A stretch of DNA of 64,000 nucleotides from Octopus vulgaris. Its lineage: Eukaryota. This document shows positions 1 to 64,000 of this stretch, piece after piece; position 1 is the stretch's first letter, and each line of letters starts with the position of its first letter. The stretch is taken from contig OX597817.1 in the NCBI GenBank assembly GCA_951406725.2, forward strand, positions 70,370,001 through 70,434,000, read 5' to 3'. The position numbers were made by a program, and so were the translations under genes. The notes below the pieces were generated by a model that saw only the letters and a list, made by a program, of their open reading frames with translations, was not told where the DNA came from and searched no databases.

Positions 1-362
1 CTGGAGGGCTGCACCAGGCTCCAGTTGTCTACGAATCATCATCATCATCATCAACATCATCATCGCTTAACGTCCACTTTCCATGTTGGCATGGGTTGGA
101 TGATTTGACTGAGGACTGGCGAACCAGATGGCTGCACCAGGCTCCAATCTGATCTCGCAGAGTTTTTACAGCTGGATGCCCTTCCTAACACCAACCACTC
201 TGAGAATGTAGTGAGTGCTTTTACGTGCCACCAGCACGAGGACCAGTCAGGCAGTACTAGCAACAGCCATGCTCAAATGGTGGTTTTTACGTGCCACCTG
301 CACAGGAGCCAGTCCAGCAGCACTGGCAACAACCTCACTTGAATGTTTTTTCACGTGCCAGT
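1..362 (-). mobile_element. 3' UTR fragment(s) of an RTE-type LINE with (GAT)n tail (family C)
   Basis: (CAT)n tail, GGATGCCCTTCCTAAC motif and ~50-bp TTTTACGTGCCACC sub-repeats; the same sequence is joined to an RTE ORF end at 42605-43596. Confidence 0.8.
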
Positions 363-384
363 AATATACATGCATAATATGCAT

Positions 385-447
<63 letters not shown>

Positions 448-1257
448 TGTACACATATATCCTGTGATGACAGTATGTATTAATGTAGAAACTTCAAGAG
501 AATGCAAAATAATTTGTTTTTAACAGTTGAACTCCAAGTAGAAAAGCTGTAAATAATAGCTTGTAAATATAGAGTTAAAATAAAAGCCTTTGGGTAGAAG
601 ACCTCAAAGGCTGTCATGTTTACTGATGTGGGTTTGAGTCACGTGGGCAGTTTTTTGCATTTTTCTATCCAAAGAGTTTTTTAACCCAATATTTACGTGC
701 TATTTATTATTTATAGTTTTTCTACTTGAGTTCAACCATTAAAAATGAATTATTTCAGCATTACCTAGTATGTTCGTTTTCTGTTTTGAGGGCGGCAGTG
801 TTGGTTAGTAGTAGATTTTACTACTATTTCTTGCAGGTTGCGGAACTGTGTCAAGCACCCACACCCCACTCTTTCACTGGCTTCACTGGCTCATAGGGTT
901 AAAAGCGTTTTGAAGACAGACACTTCACAGGCGGTACTCCTTGGTAATAAAATACGTCCAGTTAATTCATAGACTGACTGGGTACTCCGGCACTCCTTCA
1001 ACTCACTCATCTGCATATATGATACAAGCATATCCACATAAACAAATGCATAAAATTACATGCACACATAAATGTAAGACCATGTGTGTAATATATATAT
1101 ATATATATATACTCACACATATATACACATATACATAAATAGATAGATAGGCAGACAAATAGAATGATATACATACATATATATACATACATACACATAA
1201 ATAGGCAGACAGATAGAAAGATATACATATATATATATATATGTATGTATATATGTA

Positions 1258-1297
<40 letters not shown>

Positions 1298-1365
1298 CAT
1301 ACATACACTGATGCATATAAATATATATATACATGCATACATACATACATATACTGATGCATATA

Positions 1366-1399
<34 letters not shown>

Positions 1400-1534
1400 G
1401 TATATCCTCAAAGGTTCACTTCTACAAGCCATCAGTACTTTAAGTAGGGTAGATAAAGAGGAAATCAAGAACACTTTGAAGAGGTGAACCAGAAGAATAA
1501 AAGGAAAAGAGTGAAAGAAAGAAATAGAGGGAGT

Positions 1535-1575
<41 letters not shown>

Positions 1576-2301
1576 TGAGAAAGATGTACTCACTGTGACA
1601 GAGAGAGAAAGGAAGAAAGAGAGGAAAGTTTTAAATGAACAAATGTACTAAGAAGACAGGTTTTCCTCAAACATCAAAATACATTTACATATAGTTGCAC
1701 ACAAACACACACACAGAACCACATATATATATATCAAGACATCTACCCACAACTCACAAACACACACATAAACTATAAATACTTCCACCCATATTTTTCC
1801 TGCTCTCACACTTCTTTGTATGTATGCGCAAGTGTGAGTGTGTGTGCGTGTGTACGCGCATGTTTATGTGACTGTGTTTGTGTGCATAATATATTAGCTT
1901 TTCATTTCAAGTTATACAGCTCTCAATGTTTATAATTCAGGTAGTGTACAGAATTTTACATGGATTTATCTGTTACTCTATGTCTCAAGCACATTGAGCA
2001 CTTTACAAGACTAAATTCATCATATCCTCATATTATTTCCACCTTCCATGCTAACATAGACAGAACAGTTTGACAGGATCCAACAAGCTGGATGACTGCT
2101 TGAAACACCAATGTCTATTTTTGCATGGGGTCTACAAGCTTGATACCCTTCCTAATACCAACTGCTTTACAGAGAGGACTGGCTGCTTTCTCCATGACAC
2201 CAGTACTAGTAATATCACCAAGAAATTTGCAAGACAAAGAAAAAAGGACATCCTCAACTCAGTGAGGTTCTTGTATAGGGATAGGAGACATTATTGCCAA
2301 G

Positions 2302-2532
2302 TGGCGAGCTGGCAGAAATGTTAGCACACCGAGCGAAATGCTTAGCGCTATTTCGTCTGCCGCTATGTTCTTAATTCAAATTCCACCGAGGTCGACTTTG
2401 CCTTTCATCCTTTTGGGGTCAATTAAATAAGTACCAGCTACGCACTGGAGTCATTCAAATTGACTTAATCCATTTGTCTGTCCTTGTTTGTCCTCTCTGT
2501 GTTTAGCCCCTTGTGGGTAGTAAAGAAATAGG
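2302..2532 (+). mobile_element. tRNA-derived SINE, family B (Meta-domain-like centre)
   Basis: GGCGAGCTGGCAGAA head, B-box-like TTCAAATTCC, GCCTTTCATCCTTTTGGGGTC central motif; homologous copies at 20028, 45910 and 50296. Confidence 0.8.
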
Positions 2533-3454
2533 TATTCAGAGGTTAAAAGTATGATAGGTCAGGCACAGGTGACTTCTTGTAGAAGAGATACATTGCTAGC
2601 TCACATTACATAGGAGTATGGAGGAGCAGCTGGAAAGGAGATAAAGATGGTGACAAGGTGCTAGAGTGCACTCTCAAAAGACAAGAAAAAGCAATTATAA
2701 GAGCGAATGCAGAATAAGTGTCAGGGGAAGAAGGGTGGATAAGTACATGGGAATTTGAGAAGAGAGAGACAGGTGGTTAGAGATTGGGCAGTAGTGGTTA
2801 ATGCAGTGAAAAGTATGGTTGATGGTAAATATTAGTGTAAGAAGGTAAAAGCAATAGCTAAGGAAAAAGGAGGTAATAAGTGACAGTACTGGAGGGGTGG
2901 AGAGTAACAATATAACATTTAGATCAGTAAAAAATAAGGGAAAACCTGTAGATAGATTAGAAAATACAGAGATGATGTGCAGGGTGTAAGAATGGAAGGG
3001 GAGAGAAATGGCAGTCAGAGATGCATAGTCGTAGCCATAGCAAGTGGGAGACAAAGAGAGTGTGGGCATTGATAGCCAATGATGAGAGAGATAGCAGATG
3101 TGAGAGAGTATTAAATTGCTATGTTAATCTTCAGGTTCTTTGACTCTTGGTTTTGTTTCTCCACCTGAAATTTCTTTTAATAGATTCAGTTATAAGACCA
3201 ACATCATTGGTATATAGAAGTTCTTAAGAGCAATGGGTTTTAAATTCATCTTATATTTTTTGAAAGACATAAATTTGATATATACTACTTCTGTTTTGGA
3301 TTTAATCAGAATCTGGTGATACACATTGTTTATATTCATACCAACAGTGAACAAATTTCAATTTCAAAGAAATTTCAGCTCAATGTTTACGCCTTATTCT
3401 TCCTTTCATCCTGCAAGAGAATATACATTATGCTCAATATGAATTTCCTTTCTT

Positions 3455-3790
3455 TTGCTACCTGGATGATGAAGTTATTGCATGTGATGTGAGCAAAAAC
3501 ACATGCTGTGTTTAGAAGAAACCTGAAGAGGCACAGAACTGCAGCTGTTGATGTGTCCAGCATCAAGTTCCTACATTCTTGCATACAGTGATGGTGTGTG
3601 TAACCATATTATATCACACTTGCTACAACAGTTTCCTCAGATCCACAGTCAATGCAGCAGTCTATCGGAAATTCTTGAAACACTTTATGAATATGTCAGA
3701 TATCAGATTCTTTGGTGATATGAAATTTCTGTTCTTGTAGAATAAGGCATCTGCACACAAGACCAAAACAATCACTGCTTGCACTACTGA
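3455..3790 (+). mobile_element. Highly decayed Tc1 transposase relic
   Basis: Frame-broken translation KKPEEAQNCSC..SSIKF..FLRSTVNAAVYRKFLKHFM..FFGDMKFLFL*NKASAHKTK resembles the Tc1 catalytic domain up to the QQD-APAH motif. Confidence 0.55.
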
Positions 3791-4276
3791 TCAGCAAGGC
3801 TGCACAGATCCTTGACCATTGGATTAAAGAACATACTTTAAACTGTAAAAGCTGGTGATAGTGTAAACCAGTCAGTAAAATGTGATTTTCCTTCCTTAGT
3901 TAAAACAATGCACTAAAATTTTTTCAGTAAAATTTTTATTACAAAAACTTTTCAACAGAATGTGATTCTTTGTCTTTCCGACCTCTTATTTTTTTTTCTC
4001 GAAACTTACTTTGTGAAAACATACATTAATATCTGTATAATAAAGCTTTTATATGAAAATATTTTTATACCATCATTTTCATATAAATAGATATAATACA
4101 GATATATTCACCTTCAATATTTAATGCATTTTTAACCCTTTCATATTAACTTTCTTACATATACATATACAAATACATACACACATACATCAATATATAA
4201 ATGCATACTTCCACATATATAAACATATATACAAACAGCATCTTATATTAACAAAGACACGCACACACATACATGG

Positions 4277-4435
4277 TGGGCTTCTTTCAGTTTCCTACTA
4301 TCAAAACCTCTCACAAGGCTTTGACCAGCCTGGAGTTATAGTAGAAGACACTTACCCGAGTTGGCATGCAGTGAGTCTGAATATAAAACCATGTGGTTTG
4401 GAAGCAAACATCTAAACTACACTACCATACATGCA
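4277..4435 (-). mobile_element. SINE family A, 5' part
   Basis: Reverse complement of the family A head (CAAGTGTCTTCTACTATAGCC..GCCTTGTGAG..GAAACTGAAAGAAGCCC). Confidence 0.7.
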
Positions 4436-4477
4436 CCCAGAGCTATGTCTATGCCAATCACATGTGTATATGTGTAC

Positions 4478-4534
<57 letters not shown>

Positions 4535-4889
4535 TGTGGGCACATAATGAAAAACAAGATAGAAAGAATAACACTTTATTCTTTTCTACTCAAGGCACAA
4601 GGCCCGAAACTTGAGTATTTTATTAAAACTGTAAAGACTTCATGAACTGTAACTCATGTCTGTCTCGTGATCAGTTAGAAGGAAATCTGAGTAAACAGAT
4701 TGCAAAGTCTCTTTCAGCTTCAATAAAATACTGAGTGTGTACATGTGTGTGTAACACGTATACATGAGCAAGAAAGACAAAGAGGTTGACAGACAGACAG
4801 AATTATCTGTGAGCAAGATTAGAGAAAGCCAAATCGTAGCTGCAGTATTATATTATTTATATTGTAGGTGTATACATATTAATATGGGA

Positions 4890-5108
4890 GCCAACTAGGG
4901 TGCCACTACACATTCGTTTGATCTGCTAAAAATAGCATCCAAATCTTAATCATATCACACCGTGCTATTTCGAAATTGGAACAACATACAGAATTATAAT
5001 GCAAGCGTTGGTATATTGTGCCTAAGAAAAATATGAGATGTCCACAGCTGGAACACCTTTTAATCACAAATCTACTCAATCAAAGTTGATCTGTGACTAA
5101 ACAACAAT
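4890..5108 (+). repeat. Dispersed repeat with (AAC)n tail (family F, probable retroposon 3' end)
   Basis: CTGCTAAAATAGCA..CCAAATC..TTGATCTG..CTAAACAACAA; related segments at ~40880-41070 (-), ~48510-48570 and ~62230-62430 (-). Confidence 0.5.
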
Positions 5109-5939
5109 TTTTTAGTGGTATTACTATTGAACACACACACACACATGGTAGAAATTGAATAATAATACATTGACAACTTAATATCTTGCAATTCCCTTCC
5201 CCCCACTGTGCAGTGTTTTTTTTTTTTTCGTGATGATAGTTTTCATTCACAAACAGCACTTCAGATCAAAGGAATATCACCAACCCACTTCACCCTTCAT
5301 AGAAAGTTTTCATTATACCACAAATAATAAGGTAAACTAAGAAGAAGAAAGAAAAGCAAAAAAAGAATTAATAGTAGTAATAGTTTTATGCATGCAGACA
5401 CGATAAAAATATATTCACAACCTTAGTATATTACAATTCCTCCATCAAGCATTGCCCTACGTGGGTAGTCTTGATGGTGCTTTCCATTTGAAAATAGCCA
5501 TTTCAAATCAAAAGAATGCAAATGTAAATACAAAAATAAGTAAAAGGAGCTCCTTATAATACAACAGCAATATAAAAAAAAATCTAAGGAAATAACTAAC
5601 TGCAAGCTTATTGCATTTGAAGGTTTACACTATGTTTTATAAATAGCTTTTTTGTCTTTTTGTTTTTTGTCTTGCTTTGGTTTTTATTTTGCTTTTTTCT
5701 GGTTTTCATCACTGGGCTGTGACCACATTGGTGGAGGGGAAGATGTGCTACATTCTGAGGTATAGTTGATTACATCGACCTCTCAGCATTAATTTTATTG
5801 ACTAGCGCTTATTTTATTGACCTCAGAAGGATGAAACGTAACGTGGATCTGGAATGCATTTGAAGTTAAGAGTAGAAAAAGGACATATGTAGATAAGAAC
5901 TGTATGTATTGCATAACATACACTCACACACATACACAC

Positions 5940-6380
5940 ACAGGTATGGTTATATGGTTAAGAAAGCTTTTATTACAACCACGTGGTTTCAGGTTCAGTC
6001 CCACAGCATGGCACCTTGAGCAAGTGTCTTCTACTATCAACCTGGCCCAACCAATGACTTGAGAGAATCTAGTAGATAAAAACTGTATGGAAGCCAGTTG
6101 TGTGTGTGCGTGCGTGTGTGTGTGTGTGTGTGTGTGCGTGTGTGTGTGTGTGCTTGCGGAGGTGTGAATGTCTGTGTTTGCATTTGTTCACTGCTGTTGC
6201 TTGACAACTAGTATTCGTTTGTTTCCATCCCCCATAACTTAGCAGTTTGGTTAAAGGGATTGATAGAAAAGATACCAAACTTAAAAGTAAGTACTGGAGT
6301 CAATTTATTTGTCTAAACACTCTGAGGCAGTACTTTTGCATGGCCACAGCCCAATGACTGAAGCATGTAAAACACAAAAC
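5940..6380 (+). mobile_element. tRNA-derived SINE family A, full length (CORE-like centre, internal (TG)n)
   Basis: A/B-box-like head TGGTTAAGAA..GGTTCAGTCCC, CCTTGAGCAAGTGTCTTCTAC, 3' CATGGCCACAG..ATGACTGAA; the most abundant repeat in the window. Confidence 0.85.
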
Positions 6381-6414
6381 ATATAATATTTCTATAACAT
6401 GTTACAGAAATATA

Positions 6415-6761
6415 AAAGTAAAGTAAAAGACCTCCTTCAATCATGAATGACCAAGGGATTGCACCTAGAAAGTTTCCCACTGAGGCAAAAGACTGGAGAA
6501 GGTTGTTTATGGAAGACCAGCAGTCACCAATGCATACCACTCTCCCTTCTCCATGCCGCCACTGTTATCCAAGAGAAATGCAAAGGCCAATACAGCTTGG
6601 CACCAGTGATGTCGCAATTCATTTCTACAGCTGAATGAACAGGAGTAACATGAAATAAAGTGGCTTGCTCAAGAACACAACACAGAGCCCAGTCCAGGAA
6701 TCAAACTTACTCCCTCATGATTATGAGCCCAACGTTCTAAACACTGACACATGCACCTTCA
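6415..6761 (-). mobile_element. tRNA-derived SINE family E
   Basis: Minus-strand tRNA-like head plus TTGAGCAAG..CAGCTGTAGAAATGA central domain; copies at 19873-20457 and 56870-57180. Confidence 0.8.
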
Positions 6762-7532
6762 TTACAGAAATATAACATACATTTTATATATATTGAAATG
6801 ACAACAGTATAGAAGAATAATAATTGCTATTTAAAACACATATATGTCATTATATCATTTTTGCTTTATTACTTGTAAGTACTGAACATTTTAAAGCAAT
6901 GGACCTTAAACATGTATGATTGTTCAAAAACTGTGTAACCCATATTTATACATAATGGAGAACTTTCATCATTCAAATATTAAAGATTAAATGAAACAAA
7001 AATAGTTTTTGAGAGGGAATTCCATTTACTATTTCATTTAATGCTTATTTTTCCATACTAGCAAGGGTTAGAGGGGAGGTAATCAAGGCGGGGTTTTTAC
7101 AGTTGGATACTCTTCTAGCTATCAACCTTAGTTTTTCAAGTAAGGGAAATTAATTACAGAGAAAGTCAAAAGTGCAGAGCTAGCAAACATTATGTTAATA
7201 GGAAATTGTAATAAGCACAGGTATCTATGGCATAGGTCACTGCAGATTGTATACATTCACACGTGCATGCACACACATAACTGTCTTTCAGTTTCCCCTC
7301 TACGAATTCCTTCAAAGCACATCGGTCAACCTGAGGCTAGAGTAGAAGACAAAATGACACACAGTGGACTGACCCCGAAGCCACATAGCTGAGAAGCATG
7401 ACTGTACTGTTACTTATATTAAGAAAACAAAAGATAAAATACAGTGAATACCACCTTTTTTCATTGAATTTAATTTCTATCAAATTTAATTAAAAGACAT
7501 CTTTCCTTATGGAACTCTGGGGATTTTCCTAG

Positions 7533-7893
7533 TCTTCTTCTTGTCTTGAGACAGCATTCACCCGGGGTGGGTTCAGCTGGCTTCATACATCCTCAATGCT
7601 GCATCTCTCACAAATGCCGACCAGACCTGACGATTTGAGGCTAATGACTGCATGATCTCCAACCACTCCTTATTCCAGCGGCGAACGCCATAGATATGGG
7701 GCCCTAGGTTGGGTTCCAGATCAGCCTTGACTGTCATCAGCCAGGTTTTTCATTGTCCACCACATCGCTTTCGCCAACCCTGAAAGGGAGCTGGGGCAAT
7801 TGCTTTGTAGATGAATTCTCCTGGTTGACGACGGAGGGCACGACCCAGCCAATGCAGACGTCTCATTAGGATGACTTGTCAGAGGGACAAGTC
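7533..7893 (-). mobile_element. 5'-truncated RTE-clade LINE with 10-bp TSD
   Basis: Translates QVILMRRLHWLGRALRRQPGEFIYKAIAPAPFQGWRKRCGGQ*KTWLMTVKADLEP..ASNRQVWSAFVRDAA; tail CAAGACAAGAAGAAGA; TSD ATTTTCCTAG at 7523-7532 and 7894-7903. Confidence 0.85.
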
Positions 7894-8287
7894 ATTTTCC
7901 TAGAGACCACTTTGAAAAGCATTGTCTTCATGTCTTAAAGCTTTTCTTGCATATTATGTCAATAACCATAGAGATGCAACAAAACCAAGTGAACCAATCA
8001 TTATTGGTATAAATGTGAATTTGTAATATGGGTATAGAAGCTGAAAGTTTTTGAAGCAGTTGTGCATTGCCATCCTCTTTCTCTGAGTTTTGAAGAGACA
8101 GATTTCTTTATTAGCCACGCAGGGAAGACCACAGAGATATTCACATTAGCAGAGCATCCGATTTCTACAACGATATATACATTTTCTTGTGTCCCAAACA
8201 ACATTTGGCCTGGTATGTATGTATGTGCGTGTGTGTGTGTGCATGCATGCATATGTATGTATACATTCTTTTATTTCTTTTATTTTT

Positions 8288-8645
8288 TTATTTCAGTCAT
8301 TTGACTGTGGTCATGCTGGAGCATGGCCTTGAAGAGTTTTAGACAAACAAATTGACCCCAGGACTGCTTCTTTGTAAGCCTAGTACTTATTCTATAAGTC
8401 TCTTATGTCTATAGGGACATAAACAAACCAGCATTGGTTGTCAAGCTACGACAGGGGGACAAATACACACACACACAAAGCATATATGACAGGTTTCTTT
8501 CAGTTTCCATCTACAAAATCCACTCACAAGGCTTTGGTCAGCCTGAGACTATAGTACAAAACACTTGCCCAAGGTGCCACACAGTGGGACTGAACCCAAA
8601 ATCATGTGGTTGGGAAGCAAACTTCTTACCACACAGTCACGCCTG
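8288..8645 (-). mobile_element. SINE family A, full length
   Basis: Reverse-complement match to 5940-6380 and 47545-47920. Confidence 0.85.
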
Positions 8646-8979
8646 CACCAATGCTGAATTTATTTACATGCAATGTACATTTGAGTATAAAACACACTTG
8701 TAATTATAGATAGCGAATTTCGAGGACGAAACCTTTTAAACACTGTTCTCTCTAAGCTGTACATGTGTACATGCACAAGTTTTGCAATTAACATACAAAA
8801 CAAATAGATATGTGTGAAAGAAACGAATGTGTGTAGAAAACATTAATCTGTGCACAAAAGGCTTCTAGCCTAAAGTAACATAATAATTGATAATTAAACT
8901 TATTATGCATTCTGTATGCACATACTATGGTCACAGGAAAAGCAATTGTAAAAAAAATGTGCATTCTAATCAATTTTTC

Positions 8980-9165
8980 ATTCTTTTACTTGTTTCAGTC
9001 ATTTGATTGTGACCATGCTGGAGCACCGTCTTAAAGGGTTTTTAGTCCAAGAAATCAACCCTAGGACTTATTCTTTGTAAGCCTAGTACTTATTCTATTG
9101 AACTCTTGCCAAACTGCTAAGTTACGGGGACATAAACACACCAGCGTCGGTTGTCAAGTGATAGA
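8980..9165 (-). mobile_element. SINE family A, 3' half
   Basis: CTTGTTTCAGTCATTTGA..GCTAAGTTACGGGGACATAAACAC. Confidence 0.8.
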
Positions 9166-9204
9166 CACACATACACAAATACACACACACACACATACAT
9201 ATAC

Positions 9205-9900
9205 ACACAGAGTGCGATGGGTAAATTGTTGCAATTTTATGTTTTTAATTTCACACATTGCGTATTGTTTTTTGATTCTGTTGACTATGCAGTATAGTAG
9301 GGTCAGTTGGGCAGCATCTGTGAGAAAGGCAGCACCATGATACAATTCACTCTGCCAGAAATTTGGAAACTGCATGCTGTAGCTGCTTGGCATTTGTGCT
9401 GGAAGCTCCAATACAAACATTTCAGAGAGTTTGGATGTAAATCTGAGGATACAATAATCTGAGGACATGCACCAAGAATGATAGAAATCAAACATCCAAT
9501 CAATATCATGGTATTTGGAGTGATCTCTAGTAATGGCAACGTTATGCCTCTATTCATCTTCACAAAAGGCCTCAGACTCAACAGAGAGGCCTACATCAAG
9601 TGCCTGGAGGAAGTAATACTACCCTGGGTCAAGAGGATAGCTGCTGGAAGACCCTATGTCTGGCAACAAGACTTTGCACCAAGCTACACAAGCAGGAGAA
9701 CCCAGTCATAACTGTCAGACAATTTCTGCAACCACATCACTCCTAACATTTGGCCACCTAACTCCCCAGACTGCAACCCACTTGAATATTATGTATGGTG
9801 CACAGTTGAACGAGAGACCAACAAAACTCCTTGTAACACCAAAGATGAACTGAAAGCAAGGATTACGGCAACATTTACAAACTTAAACAAGCAGATTGTA
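9205..9900 (+). mobile_element. maT (DD37D)-type Tc1/mariner relic, internally deleted
   Basis: KHPINIMVFGVISSNG..WQQDFAPSYTSRRTQS*LSDNF..WPPNSPDCNPLEYYVW; 37 residues lie between the QQD Asp and the final acidic residue; stop codon present and first catalytic D region missing. Confidence 0.8.
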
Positions 9901-10144
9901 TGGGAAAAGAGTATTTAATCAGATTATTATAATTACTGAACAAAATGCATTGGGAAAAGTTTATGTATTGTATACAAAATAAACATAGATTTGAAATTGT
10001 CATTTTTAACTTAACTAGTTTAGGCCATAAAAGTTCACCTATTCTAAAGACAACAGCATGTAAATCACATGATTACAATTTTGTCCTGAGAAAATTGTAT
10101 CTCCCCATGTTTTATTTATATATAATCCACTTGTATAGTTACAA

Positions 10145-10550
10145 GCAAGGTTGTGTGATGTGAAGTTTTTGCTTTCCAACCACATGGTTCCTACTGTGTA
10201 GTATCTTAGGCACGTGTCTTCTACCATAGCCTTGGCTGGTCAAAACCTTGAGAGTGAATTTGGTAGATGGAAACTAAAAGAAGTCTGTTGTATGTGTGCC
10301 TGTGCATCTATGTGTCTTTTTGTCATGATACCATGTGATAGATGTGAGTGTGTGCCACTGTCATAAAAGCTGTGTCATTCATTTCCAATATTCTGTGAGA
10401 ACATGTCTAGCCACTGAAAAATATTACCTTGCTTGAAAACAGGTGAGGTCTGGCAACAAGAAGGGCATTCAGCCATAACAAAACTCTGCCTCCATAAATT
10501 ACGTCTGACCAATGAAAATATGAAAAAATGGACATCAAAAATGATAATGT
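10145..10550 (+). mobile_element. SINE family A head with an alternative 3' end (GGAAGGGCATCC-type, (GAT)n tail)
   Basis: Family A head 10145-10290, then GGCAACAAGAAGGGCATTCAGCC..ATGATAATG. Confidence 0.65.
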
Positions 10551-10750
10551 ATAATGTACACCACTATTTGGGGGGCAACAAAATGCTAGAAATAATATAT
10601 CTCAAGGATAACATGGATTGGATTTTCTTTACTGTAATTATTAAGGAAATTTGGAATTAAAAATGAAACCACCAAAATGGGAAATATAAGAATTAACTTG
10701 GGTCTCTGGAATTACCAAAATGAACAAGTAAATACTTCAAAACAGGTGAA

Positions 10751-10862
10751 TCATGCAGAATTCTCCTCCTTCACCCCAGAATGGACTTGGGGTTTATAAG
10801 TTTTGAACATCAGAAATTCAATACTACTTCTTATAATACACCTCCATTCATAAATTTCTCTC
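10751..10862 (-). CDS. Candidate exon 3 of a small spliced minus-strand gene (coding part)
   Basis: Acceptor TTTTTAAATTTTCAG|G; open for 36 codons in the phase left by the 14740-14817 exon; no homology recognised. Confidence 0.2.
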
Positions 10863-12071
10863 CTGAAAATTTAAAAATAAATAATCAATTTTTCTGTTTC
10901 ATAACGAGCTATTTTTCATTTTCATAAGAAATGTATTGCTTTCAACAATGCTAGCATAATAAGTTAGCTAAATGTTTTTAATGCTCATGTTCAGAAATTA
11001 AAACAGTATTTTATAACAACAACCTATTTCAAACATTTATTTATTCATTTGTGTTTACATGATAACCAAAATGAATAATAATTAAATGTGTATAAGAAAA
11101 ATGCTGAAATGATTTTTTTTTCAAACACAAACATTTTGCTATGATTCTTTTTTTCTTTTTAAAGCTATCTCTTGATTAATATGTTTTAAACATCAAGCAT
11201 TCAGAATCTAGCAATATAAATCTTTTAATTTAATTTAGAGAACAAAAACTTAATTAACTAAATGTATATTGTTGAATAAATGCTAAGAATCATTTAAACC
11301 ATTTAAAATAAATTGTATGTATATTACATCATTTTAACATTAAACAATAGATGTTGCATATTTATTAAAGCTAACATTAAAATTTGCACTGCTTTTGTGT
11401 TATTTATCTATTATATCAGGTTATTGAAACATCAAAATTTTCAGAAGTATATGGTCTTATGGCAGTAAATATACACAAACTGAGACACATAACAATGTAT
11501 GAATAGATGCAGAGTATGATTTGTCATTTTAGTATTTCTGTTTCAGATTTTCTTTTAACTCTTAGTTTATTTCATGTATTACAAGGATAATAAACAACCT
11601 TATGGGTGCTCTCATGAAATATAATGCCCATTTATTGTTTTAACACTATCATACATAATTTAAGACTTCACTTCCCATCAATTCACTTGGACAATGGTCA
11701 TAATTTATGCTATCGTATATATGGTCAAATAAAAATAGGGAACATTTGGTTTTCATGTAGAATGCAAACCGTAAAATTTTAGGTTTACAAATCTAGAAAA
11801 AAGGTGTGTATTATTAACAAAAAAATACAAAATACATTACAGGACTATATCACCCCTAACTTAGTGTTAAATTTAGGTACAAAATTCTTTCCCTTCATAG
11901 TTTTAGTTTTGCCCCATGTATAATATGCACCTCTGTTTTTTTTTTGGGGGGGGGGGTTCAGTTAAAAGCAAATATAAAATAGTGTAACTTATTCACAAGT
12001 AAACGCAGTATGTTATTCTGACTTCTTATTCCAGGTCCTATTATTTCTATTTGTTTAACTTATTTTAATGC

Positions 12072-12290
12072 TTAACCCTTTAATATTTAAGCCAGCCATA
12101 TCTGGACCAGATATTCTACATGTTTCATGTTCAAACCAGCCAGATTCAGCCTCTCACACATATCCAACAATGTCATTCTGAAAATAAGCATTCACATCAT
12201 CAAAATCCCAAATCTATGAGATAATGCATTACAAACTGGAAACAGTGTGATTCAATAAGCATAACATTAGACTGAGTTAATCTGAGTTAA
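12072..12290. mobile_element. piggyBac-type MITE (family P2)
   Basis: TTAA-CCCTTT start and ends in TTAA; homologous (inverted) to 48972-49203 and ~55225-55443. Confidence 0.65.
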
Positions 12291-12589
12291 TTTTGTACTA
12301 ATCTCTTAATTGATGATATATTGCATTTGATGCAACTCCAACATATACCACTTGAGGTATTATATATAATTACAATGAAATTAATGGCAGAAAGTGCCCA
12401 CTTATATACCTCCATCTATTACAAGCCTACTGACCCCAACTTTTATCTCCACTACCCTTCTCACCTCAAACCCACTTAATCTGTCATACTATTCTCTCAG
12501 TTCTTTTGGTTTCCCCAGCTTTGTAGAATTCATTTGCATTTTGACCCCAAATGTGAAAGAATGCACTGTATCTCTTTGAACTGAAGATG

Positions 12590-13490
12590 CTCTCGATCAA
12601 ATGAGGATCCTGAACTCTGCCAGGCCCAGACCATTGACTGTACCGCCAGTGTCCAACTCTCACCTTATGCATGCCCACACACTGGATTTCATTCTCTCTC
12701 ACCTTTGACTCATCCATCCTGCCATTGAAGCACAAACTCATACACATCTGAACCCTACTTTCTGATCCCACAACTGTCTTGATCTTTCCTGCACCACCTA
12801 TTTTCACCTTCAAAACAGATATGAACCTTAGCAATCTCCTAGTTAGAAGCTCCATAAGACACAGCCATACATAACCACACATACTTTTAAGTGCATTCAT
12901 CAACAATTCAACATCTGCCCTTACTTTAACCCTTTCATTACTGTTTTTATTTTGAGATGCTTTGGGTTTCTTTCAATTACTTTAAATATAACAAAGAATT
13001 TAGTAAAATAACTTTGTTATCATTCAGCTAGTGTTAGGAACATAAATTGCGACTAAGGTTTGGTGGGAGATATTAATTTACAATTTATGAAAACAAGACA
13101 TTTGTACTCAGAGCCAGAGCCAGTTTCAGCTGGGTTGGTAACAAAAGGGTTAATAACACTATAACCATCAACTGGGCCTAAATCACAGTACCACATTACC
13201 CAAACCTTCTACTACACATCTTCCCAATTTGTATATTGCATCACTTGTGAATATCATGGCGCACTTTACATGGGAAAACCAGGCTATCCATTGCCAATCA
13301 CTTTTGGGAACACATTGGAAGTACATTATACCATGTCATGCCAACCGTTACCATCCACCTCAACACAACAAGCCATTCCATTCAGGTTGAACAGTATGTG
13401 GCAACTCTGCACACCAAGACCTGCATACCCAAAGAAATGGAAGAAATATTTTATATTCAAACATAGAACCATGTTATTAACAGGTTGAAC
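12590..13490 (+). mobile_element. Penelope-like element relic (linker plus GIY-YIG endonuclease), split by a MITE
   Basis: SDPTTVLIFPAPPIFTFKTDMNLSNLLVRSS..ICPYF|NNTIT-TGPKSQYHITQTFYYTSSQFVYCITCEYHGALYMGKPG matches the PLE pattern PP..F....NL..LLVRS..C..CP..VY.I.C..C...YIGET. Confidence 0.8.
12926..13153. mobile_element. piggyBac-type MITE (family P1) with TTAA TSD
   Basis: TTAA at 12926-12929 and 13150-13153; TIRs CCCTTTCATTAC vs CCCTTTTGTTAC (10/12); removing it rejoins the PLE reading frame; second copy at 49246-49472. Confidence 0.85.
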
Positions 13491-14005
13491 TGACCATTAC
13501 ATTTTTTTCTTCTACTCCTACACATCGTTCATTAATCCCATTCTAATCCTTCAGTTCCCAACTCACCTCAATTTTCCTCTCTACTTCACCCTCATCTACT
13601 TCTTCTCCATTTTTTTCATTTCTCTTTTCTTTTCCTTATATGACACAATTTCTCTCTCCTACTACTCCCTGCCCACATACAGGGCTCACATTCTCTTGCA
13701 TTCACTAATCAGTTACAGATATTCACTCAAATAAGGGACGCAGAAATTTGCTGTTCTTGCATTTTACCCGCCTGTTATCAGGGAGGAGGAGGAGAAGAAG
13801 AAGAACAACAACAGCAGCAGCAGCAACAGCAAAAACAAGTCTGCTCAAAAGATTGGATACTCCATTCCCCATAGCAATTCCACTGTATACTTCCTATCAC
13901 CATTTCCAAATAATATTTGTTGTATTGAAGCAAACCTCACTGCCTGCCTTTTGGGTTTCTGCCTTATCTGATGTGTGTGTGCATGTATGTATGTATGTGT
14001 ATATA

Positions 14006-14063
<58 letters not shown>

Positions 14064-14237
14064 AAAAGGTACAGTATCACAGATCCCTTATAGCTGATCT
14101 TTCACACTGGGTATTGGATAACAGCAAGGTTAAGTAATACCCTGTACTCTTTAGAGCTGGCAGGTATTGGAAAAAAATAAGGCAACTGCTCATATAGCCA
14201 TTTTATTGATAAACGTATGAGCTGACTATGTAAACAC

Positions 14238-14292
<55 letters not shown>

Positions 14293-14299
14293 GGAACAA

Positions 14300-14685
14300 A
14301 GATAGCTGTGTGGTAAGAAGTTTGCTTCCCAACCACATGGTTTAATCACACTGTGTAGCACCTTGAACAAGTGTCTTCTATTATAGCCTCAGGCTGACCA
14401 AAGCCTTCTCAGTGGATTTGGCTGATGGAGACTGAAAAGCCGGTTGCGTATATGTGCGTGTGTGTGAGCTTTTGTGTTTGTCCTCCACCACTACTTGACA
14501 ACCAGTATTGGTTTGTTTTTGTCCCCGATAACTTAGTGATTCAGCAAAAGAGACCAAGGGAAATAAGACCCAGGCTTGAAAAGCAAAAAAATACTAGGGT
14601 CAAATTGTTTGACTAAACCCTTTAAGGCAGAGTCCCAGTATGCACTCAGTCTAATGAGAGAAACAACACAGGATAAAAAGATATC
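14300..14685 (+). mobile_element. SINE family A, full length
   Basis: GTGTGGTAAGAAGTTTGCTTCCCAACCACATGG..GATAAAAAGATA. Confidence 0.85.
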
Positions 14686-14739
14686 AGATAAAACAGAATC
14701 CAAAAGAGATGAGCAGTGATCTGCATCAGCAACACTTAC

Positions 14740-14817
14740 ATTATTTGGAAAAAGCGACAGAATGGGTACAGTAGAAATACGATGGAGAATGGAGCATCCA
14801 TTGCTTTGATCAGAGAC
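14740..14817 (-). CDS. Candidate 78-nt internal exon (exon 2)
   Basis: Long polypyrimidine tract CTCACTTTCCTTTTTCCCCTCGTCTTATCTTAACCTCGCTGTAG acceptor, GTAAGT donor, non-repetitive sequence, two open frames. Confidence 0.45.
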
Positions 14818-14866
14818 CTACAGCGAGGTTAAGATAAGACGAGGGGAAAAAGGAAAGTGAGCAGAG

Positions 14867-14906
<40 letters not shown>

Positions 14907-14976
14907 TAAAGTTATAAATATAAAGTATATATACACACACACATTCAAGTGTGTGTGTGTGTGTGTGTAAGAAGAG

Positions 14977-15024
<48 letters not shown>

Positions 15025-15085
15025 CTAAACATTCCTTTTCTGCCTGTAAGCACTCTAAGTATATAAATACAATGTTTACACTTAC

Positions 15086-15093
15086 CGTAACAT
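15086..15093 (-). CDS. Candidate start of coding in exon 1 (ATGTTACG|GTAAGT)
   Basis: Consensus donor CG|GTAAGT; splicing to 14817 gives MLRSLIKAMDAPFSIVFLLYPFCRFFQI. Confidence 0.3.
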
Positions 15094-15213
15094 AGAGCGC
15101 TGGCTAATAAATCTATAGATATAGTCTATAGTATATTATAGCAATGAAACTAAGCATTATTAGCATACCAACAACTTAATGATATATATATATATATATG
15201 TGTGCATGTTTAC

Positions 15214-15257
<44 letters not shown>

Positions 15258-15363
15258 TCCCAATGTATATATGTCTATGAATGTACTCATAATAATGGAA
15301 ACATTCAACAACTATATACATACATACCTACATATATAGATATATATACACAAATACAAAAAT

Positions 15364-15415
<52 letters not shown>

Positions 15416-15506
15416 GCACACACACATGCAGAATAAGAGAGAGAGGTACGGAGGTACAGGCAGACATAGTAACAGACAGTCGTCTACTACTACTACTACT
15501 ACTACG

Positions 15507-15537
<31 letters not shown>

Positions 15538-15785
15538 TTTTTTTGGTTTTCTTTTTAGCTGTGCCTTCTCATGCTCATTATTACAATAATCATTATCGTT
15601 TGCTAAACTGCCAACCCTCCCATCTCCTTCATATCTACCTCCTCCTCCTCCTTCTCATCGTCATCATCATCATCATCATGGACATTTATTTACCTTGCTA
15701 TTGCAGCATTTAAGCTGACTGCAATAAAAAAAAAATAATACACCAACAACAACAATAGATTCTTTATTATTGCTATTGTTGTAGC

Positions 15786-15828
<43 letters not shown>

Positions 15829-15839
15829 GCATTTTATTA

Positions 15840-16286
15840 TACAACAGAAGACGATACTATGTACAAGCTCTCTTGCATCATAATAACTTTGAGCAACATC
15901 TGCTGGTAGTGGTAAAGCTTTAGATAAAGGCCTGGTGGTTGCATTGAAGAGTGAGGGACGGAGAGAGCGAGAGAGAGAGTGACGCAGACAGACAGACAGA
16001 CAGAGAAGGAGGGTAGACGGGACATGGGAGAGGGGGAGACAGTGGAGCGGTGGTGGTGGGGCAACAAAGAAGCAGCAGTGGCAGTTGTTGTTGTCAGTGG
16101 CGGTAACGGTTGCAGCACAGCGTCACCATCACTCGCTGTAAGCTTTTCATACATGCACCCCATCTTTTGTTAGCTTGGGTGGAAGAAGAGACTTGTGTCC
16201 GGTGCAGACTGAGTTAAGAGAGGCTTCTCGCCTATCACAAACCACCACCGCTCAATTTACACACCATCAAAATAGAAATTGTAAGT
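15840..16286. promoter_or_regulatory. Candidate promoter / first-exon region
   Basis: Non-repetitive, GA-rich and locally CpG-richer stretch ending in a plus-strand donor ATT|GTAAGT at 16281; lies head-to-head with the minus-strand donor at 15085. Confidence 0.25.
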
Positions 16287-16640
16287 TTATACATAGACCT
16301 ACATACATACATACATACATACGTACGTACATACGTGTGTACATAGGTATGTGTGTGTGTGTAACTGTTTTCATGTCGAGCTTTATAAATAGAAACAATT
16401 TAATGGTGAACGTAAGGATTACTCAATACTTTTAGTAGAGTCCATGCATGTAAGTGGACACATACACACACACGTGTGTGTGTGTGTGTGTACAAATATA
16501 TATAGATATAAGCATATATATATACATATATACATATACATACATATATCTACACACACACACATATAAGCATATATATATATATATATACAAGCATATA
16601 CATATATATATGTATATGCACATATATATATAGGTATATG

Positions 16641-16682
<42 letters not shown>

Positions 16683-16781
16683 CAGACAATGGAATCTGGT
16701 GCAGCTCTCCGGCTTGTGTAGCCTCTGTCAAACCAACCAACCCATGTCAGCATGGAAATTAGACATTGAGGATGATGATGA

Positions 16782-16833
<52 letters not shown>

Positions 16834-18334
16834 ATATATGTATATATCATATGAAGTAATAACAATAAGGATGACTGCTGCCATTTGCACAGAGGTGATG
16901 GATGGGAACTGGGGAGAGGGACTATATTACAAGGGCAATTTTAAAAAAGGCAGAGGTTGGGGCTACAAAGTTTTGTATCCAATGGGCTACTCCGTAATAA
17001 TGTAGGGGACAAAAGCTAAACAAATGAAGTCAATATGTACACACGTACACACTCGTATGTGCGCATGCATACACACACATACACGCACATGCATGTATAC
17101 AAAAGAGATGTCATTGTCCCTAATTTAATCCCTACTTTTCCATGCTTGCATGAGTTATACAAAATTTGCTGAATTAGGTTTTTTTGACACCAAGACACCA
17201 TTTCTGGTGCCAACCCCAGCATGTTCCCCAACTATGGTAGTATTTCCATATTCCTTCAAGCAAACAAGGCACATTGGCCAGACATGTGTTCACAGAAGAT
17301 TGCAAACAAACAAAACGACATGTATGACAGTGACATTTGTTTACAACTAGTGCACAATGTCAACTCAAGGCAACAAATGCATGCATGCACACATGTATAT
17401 GCACTTATACATATAAATGAAGGATATATATATATATATATATGCATAACATTTGTACACATATATACATGCATGCATTCTCACACACATACCACAAAGT
17501 GTTCATCATTTGAGTGCACAAGTACAGTAGTATGCACTTGTGCAAGCCACCACGCAATTGTGAAATGAAATCTCAACTTCATGTGTGTATATGCATACAC
17601 ATATATATGTATGCATATATAATATTTAGCATCAACTCTCCGATAAAAGAGTGCACAATACTATGGCAGAGATTAATCATCGTCATCATCATCCAGTGTT
17701 TTAAATCCGGGTCCTGTCCCTGTTAATGGGGGTGGCCAGATCTACCTCAATGCCATAGCAACTGAGGTAGGCAGGTGCAGCCCACCCCAACATTTGGGCT
17801 GGCTGAAGCTCATTCTCCTTTGCTATCATGAAGCTTTTTTTGGAGCTGGATTTTCTACGGGGTGCCTGCCCTTGCTTACCTGCAACCTCAGTTTTTAGAC
17901 ATGAGTGATCCCAAGACCAAGGTCTCTACTACGAATTTTAAGAAATGTGGTGGAAAACTAGCTCAAGAAGGCAGGGACAATACTCCCTGGAACCCCTTTA
18001 TTTCAGTCAAGTCAACTTCTTGCTACTCTAAGCCTCACCTACAAGCGCACCGGGTCTTAGAGCAAGTTATGGCTGGAAATTTGATGGGGCTTTTCACACT
18101 TATGTAGAGTTATAGCTTTCTAGTTATAAGGCATGATGGTTGAGACAGAGTATGATAATGGGGGAAGGGGAAAAGAAATGTAGTAGAAATATATATCTAT
18201 ATATATATATATGCAATCTCCCTGTTGAGGCCAAATCAAGAAACCCCACCATTGAAGACTATTCTGAAAACTAGGGACGAGTGTCCAACTGCTGCTGGCT
18301 GAGATAAAGATTTATGCTTAGAGTGATCCTATCC

Positions 18335-18910
18335 ACTGGAGGATGGGGTAAGAAGAGGAAGGAGGGGAGGAAGAGATAGGAGGGGGAAGTGAGGGGAGGA
18401 AGAGGGGGAGGGGGAAGTAGATGGGTGGGAAGAGAAAGAGGGGGTAGGAAGAGGAAGAAGGAGGGGAGGAAGAAGAGGGAGGAAAGGAGGCAGAAGAGGG
18501 AGAGAAGGATGAAGAGGGAGGGGAGGGTGAAGAGGGAAGGGAGGGTGAAGAGGGAAGGGAGGGTGAAGAGGGAAGGGAGGATGAAGAGGGAGGAGAGGAA
18601 GAAGAGGGAGAGAAGGATGAAGAGGGAGGGAAGGGGGAAGAGGGAGGGAAGGGGGAAGAGGGAGGGAAGGGGGAAGAGGGAGGGAAGGGGGAAGAGGGAG
18701 GGAAGGGGGAAGAGGGAGGGAAGGGGGAAGAGGGAGGGAAGGGGGAAGAGGGAGGGAAGGGGGAAGAGGGAGGGAAGGGGGAAGAGGGAGGGAAGGGGGA
18801 AGAGGAAAAAGGGGAAGAGGAAGGAAGGAGGTGGAAAGGGGAGTGGGAAGAAGAGAAGGGAGAAGGTGGAAGAGGGAGTGGAGGAGAGAAGGGTGAAGAG
18901 GAAGAGGAGG
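18335..18910. repeat. Polypurine minisatellite, 18-bp unit AAGAGGGAGGGAAGGGGG
   Basis: About 10 near-perfect units at 18620-18800 with degenerate flanks; almost no pyrimidines on the plus strand. Confidence 0.95.
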
Positions 18911-18924
18911 CTACTCAACTTCAA

Positions 18925-19100
18925 ACTAAAATGTCCAAGTTAGCTCAGGGAGAATATAAGAAATGGAGGCATGACCAATTTGTGAAAGTGTTGCACAGGA
19001 AGTTCTGTCAGAAATGGGGGTTTGAAGCAGGAAGTAGTTGGAATAACCATCAGGTTGAAAGAATACTTAATTTGGAAAATGCAAGATTTTATAGGATTTT
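18925..19100 (+). mobile_element. R4/Dong-clade LINE fragment (zinc-knuckle end to RHD motif of the RLE region)
   Basis: KLAQGEYKKWRHDQFVKVLHRKFCQKWGFEAGSSWNNHQVERILNLENAR fits the R4 pattern LAQ.EYK.RHD.V...HW.LC.K.G....W..H..E..LE.E. Confidence 0.75.
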
Positions 19101-19149
19101 CTTTTTTCTTCCTGCAAACATACTATGTATATAGATAGAATGTTTACAA

Positions 19150-19845
19150 CATTGTGCCAGGTGATGAGAGGTCAAACTATGACAGATGGACAAAATCTGG
19201 TGTCTTGCTGAAGAGAATATACACATATGATGAATTTGAACTGCATCTGGTAGAGGGGCTCTGGTCAGGAATTCCAGTGTTTTGAGGAGTGTGTAACTAC
19301 CTCATAGCCACTATTGTTCCCACATCCATTCGGACCTGGAATAGTAGCACCTGTCAGGGTACCAGCTATGGGTTAACAAGAATACATGGTGACATTCCAT
19401 TTGAGTATAAGAATGCAAAAATACCCTTGACTGGTGTCAGGGTGAGCAGAAAAATCACTGTGAGTGAGGAACACTTTGATGTAAAACCTACAGCATCACA
19501 TGATTACTGGTCATCTTGCATTGGTCTGTTACTAGGTACTAATCACAGACACTCGGAGAATGGTAATCAAATTGTACGAGTGTTTATCACAATAGCTCTA
19601 TGACATACAGATGACTCTTTATGGTGACCTCATCTGTCGTCCCATCTACTGAAAGTCCTATGCTGACAGAAGAGTGGTAACATGTGTAGGTCTAGCCAGT
19701 CGGAATCACACAGTAAATTACAAATTTTGTCAGTCACTAATGCTTCAAATCTTGCAGATCTGCAGCGGGACTGAATAGTCATCTGAGAGGTCATGGCTAG
19801 AAAGTCAAAAATGTTATTGGCAACGAGGAAGCACAAGGAAAGAAT
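19150..19845 (+). mobile_element. Decayed RTE-X-like LINE 3' end
   Basis: Ends in CFKSCRSAAGLNSHLRGHG* (19741-19800), the terminal C2H2 typical of RTE-X ORFs; upstream frames are broken. Confidence 0.55.
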
Positions 19846-19872
19846 AATCATCCATGAAGATGGAGCAATACG

Positions 19873-20457
19873 TTAAAGACCAAGACCTCCTTTGATCATG
19901 AGTGACCATGAGATTGCACCTAGAAAGTTCCCCTCCTCGACACAAGTCTAGGCAAGATTGTTTATGTAAGACCAGCAGTCGCACATGTATACCAGCTTCC
20001 CTTCTCCACACCAGAAATGTTATCCAAGAAGGTGATGGGCTGGCAGAAACATTGGCATACCGGGCGAAATGCTTAACGGTATTTTGTCTGCTGCTACGTT
20101 CTGAGTTCAAATTCTGCTGAGGTCAACTTTACCTTTCATCCTTTCGGGGTCGATAAATTAAGTACTAGTTATGCACTGGGATCGATGTAATCAACTTAAT
20201 CCCTTTGTCTGTCCTAGTTTGTCCCCTCTATGTTTAGCGCCTCGTGGGCAAAAAAGAAATACGAAATGTTATCCAAAGGAAAGGCAAAGGCCAATACAGC
20301 ATAGCACCAGTGACGTCACAACTCATTTCTATAGCTGAGTGGACTGGAGCAATGTGAAATAAAATGTCTTGCTCAAGAACACAATGCACAGCCAGACCCA
20401 ATACACTACCTCATGATTGTGAGCCTGAAGCTCTAACCACTGAGCTACGTGCCTTTA
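19873..20457 (-). mobile_element. SINE family E interrupted by a family B SINE
   Basis: Colinear with 6415-6761 once 20028-20276 is removed. Confidence 0.85.
20028..20262 (+). mobile_element. SINE family B with 14-bp TSD
   Basis: TSD GAAATGTTATCCAA at 20014-20027 and 20263-20276. Confidence 0.9.
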
Positions 20458-20674
20458 CTCTGTATGTATGTGTGTGTGTGTGTGTGTATATACATAAACA
20501 TGTACGTGTGCACACACACACACATAAATATTTTGACAGGCACCTAGATAGATATACAGAGAGATGTATATGTATATATACACATAAATGCAAGTGGATA
20601 TGGCTATTAAGAAGTTTGCTTCACAATCATGTTATCAGGTTCAGTCACAAAGCAATGCAACAAATTGTTAGTAC

Positions 20675-21165
20675 AGTTCTATATTTACAGTTCTATTATT
20701 TACATTAGACAGATATTTGTCCTCATCTTGTTTTTTGTTAACACATTTCAGCTGATATAGCCTCCAGCCTTCTTCAGGTGTCTTGGGGAAATTTCGAACC
20801 TGGGTTCTCATTCCTAAGGTATTTTTTGATGTTATAATTATTATTATTGTTAAGGTCATTGCTTGAAATCGAACTCGGAATCTTGGGGTTAGTAGCCCGT
20901 GCTCTTAACCACTATGCCACGGGCATATGGCATAGTGGTTAAGAGCGTGGGCTATTAACCCCAAGATTCTGAGTTTGATTCCAAGCAGTGACCTGAACAA
21001 TAACAATAATAATAATAACAACAACATCAAAAATACCATAGGAACGAGAACCCAAGTTCAAAATTTCCCCAAGACACCTGAAGAAGGCTGGAGGCTATAT
21101 CAGCCAAAACGTTGTGTTAACAACAAACAAGATGAGGACAAATATCCATCAAATGTAAATTATGT
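20675..21165. mobile_element. Fold-back element: head-to-head tRNA-like head + (AAT)n + hammerhead-like module, 13-bp TSD
   Basis: Arms ~20695-20919 and 20928-21160 are reverse complements; TSD AAATTGTTAGTAC at 20662-20674 and 21166-21178; A box TGGCATAGTGG and B box GTTYGATTYC. Confidence 0.85.
21073..21118 (+). ncRNA. Degenerate minimal type-I hammerhead ribozyme (C3:G8 core)
   Basis: GACAC-CTGAAGA-A-GGCTG[10]CAGCC-(G>A)AAAC-GTT-GTGTT; stem I GACAC/GTGTT, palindromic ACGT stem III; the mirror copy at 20740-20782 keeps GAAA. Confidence 0.65.
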
Positions 21166-21919
21166 AAATTGTTAGTACTTTCTACAATAGCTCCATATCA
21201 ACCAGACTTGTTAGTGGATTTGATAAACAGTAAATAAAAGAAGCCCAGCATAGATGTGTGTTTCTGTGTGTGTGGGTGTATGTGTGTGCATGCGCACGTG
21301 TTTATATATGCTTGTTTCTATTTGTGTTGTTCCAGAACTTTCAGCAACAGATAGAGGTGTTGCTAGCATTACTTCTGCAGAAAAATTGTCCACTGGTTTT
21401 GTGTTTTTTGAAAATGTGTAGATTAAAAAATCCCTTACTTGAAAAACAGGTAAATGTGAGTGAAAGGAAGGGTACCCAGCTGTAAAACAATGCCTGAAGG
21501 ATATATATTCATCTAATCCATGCTAACATGGAGAAATGTAAAGAGCAGTGATCACCTGTATCATAAGCAAAACAAGAATGATACCTCCCCATTCACTCTT
21601 TCAAAGAAGATGGGAACTGAAGGACACTACAGTATGATGGTAGCACTCAGTTACAACCGTCATCTGATATCAAGATAAAGGAGACACCAACCCAACCCCC
21701 ACACGAGTACATACTGGTGCTCCAGCATGGCTACAGCCACATGGCTGAAACATCAAAGAATAAAAATACAATAGGCTTGCTTCAGTTTCTGGCGCCCCAA
21801 TTTCACTTCAAAGGAGTTGGCATGCACTTGGACTTTCCCTGGTGCCATGTGGTTTGAAACCAAGCTTCTCAACCATGCTAGCTTGCACTTGATATACGTA
21901 TATATTTTTTTTTATATCG

Positions 21920-22117
21920 CCCTTTTCAAGTGAGCAGGCCAACAGAAGAAAGAGTGGTGAAAGAGTACAGCAGGGATCACCACCCCCTGCAGGAGCCTCG
22001 TGGAGCTTTTAGGTGTTTTCGCTCAATAAACACTCACAACGCCCGGTCTGGGAATTGAAACCGCGATCCTGCGACCGCGAGTCCGCTGCCCTAACCACTA
22101 GGCCATTGCACCTCCAC
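21920..22117 (-). mobile_element. tRNA-derived SINE family D (octopus OR-like)
   Basis: Head GTGGAGGTGCAATGGCCTAGTGGTTAGGGCAGCGGACTCGCGGTCG..GGTTTCAATTCCC; copies at 23760-24067 and 60300-60602. Confidence 0.85.
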
Positions 22118-22157
22118 ATATATATATATATATTATATATATAAATATATATATATA

Positions 22158-22403
22158 TTGTGTCGGTGGCACATAAAAACACCATCCGAGCGTGGCCGTC
22201 TGCCAGCCTCGTCTGGCACCTGTGTCGGTGGCACATAAAATCACCCACTACACTCTCGGAGTGGTTGGCGTTAGGAAGGGCATCCAGCTGTAGAAACACT
22301 GCCAGATCTGACTGGCCTGGTGCAGCCTTCGAGCTTGCCAGACCCCAGTTGAACCGTCCAACCCATGCTAGCATGGAAAGCAGACGTTAAACGATGATGA
22401 TGA

Positions 22404-22408
<5 letters not shown>
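22158..22408 (+). mobile_element. RTE 3' UTR fragment (family C), young CpG-rich copy
   Basis: GGTTGGCGTTAGGAAGGGCATCCAGCTGTAGAAAC..CGTTAAACGATGATGATG. Confidence 0.85.
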
Positions 22409-22442
<34 letters not shown>

Positions 22443-22641
22443 AAAGTGAAAATATGTGTTAATGTGTAAACAAAAAATATAGGGAGATAATGTCACACAG
22501 TATGATGTGCGCATGGAACCACTCATTCAGCAATGGTAAACAATATTCCTATTTACACATACACATGCATTTAGAAAACAGCACAATCACACAGAAATAA
22601 ATACACATAAACTTGTGTGCGAATATACTGATGTACACATG

Positions 22642-22675
<34 letters not shown>

Positions 22676-23088
22676 GAACACTAACACATTATATGCAAAG
22701 GATACTGGGGTGTCAGTTTCCAGGGGTAAACATGTGACATAGGAAGCGTAATTTGAAAAATAAACAGAAAAAAACAGAAGTTGAGAAAGTTTCAAAGAGA
22801 TGAAAGGAGCAAGAACCTACAATAGACATTTTTCCTTTAAAAACAATGTATATAGCAAGGAATGTGTGTGCGTGCATGTGTGTATGTCTGTGTGAGTGAG
22901 ATGTATGTGAGAGAGAGAGAGAGAGAAAGAGCAAGAGTGTGTGTATGTATATGCTTGCATGTGTTTGGGTGGGTGATGGGTGTGCATATGTAAGGCGTCA
23001 GCAATGCAAGTTGTCTTTCCTGCCACACATTACAAGTGCATCAGGCAAGAGAGTATGCACGTTTGTGTATCTACAAATGTGTGTTTGA

Positions 23089-23130
<42 letters not shown>

Positions 23131-23149
23131 GTGCGTGTGTGTGTGTTTG

Positions 23150-23345
23150 TGTTTGTTCCTCACTATCACTTAACAACCGATGGTGACATGTCTACGTCCC
23201 CCATAACTTAGCAGTTCGGCAAAAGAGATCGATAGAATAAGTACTAGGCTTACAAAGAATAAGTCTTGGGGTCAATTTGTTCAACTAAAGGTGGTGCTCC
23301 AACTTGGCCACAGTCAAATGACTGAAACAAATAAAAGAGTAAAAG
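23150..23345 (+). mobile_element. SINE family A, 3' half
   Basis: AACTTAGCAGTTCGGCAAAAGAGA..ATGACTGAAACAA. Confidence 0.8.
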
Positions 23346-23645
23346 TATATATATATATATATATATATGCATGTATGTATGTATGTATATATGTATGTAT
23401 ATGGAGATACATATATATATGTATATATATGTGTGTGTGTCTGTGTAAAATTATAGCGGGCCACTGATAAATCATTAAATAATGACTTTATCCTAATTAG
23501 ATATATACATTAGAGATTTATACAAATTATATATATATATAAACACACACATACACGTGTATAGATAGTTCAAGGATAGAATAAAAAGAACAAAATAAAT
23601 GGGAAAATTTTAACAAAAAGATAAATGGAAAAATTTATATATACG

Positions 23646-23705
<60 letters not shown>

Positions 23706-23759
23706 GTGTAAAATGATATATCAAAAGTACCCACAGTATACTAGCTTGGTATATCCGTA

Positions 23760-24067
23760 CATCACGTGATCACGTGACCGACCAGTCCATCAGATGTAGT
23801 TACACATCGCTGGTCACAATGCGTTCGCATTGTTTTAGTCTTCGAATGATGCCACCCCGCTGGCTAAGCGAGCAGGCCAACAGAAGAAAGAGTGGGAGAA
23901 AGAGTGGTGAAAGAGTACAGCAGGGATCACTACCCCCTGCTGGAGCCTCGCGGAGCTTTTAGGTGTTTTTGCTCAATAAACACTCGCAACGCCCGGTCTA
24001 GGAATCGAAACCGCGATCCTACGACTGCGAGTCCGCTGCCGTAACCACTGGGCCATTGCACCTCCAC
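23760..24067 (-). mobile_element. SINE family D, full length
   Basis: tRNA-like head at 24067; CACGTGATCACGTGA tail at 23760-23780. Confidence 0.85.
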
Positions 24068-24080
24068 ATATCCGTACATA

Positions 24081-24136
<56 letters not shown>

Positions 24137-24998
24137 TATAATACATATATATAATATATATATATATAATATATATATATATATAAATGTAATACCTAGG
24201 GTTTCAGGTGTAGGAAGAAAGTTAGCTTTGAGCAATCCATAGTAAATATCAATAAACAACTTTCAGAAACAATAGTGGTTTATCAAAATGGAAGGTTGTG
24301 GATTATTTTCCTTTATCAAAGAACGATGAGCAGAAAAAAGTTCTTTTTATATTCCACGGTAGGCGACCAGGGATGCCGTGAGTGAAAAAGAATACAAGAG
24401 TTACGGAATGGAGCAGGAAAAATGCACATTACATATGTTTCATGGGAGTATGGAACCTCAGAGTTGTAAAATCCAAGAAAGGTCTATACGGCCAGATGCT
24501 GTTCAGGTAAAGGATATCTTGATTAGACTAAAGGTAATATTGTTGCAAGGAGGTACTTGCTGACGCGAAGAAGATTCAATCAGAATGTGTCACTATGAAA
24601 CATATTTAGTCGTCACACAAACACAGAGAGTAATTATTTACCCTTTCAGTATACACCTAGTAGTATGACAATTAAAGCATTTTTACCATTTAGGTTACCT
24701 GATATCATCTGCAGTTTTGATATGACTGTCACTAAATCCACCTCAGGAATTCCACAGTGTTCATAGAGTTTTATAATGAATAAGGGAAACAGAAAACGGA
24801 ATTCATCAGAACTATGATGAATAGAGATTATCAGGAATTCCATTTTCCGTTTCTCTCATTCAATATATATTTATACAAGTATACATATGTGCATGTATAT
24901 AAATATATATATATATTTATCCATACACATATATATGTGTGTATGTGTATGCATAAACATAGATGTATATAAAAATATATATATATAGAGATATATGC

Positions 24999-25041
<43 letters not shown>

Positions 25042-25042
<1 letters not shown>

Positions 25043-25376
25043 TTGTGTCTGGGAAGACTCATTTTCTTTTTGTGCCATATTATTTAACACACTCACCGGT
25101 AAAATTTCCACTTTTTTCTTAGTTTTATTGTCTGAAAATTTTCGTTGCGTCTTGCAACCCTTTCAATAATTTTAAGAGTCAAAACTATCGCACATTTTGC
25201 AAGACGCAACGAAAATTTTAGGACAATAAAAATAAGAAAAAGTGGAAATTTTACCGGTGAGTGTGTTAAATAATATGGCACAAAAAGAAAATGACTCTCC
25301 CCAGACACAACAGAATATGCTTCAACACACGAACTCATATAAAGAATCTTGCAAACCAAATCCAAAAACGAAATAT
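25042..25376. mobile_element. Fold-back PLE-like terminal element with one-sided extension
   Basis: Arms 25042-25157 and 25197-25311 are reverse complements; 65-bp extension shared with 58869-58931; contains GTTGC-AAGAC-GCAAC-GAAA. Confidence 0.75.
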
Positions 25377-25387
25377 ACATATACATT

Positions 25388-25421
<34 letters not shown>

Positions 25422-25749
25422 CATATATATTTATACATATATATATATATGTAGATATATATATATATACATATATATTTATACATATATATATATATGT
25501 AGATATATATATATACATATATATTTATACATATATATATATATGTAGATATATATATATACATATATATTTATACATATATATATATATAGATATATAT
25601 ATATACATATATATTTATATATATATATATATGTAGATATATATATACATATATATTTATACATATATATATATATGTAGATATATATATATACATATAT
25701 ATTTATACATATATATATATATGTAGATATATATATATGCATATATATT

Positions 25750-25787
<38 letters not shown>

Positions 25788-25822
25788 TTATATATATATA
25801 TATATATATATACATATACATT

Positions 25823-25854
<32 letters not shown>

Positions 25855-25855
25855 C

Positions 25856-25895
<40 letters not shown>

Positions 25896-25896
25896 C

Positions 25897-25941
<45 letters not shown>

Positions 25942-25952
25942 TATACATATAC

Positions 25953-26048
<96 letters not shown>

Positions 26049-26053
26049 CATTA

Positions 26054-26127
<74 letters not shown>

Positions 26128-26128
26128 C

Positions 26129-26170
<42 letters not shown>

Positions 26171-26176
26171 CATTTT

Positions 26177-26208
<32 letters not shown>

Positions 26209-26807
26209 TACATATGCATGTATATATAAGTTAATGCATACATGTATAGATATATATTTACATATGTATACATATATAAATATGCATACAAAATATATGT
26301 GTGTATGTGTTTGTAAATATATAAATACACACACATTTATTATCTACATGTATGTATACATATTTCTAACTACTTAAATATATAAAACTATTTATGTGAT
26401 TATATGTATATAAATATAGTATCTATATTTGTCTATATATATTTACGCATATATATGTATATATATGTATGTCTATATATATTTTTGTGCATGTGTATAT
26501 CTAAATCTAAATATATATATCTGTATGAATGTGTGTATATATAATGTATATATGCACAAGCATAATAACATTGATATTAATACAAAAAGATGGATTGCAG
26601 TCACTATTTCTATTGACTACAATTGTTTCAACACATTATTACCAGCTGTTGATTGCAGAATTACACAAATTGCTTGCAATTTTACATTAACATGTTTCAA
26701 TTGCAGATGTATACATACGCATCCTCAGGTGACCAAAGCCAAGACACTGCTGTATCATCTTCATATATATACCTCTACATATACATAGATGCACACACGT
26801 ATCAAAG

Positions 26808-26839
<32 letters not shown>

Positions 26840-27054
26840 CTATATATATATATATATCAATATCTATATATATATATATCAATATATATATATATATATA
26901 TCAATATCTATATATATATATATATCAATATCTATATATATATATATATATATCAATATCTGTATATATATATATATATATCAATATCTGTATATATATA
27001 TATATATATATCAATATCTGTATATATATATATATATTAATATATATATCAATA

Positions 27055-27089
<35 letters not shown>

Positions 27090-27481
27090 ATATCTGTATA
27101 TATATATATGTATATATATATATTTATATCTATATATATATATATATCAATACCCTCCTTCCCTTCTTTCCTGAGCGTCCAATATAACTATATTTGTTCC
27201 ACATCCTCGCGTTGTTGTGTTTTTACGTGTTTTTTTGTTTGGATTAACTTTATATATATATATATTTATCAATATTTATATCTATATATATATATCTATC
27301 AATATCTTTATATATACATATATATATCAATATTTATATCAATATCTATCTATATATATATATCAATATCTTGATATATACATATATATAAATAAATATC
27401 AATATGTCAATATCCATATATATATATATATATATCAATATTTATATATATATATATATATCTATATCTATATGTCGATAT

Positions 27482-27517
<36 letters not shown>

Positions 27518-27520
27518 TAT
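25377..27520. repeat. Compound (TA)n microsatellite/minisatellite field
   Basis: ~40-bp unit CATATATATTTATACATATA..TGTAGA at 25410-25740; TATATATCAATATCT unit at 26840-27150. Confidence 0.95.
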
Positions 27521-27522
27521 TA

Positions 27523-27724
27523 TATTTTATAGAAGGAGCTTCTACAGGACTAGAACTGTTTCATTCAAAAGAAATCATCAGGAAGTGCTGATGAGCTTCC
27601 TGATGATTTCTTTTGAATGAAATAGTTCTAGTCCTGTAGAACTCCTTCTATAAAATAAATTAATTTACTCTGCTATGTATTGAGTACCTTATTTACTGTG
27701 GTTAACCCCGACTCAACCCGGGAC
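27523..27724. mobile_element. Fold-back PLE-like terminal element with a hammerhead on each strand
   Basis: Arms 27523-27585 and 27596-27657, 10-nt spacer, one-sided ~65-bp extension, embedded in (TA)n. Confidence 0.8.
27593..27644 (+). ncRNA. Type-I hammerhead ribozyme motif (C3:G8, GUA cleavage triplet)
   Basis: GAGCTTC-CTGATGA-T-TTC[TTTT]GAA-T-GAA-ATAG[TTCTAGTC]CTGT-A-GAACTC; the minus-strand arm has ACAG/CTGT stem III and GAAGCTC. Confidence 0.7.
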
Positions 27725-27725
27725 C

Positions 27726-27796
<71 letters not shown>

Positions 27797-27870
27797 ATAC
27801 ATATATTTATATATCATATATATCCAAATATATATACATATATATATCAATCTCTCTCTCTGTATATATA

Positions 27871-27913
<43 letters not shown>

Positions 27914-28597
27914 CAAACTTTGACAAGCTGAGCTATGTTTTGGCCAAAATAAGCTCAGGTCATGTCTCCATCTGAGTACATGAGAGAATCTGTTTTTATG
28001 TCTATGCCATATTTCATATCATCATAACGCACATCAATAGGCATTTTCAAGGTTTGAGGATCTTCCTCTCATTTTACACAGAAAAGGGCAGGAGTAGTGA
28101 AAGTTATAATGTTCCATGGTAGTCATATACTGGGAGCCTGATTTCTACAGGTGGTGTGTACAAGTTCATGTTTCCATCCTGGAGAAAATTTAAGTATCGA
28201 ATTAATAGTAGTTTGGGAAATGCTACAGTTTTATTCTCCAAAATTTCAAAAATGATATAGCATTGAGAGTTGTAATGAAGAGAATGGAAGCTCCTGTCTA
28301 AATTCGATGTTTTCATATACCTACAAAATGAAGATCTGAAATGCCATATACTTTATAAATGCTCTCTCTGACAATATTCATAATGTCTTCCTTGCTATGG
28401 ACAGACAAGGCCAATGGATCGAAAGAGTAATCCATACAGATACATATAAGTAGATTCATTGAGATGCAGACAGATATGAAGAAAGATAGAGCTAAGAAGT
28501 AAGGATTAATAAACATAAAACCGACACATTGAAATATATATAAACTTGATGAGACATAGGCGAAATATAAATTTCATTTCACAAACAAATAAGGATC

Positions 28598-28664
<67 letters not shown>

Positions 28665-28674
28665 TTAACATTAA

Positions 28675-29462
28675 TACAGGGATTGGACAAAATAACACCT
28701 AGCATCATAATTTTGAAATATCTATAAAATCATTAAAAGCTTGTATATTTTTATATTTTTGGATTTATTATTAGCGCTGCTTAATATGTTTGGGAAAATT
28801 GATGTTTCTTTTCAGATACTATCAGAAGAATATAATAAAAATTCATTAAAATGACACATGTATCAGACTTTCAAAGAGGTCAAATTGTTGGTGCTCGTAT
28901 GTCAGGCGCTAGCATGACGAAAACAGCCGAAATGTTTGGTCTATCACGAAGAACTGTTTCGAAAGTAACGACACCCCTTGAGAAAGAGGGAAAAACCTCT
29001 TCGCCAAAACAAAACTCCAGAAGAAAACCAAAACTTTCAGAGAGGGACTGTCAGAGTCTTATGCAAATTGTTAGAAAGGATCACAAAAGTACAACTCCCA
29101 AAATTACTACAGAGCTTAATGACCACCTCGAGAACCCAGTTTCCACAAAAACCATTTGCTGGGAGCTGCACAAAAGTGGATTTCAAGAGAAGCTGCAATC
29201 AGAAAACCACTACTTTCAAAAACAAACATTGCAAAACATTTAGAGTGGAGTAAAAACCTAGTGAATTGGTCCCTATCACAGTGGAAGAATGTTATTTTCT
29301 CGGACGAGTGATTCTTTACCATATTTCCGAGTATACGTGTGGAGACAGCCAAAAGAAGCATTTGACCCAGACTGCCTTCTTCCAACTGTTAAACATGTAG
29401 GAGGACCTGTGATGATCTGGGGGACTATATCTTGGAAATCCGCCACCCCAATGGTTTCCCTT
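28675..29462 (+). mobile_element. Tc1 transposon, left TIR plus 3'-truncated transposase pseudogene
   Basis: TA-CAGGGATTGGACAAAATAA start; ORF 28851 MTHVSDFQRGQIVGARMSGAS..RRKPKLSERD..; after frameshifts WKNVIFSDE..RVYVWRQPKEAFDPDCLLPTVKHVGGPVMIWG. Confidence 0.9.
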
Positions 29463-30104
29463 CTCTCTCACTATATATGTATATATTAATAAAGTGAGTC
29501 CCTCGCTACTAGTTGAACGTTTAAGCAACAGTAACAGTGAAGGATAAATATCTATATTTATGCAAACATTTATATAATACATACTAATACATATTTATAC
29601 ACATATAAATATATGGATGTATAAAAAATGGAAATATGTATCTATGTCCATATATATATGTGTGTGTGTGTGTCTGTGTATATATGTATAAATATATTTA
29701 GAAGAAAAAATGGGATTAAAAATTTCTGGCAGATATCAATAAAGCATTTAGTATTAAGAGAATTTGGTCATAAATATTTAACAGACACCAATATATGTAT
29801 ATAGAATTTATATATATGTTCATGTATATATATATATGTATAATATATACGTATCTATGTAAGTACATATATAGATATGCGCGTGAATATATATATATAT
29901 ATATAATGAGTGTATATATGCGTGTGCATATATATATATACATGAAGGTCAAAATATAGGTTCCATATATTTATTCATACATGCATATATATATATATAT
30001 ATACACACACACATACATATATATATATATACACACACATACATATATATATACACATACATACATATATACATATATACATACATATATATATATATAC
30101 ATAC

Positions 30105-30246
<142 letters not shown>

Positions 30247-30345
30247 ATATAGATATATATACACACACAAACACTTGTACACAAATATCCACACATAACT
30301 AGGCAGATTATGTGTGTATGTGTGCATACAAAAATTGAAAAATAT

Positions 30346-30384
<39 letters not shown>

Positions 30385-30894
30385 TAAATGTACATTATCT
30401 TATTTGTTTATGCATTTCAGCCCAAAAGCTGAGACCATGTAAGGCAGATCCATTGCTATCAGTTTTTCAATGGCCATTCTTTTAGTGATTGGCTTTTGGT
30501 GAAAGTAGGAGTTCTACACTGCTGCCCATTTTCAGTTTCTTGCCATGATGTAGGTCCACCTGGCATCTTGGACAGCAGAAGTTGAAGATGTTTTTTCAAA
30601 ACCTTTAACCCTACTCAATATAAATTTCGCAGATGTCCTGGCAAGACATTAAATAGCCAAGGGCCCTTGAATCACAACAATTGCAGCACAAGGTCTTCAC
30701 TCTAGATGGGAAAACTGGGACCTTAGGAACAATGCTGTAATGTTGAGTTCGGAGGCTGGTATAGCTCTCAATACCAACGTTTGGTGCCAACCCCTCCATA
30801 ATCTTCCATATTTATCTCACTAATTTTCCATACAAGTTAAATCTAATACATGTATGCATATAAGAAGTTGCATATATATATCATTATGTGTATA

Positions 30895-30938
<44 letters not shown>

Positions 30939-31203
30939 CTACATTATAGATTTATACATATACATATATATTTATATATACATACATCAACATATAAATT
31001 TATATATATTTAAATCCCTCACTCTACACTTTTACAAGGGCAATGTTGTGCAGTTGAAAAACTTGCATTCCAAGGATGTTGTCTTAGATTTAGACCTGTG
31101 TGTGACACTTTGGACAATTGTCCCCTGAAACAGCCCTGGGCTAAACAAAGTCTTATGAATGGATTTTGTAGATGGAAACTGAAAGAAACCCATCATGTTT
31201 ATG

Positions 31204-31255
<52 letters not shown>

Positions 31256-31491
31256 TTATATATATATTAGATTGTTCATAAATTATGTTTACAATTTTGA
31301 AAGTTTAGAAAAACGAAACAAAGGGGTAACTCGGTAGGTGGTGTGCAGTGAATGAAGCCCATGTAGAAGTGTTCTGAGGATTTTAATAAAACTGTATTTA
31401 TTTGTCTATGTATTTCAGTAAAATCTGCTTTGTTATGCTTATTACTTTTTTTATTAAATTTTTCAAACTGTGAGAGTAATTTAAGGTCACC

Positions 31492-31527
<36 letters not shown>

Positions 31528-31540
31528 GCATATAGATATA

Positions 31541-31705
31541 CCATATTTTGAGGTGTATACAGAACCCTTTTTTTTTACAAAAATTAGCTTAAAAAATATG
31601 GGAGTTTGTTATAGAAGGGTAGCATAGTAGATATTAATAAATTACTTAGTTTCTTGAACCGCATATCTCCAAATTAGGGGGTTCATTATACATGTTAAAA
31701 TACGG
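31541..31705. mobile_element. Tc2/pogo-like MITE
   Basis: TA-flanked TIRs CCATATTTTGAGGTGTATA vs CCGTATTTTAACATGTATA (15/19). Confidence 0.6.
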
Positions 31706-31744
31706 TATATATTTATTTATACATAAATATTTATATGTGTATAT

Positions 31745-32090
31745 AAATGTGTGGTTAGAGCTTGCTTCCCAACCACATGGTTCCGGGTTCAGTCCTACTA
31801 CGTGGCACCTTGGGCAAGTGTCTTCTACTGTAGCCTTGGGCTGACCAAAGTCTTGAGAGTGGAATTGGTAGGCGGAAAGTGAAAAGAAGCCCGTCATATA
31901 TATTTATGTGTGAATGTCTTTGTGTCTGTGTTTATCCCTCCACCAACACTAGACAGCCAATATTGGTGCGTTTATGTCCTGAAACTTAGCGGTTCAGCAA
32001 AAGAGACCAATAGAATAAGTACTAGGCTTACAAAGAATAAATCCTGAGGTCAATTTCTTTGACTAAAGGTGTTGCTCTAGCATGGCTACA
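31745..32090 (+). mobile_element. SINE family A, full length
   Basis: CTTGCTTCCCAACCACATGGTTCCGGGTTCAGTCC..CATGGCTACAG. Confidence 0.85.
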
Positions 32091-32569
32091 GTATATATAT
32101 ATATGTGTATGCATGCAAATATATATAAAAAATATATATGCGCATAAATATGTAAAATCACCATTATTTAACATCCAGTTTTTATCATATATGTATTTGT
32201 CAGACAGAATCGGTTGAGGTAGATTTCCTATAAGCAGATTCATTTCCTATTGCCAATTCTCACCTGTTTCCATGCAAGGTAATATTTTCCCAAAAGGAAC
32301 TGAGGGACCCCACTCGTGTGACAGTGACATTCACTTACAACTTATCACATGAAGTCAAAGCAAGGAGACAATAACCACATACAAACACACATACAGTTTT
32401 CCTCTGGTCACTCCAGAGCTATGTTAGAAAAATACTTGCTCAAGGTGCCAAGCAATGAGACTGAACCTGGTGCTATGTTGTTGGGTTGCAAACCTCATAC
32501 TTCACAGCCATACTTGCACTTGTGTGTGTGTGTGTGTGTGTGTGCGTGTTTATATGCATAAACATTAAA

Positions 32570-33056
32570 GTGGCACTTCATCAGGTTTGCATCAAAGACG
32601 CACCTTCATATTGTGCATCTTCCAAATGCAAAATGTGAAGGTGCACATTGTGGTCTGGTCTTATATCATGCATCTTCCAGACTTTGATTTATATATCTCT
32701 AAAAAGCTGAAGTTGTCTGTATATGGCAGGTTTGGTAGCCTTCAACTAACACTATCTCCTCCGAGACCCTGTGACGCAAGTTGACCAAAATTGCTCTTCC
32801 TTCCATAGAAGAAAAAATTCAAATCAGACCATGTTAACACCAAAAATTATTTACATCAAAAAGGTGCTTTTTTTCTATGAAAACCCTATTTTTTACGATA
32901 TTTTGACTGCTGTGTCACCATTTTGTGGTGTATTTCAACCAGAAAAATGTTCGCTTAAAGAGAATAACAAGCTACTTAATGCAAATTTTTACTTTTCAAA
33001 AATTCCAATTCTAAAAGGTCGAAACAAACCCAAGCAATGCCGGCCGATACTTCTAG
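32570..33056 (+). mobile_element. Non-autonomous Helitron/Helentron-like element
   Basis: 3' end CCCAAGCAATGCCGGC (decayed hairpin) followed by CTAG|T; 5' boundary uncertain. Confidence 0.5.
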
Positions 33057-33900
33057 TATATATATACATAATTCATTCAAATATACACAGAGATATATGA
33101 CAGATTAATCTAGGACAATCAAAATTCAATACATTACGGAAAATTAATTTTTTTAATATGAGAAATTGACAAAAACGATGTCCAAAAGTTTCATGCTTCG
33201 CATTTATCAACAATTTGATTAGTACATATGTGTGTGTGTGAATATGTAATATATCAACATCATCATTGAACATCCGCCTTCCATGCTGGCATATATATGT
33301 ATATACCTGTGTGTGTGTGTGCATATGTGTGCATGCGCATATATGTACCCAATTGAAAAGGTCAAGTCTGTCACTATGCTGGTGCAACATAAAAAGCACT
33401 CAGGTACATTTCGTAAATAGTTGGCATTTTGAAGGGCATACAGATGTAGAAACGTTTTTTAGACGGACAGTAGAACTTTGCACGGTCTTTCAGGTTGCCA
33501 GTTCCTATCAAGCTACTGAACCGATGCCAGTATGGAAAATGGACTTGAAATAATGATAGTGATGACAAATATATACATCGATATTAAATGTGGATACATA
33601 CACTAATGCATAAAACTGTGTGCTTGTAATGTATGTTTTCACATGTATATACATATGTTACATATGAATGTGCATATATGTGTTTATGTGTGTGTGTACT
33701 GTTATACATATTTTTATATATATACATGTGTGTGTGCAGTTATACATATATATACATATATATAAGCGTGTGTGTGTATCAACGTATATATATATATTTG
33801 TATGCAATGTATACTTCATCAATATCATTTAACATTTTGCCATGTGTTGTCATGTTCGGCAGGATGAAAGTAGCAGAGGACAACATCAAGTACCTATCTT

Positions 33901-34402
33901 TGTTTTGGCATCGTTTCTATGGATGGATATTGCTCATAATGCCAGCAATATTACTGAGTGTACTGAGCACTTTTCTGTGACATGGGCATATTTGAGAATG
34001 AAGGAAAAGACTCGTTTACTGAGTTAGATTGTAGTAGACAAGCCAGTGACCTTTATCTAGGCGTTAAAGACTAAAGGATAATACAGGGATAAGCACGAGT
34101 GTCTTACAACAGAAGAAATAAATATGTAGACACACTCACGTGTGTGTATATATGTATATATATATATATATTATAATATATATAACGCCAAATAACATGT
34201 AACGCCAAATAATATATATATATATATTATAATATATATATATATTATTTGGCGTTACATGTATTTTTCAAAACAGTTTGATTCCTGGGGAGACAGGCTC
34301 TGTTAAAGAACTGTGAAACTTCAAGATGCATAGAATCAAAATCTAACTATTTTGAACAACATAGGCAACTCCAAAAAACTGTGCCTTTCTTTTGTTTGTC
34401 CA

Positions 34403-34458
<56 letters not shown>

Positions 34459-34579
34459 AATATATATATAGATATATATGCATATATATGTGAATATATA
34501 TATATATACACACACAATGCACATGTATATCCATTGCGCATGTGTCCATCATCACCATCATCATTTAACATCCATTTTC

Positions 34580-34636
<57 letters not shown>

Positions 34637-34961
34637 AACACACACATTTTCATGCATATAGGTTTCATAATATGAAGACAAAAATAGAACTCAAAATGTA
34701 AGTTCTAACAACAGTGGTTTGAAAATAGGGATTGCGTATTAGCCAGTGCATAAAACCCCAACGCCGTGTGTCATGAGCAGTTACTATCAATTAAGACATA
34801 AATATACTAAGAGTTTACAAGTCAGGTAAAAATGTTTTGGCATCGTTTCTATGCATAAATGGATGATGCTCATGATGCCACCAATATTACTGAGTGTACT
34901 GGGCACTTTTCTGTGACATTGGCATAATTGAGAATGAAGGAAAAGGCTTTTTTACTGAGTT
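33901..34961 (+). repeat. Local direct duplication of ~125 bp (33901-34025 and 34833-34961)
   Basis: TGTTTTGGCATCGTTTCTATG..CAATATTACTGAGTGTACTG..TGAGAATGAAGGAAAAG..TTTACTGAGTT occurs twice. Confidence 0.9.
34195..34262. repeat. Near-perfect palindrome around (TA)n
   Basis: ACATGTAACGCCAAATAA(TA)n(TA)nTTATTTGGCGTTACATGT. Confidence 0.9.
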
Positions 34962-35180
34962 TTTTATAGTAGACATATATCTGTCAGTAAAGTTGGCATA
35001 TTAATTGAGGCGTACAGTATTATATGCCCAATATGACCAAACTTACCAATTGGTTTCGCATTAGGGGTTCATAATCGAACTTTTACCTTACATACCATTG
35101 AACACCAAGTGCGAATCTGACTGGTAAGATTGGACATAATAGATATATCATAGAGCACATTGTGATAAATATACATACAT

Positions 35181-35218
<38 letters not shown>

Positions 35219-35691
35219 GCATATATGTATATATGTATATATGTGTATATATATATATACATATCCCGGATACATGTCCGCAGACAATAACTCTCTCCCC
35301 GAGTGGGCCATGTTGTCCAGTTCCTGATTTGAATGACTTTGCCAGGTGATGCTATTAAGTTAGACACGGCCTGGGCCAATACCGGCTGAAACCTATATAT
35401 ATATATATATACACACACACACATATGTGTGTGCATGTATATATATATATATATATATATACATACGGACTCAAACATAAAATATATATGATTAATATAT
35501 ACGACTGTACAGTTACATATGTACAGAGAGAGAGGGAGATACAAAGAAATGTATATAGATATACATACAAATACAGGAGAGATGTTTCCAGTAAAAAACT
35601 ATTTGCATATTATGCATCTACAATTATGTACTACAAAATGTCCTCATATTCACATTTGCATATATATCCACTATATCCACATATCTATCTA

Positions 35692-35730
<39 letters not shown>

Positions 35731-35909
35731 GAAGATATTGAAACATCCATGCATATATATATATAGATAGTTATAGAAATATGCATATACATACATATTA
35801 TTATACATACACATGTCGATATAGATAGGCAGATCGAAGGATGTTGGATGGATACGTATGCATGCATGTGTGTCTGTGTGCATATATATGTACCTATATA
35901 TATATATAT

Positions 35910-35944
<35 letters not shown>

Positions 35945-36033
35945 GATAGATAGATAGATAGATAGATATGCATATATATATATATTTATATACTTATTTA
36001 TATAAATACATACACATATATATAATAAATATA

Positions 36034-36074
<41 letters not shown>

Positions 36075-36094
36075 CATACATATATACATAAATA

Positions 36095-36138
<44 letters not shown>

Positions 36139-36573
36139 AATATATATATATATATACATATATGTATGTATATATAATATATATATATATATGAGTGTAT
36201 GTATGTGTATGTACGTATATATATATATATATATATATATATACGCACTCATACACACATATCTGAATATCTATCAGTCTCTATATTTCTGTTGCTGACC
36301 AATATGAAGCACGGAGGATGAATGATGTTCATGATGATATCTACATGTGCATTTGCACACACGCATGCAATATGACAACACATCCATATACATGCATATA
36401 TATATTTGTGTATATGTGTGTGTGCCGGTACGTGCGTGCATGTATGTATGTTGTGTGTATACGCATGTATGTATATTGATAGTTACAGATATATAGACAC
36501 ATTATATAGGGATATATATACAAACGTAAATAGGAATATATATCTAACTCATACATAAATATCAGCACCTGTG

Positions 36574-36625
<52 letters not shown>

Positions 36626-36685
36626 CATATATATATATATGTGCCCCAGCATGGCCGTGGCCTTCGGGCTAAACCATTTTTAAGG

Positions 36686-36734
<49 letters not shown>

Positions 36735-36760
36735 TTAAAGAGAGATGGGGGACTATATAC

Positions 36761-36813
<53 letters not shown>

Positions 36814-36819
36814 TATATA

Positions 36820-37105
36820 TAAGATAGATATAGGTAGACAGATATATATATATACATATAGACATATATATATATGTAAGATAGATATAGGTAGACAGAT
36901 ATATATATATATATATATATATATAGATAGATATATAGATAGATAGATAGATAGATATGTAAGATAGATATAGGTAGACATATATATATATATACATATA
37001 GACATATATATAAGATAGATATAGGTAGACAGATATATATATATATATATATACATATAGACATATATATATGTAAGATAGATATAGGTAGACAGATATA
37101 TATAT
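36820..37105. repeat. Minisatellite AAGATAGATATAGGTAGACA(TA)n, 5 units
   Basis: Unit starts at ~36821, 36878, 36961, 37012 and 37074. Confidence 0.9.
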
Positions 37106-37107
37106 GT

Positions 37108-37144
<37 letters not shown>

Positions 37145-38356
37145 CTATATATATAGACAAATATATGTATATTTACATATACTCAGACATACAATTTTTT
37201 ACAGACACATAGACTCATACATACATACAAACTTATATACATATATATATATATACAAATGTGCATATACCCATGCAGTTAACACCCTGAGAGTATTTCA
37301 AAATAGAGTAAGCAAAGTGTAGAAAAGTACTGACTTTGGGTTTCGTGGAACAGTAATAGTAGGTGCAAGCCGTTATACCATCCAATAGTAACGAGAAAGG
37401 GTGACATGAAGTGTGGGGTGGGGACGTGTAAGTGTGGGGTAAATGTGTGTGCAGGAAGGTGGGTGCAGTATATGTCTGCGGCGGCGGTGGTGGTGGTGGT
37501 GGTGGCAGTGGTGATGGTGTTTGGGAGCAATATGATCCCCACTTCACCATCCTTTTCCTCCTTCTTCTGTCTTTCTGACTCTCTCTGTCTCTCCCCACTT
37601 CCTTCTACATACATCTGTTCACCCTCCCCCTCTCGTTCCCCCCACTCTCTCTCTCTTTCTTGCTCTTCATGATAAAATGCATTAAAAGCTGCTGGCGTTT
37701 TTTTTTTTTTTTTGCTGTTGTTATTTATTTTGTTTCTTTTTTGAGAGAAGACAAAGAGAGTGTGGGAAAGAAGTGGGAAAAAGAGACAGCGAGAGAAAGA
37801 GCGAGAGAGAGAGACAAGAGACAGAGAGAGATGGGGGTGTAAGTGACAGAAGAGAATGTGGGGAAGGGAAGTGTCATTGCATCAGCATGTAATATTGTGT
37901 ATATGCATTTGCTGTATGAGAATGTGTGTGTATGTGTTTGTGTGAGGGTGTGAATGAGCGCAAAAGGAGACACAAAGGGGGAGGGTTAGTTGAGAGGAAG
38001 GGGTAGCAAGAAAACCAAAGAGGAAGTAGGAGATAGTGGGAGGAGAGAGAATGTAAGAGAAAGAATGATGAGAAAATAAGATGTACACTTTTACCTGTGT
38101 ATATGCATGTTTTGTGTGTATGTATAGATATATATATACACACACACATATATGTATGTATATATATATATATATTCATATATGTGTATGTACATATACA
38201 TATATGTGTATGTATATATATATACACATATATGTATATATACATACATATGTATATATATGTATATACATATATCATATATATATATGTACATATATAT
38301 ATATATATATACACACATATGTATATATACACACACGCATACACACATACATCTAC

Positions 38357-38387
<31 letters not shown>

Positions 38388-38416
38388 CAACATACATACA
38401 TACGTATATACACTAC

Positions 38417-38453
<37 letters not shown>

Positions 38454-38494
38454 CGTATATACACTATATATATATATATATGTATATATATACA

Positions 38495-38557
<63 letters not shown>

Positions 38558-38564
38558 ATACTCT

Positions 38565-38975
38565 TTACTTGTTTCATTCATTTGACTGTGGCCTTGCTGG
38601 AGAACCGCCTTTTTAGTCGATCCCAGAACTTATTCTTTGTAAGCCTACTGCTTATTCTATCGCACTCTTTTGCCGAACTGCTAAGTTACGGGGACGTAAA
38701 CACACCAACATTGGTTGTCAAGCAATGTTGTGGACACGGGCACACACATGCGGGGGACGGGCTTCTTTCAGTTTCCGCCTACCAAATCCACTCACAAGGC
38801 TTTGGTAGGCCCGAGGCTATGGCTTCTTTCAGTTTCCGCCTACCAAATCCACTCACAAGGCTTTGGTAGGCCCGAGGCTATAGAAGAAAACACTTGTCCA
38901 AAGTGTCACGCAGTGGGCCTGAAACTGGAACCATGTGGTTGGTAAGCAAGCTACTTACCACACAGCCACTCTTGC
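38565..38975 (-). mobile_element. SINE family A with an exact internal 61-bp tandem duplication
   Basis: 38760-38820 is identical to 38821-38881. Confidence 0.9.
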
Positions 38976-38993
38976 ACCTATATATATATACAC

Positions 38994-39112
<119 letters not shown>

Positions 39113-39131
39113 GTTGTATGTGTGTGTAGAG

Positions 39132-39171
<40 letters not shown>

Positions 39172-39224
39172 AACACACACACAAACCTATATATATGTAC
39201 CGATATATATATATATGTATTCTT

Positions 39225-39278
<54 letters not shown>

Positions 39279-39304
39279 TATATTTATATATATATGTATA
39301 TACA

Positions 39305-39347
<43 letters not shown>

Positions 39348-39375
39348 ATATATATATACACACATACATATATGC

Positions 39376-39424
<49 letters not shown>

Positions 39425-39582
39425 CATATATGTATATATATGTATATACATATATGGATATATATATGTATATACATATATGGATATATATATGTATATA
39501 CATATATGGATATATATATGTATATACATATGTGGATATATATGTATATAGATGTATTTACATATATGTATATAGATGTATT

Positions 39583-39617
<35 letters not shown>

Positions 39618-39879
39618 GTGTATATATACATACATATATGTGTATATATATATATATACATAGATAGATTGATAGATAGATAGATACATGAATGCATGTA
39701 TGTACAAATATATATATATATACACACATATACATACATCCACAGACACATATATACATACATGTATGCACGGGAGTTTTGAATGAGTGTGTGTGAACAT
39801 GCTGTTTATGGGGGTGAGGAAAAAGGCTGTTACAAAATAGGCAGGGTGACAGACCATGTTTATTAGATAAGTATATAGA

Positions 39880-40265
39880 TGCAGGGATGGTTGTGTCATT
39901 AAGAAGCTCATTTTGCAAACCACGTGGTTTTGGGTTCAATCCCATTGTGCAGCCCCAAACTAACCAATGCCTGGTGATTGTATTTTGACAGAAACTGTAA
40001 GCTCATCATGTATATATGTATATATACAGACATATGTGTGTGTGTAGATCTTTGGGCTTGTATGTATCACATACACACCCATTCCTTGTTTAGCAGAGTT
40101 GGTTTGTTTATATCCCCTGTAACTCAGTGTTTTGATGACAGACACCTATAGAATAAGTTCCAGGCTGAAAAAGTAGTAAGTGCTGAGTCCAATTTTCTCA
40201 ACTAAAACCTTCAAAGCAGTGTCTCAGCATGACTGCAGTCCAATGAATACAACAAGATAATAAAA
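39880..40265 (+). mobile_element. SINE family A, diverged
   Basis: CAAACCACGTGGTTTTGGGTTCAATCCC..CAGCATGACTGCAGTCCAATGA. Confidence 0.75.
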
Positions 40266-40761
40266 AAAAGGTACGTATATGTGCATGTGAGATGGATCTA
40301 GCGTGGACAAATGGTTAAGAAGTTCAATCCAGGATTTGATCTTACAATTGGAATATTGGGCAAATGTGTTTACAACTGCCTCAAGTTGACCAGAGCCTTG
40401 CATGTGAAACTATGCAGGGTCTATATAGAATTGTACTTGTAATTAAGAGTATGGTACAGCCTTACCACAAATTGTGTCATGATGAATCTATCTGAGAATT
40501 AATTTAAGAATACACACGTCTGTGGAATATTCAGCCACTTATATGCTAATTTGATGTCACCCTGCTATGATCCATTCAGCTGTAAATGGGCAACTCTGTG
40601 ATGGGCTAGCCTTCCAATCGGGAAAATAATTGGCCTGCTTGCCTAGCCAGTGAAGTGGTATTATTTGAAAGTTAAAATGATGCAAAATGCATTGTGAACA
40701 GTGATATATAACAACTTCTGATAGTCTAGTCGATCATGTGATCACATGATATACATGTATA

Positions 40762-40832
<71 letters not shown>

Positions 40833-42604
40833 AAGAGGGGGGTGCTGTCTTTTATCTGAGTGGCTATTGTGAAAGTTGTCACGGTTGTTGATTAACTCTC
40901 AGGTCAACTCTGATGAAGCAAACCTATGATCAAAAATATTCTAGATGACTGTTCTGTCTTTTTAAAGAGACCTAACACTACTCCATCTAATTTATCCTTC
41001 ATTGCTTAAAATAGTAGGTATCATTTTAGGGAGACTTGGCTGTTGTTTCAAATAGCTTCAATGACTATGTAGAGATGCAGGCTCATGGCCCCCTTGAGTG
41101 ACAGTATTTGTCTGTATTATTGATGATGATGTGTGTGAGAGAGAGACAGAGAGAGAGCACTGAGACTGTTTGTTGAACATATACATGAGCACATGAAAGT
41201 CACTGCTAGTGTTACTCAACTTAAATCACCCTTTCTCTCGTTGTTGAAGAAGGAAAAAGCAATGGTGCTATGCCATCCTACAACAAACTGAACTGCATCT
41301 TATCTTATCTCATCTAAATTAATTCTCTTTCTAATTAGTTGTACTATAATTATTTCTGCTACTTTCATAACTTGGTCCATCTGTTTGATGTCTCTGAAGT
41401 TATTTCTGCTTGGATTATTTCTTTTGCTTTATAGCAACTGATGACGATACTACAATGCCAGGCGCTGTTATGATTCCCTGCAACACCTGACAGACTATTT
41501 GACTGACTAGCATGCGGCCTACTTTGTCGGATATTTTCTCAGGGATTATCTATCTCTGATGGTCTGACTGCATTCTCAGTCTTCACAGTCTTAATTGCTT
41601 TTTTGACCATGCAGCTGTGAAGTTCAATGGCCGGTCCTTCTACTGTCTACTTTAGATAGAGCCAGTCTTCCCTGAGTATTCTCTTCATTCATCAACCTCT
41701 CATAGTGATACTTTTGTGTCTCCTGCTTCTCAGCATCAGGGAGGGCAAGTAAGCTGCTAACATTACATACTCACTTTCCCCAGCAACATTATGATTTGCA
41801 CTGGCATACTGTTGTACAATCCAAAACACCACACACGTCTGATCCTCTCATTACAGAACATTACCAAACCTCTCATTACCAGTTTCTCTCATTGCCGTGC
41901 ATATCTGATATCTTCAAGATACCTACTATCATTCCACCAACACACACACTCACCTTTCTTCCAATTTATTCAGCCTGTCTTTTAGCTTTTAAAACTTTAT
42001 CAACTATATAATTCCTTCATCATGTCATTTTCTGTCTGGCTAGAACCATTCTCCACCTACAGATCTGACCTGTAGCTTAAAGCAGATTGTTTCATAGTAA
42101 CTCCATGTTGCCCTCTATACTATAAATTTCTATCTCCTCCTCCACTTTATCATGTGATAACTGCAGTTTCTTTGAAACTGTGCCTAGATCTTTCAGCTTC
42201 CATACCTTCTTTATCTAGACTTCCTTCTGGTCTCTTAGTCTATCTAACTTTTATTTCAAGGTTACTAATCACTGAAAGTATTTAATACTTAGAAAACAGC
42301 AGATTAATATTTCAAATAATTTCAGCTTAAAACTAACTATCACCCCAAACGTAAGTGTATTGTAAATTTTCTAAATAATATCCTTAATTCAATTACATTT
42401 CTGTGCTTAGTTCAAGACGTTATCTTTATGGATAGGTTTATTTTTGAAGAAAATTTACCACAATCAGATTCTTTAATTACACTCTTTTCATAAGTGATTC
42501 AATTCTACAGAGTTAAGTTGGGACATAAACAATTTGTATCAAAGTAGGTTCATAAAACACACAGCAAAACTAATGAAAAATGCACTACCACTACTATACA
42601 CCCA

Positions 42605-43596
42605 CCATCATCATGATTCTCGGCGTCTAATGTCCGCTTTCCATGCTGGCATGGGTTGGACGGTTTGACTGAAGGCTGGCAAGCCAGAAGGCTGCACCAG
42701 GCTACAATCCAATATGGCAAAGTTTCTACAGCTGGATGCCCTTCTTAATGCTAACCACTCCAAGAGTGTAGTGGGTGCTTTTTACGTCCCACCAGCATGA
42801 GGGCCAGTCAGTCAGTCAGTCACTGACCACACTTGAATGGTGCTTTTTACATGTCACTGGCATGGGAACCAGTCAGGTGCAACTGGCAATGACCACACTC
42901 AAATGGTGCTTTTTACATGCCACCGGCATGGAACCAGTCAGGCAGCACTGGCATCGACCACGCTTGAATGGTGCTTTTTACATGCCAATCAGGCTGTAAT
43001 GTCATCGGCCATGACAATAACTTCACTTGCCTTAACAGGTCTTTGCAAGCACAGTTTATTGCCATATGATTAAAGGGTACTCTTAAATGGGCTGGTTATG
43101 GTCTCACTTGGCTTGCCAGGTCTTCTCATGCACAGTATATCTCCAAAGGCCTTGATTACTTGTCATTGCCTCTGTGAGGCCCAGTGTTCAAAGGTCGTGT
43201 TTCACCACCTCATCCCAGGTCTTCCTGGGTCTACCTCTTCCACAAGTTCCCTCTACTGCTACTTTTACACACAGCTGCCCTCATCTATAGGTAACACATG
43301 ACCATACCAGTGCAGACGTCTCTCTTGCACACCACATATGATGCTTCTTATGTTCAACTTTTCTCTCAGGGAGCTTACACTCTGCCATGTATGCATACTG
43401 ATATTACACATCCAGCAGAGCTTACTAGGTTCATTACTTGCAAGCTTACACATGTCCTCAGCAGTCACAACCCATGTTTCACTGCCATGTAGCATGGCTG
43501 TTGACACATATGTGTCATACAGTCTACCTTTTACTCTGAGTGAGGGGCCCTTTGTCACCAGCAGAGGTAGGAGCACTCTGAACTTTGGTAAATTTA
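42605..43596 (-). mobile_element. 5'-truncated RTE-clade LINE: RT C-terminus plus ~500-bp 3' UTR (family C)
   Basis: KFRVLLPLLVTKGPSLRVKGRLYDTYVSTAMLHGSETW..QERRLHWYGHVL..GRGRPRKTWDEVVKHDL; UTR with tandem sub-repeats and (GAT)n tail. Confidence 0.9.
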
Positions 43597-43597
43597 A

Positions 43598-43870
43598 GCA
43601 ATGATATTTCAACCATATTTATTCGTTCAGAAATATAGGAAAGAAGAATGCAACAAATCCAATTACATCTGGAACTTAAAAGAACATAATACTACATTCA
43701 ACAAATTGAAGATCCTCAAGAGGTGCAAGCAACACAAAAATAATATAAGTTTCGGGTTATGCATAACTGAAAAGAACCTCATACTCCTAACATCCTTTGT
43801 ACGTCCATAGACAATCTAAACATCAGATCAGAGGTCTTCACCAAATATTAGCACTTTGACAATTATCTAC
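43598..43870 (+). mobile_element. Penelope-like element C-terminal relic
   Basis: SNYIWNLKEHNTTFNKLKILKRCKQHKNNISFGLCITEKNLIL..NLNIRSEVFTKY*H fits the PLE pattern S.YIW.LK..W.IL..C.LC..EK..I..LN.RSE...CRH. Confidence 0.75.
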
Positions 43871-44345
43871 TGAAATACTTTAAGATTATATACCCACCAG
43901 ATTAGACAGTACCGGGAGGAATGAGACATTCCTGTTCTCTATTGTAAAGTCATTGATTTTATATGATTAATCTCTGCTGGTAACTCACAATAACATATTT
44001 TTAACTCATTAACTTTCCATATCCATTAGCATATAACAATTTATCTAAAATTCCTAAAACTTTACCCATATATGATGAGTTCCTCATCCACTTTTAACTA
44101 ACCCAAAGTAAGTTACTCACTGAACAATAAACATTAACACATCATAAATAACACCTTTTATCCTATTCTTTACACCAAAATGCAATACTACAAACCAATA
44201 TAAAGGAATATCAATTTCCACATGCTGGTGATATTTGAGTAATAGGCTCAAAATTTTTATCTGATAGTTAGTCAGCATTCTTGGCTAACCATTAGACAGA
44301 ATGTATGTGTGCCTGTGCATATAGATGTATGTATGTGTGTGTGTA

Positions 44346-44916
44346 CAGACATGCAGGAAATAGACACCTTTAATTTGCAAAATTTCTGAACTAAGCATCT
44401 TAATATGTTTTCAGCAGTATAGAATTTACAATGTACTTATTCTTTTTCATTCCAAGTGCCATTATATTAAACACTTGCAAAGAGTAACCATGCCATGCAC
44501 AAAAACTTCAGCAGAACTGTCAGATTTTCAAAGAGGCCATATTGTTGGGCAATATGAGACTGGTCTTAGCCAGTGAAAAATTGCCGAAAATCTTCAAATT
44601 CTTTTTGCTTCTGTTAATAGAATTAAAGAGCAATTCAAAAGCCAAGGAAAAAATTCAACAGATTCTCATCCCAGCCGACCTGGGCCCTCAGAAAGGAAGC
44701 TTTGCTGTTTGAAGAGAATTGTGGTAAACGAACCCCGTTTGAAGGCTTCTGATATTGCAAAACAGCTAGAAGTTAGTCCAAGAGCATGTGTTACATATCT
44801 GCTTAAGCTTGGGTATTATGGACAAGCAGCTAGAAGAAAACCTCTCCTTCAACCAGTTAATTATCAACTAAAAGATTTTGAAAATTAAAGGTGTCTACTT
44901 ACTTCCTGCGTGTCTG
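44346..44916 (+). mobile_element. Internally deleted Tc1 element with both TIRs
   Basis: Left CAGACATGCAGGAAATAGACACCTTTAATTT matches right (rc) CAGACACGCAGGAAGTAAGTAGACACCTTTAATTT; from ATG 44490 MPCTKTSAELSDFQRGHIVGQYETGLSQ*KIA..LGYYGQAARRKPLL. Confidence 0.85.
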
Positions 44917-44922
44917 TGTATG

Positions 44923-44966
<44 letters not shown>

Positions 44967-45012
44967 CTGAACTCAGTGACTACTACCCAATTCAGGCCAC
45001 AACATATAGTAG

Positions 45013-45205
45013 GGATGTTCTTGAAGGCAAAGATTTCAAACTTACGGAGACAATATTTACATATTGACTGAAGAAACACAACTAGATCTCATAATGCAGG
45101 GAAACAATTGCATAATCAAGTACCTGCACTCCTGGAGAACTACATCATGTAGAAATAATTGTAAGGATTAAAAAATAAATGTCCAATCACACCCTTCTTG
45201 TTGAC
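45013..45205 (+). repeat. Dispersed repeat, PLE-terminus-like; homologue at 52257-52440 (-)
   Basis: Shared CTGA(A/G)GAAACACAACTAGAT..CCTGGAG.ACTAC..AAATAATTGTA..AAATAAATGTCCAA. Confidence 0.7.
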
Positions 45206-45239
45206 TCCAATTTTTTCAATTATACATATACATATAGGT

Positions 45240-45580
45240 AAACAATTGCAGCTTGGGAGGTGTTTATAAGCCATTTAAGAAATACACAAAGGCGTTAGAT
45301 TCACTTCAACATTTAAATTCAATTTGTCAAAATATTTTCCTTGCTTTGAGACCATGACCTATTCACCGACAAAATTCCGTGCTGCACTGAATTTTGTCAG
45401 TGAACAGGTTGTGGTCTTAAAGCGACGAAAATATTTTGACAAATTAAATTTAAATGTTGAAGTGAATCTAACAGTCTTTGTGTGTTTCTTAAATGGCTTA
45501 TAAACACCTTCCACGCTGCAATTGTTTTTGTTCCAGTACATCATCTCAGATCACTTGCTATGCAAGTACATCTCCATAAT
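45240..45580. mobile_element. Fold-back PLE-like terminal element (143-bp arms, 1-nt loop, one-sided extension)
   Basis: 45240-45382 is the reverse complement of 45384-45527. Confidence 0.85.
45390..45445 (+). ncRNA. Variant minimal hammerhead fold with G3:C8 swapped core
   Basis: TTTGTCA-GTGAACA-G-GTTGT[GGTCTTAAA]GCGAC-GAA-AATATT-T-TGACAAA. Confidence 0.6.
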
Positions 45581-45909
45581 ATTTTTATATATGTGTGTGT
45601 ATATATATATAGAGAGAGGGGGGGGTGAAAAAGAGAGGGAGAGTGAGTCACAAATATGCACATGCATGTGATTGTGAATGCATGCACATGTGTATATATG
45701 TGTATACTACCTGTATTTTTCCCATACCACGGTTTCATTCTACTAACCAGAAATATGGATACATCACTCTTAAGTAAAATCAGCTGTAGTGGTCAAAGTA
45801 ATACACTGTTATTCTTAGCAGGTCAACTAATGCATATAGGTCTCAATACATTTGTGGTATTTCAAGTAAAATGTATTTAAATCCATCAGAAGATAAGTAC
45901 CAATAGTTT

Positions 45910-46130
45910 AAAATATTGGTTTCAAATTCTGGCACAAGGCCAGCAAGTTCAGTGGATGGCGTAAGTCAATTACATTGACCCCAGTATTCAACTGGTACTT
46001 ATTTTATGAACCCTCAAAAGGGATGAAGAGCAAAGTTGACCTTGGTGAAATTTGAACTCAGAACGTGAAGATGGAAGAAATGCTGCTAAGCATTTTGCCC
46101 AGTGTGCTAACGATTCTTCCAGCTCACCAA
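45910..46130 (-). mobile_element. SINE family B
   Basis: Reverse complement of the 2302-2532 head and centre. Confidence 0.75.
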
Positions 46131-46456
46131 CTGTTTAAAATATTGGTTACATTTCTGCTTTAGTTGGTTATATAAGTCATCTTTATAAAGATGGATATGG
46201 TTCATCATCATCATCATCATCATCATCTAACATTCACTTTTCTATGGTTGCATGAGTCGGATGGAATTTAATGTAGATCTACAGTGGGATGCTCTTCCTG
46301 TCATCAACTCACACCTGTTTCCAAGCAAGCTAATATTTCCCCATGGCCAGAGATGTTTCCCATAGAAGATAAGAAAGAAACATCTCTTGCATGATGGTGA
46401 AGCTAATTTATAACCATCACATTGTAAATGAGCACACATGTATGCACGCACGCGCG

Positions 46457-46508
<52 letters not shown>

Positions 46509-46829
46509 CTTCTTTCAGTTTCTGTCTAGCAAATCCGTTGAAAGGTTATAATAGATAAAACTAGCCCAAGGTGCCACACAGTGACACTGAAAGTGACACC
46601 ACATAGTCGGAATGCAAGCTTCTAAACAAAAACAGTTTGTATCAGAGTAGACCCAGTGTAGCCATTAAATCACATACCCATTGTTATAAACACTTTGAAT
46701 TTATTACTATTTTGTAATAATAGTATTATATACACTTTTAGCAATTAAAGATTTTTGCCATACATCACAAACTGATCACTGGTACACTACTTCAGAGATA
46801 CCAACCAAGTCACCAATGAAACCTGATAA

Positions 46830-47224
46830 TCTATTATATAAAATCTGTTCTGTCTGTCTGTGTGTGTGTGTGTCTTCTAGGATCTCGGGCATCCTGCATC
46901 CGATTGCGCTCAAATTTGATATATAGATACCGACGGTATCAAGGCATATTTAAGTCTTGAAAAAATTACAAAAATCGATTCCAGGTGAGAATGCGACCGA
47001 TAAAGCCGTGGGAACATGCATTTGTACAAGCAATAAAATCGTTTTTCTTTGGAATAGAAAAAAGTCTCTTTATTTCTTCTTTTGCTGGTGTCTCAAATTT
47101 AGGTTAAATCAGTGTTCCTCAAAGGGGAGGCCTATGGGACGGTCGGACAAGTTGTTTTGAGAAAATTTGGTTCAAATGTTTGACAACTCAGCACCGTCCA
47201 TTGGACGGGGGTACGTTTTGCTCG
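46830..47224 (+). mobile_element. Non-autonomous Helitron
   Basis: A|TCTATTATATAAAA 5' end, (GTCT)n(GT)n, 3' hairpin CCGTCCA-T-TGGACGG (47194-47208), then CTCG|T (canonical CTRR); inserted between A and T with no TSD. Confidence 0.7.
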
Positions 47225-47544
47225 TATATAACTATAACAATAAAGTAACAGAAAACACAACAGTGGTATGTATGTTTTTAATGGCTAAAACAATTCTATC
47301 ACAATCCAATTATAATAACAATTGAAGTAGTGACTATCTAGATGAGCCATGGGAAAATTGCAGCTCATAGGACTTTCTGAATGGCATGCCCAATGAAAAA
47401 TTACCTTAAAATTTTTTGGTGGTGTGACTCCCCTCTCCCACCTGATGATTAAGCCATGCCTTGTGTGGCTCTCTTCTCAACAAAAAAAAAAGGGTTGCCC
47501 ATATCTAATATAAATATTACCACACTTTACCAAAATCCAGCTGG

Positions 47545-47920
47545 TGGGTATGTGATGAGAAGTTTGCTTCCCAACCATATGGTTCTGGGTTCAGTCCCAC
47601 TGTGTGGCACCTGGGGCAAGTGTCTTCTACTATAGCCTCGGGCCGACCAAAGCCTTGTGAGTGGATTTGGTAGACGGAAACTGAAAGAAGCCCATCATGT
47701 GTGTGATCGTCTGCATGTGTCTTTGTGTCCATGGTTGTCACTCACCACCACTTGACAACCAGTATTGGTGTGTTTATGTCCTCATAACTTAGCAGTTTGG
47801 TAAAAGAGAATAATTACCTGCCTTTAAAAAATGTACTGGGGGATCAATTTATTTGACTAAAAATTCTTCAAAGCGGTGCCCCAGCATGGCCACAGTAGAA
47901 TGACTGAAACAAGTAAAAGA
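47545..47920 (+). mobile_element. SINE family A, full length
   Basis: Best-preserved copy of the family A head and tail. Confidence 0.9.
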
Positions 47921-48662
47921 TACTGTCACATTTGCCTGCCAAATAGATTTCTCACCACAGTGTCCAGTGGCAATAACTAGTTATTTAGATTTCAACACTA
48001 GTACAATCTGTTATCTGTGATGAAAAGCTTCTGAACAATGCGATGATGTGTAACACACTAAAAAGGTATTTAACCATCAAATATGCAATTATCAGCAACA
48101 CCAAAGGTTTCTTTCCACCACCACCCCTACTATATTTCTATAAAAACACAGCTGTTAAAATTTATGTAGAACTAGCTTAGAAGCCACACCCCGTGTGGAC
48201 TTTCAGGCTGGCTCCTGCAGAGGGCTAATTGGGCCTGTGGCCCAAAACTATAGAGAGCTAATTAGCATGACTATAATATGTCTATAATGACTATATTCAC
48301 CAGTGGTGCTTGATTGGATGTTAAGGACTGATGAGAATTAATTCTGTAATGCAATCATTCTATTGTTTCAGTCCCAAACTGAAATCCAACTGTTGGCCAA
48401 TTTATCCCAAAGTCCTTAGCTTGATGTAAAATTAATGAAGCAAATGTCATTTATCTCCCCCCTTTGATTTCTGATGTCATCTGACAAACGTCAACCAAAA
48501 TGGCATGAATCAGCCAAGCTTTACCTACTAGAAATAGCAACCCAAATGCTTTTAAATCAGATCCCAATGCTGGATGTTCTAGAACCAAGGGCAGATATTC
48601 AATCTTGGGATCATCCAGATTTCAAAATGGTATAATATGTCGATGTAGATCAAATGTAGACT

Positions 48663-48742
48663 GAGTCACAGGAGTCCCAGACAGACAGAGTTACAGGAGT
48701 CCCAGACAGACAAACTAAGTTACAGGAGTCCCAGATAGACAA
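48663..48742 (+). repeat. 3x tandem repeat AGTTACAGGAGTCCCAGACAGACA
   Basis: Units at ~48663, 48688 and 48717. Confidence 0.9.
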
Positions 48743-48971
48743 AACTGTTAAAATCAAACTGCACTCTTCAAAACCTGCACAAAGAGTAAAGACAAGGTAA
48801 AATTACTACCTGCTGTAATATAGCAACTTGATGCAGGTAGTTTATCTATTATTATAGAAGAAAGGTGTGGCAACATATACCAGTAATACATGGGTATGAT
48901 GTACTGTGGAACTGTATAGCAGATCTCTGCACAATGAGTCAAGTATGGTTTGTAGGATGTACAATATTAAC

Positions 48972-49203
48972 TTAACCCATTAGCAATCAAATTATGCTAT
49001 TACTTTCTCAAATGTAATATTTGTTCACATCATTTTGAATTAATCATACATTATCTTCTAGCTTTGAGATTTCAATGATGTAAGTGTATATTTTTAGAAT
49101 GACATTGTAAGATAGGTGTGAGATGCCAGATCTGGCCAGTTTGAACAGAAAGTAGGTAAAACATTTGGGCTGAATATGGGTAGTTTAAATGCTAAAGGGT
49201 TAA
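48972..49203. mobile_element. piggyBac-type MITE (family P2)
   Basis: TTAA-CCCATTAGCA..TGCTAAAGGG-TTAA. Confidence 0.85.
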
Positions 49204-49245
49204 ATGAAAGGGTAAACATTAATAAGCTGAGAGAGTTGCTACATA

Positions 49246-49472
49246 TTAACCCTTTTGTTATCATGTTTCTGTTGACATAGTTTTTGCTTCAATTAAATTT
49301 TGTAAATAATGAAGATTTTAGTAAAATAACTCACTCATTGTTAAGCTGGTGCCTGGAACACAAATTATCATAAAATTTTGATGGAAGACTATAATTTAGA
49401 TCACTTTAAAACAATGAGCTTCTATCATAGGACCGAGGATGGTTTCAGGCAAGCTAGTATCAAAAACATTAA
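49246..49472. mobile_element. piggyBac-type MITE (family P1), right TIR decayed
   Basis: TTAA-CCCTTTTGTTA start; colinear with 12926-13153. Confidence 0.7.
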
Positions 49473-49839
49473 AGGCAATAGAATGATGATGCACATGCAC
49501 GTGGAGATGACTGTTCAGCTGTGGTCATATGATAGGGATTTAGACTGAAAGGTAAAAAAAGAACCGACTATGAGCAATAAGGTTGAGGAATACAATGTGG
49601 AAAGATTGAACCTGAGGTTGTTTAGCATTGTGAACGAGAGATGCTAGAGGACAATTCAGGTTTTTCTCCAGTGTAGTTCCGATAAGAGTCACCCTATCAA
49701 AATTATTGATCAAACATATTCGGTGCTTGTAGTTTTGTCAGTGAAGCAAAACTGTTGATGAGGTCTACTATAGATAAAATAACAATAACATCTGTACAAA
49801 CACTAACACATGTCGTCCATGGAAATTCTAATTTTTATA

Positions 49840-49891
<52 letters not shown>

Positions 49892-50295
49892 TAGGCATGT
49901 GTGTGTATGTGTATATATATATATATATATACATACACTCACACACACACATGCATACATATGTACATGTATTTTTCCAGGACAGCAGAAAGCTCTTCTT
50001 CAGAATCATAACAAAATATTGACCTAACATTCAAGCGACATACTGGAAAAATAAGTGAATAGGGTAAGACTAAAATTACCCCCAAAGCAAAATATACTAA
50101 AAAAGAAAAAGAAGAAAAAAACTAGGGGTCCGAGGAAACTAGTGATAATCTGAATCAGTAAAAACCATTTAAACATTTTGGAACTTCATTTTTAAATGAA
50201 ATATATTTATTGCCTTTGTGTTTTAATTAATCAAGATATTGGGGTGGGGATGGGGTAATTTAGTAAAATAATGTTTTTTTTTTTTATTATTAGTA

Positions 50296-50515
50296 GGTGA
50301 AGGCAGTGAACTGGCAGAACTGTTGACATGCCAAACAAAATGCTTAGTGGCATTTCATCTGCTTTTGCATTCTGAGCTCAAATTCCACTGAGGTCGACTT
50401 TGCCTTCCATCTTTTCAGGGTTTCAATAAAATAAGTACCAGGTGAGCAATGTAACTGACTTACTCCCTCCCTTCAAAAACAGCAGACCTTGTGCCAAAAT
50501 TTGAAGCCATTATTT
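50296..50515 (+). mobile_element. SINE family B
   Basis: GAACTGGCAGAA..GAGGTCGACTTTGCCTTCCATCTTTTCAGGG..AAGTACCAG. Confidence 0.75.
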
Positions 50516-51445
50516 TGTATGTGTTTGGAAGCTAGCTTAGCAAAAACTCCTTACAGGAAATTATGCAGTAGGACTTTAAACATTAAGGGTCTTGTATCAC
50601 AAAATGAGAAGTAGTCTCAAATGACCAGGTGAGAATAACAAGGTATTTTGAGGAGGTGAAAGATCATCATCACCATCATCATCATCATCATCCTCAACAT
50701 GCATGTTCCATGGTGGCATGGGTTGGGTGGTTCAACAGCATCCAGTGGGCCAAGGATAGCATCATGCTCCAGAGTGTTTGGCATGGTTTCTATGGTTGGA
50801 TGCCCTTCCAAACATCAACCAATTTATTGTGTATACTGGATGCTTTTTTTCTTTCTTTTTCTTTTTTTTTTTTTGTGCACCCAGCACCAATGAGGTTTCC
50901 ATGCAGCTTGCAAGATTAAGAAAACTGCAAGTGGGGTGAGGGTAACAGTATGCTAAGGGAACACACAGTAAAAAGGGGTAAAATATGAGAGACAGGGGCC
51001 AGTGCAAAGCAGACATCTTGCTGAAAGGGGTGCTACATGACTTCCCACATTCCAAATGAGAATGTGATGGAAGGTAAAGATGGAAATTGGTGATGTGATG
51101 CCAGAGTGCTACCATACTATCATGGACGACAGATGATGATGATAATGATGACTAGGAGTATTGCTAGTTATGACATACAGAGCAAATTGAGAAGAAATTA
51201 TGATAAACACAAGTTTGTATTATTCGTTCCTATGTACACTTACTGCATTATGTTACAGAAAGTATTCCCTATTGACCTGTTGTGGTTAAGCATCCAATTG
51301 CACTCAGAACTTCTAATCCAAAGTCCAAGACAACCACAATGGTGAAATGTATAGGAACAAATAATATCAACTTGCATTTATTGCAATTTCTCATGTGTAT
51401 GTATATGTATACACAGGGACAAGCAAATATATATATAAATACATA

Positions 51446-51518
<73 letters not shown>

Positions 51519-51799
51519 TTACATGTCCCTGTGACTCTGTATTATATCGTGTGTTACTTTATCTCCCATAACTTAGTGGTTCAACTTACAGACCTGAAAG
51601 GCAAAATAAGCACTAGACTGGAATATATATTAGGATTCATATGATCGAGAAGACACAGACAGAGCTGTATGTTTGAGAAGCTCACTTTGCAACAATGTGG
51701 TTTCAGGTTCAATCCCAATGTGAAGTACCATGGCCAAGACTCTTCTATTATAACCTGTTATAGTAGAGAGGTAGTAGCACAACATGCATATATATATCT

Positions 51800-51995
51800 T
51801 TTATCTTTTACTTGTTTCAATTGTTTGACTGTGGCCATGCTGGGGTGCCACCTTGAATGGTTTTAGTTGAACAAATCAATACTAGGACTTATTTTTTAAA
51901 GTCTAGTACTTATTATATCGATTTGTTTTGACAAACCCCTAAGTTACGGAGACGCAAACACACCACCACTGGTTGTCAAACAGTAGTGGGGAAAA
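51800..51995 (-). mobile_element. SINE family A, 3' half
   Basis: CTTTTACTTGTTTCA..GGCCATGCTGGGG..TAAGTTACGG. Confidence 0.75.
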
Positions 51996-53072
51996 AATAC
52001 AAGACACACACTCATATATATATATATATATTGCAAATAAGAAAATGGAGAAGCACATTAGTTGGTTCATCAACTTTAGGACATTAAAATGTTGACTTAT
52101 TTATTTATCAGAACGACAACCATAATAACATACATACATATAGTATATTATTCAATCCATATAAAATAGGAATACAAGCAGTTATTAAAAAACATGGATA
52201 TAGCTTATCAAAATCACTTACAGCCTATAGATAATAGCAACTCATTGTGCCTATATTAGTCAAGAAGGAGTACAGTTGGACATTTATTTGCAATCACTAC
52301 AATTATTTTTATGCAACGTAGTCCTCCAGGCTTGCAGGTATTTGGTTATGTAACCATTTTCCTGCAGTATGAAATCTAGTTGTGTTTCCTCAGGTGACAT
52401 ATAAATACTGTAAGTTCAAATTCTCGACTTCAAGAGCATCATATCTGTCTGTCATAGCCTGGTGTTAGTAGTAGCCACTTAATTGTATCAAGAGAAGTAT
52501 TGTGGCTAAAGGCCTATTGGCAAACTGTACTCTACCACATTCTTAAACATAATTATATAACATAATTATTTACACATACACATTCACACATACTATACAA
52601 TCATCTCCTGCAGTTTCTCTATGCCAAAATCCACTCATTCATTTAGTCATCTGTATGTGTGCATGTATGGATATATGTATGGGCAGGTTTGTGCATGTGT
52701 GAATTAGTAGATTCTGCACTGAAGTGAAAAATCACTGAATTATGAACAATATTGTTGTCTCTTGTCATTTCTTTGTCGATAAATCAATTGTCAGTTCTGC
52801 ACTTTCAATGAAAGTCAGTGAAACTAAAAACTCACTCACTTGAAAAGCAGGTAAAGGCATCCGGTTCAAAAACAATACCTTAACAATACGTATTAGTCTA
52901 ACGAAGTGTTTTAAAGATGGAGTTCACATGGTTGAGCCCATGTGAGCCCCATCTAAACCCGTACTAGTTTGGAAAATAGGTAAAATACAAATGAATGGAC
53001 AAATGATCAACTAAAACTCTTGAAGATGGTATTTAAGGATCACCACATCACCATCCTCATATAACATCATCA

Positions 53073-53147
<75 letters not shown>

Positions 53148-54544
53148 TATATATATATATATATTATATATATATGATGTGTTTCCTTTAGTTTTTGTCT
53201 ACTAAATCCCCTCAGAATGTTTTGGTCAGCCCAAGACTATAGGGGAAGATACTTTCCCAAGGTGCAAAGCAGGAAGATTGAACCCAGAACCATGTAGTTG
53301 GGATGGAACTAAGAAAGAAAATTTGATTACACCAAACATACTCTTTACCATTAAACAAGCTGAAAAAAAATGTACATCAATAATAAAAAAATTTTATTTG
53401 TCTGTAGCATATTGATAATTTAGAAATTACCGAGTTAAAAGTGAAGTGTTTGGAAAACAGTCTTGAAACATTTTTGCTTCCGTGATTGAAATAATATGAA
53501 TAACAAGAGTCTGAAAAAAAAGCTATAAACATTAAGGTAGCAAAATTGATTTACAAGAATACAAAGCATATTAAGTTTCTGCAACCAGACTATTAAAATA
53601 AATAGCTATCAAGTTCTTCTCAACAGATAATGTTTATTTACCTTTAGGAATAGATCAAAACAAGAAAGAAAAAATTATCCATTCTAAAACTATAAATCAG
53701 TTTCCATGCTGCGAAGGAAGATTTTGTGGGCTTTTAATTCATTGAAACAGTAAGAATAACCTGAATAAATTTGATTCCTTTGTCAAAGTCTCCTGCCTTC
53801 CATCTGTGTATATGTGCATAAAGTATTAACTACAGTCATTTAACTCATGAAAAAAGAAGCAACCAGAATCACTTTATTTAGATCAAATCAAACGTTCAAT
53901 TTTATGCGCTAGTATTTCAGGGTCGTGTTTGTTTTTTTGTTTCGTGAGGGGTTTTTTTTTTTCTTTCTTTGTTTTTTTTTTTGGCAGAGGTACCTATTAG
54001 TGCCCCACTGTGACCTCAGCCCTTCAGCTGGAACTAGTAAATGAGTGATTTCAAAACCAGGTTAAAAAAACAAACAAAATCCAATACAATAATACAATTA
54101 ACTGAAATTGACTTTATTTGCATATGCAATTAACCAACCGGTTTTACTGAAATTAACTAAATTAAGCAATTAGCAGGTATACAATTAAACAGAATTGACT
54201 GCATTATTATACCTGCAAGCAGAACTACAAAGTAATGCGGCAAACAAATTAAACAATACTCAATACATATTAAAGAGTAAATGTTCAATTTAATGGTTAA
54301 ATTAAATACTATTCCACTACTTAAAGTTTCATGCCAACAGCAGGATTGCTATTTTTCATATGAATATTAAACTTTTACACATTTAACTACTATAAATTTA
54401 TTAAAAGATTATATTTATATTTTTTATTCTTAGCATTTTCAATCCTTTATTCTTTCCTTTATGAGCTGCTGTCATTAGATTGCACTCCTGCCAGGGCAAA
54501 GTCTTCAGCAGTTTTAGTCAATCATAGTGACCCTCACTTAATAA

Positions 54545-55005
54545 TCATTACTCAACATTCACTATATGAATGTTGAGTAATGACCAAAAGAGTATGCTCT
54601 CAAAATACAATACAAGTGGCCAAAATGGGGTTCCTCCTAAGAGTTTCTGGAGTAAAGTTACTTGAGAGGGTGTGTAGCTCAGTGATCAGGGAGTGTCTCC
54701 AAGTTGAGCTGCTACTTCTCTGCACTGAGAGGTCACAGCTCCTGTATTACAGGCATGTTATTAGAATGCCACAGGAAAGGATTATAAGACTCTTGAAGCC
54801 AAGCTGATTGGCAAGAAACCTCAGGATAGACCAAGAACAAGATGGTTGGATAATATCCATAGTCTCAGTTGGTCATACCGGGGCATCCAGCCAGAAAATC
54901 TAACGATGGTTGCTTCTGATAGGACCCTATGGAGGAGGTGCCTATGGCTTCTACCTCCATGACCTTCTTCGGAATAGTAGGTGAAGAAAATGGATGGACA
55001 GATGA
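54545..55005 (+). mobile_element. Rex3/Expander-like RTE LINE 3' end
   Basis: VMTKRVCSQ..IQVAKMGFLLRVSGVKLLERVCSSVIRECLQVELLLLCTERSQL..HVIRMPQER..GKKPQDRPRTRWLDNIHSLSW..GIQPENL..LWRRCLWLLPP; tail GAAGAAAATGGATGGACAGATG. Confidence 0.8.
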
Positions 55006-55857
55006 ATTTATTTATTGACCTATATTACAAGCACAGGTGCAGCTATGTGGTTAAGAAGTTCATTTGCAACCATGTAGTTTCAGGTTCAATCCCACTACAT
55101 GACACCTTGGATTTCTACCACTGTACACACTTTTCTTTGTCCTAGAAATTACATTTGGTTTGTTATATCAACATTTTTCAAGTGTTTTGAGAGTAATATT
55201 TCGCCAGTTTTCTCTCACATTAATTTTTTAGCATTCAAATTTCTTTGTCAAATGTATTGCTTTTAACTCATATTGTTTAAATTAGTCACACATAATGTCG
55301 CAGCTTCAAGATTTTAACGGGTTGTTTCTATATTTTTAGAATGACATTGTAGAATAGGTGTGAAAGGCCAGACCTGGCCAGTTTGAAAAGAAAACAGGTA
55401 GAATACCTGGGCTGAATGTGGTCAGTTTAAATAAATGGATTAAGGGTGATCATTTCCTCCACATCAATGTATCCTTTCTACAAACAGCAATGCATAATAT
55501 TTTGGCCAAGACATTATTATACCTTATAGGTAGATAGTATCATGATGGCATTTTTTAGTGGTTAGTGTTAAATGTTTTAGGTGCCTATGTTTTTGCGAGT
55601 AGACATTAACACAATCTCAACTCTCCAATCCTTTGACCTAGTGGCACAGCTAAGGTATAACAGCTGAAAGAAGAAGCTGCACCAGCGTATGGCTGGTACA
55701 CAGTTTTGGCTCTGTAAACTGGCACATCATGAAATAAAATGACTTACTGAAGGACAAAGCAATACCTGTTCCAGGAATTCAGTTCAAATGATTGCAAGCA
55801 GAATACTATAATCCCTAGACCATATACCTTCGCACACACATGAACAAACAGATAGAC

Positions 55858-55943
<86 letters not shown>

Positions 55944-56632
55944 GTGTGTGTGTAGAGAGAGAGAGAGAGAGAAAGAGAGATGTGTATGCACACGTGTGTG
56001 TGCATATGTAAATGTGTGTTTGCATGTACTTGTGTACATAGGAGATAATAGTCCATAATTAGTTTTCACACATCTTGAGTTACAAGCAATAAATTTGTGT
56101 TCAGCCTGAGTGCAAAGCATGCCAGGCTTGCCCTACCTTTCAAGAATGTATGCCTGCTAAAAGAAGCAAAAAGTCACATATATCAAAGTGTGATGACAGA
56201 GGTGGTGGGCAAGTCAATCCACAATGACATACTACCTTACAATTTTGTGGCTTTCTGTCTAATGTAAGAAATTATCAATTATATTATATGAAGTTCTTGT
56301 CGCTGTTGTTGATGATGGTGATGATGCTTGTGGTGGCTGTCAGCATCGTTGTGTTCATGGTGATGGTGATAATAGTGATGTTTATCATCGATGCTTTACT
56401 CAAAATGCTTTCTTCCTTCAAGGACCTCAAAATTCATGGGGTTACAGTTGCCTTCTGATTTGTTTAGCTTTGAGTCTCTTACTTATATTATGTGTGCATA
56501 AATATGTGAGTATAATGCATCTATATCTGCAAGCCCACCCACCTGTGCATGGGTGCCCAGCTACCCACCCATCCCTCTATCTATGTATGTATCTATTTAT
56601 CTATCTATCTACCCTTCCCTCTCCCTCTCTCG

Positions 56633-56686
<54 letters not shown>

Positions 56687-56869
56687 GTGGCTGCTTTCTC
56701 GTATACAAGCAAAGCCATTGCTAGAAAGAATCATTGAAATGAGTCATTGACAATACAATGTGAGGATCTTATATGACTCCTGAAACCTGCCAAAGATTTG
56801 CACATTTTATTACATAATACATAGTTTTTGCTGGCTGGCAGAAGGAACCGGTGTGTGTGTGCATATATA

Positions 56870-57180
56870 AAAAAGTAAAGACCCCCTTCAATCATGCACC
56901 TAGAATGTCACTCTCCAAGGCACAAGTCAGGCAAGGTTGTTTATGGATGGCCAGCAGTCACCCATGCATACCAGCCTCGCTCCTCAATGCCACTAATGTT
57001 ACCCAAGGGAAAGGCAACTGCTGATACAGCTTGGCACCAGTGACCTCGCAACTCATTTCTACAGCTGAGTGAACTGGAGTAACGTGAAATAAAGTGTCTT
57101 GCTCAAGAACAAAACACACAGCTCAATCCAGGAACTGAACTCACTACCTCATGATTGTGAGCCCAATGCTCTAACCATAA
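56870..57180 (-). mobile_element. SINE family E
   Basis: Colinear with 6415-6761. Confidence 0.8.
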
Positions 57181-57187
57181 CCCTTCA

Positions 57188-57220
<33 letters not shown>

Positions 57221-58094
57221 GTGCATGTGTCTTTTATGCTTCTCTCTCACTATTACTTAACAAATGGAGCTGTCTGTTTGTTTACATCTATGTAACTTAG
57301 TTTAGCAAAAGAGACCAACAGAATAAGTACCACACTTAAAAAAATAAGTACTGGAGTCAATTCATTCGACTAAGAATTTTTCAAGGCTGTACCCCAGCAT
57401 GGCTGCAGTCTAATGACTGAAACAAGTAAAAGATAAAAGATATATAAATACATACACACATAATGTAAATATATATATATATATATATCCCTCAATTACT
57501 GACTAAGAACCTGGAAAAACATCCAGCCCATGGAAAGCAGACATAAAATGATGATGATGATTATAATATATATAACATGGAAGCATACTGGGTACTTCTA
57601 CTCAACCCATCCCACCACTGGGTTTCCCTACTCAACCCACATCATCCCTCTTACAACTTTGTCCCTACTCTCTTTCACATTAATCCTTGACATTACTCTT
57701 CCCCTCTTCCTGTCTCCTCCATTATTCAACCCCAACACTGTTCCTTCTGTTAACCTTTCCATGACAATCCTCTCACAATAATAAATCTGTTTCTTACATC
57801 AGACTTTAACGTGTACTCTTCCAGTTATAAGGGTTCTCTTTTTACCTTGCAAGCTACAAGGCCATCCTTGTTGGGGTATTGCCAAGAAAAAAAAAAGACA
57901 CAAAAGCACCCAGTACACTCTGAAAGTGGTTGGTAAATCAAACTGAATTGTAACAATGCAGGTCTTGAAGGGGATCTTCAGTTAAACATAGTGTTGATGC
58001 CATGAAAAAGGCACCCAGTACACTCTATAAAGTGCTTGATGTCAGAAAGAACACAGAGCTATAGAAACCATGCCAACACTGAGAGTATAAAATA

Positions 58095-58426
58095 GAGATT
58101 CTTGACAATTTTTTATCAATGGACTCCTTTGATTACTATATTATTCTGGTGAACCCCCATAGCCATTCAATGTTTAAAAAATCATTTTATTTACATTTCT
58201 TTCTAAACTTCTATTTTTCTTATACACTCATTCACTTGTACAGGTCCAACAACAGAAAATGTTAGAGAAAGTAACTTAGCCATTTCTTGCAATACATATG
58301 TTAAATCAAAACTTTTCATGGATCCTTAAAATACTAGTGCCGATTCCCAATTTATTATGTTGCTACCTTGGATCCCCCAAAACCTTATATGTGCCCCTAG
58401 GAGTCATATGGTTGAGAACCAATGGT
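58095..58426. mobile_element. Possible hAT/Charlie-like MITE
   Basis: Right end GGTTGAGAACCAATG resembles the CAGTGGTTCTCAACC TIR; left end decayed. Confidence 0.4.
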
Positions 58427-58766
58427 TTAGAACATAATGTGGTCAGCCAAACAGTCAGATCTTGTCAAGTCAGCCAACCAGTGCCAACATGGAAAACTGA
58501 TGATAAAATTATGATGATAATGCAAAATGAAAAAAGCCACATATGCCATAAACCAGACTACTGTGATACAACACCAAAGAGACTAACTCAGAAACTAGAA
58601 GCATTAACCTTATAAGAAATAAAGGAATATTATTCTTTTACTAACTCTGAATAAGAACTGATGCTAACTACACGATCCAACATTTTCCATGCATGTCAGG
58701 ATAGAAAATTAATGTAAAATGATGAGGACACAAATACATATATACATACACTTATATAGATATATC

Positions 58767-58931
58767 TTGTGTCTTGGGAGGGTCATTATGAAAATAATAA
58801 TAAACACACATGCTGTGTGTGTTTCTTAATTTTATTATTCTAGGCACAATGACCATCCCAAGACTCAACAAGATTTGTTTCAAAACATGAATTCACATCA
58901 AGAATCTTGCAAACCAAATACAAAAACAAAT
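58767..58931. mobile_element. Short fold-back element of the 25042-25376 family
   Basis: Arms TTGTGTCTTGGGAGGGTCATT and AATGACCATCCCAAGACTCAA plus the same AAGAATCTTGCAAACCAAAT extension. Confidence 0.7.
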
Positions 58932-58951
58932 ACATACATACACACACACAC

Positions 58952-58982
<31 letters not shown>

Positions 58983-59269
58983 GTACATACATACATACAT
59001 ATACATACACACACACAATTTAGCATATGTGTGTGTATGTGTGGTACATGCACATATTGTATATACATATATATGTGTGGTACATACATATATATGTACA
59101 ACACATTTACACATAAGTATCTAAGTGTATATATACATGTATCACCATTATTTTATAGCGTCCAATAATACTATACTTGTTCCACGTCCTCGCATTGTTG
59201 TATTTTCTCTTTGTGTTTTCATGTTTGGATTAACTTTATATATATATATGCAGTATGTGTGTGTAGGCA

Positions 59270-59302
<33 letters not shown>

Positions 59303-60103
59303 GTTATCAAAGTCAACATGAATTCAAAAAGTAAATATATGAAAAAACAACACAGAAACCAAGAAGTAAAAGATATAATCAATTCTTGAAAATGAGAATG
59401 TGAATGTCTGGATACGTTGAATATGAATTTAGGTACTTTATCACTCCAAACTAACTCTAAAGAAACTGATAAGAAAATACAAAATAATCTAAAATAAATA
59501 AGATAAAATGTGAAGAGAATCATGAATTTAATGAAACTCATGCACATGTGTGTATATTATGCACACTCACTAATATATATATAGTCATATATATATTTGC
59601 ATATATATACACAAGTGTGTGTGTATGTAAAATACACACAGATACAAAATATACATGCATTCTTATTTCTGTCTCTGTGTTACCATATCTCCAAGTATTT
59701 CTTTTTCTGAACCCCCTGCAACCCCCACTCCCTCCCCCCAGATGGTAAACCTTTCAGATCACCTATACTGCTTGTCTACCTACCCTCACTGTTGGACTTC
59801 CACAGACTTCAACTTTGGCGAGACAGACATACCATGCTAAGGAAGCACATAAATTGTGAATCAGTCTCACAAGAGAGATTACATAGGCACAAAAGGTGTG
59901 GTCTCCATTGATAATTGTCCTTGTACTGATATTTTCACACATACACACACACACACATGCACAAATACCCTGCACATACTGAGATAGATGGGGAATAATA
60001 TGCTTAGTTGCCTGCTGCAAAAATTTGTTTCCCATTCAGTGTTTACAATTCTTGCCATAATCAAAATCATGTATAGATACACACATTTATACCTACATGC
60101 ATG

Positions 60104-60152
<49 letters not shown>

Positions 60153-60299
60153 TGCAGGACCAGTGAGAAATAGCAGCCATATTTCCTTGTCATCTTTAAG
60201 AATGAAAAAATATGAAAAACAGATTAGGGAATGTAGTCTTAGACACACTAAGTTTAGAAATAAAACTGAAGAGTATATATATATATATATTCCTTTCTT

Positions 60300-60602
60300 C
60301 CTTTTCGCCCTTTTCAAGCCTAGCCAGGCTCATGGGCCCAGTTTCTGTGGCATATGTATTCCCCCCAGCTGGACGGGATGCCAATCCATTGCAGCGTTAC
60401 TCAAGAAACAGTAAGAAAGAGCGAGAGAAAGATGGGGGCAAAAGAGTACAGCAGGGGTCACCACCACCCCCTGCTGGAGCCTCGTGGAGCTTTTAGGTGT
60501 TTTCACTCAATAAACACACACAACGCCCAGTCTGGGAATCGAAAGCATGATCCTCCGACCATGAGTCCACTGCACTAACCACTGGGCCATTGCGCCTCCA
60601 CC
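60300..60602 (-). mobile_element. SINE family D
   Basis: GGAGGCGCAATGGCCCAGTGGTTAG head. Confidence 0.8.
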
Positions 60603-60639
60603 ATAAATATATATACATGTCTATATATGTATTCACACA

Positions 60640-60990
60640 TATGAAAGCAGTTGAAGAGGCCAGGATAAGACATGCAAGACTCAAGAGAGATTTAAAGAAA
60701 AATGTTATGATCAAGAAGGTGAAATCACCTTTTGTGTGCATAGTTTGTGACAGACCATGCCTTTCCTTTGCTGGACTCAAATCTTATTTGCAGATTCATG
60801 GAAACGACCCTCCACCAACTATCCTGCCTATATGTCTGTGCATAACTTTCAATGCCATAAGGTCTGCAAATCTAATAGAGGCCTCAAAAGACATTTTAAA
60901 ATCCACAAGGATTGGAACTTAACTGCAGCTCTTGGTGGTCCAAATTGGATATTCAATTTATGTTTTCATACATTGTCTGGTTTCAGGGAG
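60640..60990 (+). mobile_element. RTE-X-like LINE 3' end with two C2H2 fingers (frameshifted)
   Basis: EEARIRHARLKRDLKK..FVCIVCDRPCLSFAGLKSYLQIH, then CHKVCKSNRGLKRHFKIH in another frame; no TGEKP linkers. Confidence 0.6.
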
Positions 60991-61029
60991 ACAAATTTTC
61001 CATGCACAATACCACATTTCTGGAGGTGA

Positions 61030-61424
61030 CACTCATGGTAGGCCTTCCAGATGATGAGTGCAGGGATGTTCTTCCGCTTTTGAGGAGTGCCTGTGACACT
61101 CAAAACATTGCATACAACCCACTGCCTTGTCACTGTAAGCTTGCCAAAGCTTACTCAATGTCTCTGCAGCAGACTTCCCAAGTTTAATGCAAAATTTCAT
61201 GTTGGCTCTTTGTTCTAACTTCCTGACCATGACAAAAATTGCAGACTACAGTATACATGTGATTACAAAAACACAAATTTCACAACTTATGAAGCAACAC
61301 AGTGATGTCACTCAGCACTCCGCCTCATGAAAGACTGCTAGCTCTCACAGCACATGCAACCCTGTGCTGCCATCTGTTGGTGCACCACAGAACTAGTATG
61401 GAAATTTTTTGATACCACCTCATA
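61030..61424 (-). mobile_element. mariner relic: left TIR plus transposase N-terminus
   Basis: TA-TGAGGTGGTATCAAAAAATTTCC TIR; LEQRANMKFCIKLGKSAAETLSKLWQAYSDKAVGCMQCFEC. Confidence 0.85.
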
Positions 61425-62575
61425 TTTTGTTATAAGAATTTTGTAAACGTCTGAGTGTATGTGTGTGTGTGTTTGTGCACACGTGTATGTGCATGTATGT
61501 GTGTGTTCAAGTGTATGCATATGTGTTTGTGTGTGTGTGCATGTGTTTGTGTGAAAGTGTGTAGATGTTATGGCAGAGCTGACATGTCAAATCAAAATCC
61601 CTCATGGTGTTTGGCTCTATACCAGGTGCATCCTTTTACAAAGAACAACTTTGTCCCTACTCTTTGTCTCTTAAAAGATCTAAATAAAAAAACATAAGCA
61701 AGAGTCAAAGTACTGCAATTAGTAAAATATAATGGAGTAAAATGCCTGAATCCAGTTCCTCCAACATGACCAAAGTTCAATGACTAAAATGAGTAAAAGA
61801 AATATATAAAAAAATAAGAAGGAAAGAATATATTGAAAATGGGCAAAGAACAAAGTGTTCGGACACTGACCATTTGCACACCTGCCTTCACTGGACTATG
61901 TTGCTGTTCTTGTTATTGTTGTTGTCGGCTTCAATGGCACCATCACCACTGCTGCCACCACCACCACTGTCACTACTATTTCCATCTTTCACCATCATCA
62001 CCAACACCATATCACAGAGAATAATTAAATAGTAATTCAACCACCACCTCCACCACTACCACTTCCACCACTACCACCTCCACCACTACCACCTCACTCC
62101 TTTCATTCCACAGCACTTTCCACTAGCTAACACTTGCTAGAAGTTATAATCAATGGACTTTAAAATTATATACAACTTGCACGACTCATTGCTATGAAAA
62201 TATAAATACAGCAACTCATAGCTATTTACATTTTGTTGTTGTTGTTGTTGTCACTGTTGTTTAGTTCAAGGTCAACCATGATCAAATGCATTCCAACTGC
62301 AACCATCCTGCTTGTTTCTTTTGTGTATGTTTGTTTTTTTCTCCTTCTACTTCAGATTATGTATCTAGGACTGCATCATCCAGTTAAATGATATGCTATA
62401 AGTTAGGTTTGAGTGCTATTTCTAGGAGACAAAGTGACAACAGAGAGCAGACATTGGTACATATTGTACAATTTTGTCTCCCATCCTTTAAGGCAGGAGA
62501 GAGTGGGAGAATGAAAAATATCAGTCCGAAATGGAAGATTGACAAAACCATAAAATCTTCAGACTGGATGACCTG

Positions 62576-62815
62576 CAGTATTTGTTCCAGCTCTTTACAT
62601 TCTGAGTTCAAACCTCATTGTGGCCTACTTTGATGATTGATTTAATTCTTTGTTTAACACTACCACCAGGTCCTTGGTCAAGTCCTTTCAGTATTTGTCC
62701 CAGCTCTTTACATTCAGAGTTCAAATTTCATTGTAACCTGCTTGGACAGTAAACTTAATTCATTGTCCAGTTTAACACAACCACCTGGTCCTTGGGCAGG
62801 TTTTGTCAAGTCCTC
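62576..62815 (+). repeat. Diverged 2x tandem duplication (~113-125 bp)
   Basis: CAGTATTTGT.CCAGCTCTTTACATTC.GAGTTCAAA..GTTTAACAC.ACCACC.GGTCCTTGG occurs twice. Confidence 0.85.
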
Positions 62816-63439
62816 TCCATTGTAAGCAATCAAGCCAGGCTTCAATTTGTAGACACTTTCCTCCCTCTCTCCCTCTCATTGATCTCAGAGGCTCTGTAAA
62901 GAGTCATGGGTACTGCCTTCACTCTAAACTAAAACATGACCCCAACAACCTATAAACATTGTCCATTTTCAACCACTAGGTAATGGCAAAGTTGGGTTTC
63001 ACATATTTTCTTTGGTTCACAGAATACCATTAGGTTCTTTTGAAATGAGTTGGAAAATACCAGTATATCACCCACCCATCCCAACTACTCCGGCTTCTCT
63101 CACCATCATTTGCTACAGTCAAATCTTGCCCCATCTCTAAACATCTCCCCTCACATTCTGATGGAACATCCCCTCTATCTATTTTGTATCATTTATACTC
63201 CACTCCACTGTCTCATGTGGGTCTGTCCCAATGTATCTCCAACACCATCTATTTCTCTCTCTCACTCTGACTGTCTATCTTTCTTTTTAACTCCATCTCT
63301 CTTCCCTTTCTTTTCCTATTGGGATAGCCAAATGTTTCCTTCATAGTAAGACACCTATCTCTATCCCTCTATTATACTCTAACCTTTCGCCTGGCACAAA
63401 GTCACTTCCTTCATTTCCACTCCTTCTCTGAGACGCCTT

Positions 63440-63670
63440 TGTCTGGAAAGTCACTTAGTGACCCCACTTATGTTGGTATCATGTAAAGAGCACTAGTGCT
63501 GGTGCCACATAAAAGGCACCCAGTACACTCTGTAGAGTGGTTCACATCAGGAAGGGCATCAAGCTGTAGAAACCATAGCAAAGCAGAGAATGGACCCGGT
63601 GTAGTTCTCTGGGTTGCCAACTCCTATCAAACTGCCCAACCCATGCCAGCAAGGAGGACAAACATTATAT
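63440..63670 (+). mobile_element. Family C-like 3' fragment
   Basis: GGTGCCACATAAAAGGCACCCAGTACACTC..CAGGAAGGGCATCAAGCTGTAGAAACC..AACCCATGCCAGC. Confidence 0.7.
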
Positions 63671-63678
63671 TATTATTA

Positions 63679-63709
<31 letters not shown>

Positions 63710-64000
63710 AGTATCTTTAATGCACTGCACCACTGCACTAGTGCATGTTCATTCCTTTGCAGTAAAGTATAATACATGTGCTCATCTTTGCCCTGCTGCA
63801 TAGCACTGAGGACAAGTGTCTTCGACTACAGCCCTAGGCTGACCAAAGCCTTGTGAATGGATTTGGCTGACAGAAACTAAAGAAACCTGATGTGTATATA
63901 GCAATTCAATAGCAAAAAAAAAAAATCAAATACAAGATCAGCAGAAGTCCAAAGGATGTTCACACCAGACCTGTCTCCAGATTTTGGTGTCTGGGGGGTT

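What the first reader, a model, noticed from the sequence alone, without database searches (positions are those of the whole stretch)
27523..27724. Two opposed hammerhead motifs in a 135-bp fold-back within (TA)n
Seen: 63-bp inverted arms each encode CUGAUGA..GAAA with a 4-bp stem III (ACAG/CUGU; loop contains palindromic CUAG), a GUA triplet and stem I GAGCUUC/GAAGCUC, which is complete only when both arms are combined. This is the most canonical hammerhead in the window; its weak point is a U-U closing a 3-bp stem II instead of G-C. Inference: a PLE pseudo-LTR remnant that could cut transcripts from either strand, unless the long hairpin sequesters both motifs.
Basis: partly seen in the sequence, partly recalled or inferred. 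Interest (0 to 1): 0.7.

Follow-up and report, generated by a model that had tools for sequence, protein, structure and literature searches.

The report
Folded-back Penelope retrotransposon stub with hammerheads
The mirror-image repeat with two hammerhead-ribozyme motifs is real, but it is one of some 2,000 short end-pieces of a protein-coding Penelope-type jumping gene, a known kind of insertion; it was likely made by copying one RNA twice from two fixed points, and its hairpin is predicted to keep both ribozymes shut.

Summary
The fold-back and both hammerhead motifs are real. It is a slightly mutated copy of an abundant repeat (2,060 exact tail matches). The same sequence is the pseudo-LTR of a protein-coding Penelope-like element with Hydra-clade motifs; an intact 713-aa ORF exists. 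Of 100 unselected copies, 76 are head-to-head fold-backs. One arm ends at pLTR position 333, the other at about 267, and about 60% of arms stop at the 5' edge of the hammerhead, not at its cut site. Arms share subfamily variants (63 of 70). Likely mechanism: two reverse-transcription starts on one uncleaved RNA, run-off at its 5' end, and joining of the two cDNA ends. In the parent each arm has a complete 6-bp stem I; the 'split' stem is damage in this copy. U10.1-U11.1 is a published natural variant. The hairpin beats the ribozyme fold by 65-69 kcal/mol, so cutting of host transcripts is unlikely. The structure type is in print, and this scan noted the same design in other families on other DNA of this genome.

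The parts
27524..27585 (-). Short arm: inverted copy of pLTR positions about 202-263; outer end merges into (TA)n near the family's position-267 end
27575..27581 (-). Hammerhead core CUGAUGA of the short arm (stem I cut to 4 bp by the junction)
27559..27562 (-). GAAA core of the short arm, followed by stem III ACAG/CUGU
27543..27545 (-). GUA triplet of the short arm (predicted cut site)
   Evidence: cleavage untested
27586..27593 (.). Copy-specific 8-nt junction; it ends in a G that no upstream-extending copy has at this position
27594..27728 (+). Long arm: pLTR positions 200-333 plus AC; 98.5% identical to the 5' pLTR of the ORF-bearing element L092
27600..27606 (+). Hammerhead core CUGAUGA of the long arm
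27619..27622 (+). GAAA core of the long arm; next base mutated C to T against the family (U-G in stem III)
27636..27638 (+). GUA triplet of the long arm; the 3' strand of stem I lacks one G
27661..27728 (+). One-sided tail (66 nt between the two fixed 3' ends, plus AC); in the parent it is 5' leader ahead of the ORF; holds a small predicted UACUC/GAGUA hairpin also present in the sister family
25373..27523 (.). Left (TA)n-rich array (insertion target)
27729..27912 (.). Right (TA)n array (insertion target)

Best explanation
This is a truncated, head-to-head insertion of the hammerhead-bearing pseudo-LTR of a Hydra-type Penelope-like retrotransposon, likely made in one event in which both cut ends of a (TA)n target primed reverse transcription on the same uncleaved RNA at two sites 66 nt apart. 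Both cDNAs would run off near the RNA's likely 5' end at the edge of hammerhead stem I and be joined there, often through the AGCT palindrome or with a few extra bases. The two hammerheads are a by-product of this doubling. They are predicted to be shut by the hairpin, and in this copy they are also damaged. Shown: family, parent ORF, two fixed outer ends, clustered inner ends, arm concordance. Inferred: twin priming, the 5' end or cap, and inactivity.
For: Parent: copies that continue past the tail run into an ORF. L092 and L200 are pLTR-ORF-UTR-pLTR, and L200 has 722 open codons with YRDD and a C-terminal LVY..YIG nuclease motif. Outer ends: 76 of 100 tail-selected copies are fold-backs, all 76 short arms ending at 265-275. 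Of 30 copies selected by the 267 end, 23 have an inverted partner carrying the tail (22 to 333, 1 to 303), 7 have none, and 0 are 267/267. In 5 longer insertions with both ends in view the ends are again one of each; in 4 of them the inverted arm is the 333 one and the body ends at 267 (L073, L077, L085/L094, L095; L178 the reverse). So 267 is a primary end, not only a mirror of the long arm. Inner ends at 198-209: 45 of 76 long arms and 46 of 76 short arms; at the cut site (243-249): 1 and 5. Same template: loop II variant concordant in 63 of 70 copies (shuffled mean 34.8, max 47 in 20,000), and the A/T variant at 260 in 67 of 68. Extra G before position 200 in 16 of 24 non-templated, non-palindromic ends, or 10 of 15 after I removed by eye the 9 whose last base could come from the partner arm (p = 0.0008 against 0.25); upstream-extending copies have T, C or A there, never G. 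A sister family (43% protein identity) shows the same short/long pairing in 8 of 8 pairs, with a 71-nt tail. In vitro, a Poseidon PLE cleaves and extends both strands, starts at two sites that define the tail, and uses uncleaved RNA (PMC11167929, parts 1-2 read).
Against: No transcript 5' end was observed; position 200 could instead be a 3' splice site (AG|C), a pause or a microhomology hotspot. The extra G could come from snap-back on stem I or from untemplated addition rather than a cap. Arm concordance could arise from later gene conversion, and 7 of 70 copies are discordant. The 8 non-overlapping-arm copies are not decisive: one (L146) is an internal deletion and the others could be. Some junctions recur across copies, so spread of some whole fold-backs is not excluded. 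The 100-copy and 30-copy sets come from contig C1 only and overlap each other, and the short-arm filter required an end at 255 or beyond. The sister family reads upstream through its hammerhead far more often.
Confidence: 0.75

Rival explanations
1. Self-priming or snap-back: a single cDNA (or an antisense RNA, as proposed in PMC3846280) folds back at the AGCT palindrome and copies itself, giving the mirror arm.
For: Perfect AGCT-centred palindromes are the commonest junction (22 arm ends in the unselected set). Arm concordance is also predicted by this model. It is the published reading of PLE head-to-head palindromes (PMC3846280, passages seen).
Against: The short arm ends at a fixed site that also ends long non-inverted copies: 5 of the 7 solo 267-ends reach upstream of 200. 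In four longer insertions the inverted arm starts at 333 while the body ends at 267. In 18 of 76 fold-backs the inner ends differ by more than 20 nt.
Confidence: 0.13
2. A self-propagating non-autonomous fold-back element (MITE-like or retrozyme-like) that moves as a whole 200-bp unit.
For: High copy number, uniform size, 93-100% identity among the 40 scored candidates. Some junction types recur, and a stem I deletion is shared by several right arms.
Against: The inverted repeat is not terminal, since the tail is on one side only. Junctions and inner ends vary from copy to copy. The same junction occurs on different loop II backgrounds (L003 and L020). No tandem arrays of the unit were seen in the loci read. 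The sequence is the pLTR of an ORF-bearing element.
Confidence: 0.07
3. A functional bidirectional ribozyme that cuts host transcripts of either strand.
For: Both cores are intact in this copy, and both core positions are retained in 43 of 76 fold-backs. Parent subfamily variants inside the motif fall at N7, loop II and loop III, which fits selection on the ribozyme in the active lineage.
Against: A gap of 65-69 kcal/mol favours the hairpin, and the antisense arm is always made first. Isolated arms of this copy hardly adopt the fold (mean stem-pair probability 0.04 and 0.06, against 0.15 and 0.38 for parent arms). PLE hammerheads of animals cleave weakly alone (PMC4209133) or need the protein (PMC11167929).
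Confidence: 0.04

Closest known systems
Hydra clade of C-terminal-EN Penelope-like elements (Craig et al. 2021, PMC8557442), including Hydra-1_Obim in its supplement
   Same: RW[KR], DKT, CxCX5C linker, CxxC and CxH near the C-terminus, no cysteine pair inside the GIY-YIG stretch, about 710-aa single ORF, 3' hammerhead, (TA)n target.
   Different: A different family: six short query strings from this family and its sister found no match in the supplement text (line breaks could hide a match). It has RWR for RWK. The pLTR-to-pLTR unit is about 4.3-4.8 kb against 'generally <3 kb', because of a 1.8-2 kb TG/TA-rich 3' UTR.
Inverted-pLTR-plus-tail insertion units of EN+ PLEs (PMC3846280; Fig. 2 legend of PMC8557442)
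   Same: Adjacent inverted 5'-truncated copy, head-to-head palindrome at the junction, tail at one end only.
   Different: The tail is 66 nt rather than 30-40. Most copies are tiny stubs with no ORF. The two outer ends are nearly always one of each kind, and the inner ends pile up at the hammerhead's 5' edge; I did not find these counts in the passages read.
[quoted passage not shown]
   Same: Type I motif in the pLTR with a palindromic helix III region; the paper notes dual motifs on opposite strands about 100-700 bp apart in Schistosoma.
   Different: 4-bp stem III with an 8-nt near-palindromic loop; U-U in place of the usual G10.1-C11.1; cores only 19 nt apart.
Poseidon element PAc in vitro (Frangieh et al. 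2024, PMC11167929)
   Same: Two reverse-transcription start sites define the tail; both strands are extended; uncleaved RNA is the template.
   Different: Different clade; the paper does not follow the products to head-to-head insertions in the parts read.
Non-LTR retrozymes (bioRxiv 10.64898/2026.07.22.740005, part 1 of 5 read)
   Same: Short non-coding, hammerhead-bearing sequences derived from PLE pLTRs.
   Different: Retrozymes are direct tandem repeats with two or more hammerheads on one strand; this is an inverted pair with one per strand.

Membership tests
EN+ Penelope-like element (pLTR remnant) | Sequence is the pLTR of an element with RT and C-terminal GIY-YIG-type nuclease in one ORF | tested here: met
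   Long arm 93-98.5% identical to pLTRs of L091, L092, L200, L201; L200 ORF has YRDD at 356 and LVY..YIG at 595. Pfam support is weak (RVT_1 E = 0.003 on a fragment, below cut-off). 1117 homologues at E <= 0.001, many with PF26215 and 2 of the 120 listed with PF01541.
EN+ Penelope-like element (pLTR remnant) | Partial tandem or inverted 5'-truncated copies and a one-sided tail | tested here: met
Hydra clade | RWK, DKT, CxCX5C linker, CxxC and CxH, no CCHH | tested here: met
   RWR (RWK in the sister family), DKT, CNCPDKTTC, CDLC, CMH; one cysteine only between LVY and YIG (against the text)
Hydra clade | Insertion into (TA)n | tested here: met
   (TA)3 within 6 nt of the 3' end in 87 of 100 copies; beside the short arm in 75 of 76
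Hydra clade | RT tree places it inside Hydra | not tested
   No reference sequences were loaded; likeness to the supplement's Hydra proteins was seen by eye only
Type I hammerhead ribozyme | Core CUGANGA, GAAA, UH with three stems | tested here: met
   Parent arm has stem I 6 bp, stem II 3 bp, stem III 4 bp; window arms have stem I of 3 and 4 bp
Type I hammerhead ribozyme | G10.1-C11.1 pair | tested here: not met
   U-U throughout the family, A-A in the sister family; U10.1-U11.1 is reported in natural hammerheads (PMC3088659 passage)
Type I hammerhead ribozyme | Match to an Rfam hammerhead model | tested here: not met
   None among 97 hits at E <= 10 on 27515-27730
Type I hammerhead ribozyme | Self-cleavage at GUA | not testable with these tools
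   Needs an in vitro assay; genomic ends do not pile up at the cut site (1 of 76 and 5 of 76)
Non-LTR retrozyme | Direct tandem repeats, each with a type I hammerhead on the same strand | tested here: not met
   The tail motif occurred once in each of the 30 loci of about 3 kb counted; the arrangement is inverted
MITE | Terminal inverted repeats and fixed internal sequence | tested here: not met
   66-nt tail outside the inverted repeat; the centre varies between copies

The most novel reading that the evidence does not exclude
The roughly 1,500 fold-back stubs of this family are a genomic record of how Penelope elements build inverted repeats: an obligately asymmetric twin priming at two fixed sites on one capped, ribozyme-uncut RNA whose 5' end is the first base of hammerhead stem I. 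That would overturn the antisense self-priming model, place the hammerhead at the very start of the mRNA, and, with an intact ORF at hand, make the question testable in vitro. The stubs would also be a large source of perfect 60-bp double-stranded RNA.
Probability: 0.5. Interest if true: 0.5.

Novelty: new member of a known kind. Interest (0 to 1): 0.27.

Why it matters
This copy is ordinary: a dead stub among thousands. The family is useful because its many near-identical stubs give counts on a question that PMC8557442 calls open, namely how PLE tandem and inverted structures form, and because an intact ORF with both pLTRs is present for biochemistry. It also warns that such palindromes look like microRNA hairpins or MITEs to automatic tools: the top Rfam hits were hairpin microRNA models, all below their gathering scores.

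Tried and rejected
Rfam scans: the whole-window scan listed only the best 150 of 387 hits, mostly microsatellite-driven microRNA models; the local scan gave no hammerhead. PDB sequence search with the 713-aa ORF found nothing at E <= 1. Pfam gave no match above cut-off for five ORF pieces. tblastn of the two ORFs against the window found nothing, so no parent lies in the window. Sequencing runs: no RNA holder listed. Four runs guessed to be RNA were contigs only and showed no splice joint, start or end on L092:600-1500; this says nothing on expression. An intron from pLTR position 2 (GTGAG) to 201 (AG) was considered; no spliced genomic copy was evident in the loci read, so it stays a rival for the stop at 200. 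Hammerhead cleavage as the source of the 5' truncation was rejected, since few ends lie at 243-249. A genome-wide count of 267/267 against 267/333 pairs was not obtained; the pairing counts rest on contig C1 samples. Literature searches: 'octopus + penelope + hammerhead' gave 5 papers, 'penelope-like + twin priming + inverted' 2, and 'penelope, head-to-head, palindrome, self-priming' 8. From titles and abstract starts none describes this family or twin priming in PLEs; subscription papers, Repbase and Dfam were not searchable. A look-up of earlier scan notes by this sequence found nothing.

Full report
Observation. The sequence at 27524-27656 is an inverted repeat with 62-nt arms that differ by one substitution and one 1-nt gap. 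It folds at -99.7 kcal/mol, z = -21, with 0 of 200 shuffles as stable. Each strand carries CUGAUGA, a 12-nt stem II region, GAAA, a stem III region and GUA. A one-sided unique tail follows to 27728, and (TA)n-rich arrays lie on both sides. The + strand motif has AUAG instead of ACAG and lacks one G of stem I. Rfam hammerhead models do not match (0 of 97 hits at E <= 10).

It is a repeat family. A DNA search of the own genome (2.8 Gb) gave 1,058 candidates; the 40 scored match at 93-100%. A 27-nt tail pattern has 2,060 exact matches, with 0 for the reversed control. In the 30 best loci, most right arms have CAG and the full GAAGCTC and nearly all left arms are intact. The 'split' stem I is therefore damage in this copy; the same deleted G occurs in several other right arms.

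The parent. Of 29 matches in which the tail is followed by two G/C letters within 8 nt, ten continue with the same unique sequence, which leads into an ORF. L092 is pLTR (626-955), broken ORF, a 1.8-kb TG/TA-rich UTR, and pLTR (4954-5295). L200, on the window's contig, has 722 open codons (713 aa from Met) between two pLTRs; L201 has 718. The window's long arm is 98.5% identical to the 5' pLTR of L092 and 94.9% to that of L200. The protein has RWR, DKT, YRDD, CxCX5C, LVY..YIG with a single cysteine between, CxxC and CxH. These are the features listed for the Hydra clade (PMC8557442, section 11 read whole; other passages). That paper's supplement lists a cephalopod member, Hydra-1_Obim, a different family with visibly similar motifs (search hits only). 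I built no tree. Pfam support is weak; 1,117 database homologues were found.

Anatomy across copies. I use positions on the 333-nt pLTR of L050: stem I starts at 200, the core at 206, the cut would follow 244. I read the first 100 exact tail matches on contig C1. Of these 76 are fold-backs and 24 are not. All 76 short arms end at 265-275. Of 30 loci picked by the 267 end, 23 have an inverted tail-bearing partner, 7 have none (5 of them reach upstream of 200), and none is 267/267 (this set overlaps the first). Five longer insertions with both ends in view also have one end of each kind, four with the inverted arm at 333 and the body ending at 267. Inner ends lie at 198-209 in 45 of 76 long arms and 46 of 76 short arms, upstream of 198 in 9 and 9, and at 243-249 in 1 and 5. 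L178 has a forward arm starting at 202 that runs into the ORF. Loop II variants agree between arms in 63 of 70 copies (41 unselected plus 29 best-hit; shuffled mean 34.8, maximum 47), and the variant at 260 in 67 of 68. A G precedes position 200 in 16 of 24 non-templated, non-palindromic ends of the unselected set. After I removed by eye the 9 whose last base could belong to the partner arm, it is 10 of 15 (p = 0.0008 against 0.25). Copies with upstream pLTR have T, C or A there. A sister family (43% protein identity; 3,796 exact motif matches) shows short/long pairing in 8 of 8 pairs among 30 loci and a 71-nt tail, though it more often reads upstream through its hammerhead.

The ribozyme. In the parent each arm forms stem I 6 bp, stem II 3 bp behind a U-U, and stem III 4 bp with a near-palindromic loop whose self-duplex is -12.8 kcal/mol, or -15.2 in the subfamily of L201. 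Common variants inside the motif are at N7 and loop II and, in the L177-L194 group, loop III. Sequence just upstream of 200 varies densely, but sequence downstream of the motif is also conserved, so this is only modest evidence of selection. U10.1-U11.1 is a reported natural variant (PMC3088659, passages). In the window copy, forcing the hammerhead stems costs 69.4 (+) and 64.5 (-) kcal/mol against the hairpin, and because the motifs point outward from the centre the antisense arm is transcribed first either way. Animal PLE hammerheads cleaved weakly in vitro (PMC4209133, parts 1-2 of 4 read), and the PAc one needed protein and was not required for insertion (PMC11167929, parts 1-2 of 4 read). 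Activity was not tested here.

Mechanism. Shown: pLTR origin, two fixed outer ends paired one of each, inner ends clustered at the edge of stem I, arms from the same variant. Inferred: both target ends prime on one uncleaved RNA at the two sites, the cDNAs stop at the RNA's 5' end near position 200 and are joined head to head. This extends the in vitro result of PMC11167929 and differs from the antisense self-priming proposed in PMC3846280 (passages). Open points: no RNA end was observed, the stop at 200 also fits a splice acceptor or a microhomology hotspot, concordance could reflect conversion, and the samples are from one contig.

Novelty. Inverted pLTRs with a one-sided tail, opposite-strand hammerhead pairs and the Hydra clade are all in print. 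This family and the end statistics were not found in my searches. Earlier notes of this scan describe the same design, including two fixed starts and capped RNA, in other families on other pieces of this genome (unreviewed; my reading was logged before that look-up, and they name the animal as an octopus, which I did not test). Verdict: a new member of a known kind. This copy is a fossil; the family is of moderate mechanistic use. Interest 0.27.

Noticed in passing
window 20720-21135: A second, older fold-back (arms 83-87% complementary) with a hammerhead-like CUGAAGA..GAAA motif at - 20777; another family.
   Followed up: no
window 45068 (+) and 52393 (-): Two related degenerate CUGANGA..GAAA motifs, apparently two copies of one further repeat; more weak motifs at 9459 (+), 26728 (-), 50003 (-) and 58497 (+).
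   Followed up: no
window 27153-27250: A 100-nt unique stretch inside the left (TA)n array that resembles flanks of L047 and L024, likely the end of another (TA)n-targeting repeat.
   Followed up: no
window 28839-29243: A 134-aa open frame that looks by eye like the helix-turn-helix end of a Tc1/mariner transposase (recalled resemblance, not searched).
   Followed up: no
L092 3134-4953; L095 3182-5467; L094 about 3175-5320: The parent element carries a 1.8-2.3 kb strand-biased TG/TA-rich 3' UTR (24% G, 6% C in L092), partly alike between copies; the element may itself spread microsatellite-like DNA.
   Followed up: partly
L195-L199, L239-L268: Sister Hydra-type family with many intact 727-codon frames and 3,796 exact hammerhead-motif matches; its motif has an A-A at the base of a 2-bp GCAA-loop stem II, and an initiator-like CCATTCT just upstream of where fold-backs end.
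   Followed up: partly
L177-L194: A near-identical subfamily in which several copies have an open frame of the same 506 codons against 718 in L201, so one broken source copy may have been amplified.
   Followed up: no
window 27661-27728 and L240: Both families' tails hold a UACUC..GAGUA motif pair with GTATT(T)GAG; a similar stretch is visible at the 3' end of the Hydra consensus printed just before Hydra-1_Obim in the PMC8557442 supplement. Candidate protein-binding hairpin; it folded as such only in this family.
   Followed up: partly
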